A stretch of 64,000 bases of DNA from positions 62,001 through 126,000 of the forward strand of contig JABANN010000011.1 in NCBI GenBank assembly GCA_013115125.1. The letters run 5' to 3'. Below the pieces are notes generated by a model. It searched no databases. It saw nothing but the letters and a program-made list of their open reading frames with translations, and was not told where the DNA came from. Below, piece after piece: positions 1 to 64,000 of this stretch (its first letter is position 1; each line of letters opens with the position of its first letter). This DNA comes from Perkinsus olseni. Taxonomy: Eukaryota. The position numbers were made by a program, and so were the translations under genes.

Positions 1-580
1 GCCCTGTCCGTATCCATATACTGTGACGACTGGTCGCAGACAGTGGCGAAGATGAGAGCAGCGGTGACAGCTCAGTACAGCTCCAGTAGGCCTGTCTTGA
101 AGACCTGACCTTCCATAACGCACTGGGAAGATTCTTCAGGAGCATGCGTTCCGGTTCCAGTGGCGGCGGCTCTGTGGGCTGTGGTGTCCATCGACAACTT
201 CCTTTGTGACCTGAGGCGTGGGTTCGCCCGGCAGGAGTGCTCCAACGCGGCAGCTGCTATGGCCAGGTAGGCATCGACACATTCTCATGAAAATCACCAG
301 TATACCCATCAGTCCATCTACTACGGCCTACACCCTGTGTACCTGCATCTGCTCTGACCCCGAGGCCGTCTCGGCTGCAAGTGACCACAGGCTGGCTGTC
401 TATGACTGCCCAGTACGAACTGGCAACTGCTGGTGTGTCCATATCCATTGCGGTCATAATGAAGCATTATCCAAGGTCGAGGAGAGGGAGCTACGGATGC
501 ACATAAGATACGCTCTATCGATCACCGCGGCCGAGGACGACCAGCAGCAGCAGCCAGGCAGCCCCGTCCTCGCCGAATAG
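1..580 (+). CDS. 3' end of a spliced hypothetical gene (partial)
   Basis: ORF 218-580 ends ...EDDQQQQPGSPVLAE* just upstream of the next gene. No recognisable motif. Confidence 0.3.
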
Positions 581-685
581 CTGCTTGCAATACTTGTGTT
601 CGCCCCTGTGTTACTGTTTTATCCACCCATCGAAGCAGCCTCGTGTTGGGAGCCGACATAAAATATCCTTTTACAGCCAGAATTC

Positions 686-3600
686 ATGTTGGGCAGCACC
701 TCCGTCTCCGCCTTCGGTCGAGAACGGCAGAGTAAAGCTGAGTCGGTCCTGGCCGATCTAGTGGATGCCTTCATACCGCCCGACCTCGACTTGGGATACG
801 CGGATCGCTCCAAGATCACACAGTGAGGCCCCGCTCGATGATGAGCCGCTGCCCCTGCCACAGTGTAATGTAGGTTCTCTCGCTACCACTTAGCCTTCCA
901 CAGCTTCCCCTCGGTCGATACCTTGGCGGTTGATAGGGACATGAAGGAGTAAGCCGGTTCATCGGCAGTACTGAGGGTCTCTTCCTGCCTTGTCAGAGTC
1001 ATCTATAAAGTGAACACTAGGGCGACGCCGGTAGGGAGCGCTGAGCTCCTGGCCGACTTGTACGTTCGGGATATGCCGAAGACCGCAGTGGCAGCAGGCC
1101 TCACCGATGATGGAGACGAGGTCTGGAACCTCCGTCAGCGGCTTCGCTTTGCTTAGCTTCCTTCACTTCATCAGTCTATTATTCCGTCGATAATATCGTT
1201 GCTGCTGAGCCTATCGGGTGACCCTTGTGGCGTGGATCGATCTGAAGTGGACCGAGTCGGCTTGGAGTTGCAGGAGGAGCGCGCCAAGGTGAGCGTCTTC
1301 GACTCGAAGACTTAGAGTCAAAGAGGGTAGGCCATGCCTCTCTTCAGAATGCAGCCCGATATGACCACCTCGGCCGATTGCGAGAGGGCCTTGAGGAGAA
1401 GCGGATCCTAGAAGCGATCGCCAAGGCCAGCGTTGAGACGGGCTGGGAGTTGGCGATGGCTGCTTGCGACACCAGTTCAGACGACGATGTGGACCGGCTC
1501 GCCGACAACAGCGTATCCACCAACTCGGGCAGGTCGACCCCTCCTAGCGCCCTCGATCTGCCCATTTTCGACCCACTCGGTCTGAGGGCAGGCGCGGTGC
1601 CTACGGTCGACGAGGACCCTGTCAAGTGTGCCGATGATCTGACGCGGGAATGCCGGTCGTCCCTCCTCACTGTGGAGTCATCAGGCCGCGTACCAGAGGA
1701 CCTCCTCGCAGCCGACGCTGATATCATCGGGGCCATCGTCGCAGCGGACGGTGGTCGGAGGCGCCCTTTCCTCGTTCGGGAGTCCTGGGTGGTAGAGGAG
1801 ATCTTCACCGCTTGCTACGTCCTTAGCACCGCTCCCGTGGAGGAGGGGGGCTCTATCGTATGCCTCAACACTCTCTTCCACATCTCCGACGGCGTCGTTG
1901 GTGTCCATGCAGCGGTGTCTCGAGGGGACACCGTGGCGTGCAGTCACCTCTCCCCGAGGGCTCTCTCCCTGGCCTTAGTCAGCATCGCCGGAATCATGAC
2001 CGACCTCAAGGAACTCTCCGCACTGAGTTACCTCCCCGCTCGGTATGACCACCCCCGATGTTTTCTGGCAGTTCAAGCCGAGGTGGATTCGCTGGTCCGA
2101 AAATTCACAGCTGAGCTGGAGGCCATAGAGGAGGCGTTCTCGACCTCGGAGGTGGCCTGCAGTCTAGTCGCCATCACCTGTGCTTTGAAGCGCGTGGCCA
2201 AGCCTATCACAGAGGCATCTGTCGCTCTGCGAGGCGATGGCCCCCTGGCCGTCCGACTCTGGAAGCACCGTGCCGCTGGCTCCAAGGTCGCCGACGGGAT
2301 CTCTCGGGCCTACACTGACCCTCTACTCTCGTGTGCTCGCACCCTCGCATGCGACGGGGTCATACTGAGTGACCATCGAAGCGGCCCTAAGGAGATGGTG
2401 GCTGTTCTTGAGGCGATCGCTGCTGACCCGACCCATCCGCTCCAAGTTATCACGACCCGGACGCTAGCTATTCACTCGTCGGTGACCTCGGGGTGGGCTG
2501 TACAGCGCTACGATGATCGGGCACGTTTGATGGGCTTCTCGAGTGAGGCTCAAGTTTTGTTGGAGCACCGACTGGCAGCTCGAGCGGCGGGTAGCCATGC
2601 TGTACGAGGACTCCTCAACAGCGGTGGCCAGGCCCCGGCCCTCAACGCCATCTTCAAGGCTCTGCGGATGGTGTGCATGGCATTTGATGAGCACGTCCAA
2701 GAGTGGCTTGCAGACCCTGGCCCGAGAGGCCCAGTCTGGGCTTCGCGGTACGGAGCCTGGGTGAAGTCACACGTGATGGACCTCACCGGTGTTGACATTG
2801 ATATCGATGCCCTTGGGGGTTCCGGCGTGCGCCTACCAGCCTTGACCTCGCAGCAGTCTGCCATTCTGACACCTCTAGCTCTGCAGTTCTACTCCAAGGT
2901 ATTCGACATGATGAAGCCGTTGTACGAGGCGCAGTCCTGTATCGTGGCCAAGCCTCGATGCCTCCACCCCGGTGTCCTCAACTACCTCTTCGCCGTCCGG
3001 GCAGAGCTCCTTCACTTTGTCCGCAGCCTCGAGAGCTATCTCAAGCAGTCGGTGATCGAGCCTGAGTCCCGGCGTTTCGACGCCTTAGCGGCTAATGTGG
3101 ACAGCGCGGAGTCCCTCGGGCATCTCCATTATCACGACTACCTGCACGCCCGACTGGCCAGGTCCCTTTTTATGTCCCCTCGAACAGCGGTAGGCCACCC
3201 TTGACACGATGTGGAGATGGGCTGTCGCTCAGGTCGTGCGTGACTCGCTGCTGGCCATGCTCGACGTTTGCAAGACCTTCCGGACTATTGCAGAGAGATC
3301 TGCTCGCCTCTCCCCTCCTGGTGCGTCTAGAGGGCTGCCGATTAGAACTCGTGCTGATTTTCCTAGGTGCTCGTCTGGTGCGTGAAAGAACATCCGACTC
3401 GGTATCATCATTCGATGCATCAGCCGACACCTACTACCCCGGCAGTCGAGACACTGCCACCACCGACCAATGGACGGCAGATGATCCTGACGGTATCGTT
3501 CTGCGTACTTCATGCTGTCGCTGCCATCCCCCTTCAGGTGACCCCGCGCATCTGCTGTCGGAGCTCACGGAACTACGGCGGAAGTTCAAGGCTAGCTGCC

Positions 3601-3707
3601 GTGGCCTCCTCAACGTGCTGGCCGTAGCAGCCAAAGACGACCGCTCCGTCTGCCACGACCTCGGCATGAAAATTAACTTCGCTTACTATTACTTGCTCCC
3701 TCGCTAG
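686..3707 (+). CDS. Gamma-tubulin complex component (Spc97/Spc98 family), GCP5-like; spliced
   Basis: ATG 686. Spliced N-terminal exons read QFSRYHLAFHSFPSVD and SIIPSIISLLLSLSGDP, resembling the GCP5 N-terminus. The long exon has HFVRSLESYLKQSVIEP...HYHDYL. The C-terminal LGMKINFAYYY matches the GRIP2 end motif (LxxRLDFNxYY). Confidence 0.8.
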
Positions 3708-3820
3708 TTTCACACGTGCTGGCTTGTCCCGGGTTTCGAGTGAGCCGTCCGAGAACTCCCTCCCTGCAGGGGTTGACTCTCCCTTCATTTTTTATGTGTC
3801 CCAACAGTACACAGAACTCC

Positions 3821-5334
3821 ATGACTACTCCTAGTGCGGCGTTGAAGCGGGCCTATATAGCCATGGGCAGCAACATGGGCAAGCGTGCTCAGAACATTCG
3901 CCAGGCCCTCAAATGCATCGCCTCCGACGGCCTTGGTGAGCATCTTGGGAAGCGTTGACCATCTTGCTGGTGGCAGTCGCGATCATCCGGGATACGGTCT
4001 TTTCTTTCAGGCGTGGTTTCGGACACCTCCTTCCTCTATCAAACGAAGGCTCAGTATGTTACTGATCAGCCGGACTTTCTCAATTGTGTCCTATCCCTGG
4101 ACACATCCCTAGCCCCTCACGACCTACTCACTAAGCTCAACGACATCGAGGCCAAGATGGGGAGGGTGGGGTCCTCATCGCTTCTCTAGTTGTCAACCGC
4201 GCTGTCTCTCCTCAGGTCCGGACACTACGCTACGGCCCACGCCCCATCGACTTGGACATCCTTCTTTACGGTGACGAAGTTGTTCATACCCCTGATCTCA
4301 AGATACCCCACGAGCGCATGCAGGAGCGCGATTTTGTTCTAGCGCCGTTGAGAGACCTTCTGCCGGGTCATTGGAGCCATCCAACCCTCGGTCGAACCTT
4401 GAGTCAGCTGACCGGCTCCGTGCAGACTATGGGGGAGTGCCACAGAGTGATGCCTGTGGGAAAGGATCAGCTCCTGGACTGGGATGCCGGGAAGACTTTC
4501 ATAATGGGTGTCATCAACGTCACTCCTGACTCCTTCTCGGACGGTGGCCTCTACAATACCGTTGAGAAAGCGGTGGAACATGCGAGAACTCTGATTGAGG
4601 GGGGCGCCGACATCCTCGACCTCGGTGGCGAGTCCACTCGACCGGGTACCAACAGCTTGAAGGGACTAGATGTCAATGAAGAGCAGCGAAGAGTGCTTCC
4701 TGTTATCAAGGGAATTCGAGAGACCTTTGGCGATTCCATTTTACTGAGTGTGGATACGCGTAATGCGAGCACAGCTCGGAAGGCAGTAGAGGCGGGCGCT
4801 GATATTGTGAACGATGTCTGGGGTGGCCTGTGGGACCCGGAGATGATGGACACCGTGGCGGAGCTCGAGGTGCCGTATGTCTGCATGCACATGCGTCCCC
4901 ATGGCCAGGAGAAGTATCCCGGGGGCGTGGTCAACGAAGTGCATAAAGTTCTCACGACTCAAGTCCAAGCTGCGATGAAGGCCGGGATTCCTCGCTGGGA
5001 CATCATCGTCGACACTGGGCTCGGCTTCGGCAAGTTCGCCAACCACAACTTCCAGTTACTGAGACATTACAATGACGCTTTGCCCGATACCCTCTCCGGA
5101 GTGCCATGGCCTTCCCTCAGCGGTCCCTCGCGCAAAAGATTCGTCACTGATCGAAGCGACCCCCCTGAGGACATCTGGGACATGGCCGCATTCGGAACTG
5201 GTGCTGCTGTTGTTGCGTCCATCGAGAAAGGCGCCAACATCGTTAGAGTCCACGACGTAAAGAAGATCCAACGCGTATGTATGGTCGCGGACAAGGTCTA
5301 CAGGGTCCCCGACGAAGAGATTGAAGCCGAGTAG
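3821..5334 (+). CDS. Bifunctional hydroxymethyl-dihydropterin pyrophosphokinase / dihydropteroate synthase (HPPK-DHPS); 2 introns
   Basis: HPPK motifs AYIAMGSNMG, DQPDFLN, YGPRPIDLDILLY and IPHERMQERDFVLAPL. DHPS motifs MGVINVTPDSFSDGG, DLGGESTRPG, DTGLGFGK, SRKRF and IVRVHDV. GT-AG introns at ~3936-4009 and ~4165-4215. Confidence 0.96.
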
Positions 5335-5869
5335 GAGAATGCTCCGATGTTTTTACCCAGTTTCGAGCAATGATTCCGGCTTTCGGTAATTGTCGTTTTT
5401 CCTCACTAACTCTGTTTCTCGTTGTGTACAGCATAGTTGGTGGAACTTTCGCGTGCTGCGTCTTCTGCTCTACTGAGGCACTGAGGCAGCCGCTCTCTCG
5501 AAAATGGAGCTTCTCATTTGGTCATGAGTATCGCACACTTTCACTCTTTCGATTCTGCAGTACTCGCGTTACTGGGTGGCTTCCCATGATAGATGATGAT
5601 CAACACGAATGAACAGAGGTTCGGGCGGTGACGAAATGCCTTCGTTGAAGGGAAGTACATCCCCTCAGACTAAACTCATAACAACGCTCTACAAGGAACG
5701 ATAAATTGGAACACAAGGGCTATAGGGACAGTGGTCTGCTCTGGGAGCATCTTCATATGAGCGGCTTCAACGGGCTGCCATGGCCAACATGGCCACGCTG
5801 GTCCAGGAAAATGATATCTCCTCGTACCGCTGCGTCTTCTGATTTTTCTGAGAAGATCGCCACTGGATA

Positions 5870-7425
5870 CTACCGAGATGCTGCACGAAGCTTACTGTCT
5901 TGCTCTGCAATCTTATGCACACAATCCTTAAGCAAGTTGTCAACAAAATCATCACCGCAGAACCCATCGACGTCCTCGGGATTCTCAATCTTCGCAGCTG
6001 AAACACCAGCGAGCTCCCCTTCGCTGTAGTCCACAGGACTCACCATCTTGTAGCCACTCCACGATGCGCTGCGTAAGCGGGTGCTCTATGCCTCTCGATA
6101 CCGTACTGGCATGCAGGGCTTCGGTCAATGTCGACTGAGCTAATTTCTTGTGCTTCAATCCCACCTGAGAGGGGACAAGATCTCATCGGGCTAGCACACT
6201 ACGAGCCCTCACATAAGTAGCGCCAAGGTCGCATAGGGCCTGGGCCGTGACCGGGGAGGTCCTCCCGAACTCCTGGCTCATGGAGTCCACAACTTCCGTG
6301 TAAATTTGCCGACATTCGTCGAGTCTACGGCAGGATAACTCCATCAGGTTGGCACGTGTGTACGGAACCCTTTCTACTTGTCCTCCTTCTTGAGTACTCC
6401 TGCTAAGTTGCTCAAGCACACTACAATTTGGGGATGGACGGGCTTGCCGGCTGAATGGTACTTCACTCTGAGGGAGAGTACTCTGGAATTGGGTGTAGGT
6501 GGAGTACACCAGGCCTACGTATAGGTTAGCGCTCGTAAAAAATCTGACCGGGCCTTATCGAGATGGCCCTGTTGAAGCTGCAGTGCTCCCCGGATGTTCA
6601 TGGGGACCGCCAGTTGAATCGCGTTGGCGCCATACCTGAGAACTGGGCAGTCGCGCTGCCCCATCCCGGTTGATACTACAGTGCTGTCTTGAGCTCAATG
6701 GACCGGCTGACATGAGACTTCCCCTCTTCAGTGAGCTCCAAATTCTGGCACAGTTCGCCCAGTAAATCAAGCGTCTCAGCAATCTCTCGCTTGTGCATAG
6801 TATACCTTGAATGAAACACGGTAGGGTCTCCACCCGATCACTCCCTCCCCGCGGTATTACTTTTTCATGAGGATGGCCAGGCCTTTGTCGGCTGCCTCCT
6901 TAGCCTCTTGATAGGCCCCCAACTGCTTCATCACAAAGGCGTTGTTGAGGTAGGCAGCAGCGTACCGCTGATGCTGCTGACGGCGGAGGCCCTAAGAAAG
7001 ATCGCTGGGCCTTCTGAGTAGTTACCGTAGCAATACCTTGTTGCCATCCTCCTCGAAAAGCTCTATGGCTTTGCTATTCGATGTCAAGCACTCTCTCAAA
7101 CTCCCCTGCCCAAAGGACTGCATTGCCTCGTCCATGTACCTGCAGACGAGCACTCGTATGTACCTGCAGCCGTAAGGCCAAGGGTGAACCTCCCTGCGGC
7201 TCTCAGCGGCATACAGAGAATCCAAATTCACCGGTATTACTTTTCAATGGTAAGCAAGACCTCGGGCTCGTTCTGGCTCGGAGCCTTCGTGGTGAAGGTC
7301 CTGGCCGTCCACATCGCCGGCGTGGCTACTGTCGTGGCGATGAATCGAGGGGTAGATCTCGAGAAGGTGGTCCGAGGAACCGCCCTGGCGAGCCGAAGAA
7401 GAGGAGAGATCTCAGAGCGAAACAT
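5870..7425 (-). CDS. TPR-repeat protein with probable mitochondrial presequence; multi-exon
   Basis: Arg/Ser/Thr-rich N-terminus MFRSEISPLLRLARAVPRTTFSRSTPRF. TPR-like helices such as SPVTAQALCDLGATY. The last exon ends ...QDSKLRAASR* at 5870. Confidence 0.6.
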
Positions 7426-7759
7426 TGGAGCTACTACGGTGAAGTCGCTCTCACCGCGCCGCGCCGGCCGCGGAACATCCTACGTTGAACGTGATACGCT
7501 AGGTTTTTTCAAGCTCGCTAAGTCGATACGGCTTTTACTTGTAACGAAAGGTACAAAGCCTATAGCGTCTTAAGCCTGCTCTACTCCTTCCAGGACAGAG
7601 TCACTCACCTACTTCAGCGCACTTGTTGAAATAAAATTCCGGAAAATGGCTTGGTGCTGGGTTCGAACCACAGGCCACAAGAGCGCAAGATTCCACTCGC
7701 GGAATCCGTTGTCCTCGCTCGCCAAGATCGTTGGAAACTCGCAGCATAACGTTCCCTCC

Positions 7760-8707
7760 ATGGCCGACTCATCTTCATCGCCCCTGCCCAAAGGCTCTTC
7801 AGCTTTAAATGTAAGTACTGACGAGAGGATGGAAGCATGACGATTTTTATCCCAGGTGATACAAGACGTCGCCGAGTCGGCCCCTGCATCTCCCAGCTCG
7901 GCTTCGAGCCTAGGCTCACCGCGTCCTCAACACTACGACGTGGACATTGAAGATGTTCCCCGTTCGGCCTTCGGAACTCCTTCGGTTGAGCGTAATGCGT
8001 CGCGCGCTCGGTCTTCACCCTACAATCAGTTTTCAGCGTCGGACCTCCCGCCTCTACCGACCAGGGCATCTCCGTCCGAATCACCAGCGGAAGTTCGCCG
8101 AAAACGACGCCGGGGCAAGAAGCCCCTCCGCGATCAGGTTCGGAGGCATCAGCTGCTTCGTGCCGAACCCGAGGTTAGTACGGTCCGCCGGACTTCGACT
8201 AGAAGGCACTCTCCTTAGGCTTTCCAGCCATCGGAACCGGGCACTACCGGCGACGATAGAACTTCACGATGCCCCGAAAAATGCAAGCAACTTCTACTCA
8301 TAGTCGGGACAGAAGGGTCGCGTTTAGGTTCTACCTGTGCGGCCGGTCTAGAAGACCTGTACCAGACCGACTCAGAGGCAGTGATGGTAGCAGTAGTCCT
8401 GTCCACCACTGTAGCTGCCGCAGCTGGTAAGGTCGTTCCCTCATCATTCTCGTTCTCTCGAACCGTCTTCGATCAGGTGCCTTCCTTTCCCCTATTCTCG
8501 CCGGTGTTGCGATCAGTATTGGGGGCTCCGCCGGCATTTTCTTTCTTGTTCGGTCTCCAAGACTCAAGCCCCGGCCTAAGTCGTCCGGTGAATTCTTGTG
8601 AATCTTTCTTGTGGAACTATAGCGGGCTCACCTTCTGCATATGCAGAGTTGAGCCTTCCACGTGCATGAACTCCTATGTCCGCTTACGGGAACTGTCCGG
8701 TCGTTGA
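7760..8707 (+). CDS. Hypothetical Ser/Pro-rich protein with basic NLS-like stretch; 3' end uncertain
   Basis: MADSSSSPLPKG|gtaag...cag|VIQDVAESAP...EVRRKRRRGKK joins across canonical introns. No domain recognised. Confidence 0.4.
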
Positions 8708-9030
8708 GTTAACTTTTCAACAAGACAGACTAGAGTTAATGGAAATGACAACAGAGATTATTAGTCGATTGTCAACCTTGCTCTTACAGAAAGGATACAG
8801 TTGGGAGGTCATTTAGCGCCACACGAATTTCACGTTTCCGGAAAATCAACAAATTTCTGACAACAAGAGAGCAAGCACTCCTCAGCCGTGAAGCCTGTGG
8901 ATATATAAAATCCCGTCAATGTATATCTCCCATGCAATACTTCAAGGGTCGGGAACCAAGCAATCGTGCTTGACTGACCAAATCTCAGTCCTCGCAGCAG
9001 GCGAACATTGCGTCCATGCTGACAGACCTG

Positions 9031-9718
9031 GAGCCAATTAAAGTGCCCACTTTTCCAAGTCCAAGTGGAGGGAAAGTATTCCTTTCCAAACTTGGAGAAA
9101 AAAAGTCTATTAAAGTGCAGCAATGTCCCAGGAGATATCTCCAAGTACTTGGATCCACGCGCAGGGTCCTGTTTCCAATCCAAGTGAACACTTCCACGCG
9201 AGTGCGGATTAAAGTGCGCGATTTCCATGTTCCGGAGGAGGGTCATTTTTCCACATTGCTACTTTAATTCGATAAACCTCGCCCGGGGAAACGTCTTGGA
9301 AAATTTGCCCAGAAAGTCGACCGGTTGTTGTTGGCAATGAAGAAGTTGCGCAAGGATACACAAGCTCTAATGGCGTTACTAGTGAGCACCATCGAGTCCT
9401 CTCCTGTTAGCCTCGGCCCCCTGATACGCAAGTCCTTCAGGCACCTGAATTGGCACTTGGAAAAAACGGGTTGCGCTTCGGAGTCGCGCGACTGGTGGAA
9501 AAATGACCCTCCTCCGGAACATGGAAATCGCGCACTTTAATCCGCACTCGCGTGGAAGTGTTCACTTGGATTGGAAACAGGACCCTGCGCGTGGATCCAA
9601 GTACTTGGAGATATCTCCTGGGACATTGCTGCACTTTAATATACTTTTTTTCTCCAAGTTTGGAAAGGAATACTTTCCCTCCACTTGGACTTGGAAAAGT
9701 GGGCACTTTAATTGGCTC
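9031..9718. mobile_element. Non-autonomous DNA transposon (MITE), PIF/Harbinger-like, with 224-bp TIRs and CTG TSD
   Basis: Arms 9031-9254 and 9495-9718 are reverse complements with one visible mismatch. Ends are GAGCC...GGCTC, CTG flanks both sides (9028-9030, 9719-9721), and the 240-bp spacer has no transposase ORF. Confidence 0.9.
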
Positions 9719-9787
9719 CTGGTGTTCACCTCCTCTTCTTGTTGTTTGGATTCTAGGCCGTGTCGAATGCGCACTTCGATTATTAGT

Positions 9788-9871
9788 CCGTTCCGATCCG
9801 TTCAGCCATTTCGATCGATTCGCCCGTTCCGACCGTTTCGCCCGTTTCGATCGTTTCGCCCGCGTCGACCG
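9788..9871 (+). repeat. Degenerate 9-bp tandem repeat (ccgtttcga/ccgtttcgc), about 9 units
   Basis: ccgttccga tccgttcag ccatttcga tcgattcgc ccgttccga ccgtttcgc ccgtttcga tcgtttcgc ccgcgtcga. Confidence 0.8.
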
Positions 9872-9925
9872 CTGTGAGGCATCGAGCTCGTACGCAAGAG
9901 GCTTGTGACAAGACCCACATTATCA

Positions 9926-10231
9926 ATGCTAGCCAACATGTGCATGAGCCACATTGAGTTGCAGATGCTAGAGGAAATGCACGTGGAACGTGAGGAGAGG
10001 CGAGAACTGCGTGAATCTCTCACTCGGGAAGAGCTTGAACGCATTCCGCGAGAGAAATGGGATGATGCGTACGCTCCCGGTGAAACTTGGGAGGAGCGCT
10101 ACGAGCGGCGAAGGAAGGCAGCCAAGGAAAGCCATGGGGGCGTGACTCTGCTTCTTATCATGTTGTTTTACATATTCTTCAGGTTCTCACTTGGTCTGGC
10201 GACGGCACTTAGCCCCGGCGGAAGCTCTTGA
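9926..10231 (+). CDS. Small Glu/Arg-rich protein with C-terminal hydrophobic anchor (paralogue 1)
   Basis: MLEEMHVEREERRELRESLTREELERIPREKWDDAYAPGETWEERYERR...VTLLLIMLFYIFF is clearly homologous to the ORF at 17601-17852. Exact start codon uncertain. Confidence 0.7.
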   Translation: MLANMCMSHIELQMLEEMHVEREERRELRESLTREELERIPREKWDDAYAPGETWEERYERRRKAAKESHGGVTLLLIMLFYIFFRFSLGLATALSPGGSS

Positions 10232-10499
10232 AGATCAGCTACATCGATGAGACCTTAATTCATGTGCAATGCTGTTTACATTGGAGTACATTTCGGTTGT
10301 GTGACACTACTTGTGTTCAAAGTTTAGTCGAGTGTTAGTCTTTCTGTGAGTTGCAGGCCGTGGGCTCTAGAGTATGTTACGCTATTGATCCCAGCAATGC
10401 CTTAGATGAAATTTTTCGAATCGCTTCGACGCTTTTCTCTGATTCAGTCTTGAGCGCGTGATTCGACCCGAATGATTATGTCCCTTAATCTTGATTTCC

Positions 10500-11166
10500 C
10501 CGGGCGACGTTCTGTTCCGACTCGAAACTTTCGAGCTTCGTCGCCTGAGGTTCGCCAGCGAGATGATCTCGCCGAGATCCTGTCCTGTCATTGATGCAAC
10601 TTCAAAGCAAAATAGATCGGGACCATCTTGGAGGAATGGACAGAAACGAGGAAAGTGTAACCAATAGTAAATCACGTTCAATAATGCACACACTGCTTAG
10701 ATAACGATCAGAGCTTCCAAGGGCCTAGGCCTTCACGAAGACTTCCCAAGTCCCTCATTCGATGGGCGAAATCTTGGAAGTCAGCGCTGGCCTGGAATGA
10801 GAAAAACGATGAGCTCACAGTTCTTTCCGGGCCAGCCTCCTCCAGTCATATCGATGACCTGGGAAAGGTTTTCTCCCCGCTCACTTCAATTGTCTTTTGT
10901 CCCATAATACTCTGGCCTATCGTCCGCTGGGCGGCGCTGAGGTAGTCACCAATTACCGAACCCTGGGCTCGCGATGTCCAGGTCTGAGGGGAGAGATTTA
11001 CGAGTGATGACCAAACTGGTTGCACTACCTTTCCACGCTCTTCGATCGGGAGAGTAAGCCACTGAGCGAGGGCAAGAGATCCACCCGCTAGTACAGGTAT
11101 GAGCACTCCACCGTAGATGACGTACTTCAACGACACCTGACGAACACGACCAAGACTGGAGTGATA
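10500..11166 (-). CDS. Hypothetical membrane protein; spliced, ends uncertain
   Basis: Exon after cag acceptor reads VSLKYVIYGGVLIPVLAGGSLALAQWLTLP (TM-like). Confidence 0.4.
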
Positions 11167-11399
11167 ATCGCGCAGAATTCAACCAGCTCTCACTATGCGG
11201 TTGAAGAGGACGTCAGGTCGCCTTATCTGATACGTGATATCGGCGTACCGCCGTTCGAGTAACTTGTTCATATCTGACAGACTCCATCAGCAATGGATAG
11301 AAAGCAGAAGAATCACCCACTTTTGAAGGCCCGGTAGCCCCATACAGCTGAGACGAGTGCCGCTAGGTCTAGTATATGAGGGGTGTATACAGCCTTAAG

Positions 11400-11800
11400 G
11401 CCCGCCACCGCTTGCTTCATAGGCTGAACGGGTAAGGCAACGTCACTGCCGAGAAAAGAGAAGCAGGATTACATTGGTAACCGACGGTTCAACAGCGTCC
11501 TGTTCATCTTCGAATTCAATCTTATTACCGAACTCGTCGTAGTAGCTCTTCTTGTCCAAGTTCTCACCTACAACGAGAAGAGTTCAATGGGCCAAATAAA
11601 AAGTTCAGATCGAAAAAGGGTGAACTCGGGGCATGCTGGCCATCCTCAGGAACACACATGATTCCTGGGATAGCCTACATCCTATCGGCTGTAGGATGTA
11701 CATCTGGCTTACTCAAGAAGTGCTGCCGCCATTGGATGTACCCTAGCGAGAGCACTCCGCCAAGAATGCCGGTCCACACTATGTCGGCCTTCTGTGACAT
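11400..11800 (-). CDS. Small single-TM hypothetical protein; spliced, 3' end uncertain
   Basis: ATG 11800: MSQKADIVWTGILGGVLSLGYIQWRQHFL|gtaagc. A later exon reads ENLDKKSYYDEFGNKIEFEDEQDAVEP. Confidence 0.45.
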
Positions 11801-11903
11801 GGCAAACTGTAAAAACTAGAGCCTCGAGATTACGCCACCCCTTTGAACGCAAAGTCCCGAGGGCTCAATCGTAAAGGAGAGACTTGGTGATAATCATATC
11901 TCG

Positions 11904-13316
11904 TTAAAGGCCCAGAGCACCAGCAGCCACAGCAGCAGCTGCTTGCCGGGCCGCGGCCTCTTCTAGGAATCTGTGGTAAGAGGCCGCCTGGTCAATGAGC
12001 GAGGGAGGGTCGCAACGCCGTCTGAACACGGCCGTGTAGCAGGGCTTGCCAGCTCGCTTGACCTGAAAAAGACTTCCCCAGTTGGGCGATGGTGGCGGAT
12101 GGCCAAAGTACGTACCTTCTTTCCCTCTTCTGTGTCATTCTCGATGCACTTGATGCAGGGGTCTCCTGCCTGAACGGAAGAGGACGTGATGAACAAGAGA
12201 ATGAGCTTCGAAAAAGGTTTACCCCATCTTATCGGTGCCAGCCGCGCTACAGGCGAGGCAATCACGGGAACGAATCTCAACTGTCATCAGAACCCGCCAA
12301 ACGCGAAGAAATTCGAGCTGCTTCACTGTTGTTCTTCAAGTTCAGCGACAGTGTTACAACCAGTCCTACCAGTTCAGCATCGGTGACTCGCTCGAAGAGC
12401 TCATGTTGACGTTCGCCACAGTCCCTCATCCAAATGTGGAGGTCCTCTACGTCAGTGACCGTGTACAGCAATCCACCTGAATGTAGCAGATGAGAGCAAC
12501 AGTACGACCATCTCAGCGAGACACTCTCCCGACATTCTCCCAGCAAGTCCCAGAGCGCCACTACCCCCTTACCTGGCTTCAGCACGTAAGCGTAGAGACT
12601 CATAAGAGGGTCGTTGATGATCCTTCGTCGCCAATTGTGCTTCTTGAAGTGAGGGTCAGGGAAGCAGAAGAACATCTTGTCACAAGAGCCCTTGGGGAAG
12701 TAGTTGGCCAGGAACTTCATCGCGTTCGTTCGTATGACGGCGATGTTGTCACCCTTGTATGGCCCTTCAGACAATCTCATACTCCGGATACGCTCGCCCA
12801 CGTAGTTGGTGACCTGCTCCCGTATCTCCATGCCCATAATGAGGTTGTTGGGGAAGAGCGGCCCGAGGGAGACCAGAAGCCCCCCAAAGCCGCAGCCGAT
12901 GTCGAGGATGAAATTGTTCCGGTTGGGGTGGTCGTAGATCATCGAGGAGTCGTACTGTATTGGATGATCTTTCGTATTGCAGAAGATAGTTTGCTCGCAT
13001 TCTTCCTGACTTCTGTTCGTGTGGAAGTACTTGGGGAAATGCATGGACCAGTCCACATGACGAGGTGACACAGGGTAAACCATGAGTGGGTCACTCAGAG
13101 GGTTACAGTGAGCCTGAAGGAAGACATATAGCATGAAGACACTCGCCATCACGGTTTCCGTACTCGCTGCCTGAAGTCGGCTTTCTTCGGCTTGAACCGC
13201 TTCAGTGGAGGCTCTCCATCCGCAGCCCGATTAGCCGGGCTGAGAGTCGAGGGAGAGACCTCAGGAGAGGAAGGGATAGCCGGCTGACTTTCTTGCGCGG
13301 TAGAAGCGGGTAGCAT
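11904..13316 (-). CDS. TRM8: tRNA (guanine-N7)-methyltransferase
   Basis: FRQR|AHCNPLSD, LDIGCGFGGLL, MGMEIR, RTNAMKFL, FFCFPDPHFKK, YTVTDVEDLHIWM and TEEGKK|VKR are all TRM8/METTL1 hallmarks. Confidence 0.95.
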
Positions 13317-13466
13317 TATACAGAGGAGATTATACGTAAGGGCCCACCAAGGCGCGGGTCACAAGCAGATCCTGAAGAACCCTTTCGATGTACCCCAGAA
13401 CACAAACTATCGGACGGTGAATTTCGAAACCCTTGCATCGATTGCAACATGGTACAGTTCTTCGAG

Positions 13467-15055
13467 TTACCCAGCAAGGGCCTGCTCGAGCTCGACGTCC
13501 GTGTCCTCAAACACAATATCAGCCTCCACCGCTTCTGACCGCTTGTCGTCCTCTTCTCCCTTCGCCACGTCTTCGGGCTCGCTCTCTCCACTCGAGGACG
13601 ACACGAGTAGCTCAGGCGGCTTAACATGACAGAGTAGTTGAAACGGGCCGAGGCCCGGGCGCGTACCACTGTGACCTCCGTCGGCTTCGGGGGCGAGGGA
13701 CACTCTCTTGCATGAACGCGACGCACTGCCGTTATCGGCGTCGCAGGCAGTACGTCCACTAGGAAATCAAAGCAAGGCGACCTGCCTAAGATGCAGCCAC
13801 TCCGCGATGTGCGACAGAGGGGAAGAGCAGAAGCACCTAGAGCTTCGGTGAGGTCATAGGCCATGAGCCGGCGACGAGACCGGGCCACTGAGGGATCCAC
13901 ATACGCCATCTCGGAGGCCATATACCTTAAATGTAATGTATACCCCAAAGCGTGACCTAGTGCATCCGACGCCAAACTGCCAACGGGATACTGTATCGTA
14001 ACGCAGAAGAACCCCTAAAGTGCTTACGCGCGAGCGCTGACGTCCATTGCGAAGAGCTCGGCGGCCTTAGCCAATACTGGGCACACTTGAGTCGATATAC
14101 ACCCCACCTACGGAGAGGCACTCACGTTTATCTCCTTGTGATGGTCAATACCTCAAGCCAGTGCTCAGCCTCGCAGCCCGTGCTCATGTCCTGCAGAGCC
14201 CGCAGAACACTCCCTACGGGGAACTGCGTATTGGGCGCCACTTTGGTGGAGCTGGTAACACCGATGCCGGCAAGTTCATCCACCACGCCGCTCTCCATGA
14301 GACCGATCTCGTGTTTCATAATCTGACGGGGCAACGAGGGGGCAAGTGCGTGAGTCCGCATCACCGTTGTCGTCATGATACAGCGGCTGTAGGACCCACG
14401 ACACTACCTCCCAGACGGTGAGGTCCGGCCCCTTGGTAAAACTATCTGGGACAACTTTCAAGCCTCGCCTGACTTGCCTCCGCCGGATTTTTGCCGTCCG
14501 CTTCTCTTCGACGTTCTACCGCCATGAAACACTCACATCGATCGTTCTCTCTCCCGCAAATTACAGAGTTGGAAGGCCAGACTCACTACTCTCCTACTAC
14601 CTTCAGCGGCATCCTCTTCATCCCCTTCCGCACGGCTCGCCGAGTGGTCGGGACTAGCTCGCCCCCTCCTTGGGTCGACATTGTTGAATAAGCTGCGCCC
14701 CGAGGTTCATCCATCGCCAGGCCGAACACGATCCGAACAGAGGTAGAAAACGTAAAAAATATGACCGGTAAAATGGCGCCAGGGAAGTACGCTCCAACTC
14801 ATTCCACTCTGTCCACCGCTGCTGGACGACTGCGACAGAACGATGTCAGTTTCGCGAAGAGGACCACAACAAACGCGGCTATCAAGAGAACTCCAATCGC
14901 CTTTCCCTGAGGGCAAAATGGATGTAGTCTGCAGTGCCGGGGGAACGTTGTCGCTGCACCGCGAAATTTAAGGTCCTCACCATGTTCCTAGTGACCGGCA
15001 CATTTCTGCTCTTCCATACCGGAAGGAATTCTACACGTGCCTCAGGAGTCTTCAT
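13467..15055 (-). CDS. Hypothetical multi-exon protein with acidic C-terminus
   Basis: Open exons MKTPEARVEF..., KVVPDSFTKGPDLTVWEVVSW..., QIMKHEIGLMESG... and ESEPEDVAKGEEDD..., separated by GT-AG introns. Confidence 0.45.
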
Positions 15056-15128
15056 CAGAACTCCCTCATCGATCGACTTAGTGGGTGGGCGAGGCACGAG
15101 CTCCTCACTCTGAAGGGGCGGCACCGCT

Positions 15129-16250
15129 TCAAAGGCTACCCTTCGACGTAGGCCATACATCATCATATTCCTCAATAATTTCAACCTTACGAATCTTAGT
15201 CAACCTTGGGAACTGCTTCTGCAAGTACTTTTCTCCTTCGCTTTGTATTTTACCTGTATGATATCGCCCCGGGCAAAATTGCCGTCCCTAGTGGACAACC
15301 ATCCGACTTTCTTCACCACGACAAGTTCACTCAACTTAAGCGTCCGTTTCGAGCTGAACGCACTACAGTGATTACCGGCTAAGATCCAGCTTGGACCGAG
15401 CGAGTTCCCACTTCCCGAAACCAGTAGCTCCCCAAAGATACTACCTTGATCCGGTTCTTCGCCGTACTTAGCATTAATACTCTCAACAGCTACCATTCCT
15501 TCAAGCACTCTCGCGATCGGCGCGAACCCCGATGTGTCCAGAAACACATTGTCAGCGAGCTGAGACCGAGAAGAGCCGTGGTCTCGAATTCCCGTATTGC
15601 CAGCGAATGCCGTCAAGTACGGAGAGGTGCCGGCACGCAGCCAGGGCGAGGATTTTCGTATTACGTTTATAAACATCTGGGTTGTACGGGTGTTCGGACC
15701 CGCCGACGCAAAGGAGATCGTCCCCTTCTTGTTAGACTCTACGACAGGGTCGTCATCGATGGGAGGGAACTTCTCTCTCCTCGATGGGTCAGCTGGCAAC
15801 CCCCACTGGGCGACACTGAAACGAGGCGTAATTAAGGCTAGTTGGCGCAAGTCGAAAGGGAGAGAATGCCTCATCTAGCCGTCGCTCAAACGGAGAGCAG
15901 TCCTTCAAGAGCTCCCAACCCACTCACAAGCCTGTCAAAACCCTGAAGAAACGAGCCTCATCAAAGTATCCATCTTCGAGAATCTCCTTCAACCGTGCGT
16001 AACTGACAGAGCAAAACGAGAACATAAACATCGCAACTTACTGAGCCGATTAGTACGACCATGCCTCACTGGCCCTCCAACAGCATTACCCCTTGGGAGC
16101 CCAAGACTCGTAGGCTTCGATAAGCACTTCATCCTGGCCACCGTCCGCTTCATTCGAGAGATAAAACTTCGCTTGCAGTCGCCGAGTGTTTTGAGCACTC
16201 ACAACGAGCCAGCAGCACCACAGCAAGAACGCGGTTGAAGGCCACCGCAT
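15129..16250 (-). CDS. Cyclophilin-type peptidyl-prolyl isomerase with signal peptide (paralogue A)
   Basis: MRWPSTAFLLWCCWLVVSA signal; WAPKG; FFRV; VAQWGLPADP; ISFASAGPNTRTTQMFIN|LADN; FLDTSGFAP. Last exon GKIQSEGEKYLQKQFPRLTKIRKVEIIEEYDDVWPTSKGSL*. Confidence 0.9.
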
Positions 16251-16512
16251 GGAATTTCACTGCTACACACATCCGACCAACTTCAACTCAACTGCCAGTA
16301 AACCACGCAGAAAAATCAATACGAATGGCAGCCAGACTCTTCAGTAGAGCCGTGATGCATAAGTAACGAGTAACCTTTACCAGAAGGACTGGAAGCACAG
16401 GGAGACGGTGAAGGGGAATAATTCCACCTGGCCGCTCCAACTATCGGCATCTCCAATCCTTGAGCGCCAACTCAAAGCTCATTCTGAGAAACAGACGATA
16501 TAAATGAGACCC

Positions 16513-17351
16513 TTAGTGCAAGCCGGAGTATATCACCTTTTCGCCCTCGACTTCCTCGAGAATTTCGGTCCCCACAATTCTGGTCAACCTTGGGAACTCC
16601 TTAGCGAGATACTGCTCCCCTTCGGCCCGGACCAGTCCTGTGAGAGACATCAAGTCCAAGGTCATTAGACCAGCATGAGAGAGATCTACCTTGATTCGGA
16701 TGCTCGCCGTACTCAGCATTGATGCGCTCCACTACGTCCATGCCTTCCACCACTTTCGCCACAGGGGCAAAACCCATGCCGTCCAAAAAATGATTATCCT
16801 TGAGCTGAAGGAAGAGCCGAATGAAATGAGAAGAGATCAAGCCAGAATATATCTAGTACATTCACGAACAACTGTGTGGTTCGGGAGTTCTTCATGGCAG
16901 TTGCGGCGAATGTGATGATACCCTTGTCATTGTGTCCAACCACCTTGTCATCCGGGATGGCTTGATACTTGTCGGCCTCCTTGGGATCGGCCGGCAAGCC
17001 CCACTGTGCGACGCTGAAAGTAATGCACGCATTAGTCCACAACAGACTAGACCACGCAGATAAACACTTACAAGTTCTCAACAACCCTGAAGACACGAGC
17101 TCCGTCGAAATAGTGATCACCAATCAAGTCCTTGAAGCGCTTGTATCTGAGCAGGAGGCGTGACTTTGGGTCGAACGACAAGCGAGGTGCTACCCGTTGG
17201 GAGCCCAATCTTCGTGGGCTTCAACTACGAACTCCTCCGGCTCGGAGGACCCGGGATTCTCTACGGATATCCGAGCTTGAAGGAGCTTGCCTGCCTGAGC
17301 TTGTAGTGTGCACAGAGTCAAGAGTAGTGCTAAGGTACGAGTGAAAAACAT
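16513..17351 (-). CDS. Cyclophilin-type peptidyl-prolyl isomerase with signal peptide (paralogue B)
   Basis: MFFTRTLALLLTLCTLQAQA signal; HEDWAPNG|YKRF; VFRVVENF|VAQWGLPADP; TFAATAMKNSRTTQLFVN|LKDNHFLD. Same intron positions as paralogue A. Confidence 0.9.
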
Positions 17352-17600
17352 GTGAACAGAAAACACGCGGGGGTAAACACTGAGCAGTCAAAGTAAGTGG
17401 ACGAAGACGAATACACTGTTCATTACCACCGTTTTCCTGATCACAACCTAAAGTCATCAGAGCGCAACTCGTTGGCACGTTAAGGAACAGCGAGATTGCA
17501 AGAAGATTCGGAAAAAGCGCTGCGCCCAGCCGTTTCATTTTCTGGTCCGTCGATCGGTTAGAATCGTATCTACGTTTGTTTACAACGGCTCTGGCGTCTC

Positions 17601-17852
17601 ATGTTCAAGTTCAACGAGCTGAGGATGTTGGAAGAGATGCACGAGGAGAGGGAGGAGAGGCGTCGGATGAGAGAAAGTTTCTCTCGCGAGGAGCTGCTCG
17701 AGAAGTTTCCTCGCGAGGAGTGGGACGACGCTTACGTCCCCGACGAATCGTGGGAAGAGCGCTGGGAGAGGCGCCAAAAGGAGAAGAAAGAAGCTCCCAA
17801 AGGGTTATTGGTAGTAATGCTTCTCATAGCTGTGCTTGTTTGCTCGTTGTAG
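17601..17852 (+). CDS. Small Glu/Arg-rich protein with C-terminal hydrophobic anchor (paralogue 2)
   Basis: 83 aa, intronless; WDDAYVPDESWEERWERR then GLLVVMLLIAVLVCSL*. Homologous to 9926-10231. Confidence 0.7.
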   Translation: MFKFNELRMLEEMHEEREERRRMRESFSREELLEKFPREEWDDAYVPDESWEERWERRQKEKKEAPKGLLVVMLLIAVLVCSL

Positions 17853-18866
17853 GGCCTCTCTGCCACATCGTGCTTGCCAAGCCCTGAGCTGACTGCCGCC
17901 GACTTAATTACTAGAGCATGGAAATTTGCATGGGGAATTCCGCATCACCGCTCGATTGATAATCTTTGTTTTGTTGTGTTTGAAGTGTGACGGCCTTTCA
18001 ATTAGTGAGTGACCCCCACTGTGGGAGTCCCACTACGAGTGGGCCACTGGGAGGTTACACACTCCATCTCGCTAGGTATAATTTCGGCGTTACTGTCAGT
18101 AAGTTGCTGGTAGTGACGCTACCTGGTAGCCTTTATATTTTCCCGCTTCTCTGTTCGCTCTTACTAGCAACACGAGTTGTGTTACAGGACGTGATGCCGG
18201 TTCTATTTAATGATTATTGATCTTTCTCGAGAGTGGTTACCCGATAACCATACACAGTGGCTTACACCATCTGTTTTCCATTATTTCTTCTCTTGCTCCT
18301 CGGGTATGATCGTTTCCTGACGATGGGTGTAACGTGTGATTATCTCGTAGGTTTGTTTGATTTCTATGAGCAATTCTCAGGAAGCCGTCGAAGGGAAGAT
18401 AGATAAATCTGGCCCCTCGGATAACTACGAACTCTATGCTGTGGTAATGTGCTCTTTCGCAGTGGATCTATCGCCGTGCCGTCCCATGTCCGCCAGCGTG
18501 TATGCAGTGTTCCGTATTGGTCGTATTGGATACTGAATATACGCTCTATAAGTTACAGTTCGAACGAGTGCCAGTCTGCGTATCGCAGTTTTTACACAGC
18601 AAGACATTAGCACTTTGAGGAACTTTAGTTGTACTGGTCAAGGAATTCTTACGAATTCGCTCTTGTTAGCGTGCAGTGGTATTAGCGCTATTATTACACT
18701 GCAGTGGTTAAAAGACCCCGCGTTCGAAAGAAACTGCCCGAAATCACTAGTGAGTCGAGTCCATACCATCCGAGTGCTCCGTAATTTTTTGCGATGTGTC
18801 ATAGATCAGGCGGTAGAGTGGCTCGTATCGCAGCGAAGGTTGATTAGGACTTATCGAGAACTGTAG

Positions 18867-19330
18867 AGTGCCTGCTGAGACTCGAAATCGTTACACTGAT
18901 AAGACGCTGGTTTGACCGTGAATCATTCACGCCTTGCTTCCCTGCTGGTTGTAGCCTGTGCCTTGCCTTGCTCAGAACTTCGCTTCAAAAGGCACCATGG
19001 GCCTCTTCTCGGGGTTTATTCCAGCAATGGTCCTGTTCAAGAGCCGTCGTCTAAGGCTTGCCGCTACGGCTGTGGGCGCAGGGATCGGCCTTGGATATGC
19101 ATGGTGCCAAAATGATTTGTATTCAACGCATCGTAATATCGCGGGTTGGGAAGTTTTGGATCGTACCCAGGCTCGTTGACACTTCTTGGGTGAGGGGAAT
19201 ATAGCTGCCTCGAGTGCTGATAGTCTTACTCTGAGAATCATAGGAACTGCTGCTAAGAATCACTTGTTGAGCTCCACCTGTCGGGTAACTTGTTCTTGTC
19301 TTCAGCCGACTCGGTCGTCTTGCCGGGCAC
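18867..19330 (+). CDS. MIC10: MICOS subunit Mic10-like (DUF543); spliced, ends approximate
   Basis: NFASKGTMGLFSGFIPAMVLFKSRRLRLAATAVGAGIGLGYAW: two TM segments, a basic loop and a GxGxGxG motif. Confidence 0.7.
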
Positions 19331-19640
19331 TTTCGAGGAGTATGTGAATCGTATCAGTAATTTGATCAACTCTAAGCTGCCGGAGCAACTCAAGGTTAAG
19401 TGAAGTTGGCTGGATTGGAGCTCGTCGTTTTGCAGTGATCACTATGATTGTTCTACTGTAGTATGAGTGGCGAGTGTAGTGCACTATTTTTGTTAATGGC
19501 AGCTGCTCCGAGTTCCTATGTCACTTTACGTTAATTGAGGGCGTCCTTCGAAGACTCGCGCTTCGCTGTTACGTTTCAGCCAACGGTCTTGTGGTTTCAC
19601 AGCTGATCATCCCCTGCCTGGGCTCTACGTAGTGATTCTA

Positions 19641-22600
19641 ATGACCCGTACTGTGCACCATAGCCATGGGACTAGCCCCGAAGATTTCAAGACAACCGAC
19701 TCTATCGAGGTCGATGTGAACGGAGGGGGGGCCGACGCGTCTTGTGACCTTCAACCGCTGTTGTTCTGCCTACTGGACTGCCTCCAGGATACGGACGCAG
19801 ACAACCGGGCAGAAGCAGATGTTATGAAAGCAATTCATGCAGCTATAAGGGATATGTGCAGCCAGAGACAAAACGCACTGGATGTGCTTGATGGCTGCTT
19901 CAACTACGTGGACCGCAGTCAATGTCGTGTCACCGGTCCTGCACACAAAAGCAGTGTCTTCGACGTAGTCTCAGAAGTCGTTCTACCCGCTCTAGAAAGT
20001 ACACCCGATGAAATTACCAAGGAGAAGATTGTAGATCTTGTGGGGATTATCATTAATGAGGTTTCCAACAACTCTGAAGAGTCGCTATTACGGTCCTGTG
20101 CCTCGGTCCTCTCGCGATTGGCACGCATTGATCTCGATTGCGTGCTGGTCGAGATCTTCAGCCGAGCTGACACGGTCAGCAGCGCCAAGGCAAACGTCTA
20201 CGTCGAGACGTTGATAGAGATCTGTGACAATTGTGACACGAAGAAAGAGGCTTTCAAGCATCTTCATGCTACTGAGATAATCCGGATAACCGATGAGCTG
20301 GGTGAGTTGCTGGCTCACATGAAGGCTCGATGATCGCGCTTTACGAGTGCTGTAGGACCACAAAATTTTCCCGTGCATAGCCACTTCCGTGCGTCATTCG
20401 TCTGCCTCATTTTGTTTCTACACTCTCTTGCGCGATGCAGTATGGAAGGACGAAGGCGATTCAAGGTTTGCATGTTCAGACTCCTCGACCCGGCACGTTC
20501 CGATCCTCATAGCATGCGTGTGCAAGAAGGTGGTGACATCCTCGGACGCGGACTTCGCCAAGAAGCTCAGCGATTGCCAGTGGCTTCATGTAAGGCATGG
20601 TCCTGCAGTTTGCTGGTGATAGGAGGCGATGCTTTCGTCCAGCTCCTCTGATTGAGCTTCGTCAAAATTGTCTAGGAGGACAATGCCGTGACTCCTCTCA
20701 GGAAGATCCTGTAGCATTCAAGGTGGTCAAGGCGGCCTTCGATAGGCTAATGGGGCGAATCACTCAGGATGTCGAGTCTGGTGCTCTCAACAACGCGCTC
20801 AAGGTCGACACTCGAGAGGCCTCGGCCAAACTAGAAGCGGCCAGCAGGTTGCTGCTGCTTCTCTTGGATCGCTCGCCCACGGCTGTGGTCGGCAGCATAG
20901 CGGTCTTGCAGAAAGCATGTCTCACTTGGTTGAGCTCTTTGCTCAAAATAACACCTCCCAAAGGAATCCTCACCAGTCTCCAGATCGCTCGAGTGCTCTC
21001 CGGGATCCGTGTGCTGGCGGCTAGCGGGAAGGCACTGGCAGACCGAGAAAGCCTTCTCGAGCTGCAGGACCTACTGGTCGCCTTAGTACAGAACAACCGC
21101 CCTCTGGCAGTGCTCTCCGGCGGCTTCACGCCGCCCGGCGTGGATTCCCCAGCGGTCGTGCGGGAGGTGCTCACCACATGGGTAGCTCTCGGCGGAGAGC
21201 AGTGCATGGCGTATCTCCTGGACAAAAGAGGACTGGCTGAGCCGTCACAGCCCCACTCGACCGTTGACCGCTGTGTCGCCCTATTATGCATGCGGGCTTG
21301 TGCAGAATCCGGCCTCTCTACGACACTCTTGAGCCCGACGCTAGATCTCCTCTGTCGCGAGACAACACCGCCTGTATCCAACTACTGCACTACGATGCCC
21401 GTGGAAGCCTTCTGTCTGATCGAGGTGTTGTCGGTGATGGGGGTCAAGATGGCGCCTCTCCCTGGCCTCTACGATTACCTGCTGTCGCTACTGTGCCTTA
21501 CCGATGCTGACTGTGAGAGGGAGGTTGCCCTCACAGCCGGCCAGCGGTTCATGAAGCGTTTCTCTTCTACGGGGTCCACTGCTGTACACGACTGGCCGCG
21601 TCGTGACCGTGACGGAATGGTGGTGAACTGGCGTACAGTTCGAAAAAGAGCTTTCGAAGTTCTCCTGCAGCAAGCGGCGCACAACGACTCCGACGATCAG
21701 CAAGGCCTGCACGCGGCAGCAGTCTTATACGATAGGCTCATGGCCTGCCTGCTGTCGGGCTCATGCGATCGAGAGCATCAGCTTGATAAGGTATGCCTGA
21801 TAATGGTCAGGCTGGTCACCTCGTCCCCACGTCGCGAGCTTGTCACACCTTTGGGAGTCGACAAGGGCTGCCACCTTCTAACCTGGCTACTTGCTTGCCT
21901 AGCAGATGAAGGTGAGACGAGAGATCTCCCATGGATCTTCGGATAACCAAGGATCCACCGTCCAGGTTTATGTGAGTGTGATGACCCCACCAAGAGAGTG
22001 GTGCAAGACATTCCGGCCCGTCGTAACATCGTCGGCGCCCTTCGAGTCCTCGCCGCTTCCATTCATAGTGAACTACAAACGATGTGGGAGTCCCCTTTCT
22101 CGCGCCTCAGCGAGCTTGAGGACGGTAGAGAACCGTGCTAGAACGCCTTCCTTCCCAAAGACACCCTCGTCAGGCTCCCGATCGTCAGGCGACGAACTGC
22201 AGCTCTTCCTCAGCCGCATAGCAGCGGGCTCCGAGATAGGCGATGAGGCTGTATATGCTGAGGTATGCCGGTGCGGCCGCAGTGGACGTCCTCAACCCCG
22301 TCTCATGCTTCCCAGGCCATCTGTGTGTATATAGCCAACTCGCTGCTGCCGCACCTTGCAAGTTTGGCCACAGTCCCACCCCTTGTGGAGCTAGATGAGT
22401 CGACGCCGAGGAGTACTGCTCACCATGATGTTGGCGCTTGCGGCAACGCTGGTACCCACCTGCTTCGGCAAGTTTCGATATTTTCCAATCCTTGCTCAGC
22501 GGTCCATCCTACAGAGGCTGAGGAAGACTGTGGTTTCATACCGTCCTGTCCCAGCGCCGTTGGCAAGGCAGCTGTAGCGAGAGGGTATCGCGACGAACCC

Positions 22601-25600
22601 CGACCCTGAAATGTGTCTCTCAGGCCTTGGACGCTACCACAGGGACTGCATTCGTCCTTCTCGGTGTGGCGGCCTCTCGTGTGCCTAGTATAGTGAAGAT
22701 GGCCGAGTACGTCGATAAGTGGCTGCTGCTCTCACCAGCAGGTTCCAATACCTCCCAGGGGGTAGCTCACTGAGCACTCGCCCGTATCAATAGCGTCTTC
22801 TTGTAGGCTAGGGTCGCATCAGCTGTTCTATTGGCACGCCCGCAGGGGAGGCGGGGGCTGGCCAAGGCTTTGGGCCGTCTAGCGGGGGTGCATTTCGATC
22901 ACGTTACGGGTGAGTCGCACGGTTCGACCCCGGATAGTGTCTCACCTGAATTCATCAGATCTGATGCGGAGGGCAGCGGCCAGTCACGTGGCGACCCGCC
23001 GTCCGAGTGCATTCTCAATCTTTGACAACACAGAGTTGCTGCAGCAAGGAGAATGGATACGGGCCACAGTGAACGCGTCGCTGGGCTACTGCGCGATGCT
23101 TGCTCCCTCCCCGCGAGTACTGCAACGACGCCTACGGGCCTTCTTCCTGGAGCCTCTGCTAACCGCTCTCAAAGAGGAAAGGAAAGCTGCACCCCTCGCT
23201 GCTGCCATCAGAGGCATAAAGCTCACAGCCGATGGGCTGATGCGCACGGATGCCGATGGTGGTGGCGACCCACAGCTCGAAATCGACCCCTCGCTAGCTC
23301 TGCTGCGGGATGAACTCGTGGTGGCTCTCTTGCCCTTCCTCCTTCAACCGGTCGTGTCCAACTCTGCCGTCTCGTCGGCTGCCTGGAAACTCGAGGCCTC
23401 CTCCTCCTCAACGCCACCTCAGCCCACGAGCGCCCAATCGACGGGAATGCTCCTGTGTGACGTGCTGCAGTGCATCGGTTCTCTCATAGCCCTTCCACTG
23501 GACCTGCAGCCGAGGATCTTCGCTCAAGTAGGCTCGCCCTCGCCTCGAAGGAGAGTTCCTAGCTCTGACAGATCCTCGAGACGGCGTTGCAAGTGCTGGT
23601 AATGTCCCTTCCTGAGTCCGCCGTCCCGCCGGTCTCGGCTACCGCGGCTCTCGCCACTAGCAACCTCGAGGAGATCGGCCAACTTTTTGCTGACGAGTGG
23701 GTCCTGACCGACCCGAATTCGGAACCTGAGGTATTCATCGACGAAGAGGGGGATGTCTTGGCTCGATAGCCTCCCGCAGGCTCGGGTCGTCGAGTGCTGT
23801 GAGGTGGTAGTTGCGGCACTGCTGTCCCATGCTCGGACCTGGCTGGGCGTCAGTCGCCTCATGCAGGCAGTGCACTCAGCAGGAGGCTCAGGACCAGTAG
23901 AGGCTCTCCGATGGGCATGCGCCAGGCTCAGCCTCGTGCTCTGCGAGAATGCGCCTGTGCTGCTCCCAGACAGCCGCCGCGAGGTTGGTCCATTCTGAGC
24001 TCACACGACTGTTCGACCGAGGCCGATAGTTGTCCTCCTCCTCAGCTCGGCGAATGGTGCGAGTGTGTCGCTCTTATACTCCCACACGTCGGGGACAGCA
24101 GCCTGGCTGTCCGCCGGGCATCTCGAGAAGCTATGAGACTCCTGCTGGAACGCAACGAGCGAAGCCATGATCGAGTCGAAGAGATGATGCCGTCGGAGCC
24201 GACAAGGGCGGAGCCTGCGCCGCACGATCGCCGCCGACCTTGTATGTCGCATCAAGTAATCGGAGTTCCGTGACCCCGAGTGCTCTGAAGGCATCCCATC
24301 TCAGCTGCTAGCGATCGGCCTCGCCGACGTGCTACCGGGCGACGCAGTGCCGGCCCTCCTTCAGCACCTCATGAGAGGTCAGTCCCCTAGCTAGTCCTTC
24401 CCACCTTGAACCGAGCAAAGGCTCAGGTGTTCACAACTCTGACCTCCGAGCGGCGGTCAGCACCATCGATGCACTGCATTTGATACTAGTCCATCGGGCA
24501 TCGAGCTTCGATAAAGAGACGGCCGCCAAGATGATCAGCACCGTCTTTGATAATGCCGACAGGCTCCCCTCAGGATCGGTGCTGCAGCAGAAGGTCCTCG
24601 CATGCACTCAAGTGAGGTCTTCCCATGCCCGCGATGGGCTAGGGATCGTTGGAGTCCGAAGCAGGTGCTGGCGAGCACCCAGTTCGACTCAGCTATGTCG
24701 GAGCTACTAGAAGTCGGGGAGGGCGAGTTTTCGCAGTCTCAGCTCCACGCGATACGGGTGATGGTGAAGGAGAAGCCCTTACTCCTCAGGATGCTCAACT
24801 CTCTCACTGACATACTCAACAACTCCTTCCCAAGTCATACCACTCCTTTCGTTTCTCTTCCGTCATGTGGCTCCCCAGTCAGGCTCTGATGGTCAGCCTA
24901 ATCGCATGGTCACTGCCGCGACAGAGGCGTTGTTCGTCATCTTCGAGGTGGATGATTCCGTGGTCACTGCTGCCTTGAAACGGCACGTCCCCGAAATTCT
25001 GGTCACCTTGCTGCTCCGGGTTGCCTCGGCACCAAGTGAAGGAGTCTTATCCCGCTCGTGTGAAGTGTAGTCTCTCCTCAGCAATATACCTGCGCAAGCG
25101 TGCCATTGAAGCCACGACGAAGATGCTCGAGGCCGTGGGAAAGCACTCGATGGCGTTGGCACTGCAACAGCAAGTACCACTCCTTTCCCTTCACAGCCTG
25201 TCCCCCTGGTTGACTCATCACCTGCATGCTTCTGGTCTTGGTTCCAGTCGCCTCTCCTCAGGTGGCGTCAGCGGTCACGGCGAGGATGAACACTCCCAGC
25301 CAGGGCAATGAGTTCGACACAGAAGACGTGCATGCCGATGGCGAGATCAATGAGATAATCGGTGAGACCATCTCGTTGTTCACCTACCGGACCGTCGATG
25401 TCACTCAGACTCCATGATATTCCTCTTCTGTCGGTCCACCTCCGACGAAGATTCACGAGCGACTCGCCAGAAGCTCGTTGAGTTCGCTCTGCCATTCGTA
25501 ACCCGGTCCATCCCAGGACACAGGATCACAGCGGTTGCTGTGCTAGCCCAGGCGAGCCTTCCACCTCCGCCTTTTACCAGCAACTCAGTCAGTAGTTGCC

Positions 25601-26830
25601 GAAAGTGGGTTCGTTGTCGTTTAGGTACTTTACTGGCCCAGTGTGCTCGAGGCTTCCTCTGGTGCTGAGGAGGAACACACCCCCATCGAGCACGTTTTAG
25701 GCCCGGTCGATCGCCTGACCCCGGGGGATCGAGAGGACTGCTGGGAACTAGCTCACACAGAATTGGGTACCAGTCTCCTTTCAATGCAGATCTTACGTGT
25801 TCATCAGCAGGTGGCTCGTCCACGCCTAGGCGCCGACGCTCCTCCCAAGCGTGCGTGCCACACGAGCTCGTCTCTGAGTGTACTGAATGCTTCCTGGCCG
25901 TGGTTGAGGATTCAGAGCAGCCCGGCGTCCGGAAGTACGCTATCAGAGGCCTCGCCAACGTGTTGCTGCTGGCAGCTGACAAGGACAGCGGTCTGTCGGA
26001 ACTGATGGACGACAAAGCCATTGATGTCCGATAACCAACCGAGTTCTCCGGCACGACGCGTTCCCTCTCAGATCCTCGATCGGCTCACACTCTCTCTGGG
26101 AGATGCTGATACGGGCCTTGTGCAAGAGGCAGTCAACGCTAGTCACCGAGCGGCCGTCCTTCGTCCCATCGGCTTCGATCCGGAAGTCTGGGAATCCCAC
26201 TTGCTGACCGAGCTGGGACCGGCGCTGTGTCCGCTGACCGACTCGCCATCGCCGGTTCTGCGGAAGTCTGTGTTCTACCTTCTCAGCAAGCTCAGCCAAA
26301 TCTGTGCGGCGCATCCTCCAAGCTCCGCATGCAGCGACAGCTTCTCTCGGGTGGAAGCACGTGTTGCCGTTACCTGTGCCATTCGACTGTGGGACAACTC
26401 CGTGGCCGTCAGCGACTCCGCCAAATGCTGCCTGGCGATGCTCTTGAGGAATCCTGAAGCTCACGACTCCCTTCTTTCCGAATCAGCGAAGTCCGCCGCC
26501 GTTCTGAGTGATCTGGTCGGTGTCCTCGTCAAGGCCCGGAGTGGGCGGCTCCTAACGCACGGTTGCGATCTGGAGTACCACATAGGAGTCTGCTGCGACT
26601 TCATCAATGGCGTCACTGACGGTGGCATCGAGATCGCGGCGGCGACCATAGCAGTTAACCTCCTGGCCAACTCGGGCGTGGCTGGAATCAGCCGGGACAC
26701 CCTTGTCGATCTGCGGAACAGGCTCATGCGTATCACAGTGGCCCTCAGCCCGTGGTCTCATCATAAACCCCACATGGCGAGCCTTATCGGCCTCCTTGCT
26801 ACAATAGGGACGTCGAGCTCAGGCGTATGA
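19641..26830 (+). CDS. Large HEAT-repeat protein, Maestro/MROH1-like; many exons
   Basis: ~7 kb of Leu-rich helical exons with HEAT-like turns (GDSSLAVRRASREAM, DSPSPVLRKSVFYLL, RLWDNSVAVSDSAKCCL). RITAVAVLAQ and VRKYAIRGLANV resemble MROH1. Confidence 0.65.
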
Positions 26831-26945
26831 AGGCATGCTATTGCTGTTACTTCCTCATCAGCAGCAACCTCTTGCGTTGAAGTTGTGCAATTGAACCACT
26901 CACTCCCTGTGCAGCCGATAGCCTCTGTGAGCTTCCACATTGTCC

Positions 26946-28338
26946 ATGCTATGTAGACACCGGCCCGACATGGCCAACGTAGCTCTCCTGGCCTTCATCT
27001 GCGGTATGGCAGCTATGGTAATTCTACGATGGCAACTGCGTGGCCCACCCCAGCTGATTCGCGCGGTCTGGTTGAGCGAAACTGAACACATCGACACAGC
27101 GAACGGTGAGTTGGTCCATCGTCGCCTTCCACTGTGAGAAGCCCCATCAGTACCTTGGCCGGCGATGGTCCTGACTCCCATCGCGCTGCTAGACTGTCAT
27201 CGTTAACTACAACTTCCTCCTGTGGCAGGCTCTCTCGTCTTGGGAACTCCTCCTCCGACCACGGTCAACGGCTCTCTAAGAGTTCCTAGTCGCCTCGAGG
27301 AGATCATGTGCGCGTCCTCGTCATCCGCGCAGCCATCGAGTTGGGAGAACTACACAGTTTTCTATGACCTGCCCAAGCCCTACCAGAGGACCTCCGAGCT
27401 CGAGATGCTCTGGCTGTACCAAGTGGCTCACACGACGGCAAGGATCCTCGAGCGTTTTGGATACGCGTATGTGGCCTGTGGTGGTACCCTCATCGGCGCC
27501 CTGCGAGATCGAGGCATCGTGGCACATGACGACGATATCGACTTGTGTACGGACAAGCGCAACTTCAGAAGGATGATGAAAGACCCTGGCGTGCTGGAAG
27601 CATTGAAGGCTAATGGCCTGCAATTGCTCCAATTCAACAGGTTGGGAGATCCGAGCGGCCTTCTCGCTCCGGCTTCGGTGGTGGTCCGCGTCGCTGGGGA
27701 GAATGATTTCCTCCAGTTGAATGACCCGAATTGATGGTACCATCATCTACCTTGTATCTAGCAGATACAAGGGTGGTGTTGGGTGTCGAGAGTGCCGTGC
27801 CGACCGCGAGCGTTGTCGGCCGCTGGACATCCTCGAGATGGTCAAGCATCCCCAGGACGCCTCTCGGCTGATCATGCATTTCTGCTACAACGAAGTGAAA
27901 AAGAAAGGGGACGGCGTTGTAAGGCGACCACTCGGTACTCTGAGGATAACCGTTTCATCCTTGGGTCAGGACCGGGCGGACTGCCGCGGCAGGACCTTCC
28001 CGGTGGACGTCCTCGACCATGCTGGTCCTATGCCATTCGGTTCCAGTACGTTGAGGACCCCAGAGCTCACTGTGGCTGAGATCCACTTGACCAGTACTCA
28101 GGGAGCCGACTGTGGAGATGCTTGAGAATGGTGACCTCAGGCGTCTATTCGAACTGGCGAGTACCTGAAGGTTGCGGCCATCACATCCGGCAAGAGGATC
28201 CCTGCGAAGCTCTCTCTGGTCGAGGGCAGCCCTTCGGCCCTGTGAAGGATCCGATCTGACTCGGAATATGCCCTCGGGAGGCGTCGTGCCTTGAAGAGAC
28301 ACCAGCATGGCCGATATCGGACGCCGAAAACGAAATAA
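26946..28338 (+). CDS. LicD/fukutin-family nucleotidyltransferase-fold protein with N-terminal TM anchor
   Basis: YVACGGTLIGALRDRGIVAHDDDIDL matches the LicD motif GTLLGAxRxxGxIPWDDDxD. N-terminal VALLAFICGMAAMVIL. 3' end approximate. Confidence 0.8.
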
Positions 28339-28594
28339 AACATGAAAAACGCTGAAAACGCCGGCCGACTGCTCGATAAGTTCGTGTGACTCCCACGCTA
28401 ACATGCAAAATACCGCATTGTCCTCGCGTACTGCATGCAGTCCTCTCCGAAGGTCGCCCAAGCTGTGTCGTCTTTACGAGTGGGAACAGGGTAATCGGGT
28501 GAGACATGCCGTCCAGTGGCCCCCTGGCAGTATTCCGAAGGTGCCTTTGAATTTTTTTCATTGTTATCGGCAGTCTGCTTGTATTTCCTCCCGA

Positions 28595-30023
28595 ATGCTT
28601 CCGTCGTCCTCGCCGCCCATGGATCGCCCTGGCAACCGTAGACTTAGCAGAATAATGAGTAGCGCCAGTACAATGGATAGCCGAGGATCCTTGCGGCTGG
28701 ACTGTCCCAACAACAGGGCCTCACGCCGGAGTGCGTTCGGCAGGGCCACCGAGGGGCCTCGGTATACCATGAAGAGGGGCCCCGATTGGTCAGCAGTCAA
28801 CAAGAGAGCCAGCAAAACCGCATACGACGTGAGCTGCGTTCACCTGACCCGAAGATTGCCAACGTCATAGGGGCTCGCTCGCGCCCTAGCACGGCTCAAC
28901 GGCGGGCCAGATCCAGCTGACTGGGGACGAAGCTCTCGGAGTACTACGGCGGGGATATTGCCGAAGATGATCAAAGACAATGGCGGTAGGGCTCGAAGGC
29001 CCTAGTGAGCGTCTAGTGAGTGAGTTTCAATAGGGACACTGCGGGAGACCATAGAGAACGAAGTCCACATGTCGCTATTGGACCGGCAGGCTATCTTAAT
29101 GTGGATGCTCGAGTCATTGGATGCCCTCAACGTGATGAGCGTTGCTGCTGCCGCCAGCCTCTGGCAGAGGTGCCCCCGTCAGGTCGATGATGCAGTTCTA
29201 TTCACAGCGATTAGCATTGCCGATCGATACGGCTCTCGACTGGCCAGAAGGAGTCGTTACTACGCCGCGAGCGCCCCGCTTTTCCTCTGCGGGGCGGATC
29301 TGCAGCAGGTGGCTCTTTCCTTCAGGAGGAACTCAGAAGTCTATATCTTCTTAGGCAATAGTAGCAGCACTTTGTATAGCGCTCAAGACCGCAGACACAT
29401 TCGACGGAAAAGATGCGCTGGAGAAAGGTTGGCACTGGCCAGGCAACCTCTCGTGGCGCCCCAACTATCTTCCTCAGGCGTCACTGTTGGAGATTTCCTC
29501 GCGCATTTGTGTGGTTACATGCTGCCTGCTGAGCAGATCTACACAGTCGAGGCGGCCATCCTCAACGAACTCAACTTTGATGTCTACAGCCAGACGGCTG
29601 AGGTGAAGGCTTCTGCATCACCAAACTCTCAGTGTCCCCTGTCAGTATGTCATCAGAAGCGTCTTCTCCGCTCACTGTCCCAACTTGCCTGCCGAACCTC
29701 TCCCTCGGGAGTATTGGCTAGCACAGTATCTAATGGAGGTCCTTGCGCTCTCTAAACCGCTGGCAGTGCTCAATACGCAGGCCAGTCTGGCAGCGGTCTG
29801 CATTGCTTGCGAGGTTTGTGGTGCCTACAGTCCCGTTCTTGCACCCCATGACTTCAATCATCTCCGGAGGGGAATCTTGGCAGTGTGGCAATCCCGAATC
29901 CGAAATCTGGGAAATGCTCTGACCGAAGCGATTGACAAGAAGTATGCATCGCCGAAGCGCCGATGCGTCAGTTTGATTTCATTGCAATATTACTTCGAAG
30001 AGGCTAGCTACTACTGCTCATGA
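28595..30023 (+). CDS. Cyclin (cyclin box); spliced
   Basis: DRQAILMWMLE...|VDDAVLFTAISIADRY, LQQV, EAAILNELNFDV, LAQYLMEV and AIDKKYASPKRRCVS are A/B-type cyclin patterns. Confidence 0.85.
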
Positions 30024-30114
30024 GACCACACTCGGCCTAGTATGCTTTATTCAAGATTGGTTACTCAACTGCGACCTGCCTCGAACCTCTATCATTTTTA
30101 AGTAAGATTGCCGA

Positions 30115-30430
30115 TGCTGCTACTTCTACTACGCAATTAATTGCCTTCGCTGCTCCTGAGCGATGCAACTTCCTGAGCTTGGCTTCTCAATGAGCTTGCG
30201 TCGCCTACTGACTACTGCTAGCATTTCGTCATCGTCATCAGCCGTTCAATCGCATTTGTCAACCCTTCGTCATCTCGAAGTGGTGGAACTGACTTATTAT
30301 TATTATTATTATTATCCTCTATATATGCCTGCTTCGTATAGTTACTTATACAGCGCCTTGTAGTAGCAGTAGTAGAGGATATATATGAAACTTCTGCGAC
30401 AATAGTAGTAATATACGTATCATCGTCGTT
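30115..30430. repeat. AT-rich low-complexity tract with (TAT)n and TAC/TAG triplet runs
   Basis: ttattattattattattattat at ~30294-30315; tagtagcagtagtag at ~30361. Confidence 0.7.
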
Positions 30431-30898
30431 CACCATTTACATGAACTCTCGTAGTCACAGATTGCTGCACTAGTGCTGACGACTGTGCTGAAGAGTGATC
30501 AGAACATGTCCTGCTACGGCAGCTCACTATCTCTATCACAATCTCCCGAGTGTTGTGTTGGTGAGTGATGGTGGCATTGTCGGAAAATTCATACCTACCG
30601 GGTCGCGGTATTCGATCTATCAAGACGATGAAGCGTTTCCGATTTACGCAAGCTAAGAAAGGCACGGCGCGCCCTTCATGCAGTTCTTACGTGTTAACTA
30701 GGACTGAGTTCCAGCCTTGATCCAGGCCAGTTCCTGAATATGATGAGGGCGCTATTCATCGGAATGGTAGATGGCTCATGACACCAACTTGAATTGAGAT
30801 TATTATTGATGATGAGCCCACTGTGATGCTTCGTGTGATGCAGCTCCACCCTGGTGGAGTCTATGACAGGGTGACACTAGAGTTCTACTATCACGTGC

Positions 30899-31092
30899 GA
30901 TACCGTGGTTACACTGTCACACGGTGTCACATGGTGATACGGTGGTTACACTGTCACACGGTGTCACACGGTGATACGGTGGTTACACTGTCACACGGTG
31001 TCGCATGGTGATAAGGTGGTTACACTGTTACACGGTGTCACATGGTGATACGGTGGTTACACTGTCACACGGTGTCACATGGTGATACGGTG
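30899..31092. repeat. 37-bp minisatellite, 5 copies plus a partial copy
   Basis: Unit gatacggtggttacactgtcacacggtgtcacatggt with 0-2 substitutions per copy. Confidence 0.95.
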
Positions 31093-31539
31093 ATACACCC
31101 CATAGTGGTGACAGTGGGACCAGAGTATCACCATTCGGCGCCTGCATGACTAGGTGACAGTGGTCGGTGGTCTCTCTGTCATGCGGCGGTCCTCGAGGAC
31201 CAAACCATGATCCAGGGCTCTCGCGGTAGACCACAGTTGCCTTGATTAGGGTCTCTTAAAGATGCATATACGCACACAATGTTTCCGTGCTCTTCCCTGC
31301 CTGCTGAAGGCCGAGGCATTTCGCGTACCGGAACCAATTTTTCGCTCGACCCTAACCCCCGCACTACGAATGAACTCAATATCACAGAATATTGGCAACA
31401 CCGGTATGTTGTCAGTGGCACATGCAACATAGGAATGTGAATGCTTAAAATTTATAGCGAACACGTCTTGATAAATACTCGAGTGAGCCCCGGTCCAACT
31501 GCTGCTGCGTTTATTTTTGCACATTAATTTGCACTGTTA

Positions 31540-34500
31540 AAGGCACTCCAACTTGTGGATTGTGAGATGCCATGACCTGTGAAAACAATCACCGCTCCAC
31601 TCCATCCAACCTCCTGTCGTTACCTGAGGCGACTGGCTTGGATGCGTCTTCGCCTCCTTCGCGAGATCCCTCCTGATGCAGCGGTTGTCTTTCAGGTAGC
31701 GCCAGATCTGAGGCAGTAGTGGTGAATCCAGAGTGATCAACCGGAGACGGCAGTCGTCAGAAAGCAGTGCTTGTTGCCATTGGGACTCACCACGAACTCA
31801 TAAACGAGTATAACGGTAATGATGGCGCATGCAGCGAGAAGCGCTGCTCCAAAGCCGGTGATACCAGCGGCATAAGTCCAGCAGAATTGGTTGATGAGTC
31901 CCTCCCAGCGCACGGCCCTGACGGAGCGAATCAGCACACCGAATCCTGACGGAGCCTGGACTGTCTACATGAAGCGGCAGCTGATACCGTCCAGGAGTTC
32001 CTGTATGGGAATGATGACAAGGCGGTCGACCAAATCGCGGAGGCCGGTATCGATCTTGTCGAACGACGCAACGCGCTCGACGTCCACTGCCTGCAAGCAA
32101 ACGAAAGTTGAACGCTTATGCTGATTGCGCTCTTACCGAGGCCTTAGCTTGTAGGTCGGTCTTGAAGTCCCTGATGAACTGCTGCCACTGGTTGAAGTCG
32201 CAGGTCCTCGAGGAGCCAGGGGAGGTTACAAACTTGCGATCGGCCGTCTCGAATATGGTGTAGCCTGTACAGTCGTAGTCGTTCTTGGTCATAACCTGCG
32301 AGAGATCGAGCAACTAGTGCCTCCGGGAAATTCACGGCGCATCGTACTGGCTGGCGGAGATTCAGCAAGTTGCCCCACGGCACCAAATTCTGGTTTGCTC
32401 CGCTGAGCTTGAAAGTGGTGCACTGAAAAAGCGAGCGACCGCGGATGAAATTGTACAGTAAATAGACGGGCAGACGTACCCCTGTAGCAGTGCCGAGGCC
32501 GACCCCGTTGCCACTCAAGGCGGCTATGTACTCATCAACTCCGATAAGAGTTTTCCCTGCCAAAGCGAATGTACACTGTGTCTGCCTTCGAGAATATCCT
32601 ACCATCCAGGGAGGCGATTGGGTCCCTAAACTCCGGGCTCAGCGCGGAGAGGTCGATGGTTCTGTTGGAACACTCCGGCACACCAGCGAAGCCCGCCTCC
32701 AGAATAGCGGCACCAGCCGACAGACTTGGCGGCGAAGTCTGTAAGACGACAGAATCTCAGCGCTCGGCAAACTCTATACGAAAGATGAAATAGAATTGGC
32801 AGCTTACTCCGTCCCACTGGTAGTTCGCGTCAGACTGCAACGCGGCAGCTCTGTCGGGATCCAAGACGTACAAGTCACCGACCGCGTCAATGGCATTGAG
32901 AAGATCCTAAGGTGGTACGGGTGCAGGTCGGAGGAGAGGCCGAGGGGCTCACCCTGAACGCCGGCAAGTTGGCAATGTTGAGGCTTGGGTCGTTGATGTC
33001 CGCCCCGACCGAGGTAGTTATCTTGTCAAATTCGGTTTTGATGCGCTCCTGTGAAAATGGGAAGAACACGATAATTAGTACGCCTCGAAGAAGAAGGAAT
33101 CGGTCCCCGCTATCGACTCTGCGGTGATTCCCGAACGCGGAACGGTCCATCGGAACCTTGCGCTCGCGTGAAAGTAATAGAGCTTCTCTACCTCGACGTT
33201 GAAGGTCTCTCGCAGAGTCTTCCCATCATCCACCTCGATCGTGGAAAGGATGTCACCGTCGCCGGCGGGATCCAAACAGGTCCCGATGAACTTCTTGACG
33301 TCCTGCAACCAGCAGCGGCTCGATGCACTACAATTGCTATGCAAAATCATCGACTCACGTCGTTATCGGAGGATAAGTAGCGACCAGCAGGCGGGGCCGG
33401 CAAGGCCGGGAGGAGCCGACGAACAGGCCCGTCACGGTCTGAAACAGCAGCAGCGTGCAAGGCGAGTGGAGCGTATCGTCTATCCGTACTGGCCAAGCTC
33501 TGGAAGTCGTCATACATGTCGATGATCTTGGGGACGTCATGGATGATCATGCAGACAGAGCCTTCAAAGTAAGCCAGGATCATCACCTGTTCGGTCGAGA
33601 TTCGATCGTGTCGCGAGACGCAGTGAATCTCACAATTCCTGAGACGTAGCAGGCGATGAAGACGTAGAGGCATGTGCAGCAGCAGGAGCAGCACACGCCG
33701 CAGGGATTGGTAACCTTGTCGGTGTGGTCTTCCGGAGGCTTCCTGAACGGGCAGGAGAACGATCGGTCGTTACGGAGATGCGACATCGGGGCTCACCGGA
33801 AGCATCCACAGAGAACGACAAGAATGAGGAGGACGATGGGTAGGAAAACGCCTGCAGCCCAGCCGAGAGTGGCGGAGCTGATAACGTCGAGGACCTGGGC
33901 AACGCCGCCATTGCGTGACGTTCCAGATGGCCGCTACTCACGTCACGAATGTCCTCTTCGTTGTTGATGAGCGCGTCTCCGATCTTATCCTCGAAGACGT
34001 CGCGGAACTCGTCAAGGGGGTCGATGGCTTTCGATGCCTCGCTATGGAGGTCTACGATATTCTGGCCACGCAGCTCCTGTCGAACCTGAGGAGCCGTCCG
34101 TCACGGTTGGCCTTCGCCGAACCATCTCATACCATATCCCGAGCTTCGTTCAATGCACCGGCGGCACTGCCCTTCAACTCGTCCAGGACCTGAAACAGCT
34201 ACTTGCAACACCTCGCTATCTACGAGTGCTTACCTGGGCCACCAGGGGGTTTGGTCCGCCGCAGCAAGCGTCGCAGAAGACACAGGTGTACTCGCCGACG
34301 CGGCGATTCTCCGGCTTGCCCAAGGTCGCCAGCATGTTCTCCAGAGAACCAGTGAGATCAGCTACAGCGCGACTACGACGAGACAGGAATGCAGAATTTC
34401 TGCAGCAGAAGCCGGACAGCAGAGGGCAGGGCTCACTCCAGTGTGCGGGTCTCCAGGAGTAGATTGTCCACGCCAGGCAAGAGCTCTCCGTTGCCGTTGG

Positions 34501-35466
34501 GATCCAACTCATCCACAAGGTCCTTGACCGAATCTATCATTGGCACCAGACCGATAAAAGCGTCATCGTTCTCCATATTGGATTCCTGACAAGGACTGCT
34601 TCCTGATCACACGTCACAACGCTCAAGGACCCACCCCGCCGGGGTAGCCATTGAGGGAGTTATTAGCGAGCTTATAGACTTCACAGAAGGTGCCGTCGGC
34701 ACCGCTGCTCATCGTGTCCTGCGACCCAATGGCGATGGAGCCAGCGATGAGGAGGGCCAGAGCGAGGAGCATGCCGACGAGAATGAAGCCAAAGCGGGTC
34801 GTCTGCTTCGGAGTGCGAAGACCTTTCTTGGACTCGCCGAGGCAGAACCAGCAGCAGGCCTTCCGCCAGCAGCGGCAAATGAAGCATGGTAAGAGGATCT
34901 ACAACGACGACGCGAGTCGCCAGCGGTAGCAGTCGGGGTACTTACAATCCAACCGATCACCAACAGGAAGGCAAGAGAGAAGCCGCCGCCAACACGATTG
35001 GCTGCGGACTGGATGTCACCACGTTTGTCCTCAATGCACTCAGTCAGGATGTCGTCGTTGTCACTGTGGCCTGCTCACGACGAGGGATACACAAGCACAT
35101 GACCGCCTCCGCGAGGCCTCACATCGCTCATCCCTGATGAACATCTCTAAGACGTTGTCGCCTACGAATTTCTCAACAGCTTTCTTCTTGTCGGCAACAT
35201 CGAGGTCCAACTTCGGATCCTTCACGGCTTCGCAAACCTATAGGGCGGACGTGCTCAATCAGCCCGTGGCTCAGTCCCCTCCGAGCTGAATTCATGAAAT
35301 GCAACACTTGCAATGGATTTGTCTCTGCTCCCTAGACCGTTCATTTTCAATATCGAATGCCGGTTCGATATTGTCTGCTTACCACGTCAACCCTCTCTAA
35401 AGCTTTGTCGGCGACAGGGCCGGCGAAGGCCAGGCCAAGCAGAGGTGCAGAACCAAGAAGCCGCAT
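31540..35466 (-). CDS. Prominin/tweety-like 5-TM membrane protein with signal peptide; many exons, 3' end approximate
   Basis: Signal MRLLGSAPLLGLAFA. TM1 is followed by Cys-rich CFICRCWRKACCWFC and TM2 (FGFILVGMLLALALLIAGSIAIG). After a large loop come TM3, PCGVCCSCCCTCLYVFIA and TM4, then another large loop and TM5 (GFGAALLAACAIITVILVY). Confidence 0.65.
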
Positions 35467-35775
35467 GCAAAAATCAACTGATGCCGGTGGAGTGTTGCCT
35501 CTGCAGCCGCGATGAGACGTGGTGATGACGAGACAGCGAAAGTGCTCTTTTCTTGCATTTCTTGCATTTAGGCAAATCGTGTTCACAGAGATCCGTTGCC
35601 GTTGCCTTTCGAACGGGCACGTGAAATCAAAGAGTGAGGCAATTCAGCATATCGGAGTATAAGGGATACGGTCCAAGCGAAGAGCCACGATGCTGGAAAC
35701 GGCGTGAAACTGTCCCGAGCCATCACCGAAATCGATACCAAAACAATCGGAACTTTCATCAGTCTTTTTTGCAAA

Positions 35776-36552
35776 ATGTCCAACGCTACTGCGGCGGAGC
35801 AGATCCGCGCCGGACTGGATGCTGTGAGCGGTTATGTGCAACCAGTGATCGATAAAGCCAGGCCTGCGGTCACGGAGGCTTACGCCACTTTGCGGACTGC
35901 TCTTTCGGGTCTCTCCGCAAAGGCCCAGGTTACTTACGAGGAAGCGTTTCCTGCGGTCCAGAAGTGGTACCACGAGACCGCACAACCGGCTGTCAGGCAG
36001 CTGACCGAGCAGGCCAAGCCCTACACTGAACCTCTCGGAGATCTGTACGACCAGACGATCTCGACCGCCGGCCTCTATTCTCGTCAGCTGCTTGGTGATC
36101 ATTATGGGTCTTATGTCGAGCGCGCCCTTCCCAATGTGTTTATTGCCCTGGCGATATCGGGCTTCCTGTGGGTGGGAATTTTCATGAAGCAAACCCTCGG
36201 CAGCAGTGGCGCGGGGAAGATCGTCGAGCAGTCTAAGGATGCCCAGAGGAGGTCCAAATCGAAGACCTCGGGCGGCAAGAAGCGTGAGGAATCGACGACC
36301 CCTTCTAGCCCTCCTGAAAGCGACCACGAAAGAACTAAGAAGCAGCGCACACCAAAGAAGGGTGGTCATAAGCAGCCCAAGAAGGCCCCTGTTTTTCCCA
36401 AGCCCGAGAGTCTGTCACCCAAGCCTAAGAGGAAGCCTGCGGCTAGCAAGGCCTCACAGGGAAAGAAGGCTGAGGCGCCTGCCTCTCACGGCAATGAGGC
36501 TACTAATACCGATGCTGACGGATGGAGCACTGTGACTGGGAAAAGGCGATAG
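35776..36552 (+). CDS. Intronless single-TM protein with Lys/Ser/Pro-rich tail
   Basis: Amphipathic N-terminal half, TM VFIALAISGFLWVGIFM, and a basic tail ending DADGWSTVTGKRR*. Confidence 0.75.
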   Translation: MSNATAAEQIRAGLDAVSGYVQPVIDKARPAVTEAYATLRTALSGLSAKAQVTYEEAFPAVQKWYHETAQPAVRQLTEQAKPYTEPLGDLYDQTISTAGLYSRQLLGDHYGSYVERALPNVFIALAISGFLWVGIFMKQTLGSSGAGKIVEQSKDAQRRSKSKTSGGKKREESTTPSSPPESDHERTKKQRTPKKGGHKQPKKAPVFPKPESLSPKPKRKPAASKASQGKKAEAPASHGNEATNTDADGWSTVTGKRR

Positions 36553-36753
36553 TTGAGCGTGAATTATCAGCCCAATTTGTTTCCCTACTATGATTATTCA
36601 ATTCCATTCCCATTGTGTTGCGTTGGTACAGTTATTGGAGCACCATTGGGCTGCGCAGCCAAGTCAAAGCCAGAGAGCTCGACTGGTCCGGCGTGGAGGG
36701 CTGCCACGCCTTAACACTACGATGATAGTGAATGACGATCGAAACCCTCAGCC

Positions 36754-38521
36754 TCAACCGGTCACCGCTGGACTTCGCTCAAAGCGCAACATGGAAATTA
36801 TATTCAGAAATGCAAGTTCATTGTCGCCGTCGACGTTTGACACCTTTCTTCTGGGGCACGGCCTCCTTCGGGGTCTTGTTAGCTTCAGCGCGGGGGTTGG
36901 CCATGAGCTCGGCCGTGAATAGAATACTGCCAATGATAGCCTGCATACTGGTCAGGAATCCAATTTCACCTGTGCGCCCAACCAGCGAATTCCCCTAAGA
37001 TACTCCTCATAGTGGTGTTGATCTCCTCGTGTACGGCCTCAGTCACCGTCGTGGGAGGCTTCTTGCTGCCCATGTAGTGCCTGTATGTTGCAAACACTGG
37101 CCATCGTGGAACAGGGTCATGCCCACCTGTAAGCTAGCCGTATGACATGAACATCACAAGGGATGATTTGCCGACCTGCAAAGCGTGGTAGCACGCTGTT
37201 GACCGATAGCCTACATAAACCCACCCCGCATTGAGAAGAGGGCAACGCAATCAGCCACTTTCCGTCCAACGCCCATAAAAGACGTGAGGAATTCTCGGCA
37301 CTCCGTCTCTTGCTTGAATGCGTCAAGAGCACGGAGCTTCGCGAGCTGGCCTTCATCCTGCAAGGTAGTGATCAGGGAACGGAGATAACGGGCGCGGTAT
37401 CTGGAACAGAACGAGGAGACATCTCTTCTTGGGCCTGGCGTCAATAGAAGCCTATGGGCCGTACAACAGTCTGCAACGAGAAATTCAACATGCAAAAACG
37501 AGGCCACTGCGCCACGCGGCGGGAGAACGGCCGTGTACCATATGATGATGGCACATTGCAAGTATTGATCATGTATGTGGATATTGCAATCAATCATGTC
37601 ACAATAGTTGCAACGGGAGAATGCCCGAGTGTACTCAAGTGTATTCAAGAAAACATGCACAAGCGAGGCCACTATGGCACTCGTTGCGAACACGGCCGGA
37701 CTGTGATTTCGTGAGACCTCCCGGCCGATAGCGAGGACAGTCTGCCCGGGTCTCCGACCCAAATCCCATCTGGCGGAAGTGATCCTCGGTGGCAGCATCC
37801 AGTTGATGTAGGCTGGGAAACTGGTACAACTCCAGCGTCTCTTCGCCCCCTTCGCGATCAGCAGCGGTCACCGTTGCCAAGTGCGTGCCATACCCTGAAC
37901 GCCGCCTTGGAAAGAGGAAATCGGCGGAGTTGACCTACGCTGTCGAAGGGCGTTGAGCAGGAGACTGATCCGCTTAACGTTGTTATTCTGTGACGTGATG
38001 AAGGACACCAAGCACTCGAAGGGGTCTTGATGAACCACCCGCAACCTGAAGAACCGAAACAGGTCTAATTTTTGCAACAGGAAAAGGCCAGAAGGTTCCG
38101 AACACAGGCCCGACTGTGAGCGTACCCACGAAGATTCTTGTTGTGAACAACGGCCCTGAAGACCTCATCCCTCCCCTCCCAGTCTTTATATAGAGCATCG
38201 ATATCGGTCTCTAACTGGAAGAACTGCCGAAGCTGCACATCAGCTTTCTCTATCTGCTTGGGCGGCCAACAGGAATACTCAATCATGGCAAGCTCAGCGT
38301 TCGTCCGCAAGCGGAAGGTAGTTGAGCCGATGACGCCGCAGTACAGCTCTCCTTCCTGTCCTAAGGCAACGCAGGTCACCCGGGATTTCACGAGCGAAGT
38401 CGGGCTTCCTACCGCCGTCCAAAGCCTTCCAGACAAACACTTGCCCGCTGAACAACGTCAAACGAAGGTTAAGTTGATTTACCGGGGCCAGAGACACCCA
38501 TTTTGAGAACCCGGAGAGCAT
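36754..38521 (-). CDS. OGG1: 8-oxoguanine DNA glycosylase; spliced
   Basis: LNLRLTLFSGQVFVW, QDPFECLVSFITSQNNNVKRI, MGFG|YRARYL, HhH motif GVGRKVADCVALFSM, IPCDVHV and SILFTAEL. 3' end approximate. Confidence 0.93.
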
Positions 38522-38996
38522 GCTGCATGCAAACCCTCTGAAGGAGTGGTACAACGAAGACCTGATAAATCGGTACCAACCGATTCGTAAAAACTGGCAA
38601 CGGAAGCGGGAACTAGCGCATCGAAGTCTCAACCAAGCAAGGATCTGTGGCATGGTATAGACCACTGAGTTAACACTTCGTACCAGTCCAGGAGGCACGG
38701 CTTTCTCCTATAGGGATACCCTGGAGACACACACACCACGCAGCCATACCCGTTGCACTAGCACTCACTCTTCGTCGTACGCTTACTAAAGTCGCCCCCT
38801 TGGACCAGCTCAGCCTACTTCGAACACGACAATGTTCTTTGAGACCAATCATCGTTCGGTGGGACGTGGACGTGCAATGATGATCACCGATGATAAATCG
38901 CAACGGGAGTGAGCAATAACTGATAGGTACTTCGTTTACCTCATGCAACGTCAAGTTTACACTAATGTACCAACGCGGGACGACGTCTAAGAACTT

Positions 38997-41900
38997 CTAA
39001 TGGCACCGGCGTCGCCGTTTGTTCTTGATCTCTTCCGTTGAGATCCATCCCTGTGGTGGCGGAGCGCCTATCAAATTGAAATCCCTGAAAAACATGAATA
39101 GCAGAAAACGTATCAGGCCGCTGCCGTTGCGAGCACACCTGTCGAATTTTCCGGCCCCACCGTCATAGGACCAGAAGAGCGGCTCTCCCTCGGTGATGAT
39201 CTCCCCTCGTTTACGCTGCAGCCAGAAACCCTGAAACAAAAAACGTCCTTTTGAGCGCAAACTGGAGCATGCCCGACCCTCAGCAATTGCCCTTCATCCG
39301 AAGAGTGGCCAGAAGAAGATCTCGACAGTCTAACTTCGCAGTGCCGCGGCTCCAGCTTGCAATACTCCACCCTCTCGTGGTTGACCGTCGGTCCTATGCT
39401 CCACATCTTGGACGTGGGGTCCGCGTATTGCGCCCTGAACGAACGGCGTGCGTTAACGGACGATTAACACATAGGGCGCATCGGCTCCGGTAAGACACTT
39501 CTTCTCTCTTAGCGCGATAGCTAGGTTCCCGACTCACAATTTACCCGTTAACAAAGTAGTTGTCCTTAGTTTCTATCATTTTCATGGTGGAAAACAGGTC
39601 CCACACGAAGTTGGAGTTCGGTATCTCTGCCACGTACCTGAGGAATCTCATAGTGATACTGATTTTCAAAACCTGATTAAAGTCCCTCGCATCCGCCCCG
39701 ATCGGCGGTCACAGCGCTGCCACCCAATGAATTCCCACCTGTTGTCGTCGGTGTGAACGTTCTCACTGGACGCTTCCATTTGCATGGCCTCTTCTCGAGT
39801 CAACACTGAGCCTGCGAGTCGTAGGATTCCCCGATGCGCGGGCCACAACATCAGACCCACTCACCGGCATAGACCAGTATCACATCCTCTTCGAGACCCT
39901 GGCGAATCTGATCGTCGGTCGGCCAGTCCTGCGCTGCTATCAAGTGCCAGCCGCCATAGTGCTCATCTTCGACGGCCTTCACAAACTGCCTTGCTCGCCC
40001 CAGGCAACGGCACTGCAGCTCTGTGAACCCAAGGTTGAGAGTACCGGCGAGTACAGCCTCCCTACCTAGTAAGCTCAACTCGAGGTACTTCTTGGTGAAG
40101 GTCTCGATGTAAAAACGCTCGCTGAGGACCATCGACTTATTCTGGGCTTCTATGTGGGCCTGGTGCTTCCTTCAGAGACAAACAGTGAGCGCCGAGCAAG
40201 TCTGTTCAACGGTCTCACTGTTGCCGAAGATACTCCTTGAAAATGTGAGACGGCAGACCTTTCCCCTCGCGGTCATCAAACCTGAGCCAACCCCTTTACA
40301 GTCGGAAGGCTCGCGGAGCGGAGGCTTACTCTCCCGAGTGGAACGCATCGCCGAAGAGAACGGCGTCTGAGAGAGAGCGCTTCTTATGAGGAGGTGCTCG
40401 GTGAATCTAATCGCCATCAGCACATATCGAAAGCGACTGCGCGGGAGTAGGCGCCCACTATTTTCTCGTAGTCCTGCTTCCGAGGACAGTTCCAGGGCTG
40501 TATAGCGTTTCGCTCGAGCCAGCTGAACTTGGGAGCTCTGTCCCGCTCGTCCGAAGTCAGCTGAGAATGACAGCGGATCAGAGGTGAAAACGCTCCCATC
40601 CCTTCTGCAAAGTAGCGGTGCAACGAGTGAAGCCTCACTCGACGAGCCATCAATTCTCTGAGCCACTCGGAGATAGGCCGCCCATGCTCGTCTCGAGTCG
40701 CCAACTGCTTGGAAGTCACGGGAGTTTCGTCGGTAACACTCATGTCTAACGAAGCATCGGGAGCCGCATGACCGCGCGCCACAAAAACAGGATGACGCTA
40801 CTCTCGACGGACTTCTCCTCGGCACTGACTGTGGGCTCACTGCTGGTTTCCTTCACCGACCCTTCCGCCCCCGACTCAGAGACCGTGGACGCGTCTCCGA
40901 CGACGGAACTAGCACTCCTGAAATATGCATGGAAAGCCACAGCTGAGAGACAAGCCGATGCGGCTCACTGCGATGGTCTCAAATGGGCCACTGGAAGCTG
41001 CTCCTTCTCGAGGAAGTAGACCATGTACGGTGCTGTGATCGCTTCCTGATCGTCGGCGTGACGCTATGCGGTGATGCGTTCAATCCCGCTATAGAGGGAT
41101 CGACGTCGTGCTCACCCCTTTGAGAACATGCGTCAGAACAGCAGGTGTCCAGGAGGGACCTCTAACCGGGATCCTAGCCCACACAACGGACGGCGCCTAG
41201 GAATACTGCCTGAGCCCAAGGCTATCGTCGGAAGGCCAGCCCACCTTCAACGCCGTCTCCAGCTCTGCGTCGTCCCCTTCGGTGGCACGTGTTTGCGGAG
41301 CCTCGAGAAGCATGGCGGTAAAGTTCCGCATAGGACCGCAGTTTCCGAGTCGCCCTCGAGCTGCGGCCCACGAATCGCTGCCTTTGAAGGGCCTCTCAGT
41401 AGCCTGTACAGCGGTGACTCCGGTCCCAATGGAGCCCAGCAAGTATCCCACCCTATCAGCCTTCCTCGGTCGGCCGATGCCTCTCGACGACTCCACCTTC
41501 CTCCGCTTCACTTTGTGTTGTGCCTCATCATCGCTGCTAATTCGGCCATCGCGGTCCTAATCATCGCACGAAAATGTTTGTACTGGTGATGGAGTCAGCA
41601 GAGTGTAAGCACGGGAGGCAACAACCACTGGTTGTCGACGAGATACTCCGGCGAAATTATACGGTTGCTACTGTTCTTACGACTTTCGCCACGAGGTCGT
41701 CATACTCCTTCTGCCAATCTTTCAAGTCTTCTCGAATGTTGTGGTATCTGACACCGCTTGCCATGGGCTGCGCAGCACTACAACAACCACGACCCACTGT
41801 GCCTTGGCATCATCAGGCAGAACTTCAAGTACAGGTACATCAGGATCCGCGAATAATGAACGTGCCATGGCCCAAACGCCTCGAGGCTTCGAGTACTGAA

Positions 41901-44159
41901 GCACAAACGGCTGCAGCTCACGAGTTCTTATTTGAGTTAGATGCGTCCGTCGGCGCCCCACATTGAACACCTCATTACTCGTAAAGCTCACTTCTCATCT
42001 TACATATCGCCCCCGTGAGAACTACGGCAGCGAAAAGCTGACTTTGTCTCCATCGCATCCACCATCGGCGAGACGCTAGACACCGGAGCATCCGCCCACA
42101 GAATCACGCAGAGACGAAGGAAAAGAAGATGCTCCAATCATCATGAGTTGAACCAAACCCCGTTACACTCTCTCCGAATGCACTTGAGCACTACATTCCA
42201 ACAGCTCCACCCCACGTGCAGCTCTACTCACATGTTTCCTCGCCATGATCTCATCCCATCCCAGCAGCTGCTTGGTACTGCTTGCGGCGAAGTGAAGCCG
42301 TTCCCACTCCAGCTTCTGTTAGGGCATTTCACTGAGTGCCAATTCGACGACCTACCTCATTCTGCAATTTCGTCGCAGCCATCGCTATAACTACACGCTT
42401 ATCATCGCGATCATGGCGGAAGTCAAATCCAACTGCGATGAGGATGGTCGCCAAGGGAGATATCGAGCAGGAGCAGTACCAATGATGATCGGATATGAGA
42501 CATTCTTCCGAGCCCCGCACCACAGTAGAGGACTCTTCAAAATCAACACCCCTTCCTCCCCATCCCTCTGGCTCTCCAAGACTACAAAAAGAGCCTCAGC
42601 GATGAAGAGACCACAAACACCTACGCAGATTTCTGGGATACCTCCATTCGATCTCACAGTCCATTCTAGCCCGGCAGTCGAAGCAGTAATAGTTGACCAT
42701 TAAAAATTCGGTATCATACCTAGACGGAATGCAGAGGGTCAGCGCCGGCGAGCGCCAACTACTCACACGCCAATTCTCAGCGAGGGATCTTCGCACTTCC
42801 TATGCACCCAAGTATCGCAGCCAGCGCAACCTAGAAGGTCCTCTCGCTGCTGGTCGCCGAGAGATGTCTCCCCTACCCATAAAAGGATCGGACTCATCCA
42901 CTGGTGGCTCGTCAACTTCGTAGCCCAATCCGCAGCCGGGGCAAAAGCATCCAAGTTGTGAATAAAACTGTTCCAGGCACATCCCTGACCATCAGTAAAG
43001 ATTTCCGACAATGTCGGAGCGCAGCAATCAGATCATGGATAGAGAGCCTTGGGAACCTCCGCTAGCTGAGTGTCGGAAATAAACACTCGAACGTTGGCGT
43101 GAGGAGGCAACCTTCGGCCGCCACTTGTATGAGGCTGGAACCAAGTTCAAGTTCAGGCCGTCATAGAGGCAACCGGCGATGTCCCAGTCGGACAATGTCG
43201 AACAGTCTGACCTTCGACAGTGCCCAAATATCATTTCCGATACCCTTGTTCTTACTTCATGCCATTTCCGGCCCCTTTACGGTGACTTAGTGCCGTGTCC
43301 GGCCCCTTTACGGTGACTTAGTGCCGTGTCCGGCCCCTTTACGGTGACTTAGTGCCGTGTCCGGCCCCTTTACGGTGACTTAGTGCCGTGTCCGGCCCCT
43401 TTACGGTGACTTAGTGCCGTGTCCGGCCCCTTTACGGTGACTTAGTGCCGTGTCCGGCCCCTTTACGGTGACTTAGTGCCGTGTCCGGCCCCTTTACGGT
43501 GACTTAGTGCCGTGTCCGGCCCCTTNNNNNNNNNNNNNNNNNNNNNNNNNNNNNNNNNNNNNNNNNNNNNNNNNNNNNNNNNNNNNNNNNNNNNNNNNNN
43601 NNNNNNNNNNNNNNNNNNNNNNNTGTCCGGCCCCTTTACGGTGACTTAGTGCCGTGTCCGGCCCCTTTACGGTGACTTAGTGCCGTGTCCGGCCCCTTCG
43701 CAGGTACTACGTAGACCACTACCGAGATACAGATAACTCGCCGCGTCAGTTCGACTACCCTATAATTCCGGCCCTAGCACTAAAACCGCTGATATTACCG
43801 CAACACTTCCTGCTCTTATAGGTCGAGTCCACCACAGCACTACGGGAGCATCTCGGGTTCCAACACTTCTCCGTCCCTTTAGCCGGACACTTGGACTGAG
43901 TGAAACTCGATCATCGGGGTAATGTGACTCGTCGAAAACTCACCCAGTCAGCAATTTGCTTGACCGTTGGCTCCAATTGACCATTGGCTATGGGATCTTC
44001 ACCGTTGGCAACCTTTTCACCATCGTCGTGGGAATCCTCTTTCTTCTCCGTCGTCTCCACCTTTTCCTCAATTTTCTCAGCGACCTCAGTAGCAAGCAGC
44101 TCCTCTATTTGTTGACCCTCCATGGTCAGGTCCCCATCTGAATTCACCGCCGGCGGCAT
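38997..44159 (-). CDS. Putative PHD-finger + AT-hook + divergent SET-domain chromatin protein (may be more than one gene)
   Basis: PHD-like LLGCAGCDTWVHRKC...YYCFDCR at ~42850-42660. AT-hook GRPRK at ~41470. SET-like GWHLIAAQD...VILVYAG|VLTREEA, GPTVNH and IITEGEPLFWSYDGG at ~39960-39160. Confidence 0.6.
43267..43698. repeat. 31-bp perfect minisatellite spanning an N gap (at least 10 copies)
   Basis: Unit ccggcccctttacggtgacttagtgccgtgt, identical copies on both sides of the gap at 43526-43623. Confidence 0.95.
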
Positions 44160-44377
44160 GCAGCAAATGCAGGGAGATCTCCTGGGCGCAGTAGATTCAC
44201 TTCGCTTTCAAAAAGTCGTCCCAACAGCGAGGATACCGGAGCCTACTAGGATGTCAGCGCTTGTCCCATATTCGTTTTGTACGCCACTCACCCTTAGACG
44301 AATACATGATAGTTGACAACTAACGCAACATGCCGCATCCCGAAACAAAACGGCTCGTGAAAAAAAGACACCGCAAT

Positions 44378-46184
44378 TCATGAGTGAGGGAGGAGTACTG
44401 CCGCCTCCTGTCCAAGACGCTGCTGACAATATCGAAGCAGGTCGTGGAGCTTCCCGGGATTGATCCCTGCACCGGACGGTACGACTGATTCCATCGGAGC
44501 GAGCACCCACCCATTCCCTCGAGTTGTGCCACCAGATTGGAGAGGTACTCAATGGAAGGACCGTTTTGGCCCACTCCAGAGCAGATCAACCTGAAATAAC
44601 AGCGTTGTGACCACAGAGCCGACAGTAGAACAATACCGCAAAAGTATGAGTGAAACCATCAGCTCGGACGCATGGCTTGCTCAGCGACTTGGATCACAAT
44701 AAATGATCAGCACTACGCCATATCTCCAGGATTGAGCTCAGTCGTATGATGGCATTAATATCTCACCGATATCCGCTCCAGACCAACAACCACCGTACGA
44801 TCCAGCAAATGCGTTAGCCGGACCCGGCGCTCAGCAGTGATGGACAAATCCGTTCCCTGCCTCGTCTTTTCCTCGTCACTGATGTCCCCCGTGTAGTTGT
44901 CAGCAGACCTATTCACGACATACGTATAACAGGGAATCTCCTCGCCTTGCGCAACCACAATGACCCCTGAATCAACCGATAGATTCCGAATCATCCAACC
45001 ACAACCAGACCCACTCTCCCGTGTGTAAGCTCCCATAACGAGCTCACGACGGTCTATTCTCTGGAGAGTGTCCGCGAGCTGAGCTTGGTCCAGTTGCAAG
45101 ACCATACCCTCGCACTCGCCATCGGGGCACCGCAGGAGGCCTGACCACCAACTCACTGCCTACCGCTAACAATGAGTACCAAGGGAGAACAGAAACGCAC
45201 GTGTCTAATTCTCCTCGAGACCCCCAGTTCTGCCACTAGTTTTTTTGCGCTTTGAACCGTGCTAACACATATAGTGCTGAGATCATTCCCGCGCGAGCAG
45301 AGCCTCCACGAATAAAGTTACGTCGAAGGCGACTCGACGTTGAGATTTCTAATCTAATTATACCAATCTAATAAGGGCCAAGGACCGGAGGACCGTAAGT
45401 TACGGCCGTCCGCATCTTAACGTGCCTGGCACACACCGTAAAGGCAGGCATGGTCGCTGTGCGGGATGTCTCAAAACTATCACCGAGTGTGATATATCCC
45501 CGGCAACTAAAGCCGGACTCGATATGCAGTCTGCCTCACCAGAAATATTCGTAATAGAAAATTGTGATTCAAACGTTGCACAGCGAGTGCTCGGGAATGG
45601 CACTTAATGCATTCCGACTGCATTATGGTGCAGACCGTATCGCGGAGTGTCGTTTGTACGCGAAGTATTTTCTGATTGCTAGGGAAGTGTTCCAACCTAC
45701 GCGGCGTAGGTTTGGGCCACACTAGGTTTGGAAGCTTGCGCACGCACGCAGGCGAGCTCGTCACAAAGACAAATAGTCACACCATGCAACAGCAGCCCGG
45801 CTAGCGCACCGACGCAGTGCCACTCCAGTGGACCGTTGTGCAGCTGTCTCGGCGTAAATCATCGTCGGTTAGCGCGATGAGAGCGATGCATCATAAACGG
45901 GATTAAAGGGAATCTCCGGCGGTAACGGAGCGTCGACTCTACCACTCATAACCGCCCGACCGGCTATATAGACCCAGTGACTCGGGAGCAGAAGCACCTC
46001 GCCCCTTACCCATGCACAAACCGGGCTTCTCTCGAGTACCCCGATATATGAACGATTTGATGCACATCTCTCGGCTATAGCCCTTGAGGGTGCCAGGAAG
46101 GACTCGCTCGACGCCGGGTATCGAAGAGGCATCCCACATGAGGGAAGCATAGGCGAACACATGGTTAATGTCCGGAGAAGCCAT
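44378..46184 (-). CDS. ChaC-family glutathione-specific gamma-glutamylcyclotransferase; spliced
   Basis: VFAYASLMW, GTLKGYSR, YRGTREKPGLCMG|LL, IDRRE and GQNGPSIEYLSNL are ChaC motifs. The first intron is ~870 bp. Confidence 0.9.
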
Positions 46185-46343
46185 ACTGTGGAAGTTTAGA
46201 AGCGACGCAAACGATTATGCGCGGGGAATGCGGATATTGGGAAATATTCACTCATAATCGTCGGCGCAATTTGACTCCGATCGAAGCTTTGACATGAAAG
46301 TCCTCAAACTTTGGCACAGGCGGCTTATCGTCTCAGGGTTACC

Positions 46344-49300
46344 ATGTACCACCCCGATCACAAATGGTGTGCTTCCGCGCTCCTCTCAATCTGCGTCCTC
46401 AGAACTTCAGGATACAGCCTTCTTGAAACAGTACGAGGATCAGTCTTCGACGTAAGACACGTCACGCAACCGACGGGCAGAAACTGCCGAGAGTCGCTCT
46501 TTGGATCGTTGTTTGCGACAGCAGCCCTTCTAATAAACTCCATTGACGCTGGAAACTGCCCTTTCCTCAGGAAATAGGCGATGAAATAGCTCCCGACGGA
46601 GACTGGCTGAACCAAAAACGATATAAAGTGAGATCCTTTAACGAAGCTGAGAACAATGAACCCGCGCATCAGGAGTCCTTGCTGCTGTGTTGTCGAGAAC
46701 TGTCCTGCAGTGGTAGTCGAAGTGATCACCTTTCCGTGAGGTGAGCAGCTATTCGCCACTGTCAAACGGAAGGCGCTTCTGGAAAAGGTACATCACCGTC
46801 CACGAGGACTCGCAGGCGTGCGGCTGCCAAGACGTTGAGATCGAGTGAGACGAATCTTAGCAGGCCGCCCTCGGTTATGAGCATTCTACGCTTTAGCCGG
46901 GTATCTTTTTCGTGGCGCGTGACGGGTCCTGTAACCCCGCGGGAGGTCTCACGAGGTCTCGATAGCGACCAGTGCTACGGCGGACGGAGGATCCACTCCC
47001 AGGAGCTGATGCAAACCCCGGACTGTGAGTCGCCTATCTCGGAGATCAAGCACGCGTTCTGCTTGCATGCGCACGGAAATACGCGGAGAACCCCACAATA
47101 TAGTTCTCCTTGATATCTTTTTTCAATGATCTTGAATTTGTCTCTTCAATCTTTTTTCGCTTTTTGGGAAAATATCTTTTTTTCTGTAATGATCCAGGAC
47201 CGACATCCATGCTGGTGACAATAGGGTCTGCGCCGCAGACCGTCTGCCTGAGCATGTATCAGCTTTTCAGGTTCGAGTCTCCTCGGTGTGACCGACAGAG
47301 AACTATTACATTCTGCCTCGTTCCACCGACTCTTCGGTAGAAACATTCGGTCCAAGAGCTCATTCCCGCGCTTAGTTTATCCTCTCCTAGGTCGCTCAGT
47401 GAACACTTGCGAAACCATCCCCCGGCCTGCAACGAGAACATCAACACACGCTGCTTTCGCGTGAGCAATGATGGGCAATATGCCGTTCATGCTTTAATAA
47501 TCGACTCGCAGTAATTGGCGGCCCGTCGAACCAGTGCGGCCTTCGGAACTCACCTCAACCTCCACGACCACGACAACGACAACGACAAACACCGCCGCTA
47601 CCAGAACTATCCCTACAGTCACTTCGACTACTACCTCTTCTTCGTCGCCTGATTTTGACGAGAGCGACCTGAAGGGGTCTGCCGTAAAGTCGAAGGCCCG
47701 CGGTTCTGCCGCAGTGGCAGTCAGGTCAGTTTCCTTATCGTCTTCCTCGTAGCGCCCCCCGGATCGATGGCTCACTTGTGCTGAGGGTCGCTCCGCGGAT
47801 TTCGGATGTGAAATCCCCTCGCCAGTTACGGATCGGACCCAGTCTACAACAACATCGTAGTGGTGAGGGGACGCGATGCCCGAAGAGATCGGGTAGGCTC
47901 GGATTTGAGTGCATTCATCACTTTGTCTGCATAGTACCATCAATATTGTGAAGGGAGTTGCAGAGACGACCCTGAGTGCTGTTCAACGGTGTACTCCAAT
48001 AGAAGGTGACCGTTCCTCGTCACGGCCCTGTGGCGATGAATCTATCGTCAGGTCCAACCAGGTGTACTCGGAAATGGCACAGGACTTCCGAGCGTTGATG
48101 AACTCGGCGATCGAGGAACGGCGCTCCCGTCACCAGAGGGCAGAGCCCGCCCACGGGCTCCGGCCTATGACGACGCCGACGCCGGAACTCATAGTGGTGG
48201 CGGCCCCTACCAGCTCTAGTTCCACTACGGGGTCATCAACAACTGCATCGACCTCGACCTCCATCACCGCCACCACACCTGAAACGAACGAATATGAAGG
48301 GCATCACCGAAAGTGGGAAGGGAAGAGCTAGTGTGCACCGTGTCACCGTCTCATTTCAGACGTCAACAACATCATCGTCATCATGAGCCCAAGCCGAGTG
48401 CAGGACAGGGAGACCTCGGAGAATCTCTCGGGTACGGCAACGGTAGCGAATTGGCGATGCTCATTGAGCATAGCCAATCTGAGTATAGATCTATGACCTC
48501 GCCCAGTTCCCGGAATAGTGTTGGCTACGGTTAGGTACAATTACGCCTTCGACTTCACGTTTGACGAGCCTGAGAAGCAGAACGAAGAGAACGATGACCC
48601 CGGGGGAACGAATCTTCGTGGGAAAGCTGGCGAGAGTGGTCGTGTTGGACGCCGCGAGCCTGAAAAACCGGAGGAATTGCCCGATCGGAAACATCCTGTG
48701 ACGGACAGTTACAGTGGCATAGGGAGTCTGCAGCGAAGGCGAGAGACCGAGCCGTATCCGCCCAGTGAGCCTCTTGCGGGTTCCGAGCCATCGGTTGATG
48801 AATCTCCTGAAACCGCCGATGAGGAGCTTGGTGAGGATCTCGTGGGTGAAGAAGAGGATGGAGTAGCGGAGGAAGACCTCCCATTGACCGACGCGAGAGG
48901 GGAGTCTACGAAGGAGGCAGCTTATGACGTCTGGTCCCCACACTCGGCGGAACTCGCCATTGAACAGACGAAGCCGACGAATCTTCCCGGCCGTCCTCTG
49001 GAGAACAACCGGGCTAAGCCTCCGAAGTCGAACGATGATAGCCCTCTTTCTTCCATCGCAGCGTCAGAATCCGATCCGACCGCGGAAACTTTGGAGTCCA
49101 GGCCACTGTTCAGTGGAGTGAACCCTACCGAGAGTACTATTCCCGAAAGCGATGATGACGGTTATACCGAGACCGTCGAGGAGGTAGGTAAGGAGGACAC
49201 TCGACGGACCTTTGGTGGCGAAGAGCCGTACTCCGAAACCGTAGAGGAGGTTGGCCGACCTGAGACTAGGAAAACTTTTGGAGATCGGCTCGATGTGAAA

Positions 49301-49411
49301 GAGTTGGAGAAACTCGCAGACGAGGAGCCGTCGGAGCAGGAGGTGTTAGAAGCTTTCAAGTCAGCAGGACTGGAAGAGGCGTTCTCGACAGCGAGTAAAG
49401 GAGAAGGATGA
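46344..49411 (+). CDS. Probable secreted protein with Thr-rich mucin-like segments and acidic C-terminal region; spliced
   Basis: Signal-like MYHPDHKWCASALLSICVLRTSG. Thr/Ser tracts at ~47550-47650 and ~48205-48280. 297-aa acidic last exon. Confidence 0.5.
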
Positions 49412-49799
49412 TGCGGCCCTTACACGCTCTATGAGCGACTCACAGCATCATTGATGCATCACGACCGTGATAATCACGGCACTGTTCAACCGCTTCATGC
49501 GTAGCCTTCATCAGCTTGTTAAACTTACTATCCCACATTGCCGAGTTGCATCAGTCAGTCAAACCGCGAGGTAGAGATTCTCAACTGAGCGCGAGGGTAC
49601 TTGTCCGTCCGAGGCATGTTAAGCCCTCTAGTTACACGCCTCAGTGGCTTCGGAGGGCTTTTGAACTCCGTGTAGCCGCGCTACCGTACAGAGACTGAAC
49701 ACGACAGAGGAACCTTCCGATAACCATTCATAAGAACGCTCTTAATACGAGCAGGTTTTCCTCTTAATAGAACAACGCGAAGAGGATAATGAGGCGTAG

Positions 49800-50348
49800 A
49801 TGTCTACCGCTGCCCTGTTCGGTAAGAGGGCAGGAGTGCCATCGACTGCATCTATCCCGCTCCACCTAGCTCTGGGTGATGGCAAATTCATTCGTGGAGT
49901 GGTCCTTGCATCTGTTCAGTTTTAGTAAAACGCGAATACAGTCATTCAGAATCGAGAAAAATTATGACCAGTATTGGCAAGTATACACGCCCATGCTCAT
50001 TGGACGGACTCAAAGCGGAAAGTGGACACTGTAAGGCTGGCTCCTCTGCCCTCCACGTCAGAGACCAGCTCACTTGATCCATACCTACAAGGGCGGCAAT
50101 CACATCATCGGACACTCCCTAGAGCCCTACTCGCTCGGATGCAAACTCTGCGACGACGTTACTTCCGATGCTCGTGGGCTTGTGACGACCGTGTCCGTCT
50201 GCGGAGGAATTACCCCACACAGCCCCGACTGGACGGTCAAACTCACAAGTGGTTCCAGAATCGACGTAAGTCTGAGCTTATGATTGATTTCCTCGAGCAA
50301 CTTGACTTCACGACTGAGAGCATGGAGAATCACGTGAGAAGCAAATAG
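49800..50348 (+). CDS. Small hypothetical spliced gene
   Basis: Exon-like LIHTYKGGNHIIGHSLEPYSLGCKLCDD...SGSRID|gtaag. No domain recognised. Confidence 0.3.
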
Positions 50349-50381
50349 ACACAGGAGAAGCACCGGAGTCGGTCTATCTCT

Positions 50382-53300
50382 TCATCTCGCTCGTCGAGGC
50401 TGGACTTCAGTCGGCCAATCTTTCCCGCACCAGAGTCCTCCGCGGCCTCCAGTGTAGCGATGCGCTCCTCTTGTGAACGCAGCAGTGACCTGAGGGGCTG
50501 ATTGGTGCAAACAGAAAGCTCTCTTAGCTGTTAGCGAAGCGAATCTCCAAGCAGCCCACCTCAGCGAGGCTATCTTCTGCAAGGCTTGTTGCAAGCGCTC
50601 CTCATTATCCCTTGACTGCCTAGTCACCGAAGAGCCCAGCAGGTGGAGGACCCACCTGCGAAGCCGACCACGTGGTAAGTCGTACGGCAGTCGACGCGAT
50701 GTGTGTAGCAAAATAGTGGCTCGGCGAGGGGCTGTTTAGAGAAAGTTGAGCTGTTAACGTGGAAACGAGTTCGAAAGTCGACCAGCCCACGATGCTCACG
50801 CTAAAAGCGTCCGGCGGAGCAATCTAATGGACCTTCTGAATTGGAGGTTCTCGCAGACTTGTCGAGCGTACTGGCCCCATGCAGCAGTCGAAGCCCACGT
50901 TGAAATCGCCGTTCGCAACAATTTCTGAAAACCAGAAGCGGCCTTTGGTGTTGCGAGCATTAAATACGACGCAGCTGCTCTTTCGACTCCTCCTACCCTC
51001 TGACGCCATGCAAGTGCTGATTCTGCCTGCTTCACCAACCGCCCCTGTCGGCCTCGTCGCCGCAAGGCCCTCAGAGCCAATCGGCACATCGCTACGATCT
51101 TTTCTCGCTCGACAGTATCACGGAGCCCGTCCATCCCCTGGCGGAGTAGCGCCCTGTGAAGGTGTCCCCCAAGCAAGTCCACAAGCTTTCTTCCCTCCCT
51201 CTCCTGTACTCGGTTCACGGCAAGGGCGGTGAACGCCGCACGACACAGTCTTCTACGAGGGATGTCCACGCGAGCGCGCTGTACAGTCGCGACTTTCTCG
51301 GCAGCCTTGCTGCGCCATTGAGAGAACAATCGTCTCTCCAGGTTGCCTTCTAAGGAACAGCGTATGGTGTTGGCTCGATTCCGCAGAAGTCCGCCCTCGC
51401 TGAGCTTCCTCAGAGCCACCAATTTGACCCGTCGCTGTCGTTCAGCTAGCAGGGCCGCACATGCTTTCTCAACCCGAAAGGCTTCACACCACGCCCGTAA
51501 CGCCGCTCGTTCGTGCATCAACAAAACAAGACAACAGGCTTCCCTGCGCCTTTGCATTCGCAGCCCCGCTTGCCGCCAGTATCCGAGCCACCGGAGCAGG
51601 AGTCTCCATTGACTGTAGGACGCTGCTCGGTCGGCTAGCCCTCGGCGATGGGACGACAGCCGCCTCCACTCGCCAAACACACTCCGCATCATAATCATCA
51701 GCTGGTCGGCCGCTCGGATGTAGCTGAACACAGTGCTTAACCCACACTCATCGTCAGCAATGCGAATTTCCACTTCGACGTTTCGTAAGTTAGCGAATTC
51801 GAGCAATACTGCGACCTACTTTCTCCAAGAGCGGAGGACCACAGCACAGAATCGTGCTTGGCTGCCTCTCCGAACAGAGTTGGCCACGCAGCGGAAGGCC
51901 CTGGAGAGCTGCTTCGCCGTCTGAAAAGAGACACTCATAAGGAGATTGATGCCGCTCATCATGTCAGTGCCTTCCATCGTGGCAGCCATCGCTGTAACAT
52001 CTTCTTCTCTCTGAAGTCCGCGGCCAGGAGTTCCATCACGTCATTTCTACGGAGCTCGGCCGTCGCCGCCTAAAGCCAACGCGCTCCATACCTTCCAAGG
52101 ATGCTTCCTGAATACCTCCAACTTCGCCGCTTGACTGAGCGAGGCCTCCATTAGCTCTGCCAGCTGCGACTTTGCCGTCTGGGCCTCCTGCTTCTCCTGC
52201 TCCAGCTAAGCTCAGCGATGACTGGATGGACGGAAGATTGTCCTTGGTGAACCAACCTACCTGATCCGAGAGGGTTTCGAAATCGCGTGCGAGATCCCGC
52301 AGCGATTCCTCCAGCTTCTGTCCACTCCTGAAGGCCTCGTCCCTCTCCGCTTCAAGGCTCTCTTCAGCTGCTTGAAAGTGCTTCAACTGACGTGATACAG
52401 TTAGCATCATGACAGATAGAGAAAAGCACCTCATTCCCCTGCGCCCTGACGGCTTCATCCAATGCATTGTTCTCGTCCTGCAGCCGCGCTATGGTCGCCT
52501 CAGCGCTGGTCAGCCGTGCCGTGAGTCTGAGGAGTCCTCTGCCGTGACCATGTCACAGTCTATCGTGTACTTAGCGATCTCCATCTCGGCGATGCGGCAG
52601 TTCTCAGCGTTCTGCTCATGGAATAGCTGCAGACGTTCCTTCAGCCGAGTGTTCATCCCTCTAGCTTTTACGTGCTGCCACACGGGACCTCTACCAACTG
52701 CCGTTGATGGGAAGGGAGGCCCACCTGGCTCTCTGCGATGGTGAGGCTTTCCTCTAAGGACTGGCAACGCCTCTGGACTATGGCTAGCTCCGACATGGAT
52801 TCATCCAGTTCTTGCTGCAGACTCGGCTGGAGCTTCTCCTCCTGATGCGAGTGAAGCCGAACTTGACACCAGTCCTGTCGAGGCTCGACAGTCGGGCCCA
52901 AATCGCACGCCTCGCTACGACTCTTCCGCGTGGTTGACCACGCGATAAGCTTTTACGGAAGCCAGAACAGTCGCACTCTATGGAGCGAATGGCGGGACGG
53001 TTACTCACCATTTTCTCCTCGATGAGGTCACGCGACTGAACTTGAGTGCGAAATTTTGATCGCCCCATCGCCTATCCCCACGACGGAGCGCGTTGTAGCC
53101 GCGTATAAACGCAGCCAATCACCTGTCCTGTAAATGGATTGGCCTGCACCCTGGGTGCCTCTGGTGGTCGTCGCGGAGAGATGCTGCGTGCAGCTACGGG
53201 TGCTCTCTGCCGCTCTCTGCTGGGGCAGCGATGCTTAGCTTGCCCTCTAGCAGGGCTGTGTTGCCTCAGACTCGCCGCGAACTCTGCGTTGCGGACTGCG

Positions 53301-53800
53301 AGGCTGCGAGAGTTGTCGCGACCGCCCCATTGCATCGAACCTCTGGAGTTGAAAAAAGGCCTGGCGAGGCGAATGCTCAGTAGTGAGGCAGAGGCCCTTT
53401 GAATCGATGGCTTCAATGCTCTGCTCTACACGGGAGATAGCAACGACTCGCCACGAGCGAGAGATGAGATCTAGTTGAAGCCACTCTACGAGCTCCTTCA
53501 CAGACACTCCACTCTGCATGGCCCTGAGTGAAAGGTGATCATGTCTCCCGGGCCGATGCCCCAGGCTGCTTCTAGGTAAGGATGGACCGGCTGTACACGA
53601 CCAGTGGGTAGCGAGCAGAAGCAGTGGACCTTGCAGGTTACCTGTCGCATCCAGTATAATTACATCCGCCTCATCTCGATTTTCGCGTTCAGCGGAGCAA
53701 CTTTGCGTCGAAAAGTAAAGATTGCCCGAGGGCGTTATACCCCTTCACGGAGAGCGTCTGAATCTCCCTTTCACGCGCGCTCAGTCGCGTCGACTGAACA
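50382..53800 (-). CDS. Coiled-coil protein with Sfi1-like Trp-spaced repeats (centrin-binding type); 5' end approximate
   Basis: Coiled-coil exons followed by RSVFGEWRR, LLRWLGYWRQ, AALRAWCE, RLFSQWRS and AISTWAS. Confidence 0.55.
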
Positions 53801-53955
53801 CAACAAAAAAGGCTTACGGTGGATCTTGTGAAAAAGCTGCAGAAAATTAATGACGAAATAGAATATTAAGTTAACTAACCCGGATAGGATGCCTGCACCT
53901 GCACCATGGCATCCTTCACGGGTCTGAGCAGAACTGATAATAAAATGAACTCGTT

Positions 53956-55039
53956 TCATGGTTTCGCTCTCGCGATACCAATCTGCTCCTCGTCAAAGTC
54001 GAAAGAGAAGTAGTACCCCGGAATTGACCGATTCTCCAGAAGTCCTCAGAGTCTTCGAGGAAGAGCAAAGTGCATGACGACGCGAACTCTTCAACATAGT
54101 TCTCCGGCGGCATCTCTAAAGAGGCTGATCGACCAACCCCCTCAAACGACAGCTCTATCGTCGGCAGATAATCCCTGTCTGCGCAGTCGATCTCATACTC
54201 CCCCCGTTGAGCCTAATATCTATGGGTTTCTTGGCTCCGAATCTGATGAGAGTGATAAGATCTTCCCTAGCCTTAGCTGGCATGTGTATGCCGTTGGTGC
54301 CGGTGTCCAAAATGGCATGCAGACCAGCTTGTCTCCTGGAGGCCCCACCGACGTAAACGGCGAGCAAGTGAAGCATCCAGTGACGAACCGACTACAGGCA
54401 TGAGAGCTAGCGGGCCGATGAACTTGTCCGGGTCCACTCCTCCCAGGAGCACTTCTCCCCGCGCAAAGGGCCCAGACTCGAGATAGAGGGAAAAACTGCG
54501 GCTCTTGATGTATCCCGAAGGATCTCTAATCAGTTGATGGATTAGTGACCACTCAAGAAAGCGGTCCTGCGAGAAACCGAGCCCCAAGACGGACGATGGG
54601 CCGGCTGGCTGAGCCAGCCTGGCTCAGGGCCGTGACTGAACGATACCTCCGAGCCGAATAAGACCACCAGCGGATCCTGCTCGGGTATGTCAAAAAAGGC
54701 TACAGTTGCCACTAGCATTGCAGACGAGCCGTCTTTGAACGTAACCTCGGTCGGGAAGCTCAGATGTCCACAGGAGTCCTCTATCTTACAATAAAAGCAT
54801 CCGAAAACGCTCGTGCGGCAAAAGTCGGGAGGATAGTAGGGCCCGGAGATAAAGTACATGAGAGGCGTTTCGGTGTTCACCAATGCACCGAGACTTTGAT
54901 TGCTAACAAAAAGGTTGGCGACCAACCCATAACGCGCGAATACGGGATCGACAATCTCTCGGCGCATAGGAAGCCTGATTAGGGGTACAGCTCCGGCATA
55001 GAGTAGAATGATTGAGGAGATGACCCATAGCAGCTGCAT
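53956..55039 (-). pseudogene. Pepsin-family (A1) aspartic-protease-like pseudogene, copy 1
   Basis: Signal MQLLWVISSIILLYAGA, FSLYL, EVLLGGVDPDKFIG and ILDTGT. The reading frame is split over four ORFs by frameshifts. Confidence 0.85.
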
Positions 55040-55273
55040 TGATGCTAACATGAGGGGGAAAAGGTTGCCTGCCAATGAGCTCTCATCCCAATATGCCACA
55101 CTTGCAACGAGGAAAATCAGAGCCGGCTACTCAGTCACTGCGGGAAATGCAGGATTTACGTGTCGCTAGCTTCGTCACTGTTGGGGGGACAGTGAGGACG
55201 GAGTTGCTGGGTATCCTTATCGGCGTCCCTGCCAGTCGATGTTCTGCCTCGCATCCTCCATCCGGTCTGCATT

Positions 55274-55529
55274 CTGGTTCTGATAGGGCATGCACCTAGT
55301 ACTCTGGTTCTGATAGGGCATGCACCTANNNNNNNNNNNNNNNNNNNNNNNNNNNNNNNNNNNNNNNNNNNNNNNNNNNNNNNNNNNNNNNNNNNNNNNN
55401 NNNNNNNNNNNNNNNNNNNNNNNNNNTAGTACTCTGGTTGTGATAGGGCATGCACCTAGTACTCTGGTTGTGATAGGGCATGCACCTAGTACTCTGGTTG
55501 TGATAGGGCATGCACCTAGTACTCTGGTT
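55274..55529. repeat. 30-bp minisatellite spanning an N gap
   Basis: Unit tctggtt(c/g)tgatagggcatgcacctagtac. Confidence 0.9.
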
Positions 55530-56618
55530 AGTACTTCCTTTTACAGTGTAAAATTTACACTCCGGAAGGAGTTACCCCGCACTGTAGACAGCGGCGGACA
55601 TGCAGGCGCCGGCGTGACTGGGGAGATCCAGGCCCGCTCGAGGAGCTCTGTTGGCTCGTAGTTCGAGGTACTCACAGTGCCTAAGCACGCCCACCCATGA
55701 TTCACTAGAAGAGTTTTTAGAGATGTAACCGAGCCTCGGAGAACTCTATTGCATCTATTCGCAGCCTTCCCTTACTCCAGAACGGGACTAAGGATCTGGT
55801 GACACGTGTACTGTCCCATTCCGTCGTGTGTGACACACCCTTTTCCCTCAACTTGAGGTCTTCGCTAGCTGTTGTATTCCTGCCTATCTACTCCTCCCTA
55901 TCCTATCTATTATTGCGTTATTATACTGCACATGGGCACTGCGCCGGAGTGGAGGTCATTAGCATCACAGAGATGTTGCCCGGATTGCAGGCTGCTTTAC
56001 GTTAGGCAATGCTGTGTACGTTTCCGTTACTCGTTGGGTGCACAAACGACGGGAATATATGGCACTGTTCCACCGCTTCATGCGTAGCTTTCATGAGCAT
56101 GTTAAATCTTACATTGCGCCTCTAGTCGCGGGTCTCAGTTCCACCGGACGGCGCCTGAACTCCTCCAGAGGGAGAACTCACTGTCTAGCCGCGCAGCGCG
56201 GCCCGCGCTACGGTACACAGAATGAACGCAACAGATGAACCTTCCGATACCCATTAGTAGAAGACCTGATTTTTCCTCTTGATAGGAAAACGCCAAGGGG
56301 GTGATAATGACGAGTGCGGTCTCGAAATGAGATCTTGTCGGTGACCTCAAAACTCTCCGTTGTTACGAGACGAAGCCATACAATTCTACTAGAAGTGTTC
56401 AAGCTCGACGGCTGGATGCCGATCTACCCAGTCCTTCTCGCGTTGCCGCCGGGGAAGGCTTGCCAACATCAACTGGGGAAGGCAAGTCCTTCCGAGGCGT
56501 TGTCTCTTCCCAATGGTTGCTGCTCGCAAGCAGAGCGCATCTGCGTAGTATTCACTGAATACTATTCAGTTCTAGCAACTTCGCAAAACAGCTCGAAGCT
56601 TGGAGATCAATTTTGAAC

Positions 56619-56691
56619 AGCAGCCTGGCGCAGTGGATAGCGTGTTGGGCTCATAACTCAAAGGTCCCTTGATCAAAACAAGGAGTTGCTA
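56619..56691 (+). tRNA. Initiator tRNA-Met (CAT), variant or pseudogene
   Basis: AGCAGCCTGGCGCAGTGGATAGCGTGTTGGGCTCATAACTCAAAGGTCCCTTGATCAAAACAAGGAGTTGCTA. It has A1:U72, a CAT anticodon, an initiator-type ATC T-loop and a TTTT run immediately downstream. It deviates from the canonical structure at C7:A66, A57 and a G:U pair in the anticodon stem. Confidence 0.85.
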
Positions 56692-57088
56692 TTTTCGCCT
56701 CGTTATGTCAACGAGGTTGTTGACATACATACGCTACCAGCAGCCCCTGGCCATGGCCCGCTGAATACGCACACTTCTATTATCATTATACGTCTGAAGA
56801 CACTGGTTTTCAGGCAGTAACGGATTTAGTGCAGTATACACTACGGACCGGCCCGGAAAAGTCTCCACCGAGGCAAAACCTGACTCCACTCAACAGAATG
56901 CAATGAGTGGGAGCCGATGTGAAGCCGTCGCGAACTCCTAACGACGGCATACAAGGCCAAAAGTCTGTGGAAGTTCCACAGTGTAACGAGAGCTCCCCTA
57001 GCGAGCCTGGAGCCGGGGAATGTGTCCTGTAGATTCTTTTCGGACCTGAATAAGTTGTGTCCCGCGTCTTCCGAGTGGGTATACTGAG

Positions 57089-58450
57089 TACCTCCAACCT
57101 CGCCGCTGAGCGAGGCTTCCATGAGCTCTGCCAGCTGGGACTTGGCAGTCTAAGCCTCCTGCTTCTCCTGCTCAGCTCAGCCACGGGCACACGGATGGAC
57201 TATCGTCGTTGATGAAGCAACCTACCTGATTCGAGATGGTTTCAGAATCGCGTGCGAGATCCCGCAACGATTCCTCCAGCTTCTGTCCACTCCTGAATGC
57301 CTCGTCCCTCTCCGTTTCAAGGCTCCCTTCAGCTGCTTGCAAATGCTTCAACTAATTCATAACAGTTTGCACCATGACGGATAGAGAACAGCAACCTCAT
57401 TCCCCTGCCCCCTGACGGCTTCATCGAATGCATTGTTCTCGTCTTGCAGCCGCGCTATGGTCGTCTCAGCGCTAGTCAGCCGTGCCGTGAGTCTGAAGAG
57501 TCCTCTGTCGTGACCATGTCACAGTCTATCGTACTTGGCGATCTCCATCTCGGCGATACGGCAGTTCTCAGCGTTCTGCTCATGGAATAGCTGCAGACGT
57601 TGCTTCAGCCGGGTGTTCATCCCTCTAGCTTTTACGTGCTGTCCGACGAGGCCCCTACCAACTACTGCTGATGGAAAAGAGACCCACCTGGCTCTCTGCG
57701 ATGGTGAGGCTTTCCTCTAAGGACTGGCAACGCCTTTGGACTACGGCTAGCTCCGACATGGACTCATCCAGCTATTGCTGCAGACTCGGCTGGAGCTTCT
57801 CCTCCTGATGTGAGTTAAGAGAAACTTCAGATCTATCTAGTCGAGATTGGAATTGCATGCCAGGCCACGACTTCTCCACATCATTGAGCGCTCGGTAAGC
57901 CCCATCAGGAACCGAGAAGCAGTCCATCGAGTGAGTGGCGAAGAAGCTACTCACCACTGTCTGCTCGCTGAGGTCACGGGACTGAACCTGAGTGCGGAAT
58001 TCTGATTGTCCCATCGCCGACTTCCGCGGCGTAGGGCGTTATGCCCTATGCAGCCAATCACCTGTCCCGTAAATGGATTGGCCTGCGCCCTCGTTGCCTC
58101 TGGTGGTCGTCGCGGTGAGATGCTGCGTGTAGCCACGGGTGTGCTCTGCCGCTCTATGCTGGGACAACGATGCTCAGCTTGCCCCCTAGCAGGACCGTGT
58201 TGCCTCAGACTCGCCGCGAATTCAGCGTTGCGGACTGCGAGGCTGCGAGAGCTGTCGCGGCCGCCCCATTGCATGATGCAGTTTGCATCGCAGCTCTCGA
58301 GTTGACAAGGCCTGGCAAGGTTCATGCTCAGTAGCGAGGCTCTGACGCCTTCAAATCAAAGGCGTTGATGCTTAGCTCTTCACGTAGCAACGACTCGCTA
58401 CCAGCGAGAGATGAGCCCCAGTCGAATCCATTCTACGAGCTCTTTCACAG
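57089..58450 (-). pseudogene. Duplicated 5' fragment of the Sfi1-like gene
   Basis: Colinear high similarity to ~52110-53510, including introns. Truncated, with no Sfi1-repeat exon. Confidence 0.85.
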
Positions 58451-58749
58451 ACCGCCCGAGGCCGCTACCGCATATCCTCAAGGGGGGTCTGATTCTCCCG
58501 CTCATCCAGCCTCCTGCTTATCGACTAAACACAAACAAAGAGGTCCATGGTATCTCTTGTTAAAAACCGTAAAAAATAGTCAAATTGTTTATATCGAAAT
58601 GTGTTTTGTGCTGACGAAATAGCTGCCCCGTTGACTGGCCCGGATAGGAGGCACCCAGCAGGTACCTCAGTTTACAGGTGCAGCACCCGTAACCATCGGT
58701 ACCATGGCATCCTTCACGGGTCTGAGCAGAATAATAAGATGGGCTCGCC

Positions 58750-59738
58750 TCATGGTTTCACCCTTGCAATACCAATCTGCTTCTTGTCAAAGTCGAACGA
58801 AATATAGTACCCCGGAACGACATTGTGACCAATTCTCCAGTGGCCGTCAGTGTCTCCGAAGAAGAGCAAAGTGCACACGATTCCACGCGTGTTTTGCTTT
58901 TCTTCGGCATATTTCTCGGGCGGGACCTCCATGGAGACTTTTCCATCCACCCCTCAAACGACAGCTCTATTGTCGGCAGATAACCCCTGTCCGCGCAGTC
59001 GATCTCATATCTATCCCCGACGAGCCTAATATCAATGGGCTTCTTGGCTCCGAATCTGATGAGAGTGATGAGATCTTCCCTAGCCTTGGCTGGCAAGTAT
59101 ATGCCGTTGGTGCCGGTGTCCAAAATGGCATGCAGACCAGCTTGTCTGGAGGCTCCACCGACATTAACGGCGAGCAGGCGAAGCATCCAATGACCTTCGC
59201 CGACCACAGGCATGAGAGCTAGCGGCCCAATGAACTTGTCAGGGTCCACTCCTCCTAGAAGCACCTCTTCACGCGAAAGAGACCCAGACTCGAGATAGAG
59301 AGAAAAGCTACGGCTCTTGATGTATCAACGACTGAACTCCACCTCTGAGCCGAATGTGAGGAGCAACACACTCTGCTCGGACATGAGGGCTTCAGTTGCC
59401 AGTAGAAACATAACTGAGCCATCCCTGAGCGTAACCTGGTCCGGGTAAGTTGGGTCCCCTTCTTCACAGAGGTCCTCTGCGTGACAATAAAAGCATCCTA
59501 AGACACTCGTGTTGCAATAGCGAGCCGGTACGGGCGCCTCCCCTGACATAAAGTACATGAGGGGCGTGTCGGTGCTCACCAATGCACTGAGGTTTTGTTT
59601 GGTAACAGAAATGTCGGCGACCAACCCGTAGAGTGAAAATGGGTCATCGACAAACTCTCGGCGCATAGGAAGCCTCATTAGGGGTACAGCTCCGGAAACG
59701 AGTAGAATGATTGAGGAGATTGCCCATAGCAGCTGCAT
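58750..59738 (-). pseudogene. Aspartic-protease-like pseudogene, copy 2
   Basis: Internal deletion of about 0.1 kb at ~59328 relative to copy 3, and a 1-nt deletion in the G run at ~58950. Confidence 0.85.
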
Positions 59739-60461
59739 TGATGCTAACACGAGAGGGAAAAGGTTGCCTGCCAATAAGCTCCCATGATGGGAATCCCATC
59801 CTAATGTGACTCGCGAGCAACGGAAAAGATGATAGCCGGCAATCCAGCCGCCGCTGGGAATGCAGAATATGCGTGTCGCCAGCTTCGACACTGTCGGAGG
59901 AACAATATGCACGGAGTTGCTGAATATCCTCTTCGACGGCCCTGCCCGCACTTGGCCCACCTCACATCTCCTACCCGACCTACATTCTGGAGGTGATAAG
60001 ACCTGCAGTCTAGCGGTCTGGCAAGCGTTTTTCTCTCTACACTCCGGGAAGGGCTAGCCCGCACGGTGAACAGTGGCGAGCGTGCAGGAGCCGGCTTGAG
60101 CAAGCAGAGCCAGGCCCGCTAAAGGCGCTCTGTTGGCTCCTAGTGGGAGGCACCCATCGTGCCGAAGCATCTCCACGGTGGGCCGCCACTGAGTTACTAA
60201 TAGACCTTTCAAAAACGCATTCGAGCTGCAGAGAACTTCATCGCGTTTGTTCGTAGTCTTCCGTGCCCCGGAACGGGGCAGAGGATCCGGTGACACCGGC
60301 GGAATGGCTGGATGCTATTAGTACGATCGCAGAGGTATTACAGGATTCCAGGCTGTTTGCCTCTATTCAGCGCTACTTGTTAGGTGAAAGTGTGCGAACA
60401 GGAGGGGAGCACTTATTCTGATGATAGTATCGCACCGCACAACCTGGGTTGACAGGTCACG

Positions 60462-60950
60462 TGTCCCGTAAATGGATTGCCCTCCGCCCCCGTTGCCTCT
60501 GATGACTGTACCGGTAAGATCTGCGTGTAGCTACGGGTGTTCTCTGCCGCTCGCTGATGAGACAACAATGATTCGTTTGCCCCCTAACGCCGCGGACTCC
60601 GCGTTGCGGAGTGCGGCTGCGAGAGTTTTCACGGCGGCCCCATTGCATGGAGCCTTTCAAGTTGGAGGAAGGCCTGCCAAGGTTCATGCTCAGTAGCGAG
60701 GCACAAGAGCCTTCGAACCAAATACTTCAATGCTTAGCTCAGCACTAAGGTAGTGACGATAGATGTGACCTAGTTTATCTTACGAGCTCCTTCATATGGC
60801 CCGAAGTGGAAAGTGATAACGTCTCTCAGGCCAAGTCCTAGGTTGCTCCCAGGTAAGGATGGGTGGCGGGGGGGGGCGGTACATGACCAGCGGTTAACGA
60901 CCATGGGCAGTTACCGTTGTAGCCGGGCTACTTGGCTGATCCAGTACGAT
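60462..60950 (-). pseudogene. Second, more degraded 5' fragment of the Sfi1-like gene
   Basis: Similar to ~53122-53650 (tgtcccgtaaatggatt...gcgttgcgga...catgctcagtagcgaggc). Confidence 0.75.
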
Positions 60951-61319
60951 AACATCTTCTACTTCTTCTCGTCTCGCACTCCCAATTTTGAAACAACGCG
61001 AACCGACTTAGCGTTGCAAAGTCGAGATTGCTCGAGGGCGGCGCTACACTTTTCCACAAAGAGCGTCTGCTTCTCTTGATTATCCAAGCTCTCGGTTATC
61101 GACTGAACACAACAAAAAAGGCTCACGGTAACTCTTCCGAATAGGTGTAAAGAATGAGTATAATTGTTTATATCGAAATATGTCTCGTGCTGACTAAATG
61201 GCTGCCTCGTTGAGTGCCCCGGATAGGAGGCACTCAGAAGGCACCAGGTGCAGAACCTGTAGCCATCGGTATCATGGCATCCTCCACAAGTCTGAGCAGA
61301 ATAATAAGATGGGCTCGCC

Positions 61320-62406
61320 TCATGGTTTCACTCTTGCAATACCAATCTGCTTCTTGTCAAAGTCGAACGAAATATAGTACCCCGGAATGGTATTGTGACC
61401 GATCCTCCAGAAGCCTTCAGTGTTTTCAAGGGAAGTGCAAAGTGCATGCGCTTGACGATCCTAGCTCTTCGATATATTTCTCGTGCGGGACCTCCATGAA
61501 GACTTTTCAATCCACCCCCTCAAACGACAGCTCTATTGCCGGCAGATATTTCCTGTCTGCGCAGTCGATCTCATATCTATCCCCGACGAGCCTAATATCA
61601 ATGGGCTTCTTGGCTCCGACTCTGATGAGAGTGGTGAGATCTTCCCTAGCCTTAGCTGGCATGGATATGCCGTTGGTGCCGGTGTCCAAAATGGCGTGCA
61701 GACCAGCTTGTCTCATTGAGGCCCCTCCGACGTTAACGGCGAGCAAGCGAATCATCCAATGACCTTCGCCGACCACAGGCATGAGAGATAATGGGCCAAT
61801 GAACTTGTCCGGGTCCACTCCCCCCAGAAGCACTTCTCCACGCGCAAGAGACCCAGACTCGAGATAGAGAGAAAAGCTCCGGCTCTTGATGTATCCCGAA
61901 GGATTCTTCACTAGCTGGTCGATCAGTGGGGTACGAAAAAGAGGGCGGTCCTGCGAGAAGCCAAACCCCAACACAGAGGATGGAAAGTGCTCATCAGGCC
62001 CACGCCTGAGAGACACCTCTGAAGCGAATGAGACGATCAGCCCACTCTGCTCCGCTATGTCAAATATGCCCGAGGTTCCGAGTAGTTGGATATCCGTGCC
62101 GTCTCCTAGCGTAACATTGATAGGGGGCAGGGAAACAACGCATACCTCCGGGTAGCAATAGAAGCATCCGAATATGCTATAGCCGCAAATGCTGGAACTA
62201 TGGAAATAGCCAAAGATAAAATAAATGAGAGGCGTTTCGTTGTTCACCAATGCACCAAGGTTTTGATTGCTAACAGAAAGGTTGGCGATCAACCCGTAAC
62301 GCGGGTATACCGGATCGACAATCTCTCGGCGCATAGGAAGCCTGATTAGGGGTACAGCTCCGGCATAGAGTAGAATGGTTGAGGAGATGACCCATAGCAG
62401 CTGCAT
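61320..62406 (-). pseudogene. Aspartic-protease-like gene, copy 3 (least damaged; nonsense codon and frameshift near the C-terminus)
   Basis: Open from MQLLWVISS to FEGVD. TGA at 61507-61509 stands where copy 2 has GGA, followed by a +1 frameshift at ~61430. Confidence 0.85.
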
Positions 62407-63280
62407 TGATGCTAAGATGAGGGGGAAAAGGTTGCCTGCCAATAAGCTCCCATTCAAATGTATCAGACGTCCGACGGGAAAGATGGTAGCCGACTGCTTA
62501 GCCACTGTGGGAAATGTGGGACATACGTGTCGCTAGCTCCGTCCCTGCCGGAGGGACAATGACCACGGAGTTGCTGGTTATCCTCATCGGCGGCCCTGCC
62601 AGCCCTTGGCCTACCAGGTAGGCCCTACCTCGCATCCTGTATCCGGCCTGCATTCTGGTTGTGATAGGGCATGCATTCAGTAGTCTAGTGCCTCCTTTTA
62701 CACTCCGGGGAGAGTTACCCCCGCACTGTAGACAGCGGCGGACGTGCAGGCGCCGACGTGACCTGGGAGATCCAGGCCCGCTCGAGGCGCTCTGTTGGCT
62801 CGTAATTCGAGGTACTCACAGTGTCTAAGCACGCCCATCCATGATTCACTACTAAAGCTTTCAGAAATGTAGCCGAGCCTCGGAAAACTATCTCGCATTT
62901 GTTCGTAGCCGCCCCCTAATCCGAAACGTAACCAAGGATCTGGTGACACGTGCACTGTCCCATTCAGTCGTGTGTGACACACCCTTGTCCCTCAACTTGA
63001 GGTCTTCCCTAGCTGTTGTATTCCTGCCTATCTACTTTCCCTAACCTATCCATTGTCGCGTTATTATACTGCACACGGGCACTGTGCCGCAGCGGGGAGG
63101 CTTGACGTCATTAGTATCACAGAGGTATTGCCAGGATTCCGGGCTCTTTCACGTTAGGTTATGTTACGTACGCTGCCGATACTTCAGTGTCTTCAGGTCA
63201 GAGTGTGCAGGCGACAGGAAAGCACTCATTCCGATGATAGTATCAGAATTTGATAATCAAATAGTATCCGTCAACTGCGC

Positions 63281-63510
63281 CGTGAATGGATTGGCCTGCG
63301 CCCTCGTTGCCTCTGGCGGTCGTCGCGGAGGGATGCTGCGTGTAGCCACGGGTGTTCTTTGCCGCTCTCAGCTGGGACAACAATGCGCAGCTTGCCCCCT
63401 GGCAGGGCCGCGTTGCCTCAGACTCGCCGCGAACTCAGCGTTGTGAGATGCGAGGCTGAGAGAGTTGTCGCGGCCGCCCCATTAGTCGAAAGACAGGGCC
63501 TAGCAAGGTC
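63281..63510 (-). pseudogene. Third short fragment of the Sfi1-like gene exon
   Basis: aatggattggcctgcgccctcgttgcctctgg...ctcagactcgccgcgaactc matches ~53133-53330 and ~58072-58270. Confidence 0.8.
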
Positions 63511-63674
63511 CCTTTATCGTCGCACAACGGAACGCCCACGTCAACGCTTGGAATAATGACTAGCTGGCATTCAGTCGGCTCCAAAGTCTCCTTGGAAATC
63601 ACAATCTGGAGCTTATATCAAAACGACTAGCTCTCCTAAGAATACCCTCTGAAAGACTCGCGGTACAACTAGGC

Positions 63675-64000
63675 CTACCTTCCCGGACGCAGCGGCTGGT
63701 CGCTCTTGTTCCAATGCCGGCTAATCAATGACGATGCTATATGCCCACTAGTAGTATGACTTACGAGGCTTCGGAGACGGACAACTTCCGCCTCTAGAGC
63801 CTGGCTCTTCTTCGCCTCCTGCTCTAGCTGTCGTTGGAGGCTCTGTGTATCGCGCTCGAATCGGGCGAGCTCTGCACCGCCACTATCCAAGGCGCCGATG
63901 GGAGAATCGAGGCGTGTGGTAGTCACTGGGTGGCGGGAACGGTCCGATAAGTAATTACTTCTCTCCGTAGCCCCTAGAGCCTCCTTCGCCAACTCTAGCT
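63675..64000 (-). CDS. Coiled-coil protein exon (partial, runs off the window)
   Basis: ELARFERDTQSLQRQLEQEAKKSQALEAEVVRLRS heptad pattern. Confidence 0.5.
   Translation of the reverse strand, partial: LELAKEALGATERSNYLSDRSRHPVTTTRLDSPIGALDSGGAELARFERDTQSLQRQLEQEAKKSQALEAEVVRLRSLVSHTTSGHIASSLISRHWNKSDQPLRPGR

Follow-up and report, generated by a model that had tools for sequence, protein, structure and literature searches.

A recently mobile MITE with long inverted repeats in a Perkinsus-like alveolate, probably a non-autonomous NuwaI/Harbinger3-like PHIS element

The movement of PIF/Harbinger transposons is characterized, in the sections of PMC2836001 devoted to it, by a 3-bp duplication of the target, an extended palindromic preference around this duplication, and a Myb-like protein (ORF1) that binds their terminal inverted repeats (TIRs) and recruits the DDE transposase. 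According to the same sections, the preferred target covers 9 bp for plant elements but 15 bp for those of vertebrates, and excision is usually precise. Two described systems are of particular interest here. In Tourist-like MITEs such as mPing, short non-coding deletion derivatives with short TIRs insert into AT-rich 9-bp targets with duplication of TWA (TAA/TTA) and leave clean empty sites (PMC2836001). In zebrafish, the non-autonomous element of the Harbinger3_DR / Harbinger3N_DR pair is moved in trans and the Myb-like ORF1 protein binds its TIRs (PMC3016246, PMC2836001); the target consensus of Harbinger3_DR, as given in a passage of PMC3016246, is AAACACCWGGTCTTT.

A wider classification was proposed by Han et al. 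2015 (Mob DNA 6:12), who divided the PHIS elements (PIF/Harbinger-ISL2EU-Spy) by the type of target site duplication (TSD) and named the CWG type NuwaI (PMC4482050). In the parts of that study that describe these groups, PHIS TIRs range from 5 to 1042 bp, with about 93% shorter than 60 bp, and usually begin with A or G. NuwaI itself comprises 23 families with two ORFs (a DDE transposase and a Myb/SANT protein) and with TIRs of 12-61 bp that usually start with GGG. Although the screen covered 836 genomes including 121 protists, the NuwaI hosts given there are 16 animal genomes only, i.e., 12 bony fish, 1 beetle, 1 crustacean, 1 mollusc, and 1 anthozoan (PMC4482050). Harbinger3_DR would presumably count within NuwaI.

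The locus described here lies in a stretch of 64 kb, hereafter called the window, and consists of an element of 688 bp (9031-9718) that, as read from the sequence, begins with GAGCC and finishes with GGCTC. It is inserted in a palindromic site with the core AC-CTG-GT of which CTG is duplicated, though CCTGG fits as well (Table 1). The two arms are complementary at 223 of 224 positions, with C at 9107 against 9642 as the sole mismatch, and TIRs make up two thirds of the element length. A repeat finder returned slightly longer arms of 229 nt (99%; 9026-9254 and 9495-9723) because the host flanks are themselves palindromic (left AC-CTG, right CTG-GT). In the whole window, the element alone contains inverted repeats of at least 30 nt (partners within 6 kb), and its 20-nt terminal sequence has no occurrences apart from those at the two termini, with 0 expected by chance. 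In single-stranded form, the element folds up as one long hairpin of -322.8 kcal/mol compared to -90.5 ± 6.3 kcal/mol for shuffled versions (n=20, z = -36.9). The left TIR is rich in CCAAGT/ACTTGG words, and the 10-mer ATTAAAGTGC is present in three copies per arm (in the left arm at 9037, 9109, and 9208) while being absent from the rest of the window. The internal region contains a 40-aa ORF (9337-9456) for which we found 0 relatives among longer proteins and 0 among 1.84 billion representative proteins, and we treat it as non-coding or unrecorded.

Table 1. Features of the element and its insertion site (window coordinates).
Feature	Position	Strand	Basis
Left TSD copy, CTG	9028-9030		Direct repeat visible as CCTGG 9027-9031; empty-site joint in X6
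Left TIR, 224 nt, GAGCC start	9031-9254	+	Inverted-repeat comparison
Internal non-palindromic region, 240 bp, segment mosaic	9255-9494		Segments about 9247-9322, 9326-9458, 9453 onwards
Right TIR, 224 nt, GGCTC end	9495-9718	-	Inverted-repeat comparison
Right TSD copy, CTG	9719-9721		Sequence and read-derived contigs
Split target site: ACAGAC left half and GTGTTC right half around CTG	9021-9728		Comparison with AAACACCWGGTCTTT

Our re-reading of the sequence agrees with a preliminary description of this locus on the 688-bp length, the 224-bp TIRs with one mismatch, the GAGCC...GGCTC ends, and the CTG flanks. This description had further specified a 3-bp duplication. CTG does stand at both ends, but the length of 3 bp is ambiguous because the direct repeat at the insertion measures 5 nt (CCTGG at 9027-9031 and 9718-9722), so that a 3-bp CTG duplication around GAGCC..GGCTC and a 5-bp CCTGG duplication around AGCC..GGCT fit equally.

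The region is present in nine public runs, of which eight represent one organism and come from two studies, and we compared read-derived contigs of four runs (X1, X2, X6, and X9) with the window over positions 7500-11500. X1 and X2, from the two studies, agree with the window over both flanks and both junctions, with 0 differences. As these runs may stem from the strain of the window or from a nearly identical one, they do not support it independently. X6 carries the same organism label and diverges in the flank, with 29 differences over 1056 nt (about 2.7%). One X6 contig joins 9026 to 9718 and omits 691 bases, i.e., the 688 bp of the element plus 3. The shorter side of the joint comprises 66 letters, 5 letters at the joint can be assigned to either side, and the contig has a depth of 48 compared to ca. 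55 for the flank. One strain lineage therefore carries the element at this locus, and in another it is exactly missing. An empty site in other strains had been suggested as a check when the locus was first described, and its exactness in X6 implies that the element moved recently. The X6 allele speaks for mobility as such, and an ancestrally empty site would look the same as a later loss since excision of PIF/Harbinger elements is usually precise. The fourth run, X9, has a different organism label and yielded a single 151-nt contig (8781-8931, depth 2, identical to the window) that is probably a trace of the window organism in that sample.

The same runs contain element sequence far in excess of its flanks. 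The TIR contig of X1 (9030-9198) has a depth of 945 compared to 85.8 for the flank and that of X2 (9030-9132) a depth of 1603 compared to 131.7, both with 0 differences from the window. Internal pieces reach depths of 592-1168, and element pieces overall lie at about 7-12 times flank depth, which we read only as "order of ten, near-identical" because contig depth is no strict measure of copy number and sequence from either arm of an element ends up in a single TIR contig. In X6, element pieces have 2-5 times the flank depth of that run, so the family sits at other places in this strain, too. Contigs of the right end continue past 9723 (X1, X2) or 9724 (X6) into unrelated sequence and reveal, among the best-supported loose ends listed, at least two further insertion loci that are each flanked by CTGGT. 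The element thus belongs to a small family of near-identical copies. This bears out the earlier reading as a MITE, i.e., a non-autonomous, multi-copy TIR transposon, as well as the view that it is young and recently active, given the empty site in X6 and the high-depth contigs identical to the window. No other copies were found within the 64-kb window, where two CWG-flanked pairs with TIR matches of 12/14 (17762-21464 and 38295-45751) were rejected as chance-level candidates (ca. 0.8 expected, by estimate). A metagenome scan with the 26-nt element end gave 0 matches.

Not all family members look like the copy in the window. Its internal segments 9247-9322, 9326-9458, and 9453-9545 appear in contigs of 114, 740/241, and 837 nt, respectively, at 6.9-8.9 times flank depth and with loose ends at 9247, 9322, 9326, 9453, and 9458. 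Each segment is bordered on either side by different sequence, which extends for at least 541 nt beyond 9458 and for at least 744 nt before 9453. Because the segments adjoin other sequence in such high-depth contigs, most of their carriers appear to be longer elements, which are also more abundant, and the 688-bp copy is best understood as a deletion derivative. A variant joint of 9260 to 9453 on opposite strands (X1 and X2, depths 149 and 257) and a 165-nt deletion inside the right arm (9495-9661; X6, depth 19.6) point to several rearranged subfamilies.

The window offers some clues about the host. Scanning with family profiles found genes for a gamma-tubulin complex component, HPPK-DHPS, a Trm8-type methyltransferase, LicD, and two aspartyl proteases. 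The Trm8 ORF (12277-13152, minus strand) shares 86% identity with the tRNA (guanine-N7) methyltransferase of Perkinsus olseni, followed by apicomplexans and dinoflagellates at about 50%, so that the protist host assumed in the preliminary description can be narrowed down to a Perkinsus-like alveolate. Perkinsus is a genus of mollusc parasites. The DHPS ORF, when compared among longer proteins, shows only 46% identity to early-diverging fungi and says little about the lineage. The aspartyl protease ORFs (58758-59324 and 61507-62532, both minus strand; eukaryotic aspartyl protease family, E = 1.9e-16 and 1.2e-21) are neighbours and could represent either tandem paralogues or exons that belong to adjacent genes. 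Upstream of the element, two ORFs of one frame (7841-8218 and 8219-8707, plus strand) are split by a TAG at 8216-8218. The differences of X6 fall mostly on third positions of the 7841-8707 frame on both sides of this TAG, and X6 has C at 8216 and thus CAG; possible explanations are a nonsense polymorphism, the border of an intron, and chance. An 18-bp tandem repeat (9782-9871) starts ca. 60 bp downstream of the element. It comprises four overlapping 36-nt copies with 64-78% identity to the reference copy, and reading frames in this area are kept open artificially by the repeat. A scan with Rfam found one tRNA gene only (56619-56691, plus strand, 44.8 bits), which is far from the element; tRNA genes are the reported targets of the Dada transposons of P. 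marinus (PMC3706591).

The element is also connected to a particular group of transposons by its target. Read on the minus strand, the restored site matches the Harbinger3_DR consensus at 13 of 15 positions with mismatches at consensus positions 1 and 14. Both this count and the consensus, which had been given when the locus was first described, proved correct, the latter against the passage in PMC3016246, and the 3-bp duplication then ascribed to PIF/Harbinger elements is likewise borne out by the sections of PMC2836001 cited above. Given CWG, at least 10 matches at the 12 flanking positions have a chance probability of P = 3.8e-5, or 2.7e-5 with the base composition of the window. The rest of the 64-kb window contains 0 sites within 2 mismatches of the consensus and one with 3 mismatches compared to 2.27 expected, while intact unoccupied ACCWGGT cores number 5 compared to 7.2 expected. 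The match of this site to the Harbinger3_DR target is far beyond chance.

How much of this target the family actually recognizes can be approached through its other insertions. Four half-sites are visible, two at the window locus and two from the best-supported loose ends listed, and all of them read CWG-GT-S, though the shared CTGGT of the latter two may be a biased sample given how these flanks were chosen. The outer three target positions agree at 2/3 and 2/3 on the two sides of the window site and at 1/3 and 0/3 at the two other flanks. A preference for the 9-bp core is supported, while one for the full 15 bp is not yet supported. Of the long specificity that the preliminary description had likened to Harbinger3_DR, the core CTG-GT-S recurs at two other loci, whereas the outer TTT positions do not carry over.

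Taken together, the element at 9031-9718 works like, and probably is, a non-autonomous NuwaI/Harbinger3-like PHIS element, i.e., a long-TIR MITE moved by cut-and-paste; we put the probability of this reading at roughly 0.7. As in PHIS elements generally, its TIRs (224 nt) start with A or G, here G, and its target is palindromic beyond the duplication (the AC-CTG-GT flanks, in a small and possibly biased sample). The insertion adds 691 = 688+3 bases with CTG at both ends, which agrees equally with the 3-bp duplication of PHIS elements and with a 5-bp CCTGG duplication. As in NuwaI, the duplication is of the CWG type, with CTG on both sides and an empty site in X6, and the same ambiguity between 3 and 5 bp applies. 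The first base of the TIRs agrees with NuwaI, too, and non-autonomous copies of this kind would be expected to need both a DDE transposase and a Myb/SANT protein. By contrast, NuwaI elements are known from animals and have TIRs of 12-61 bp usually starting with GGG, while the present element resides in a Perkinsus-like alveolate, has TIRs of 224 nt starting with GAG, and has no transposase among the 40 window ORFs scanned; we regard this TIR description of NuwaI as descriptive rather than as a strict criterion. The likeness to Harbinger3_DR and Harbinger3N_DR concerns the target, with a palindromic CWG-centred site in both cases, and presumably the movement of a non-autonomous element in trans with a Myb-like protein at the TIRs, but the two other flanks of our element match only the inner CWG-GT-S part. 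Like mPing and other Tourist-like MITEs, the element is short, non-coding, derived by deletion, and flanked by TIRs, has a duplication of probably 3 bp within a target that extends further, and is matched by a clean empty site, but it differs from them in its CTG duplication, GC-containing palindrome, and long TIRs.

The strongest competitor is a TIR transposon from a different or undescribed superfamily, with a duplication of 5 bp (CCWGG) or 3 bp and a convergent likeness to the Harbinger3_DR target. Such an origin would suit the 5-nt CCTGG direct repeat and the 5 letters that fit either side of the empty-site joint, the poor fit of a 224-nt TIR with GAG start to the description of NuwaI, and the lack of any transposase or Myb protein among the 40 window ORFs scanned with Pfam. 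The known 5-bp-duplicating superfamily Transib, however, has CAC... ends that resemble neither GAGCC nor AGCC. Moreover, a match of 10/12 flanking positions to one published Harbinger target is improbable by chance, and a similar ambiguity between 3 and 5 bp exists for NuwaII (C-TNA-G), where it was settled as 3 bp by analogy in the relevant part of PMC4482050. We consider a different superfamily unlikely, though clearly the most serious alternative to a NuwaI/Harbinger3-like element.

Much less probable is an introner-like MITE that inserts into transcribed DNA at a CAG-GT-like proto-splice site and is spliced out of the transcript like an intron, a type described from other myzozoans. Intron elements with inverted and direct repeats (3-5 nt) at their borders are known from Amoebophrya, which are relatives of the host (PMC7789003), the target core on the minus strand is indeed CAG-GT, and a stop-free minus-strand frame spans the restored site. 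However, GT...AG borders are found on neither strand in any register that the CTG/CAG duplication allows, and the spanning frame owes its length largely to the 18-bp tandem repeat, which is open in any frame. The strain differences upstream show their third-position bias in the plus-strand frame that ends at 8707, so that the insertion looks intergenic or located in a UTR. Finally, a non-mobile local palindromic duplication or an assembly artefact would agree with the single copy in the 64-kb window but can practically be dismissed, as both junctions recur with 0 differences in runs of two studies, the depth of element pieces is many times that of the flank, the element end is common to other loci, and X6 has an exact empty site.

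If the element is indeed of the NuwaI/Harbinger3 type, its mobility can be pictured by analogy to the described systems. A transposase of the DDE_Tnp_4 type and a Myb/SANT DNA-binding protein would move it in trans, and the genes for both would presumably lie in a longer member of the family at another genomic location. The three ATTAAAGTGC repeats per arm are candidate docking sites for the DNA-binding partner, and the cuts would be staggered by 3 bp at CWG inside the extended palindromic target. The window copy itself may have arisen from a longer element through internal deletions.

Since CWG-duplicating relatives have already been named NuwaI, the type of target is less novel than it might seem, and the interesting point is the non-animal host. 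Searches of the open literature (i.e., leaving aside Repbase, subscription journals, and supplements) turned up neither a Harbinger-type element described from Perkinsus nor a CWG-type element from any non-animal host. What is new here is thus probably the occurrence of a NuwaI/Harbinger3-like element in a host lineage for which nothing of that kind had been reported. A link between fish and Perkinsus would have parallels in other DNA transposons, i.e., the Tc1-like TRT group (PMC5630946) and the strongly target-specific Dada elements (PMC3706591), which are both reported from zebrafish and Perkinsus marinus and therefore show a similarly patchy distribution. TRT and Dada differ from our element in superfamily, duplication, and target and serve as context, not as its relatives; they make the fish/parasite link less odd but are not evidence of transfer in the present case.

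The insertion provides a presence/absence marker that separates strain lineages of the host organism. How far its significance extends beyond that would depend on the partner transposase. Should this turn out to be an ordinary PIF-like enzyme or be absent, the element would simply add one more MITE family. More tentatively, and with the odds somewhat against it, a lineage of the Harbinger3_DR/NuwaI type may be alive in this Perkinsus-like mollusc parasite and have kept the same extended palindromic target (…ACAC-CWG-GTCT…). This would mean either that the module of the transposase/Myb pair reading the target is conserved across very distant eukaryotes or that the element has passed between marine animals and their parasite. 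If a partner transposase were found within the Nuwa clade, the CWG-targeting Harbinger lineage would no longer be restricted to animals, and parasite and host would form a pair in which horizontal transfer can be tested. It would also offer a second system, one that is naturally young, in which the integration site is long and sequence-specific. Such specificity is seen in few cut-and-paste transposons and is interesting with regard to tools for targeted integration.
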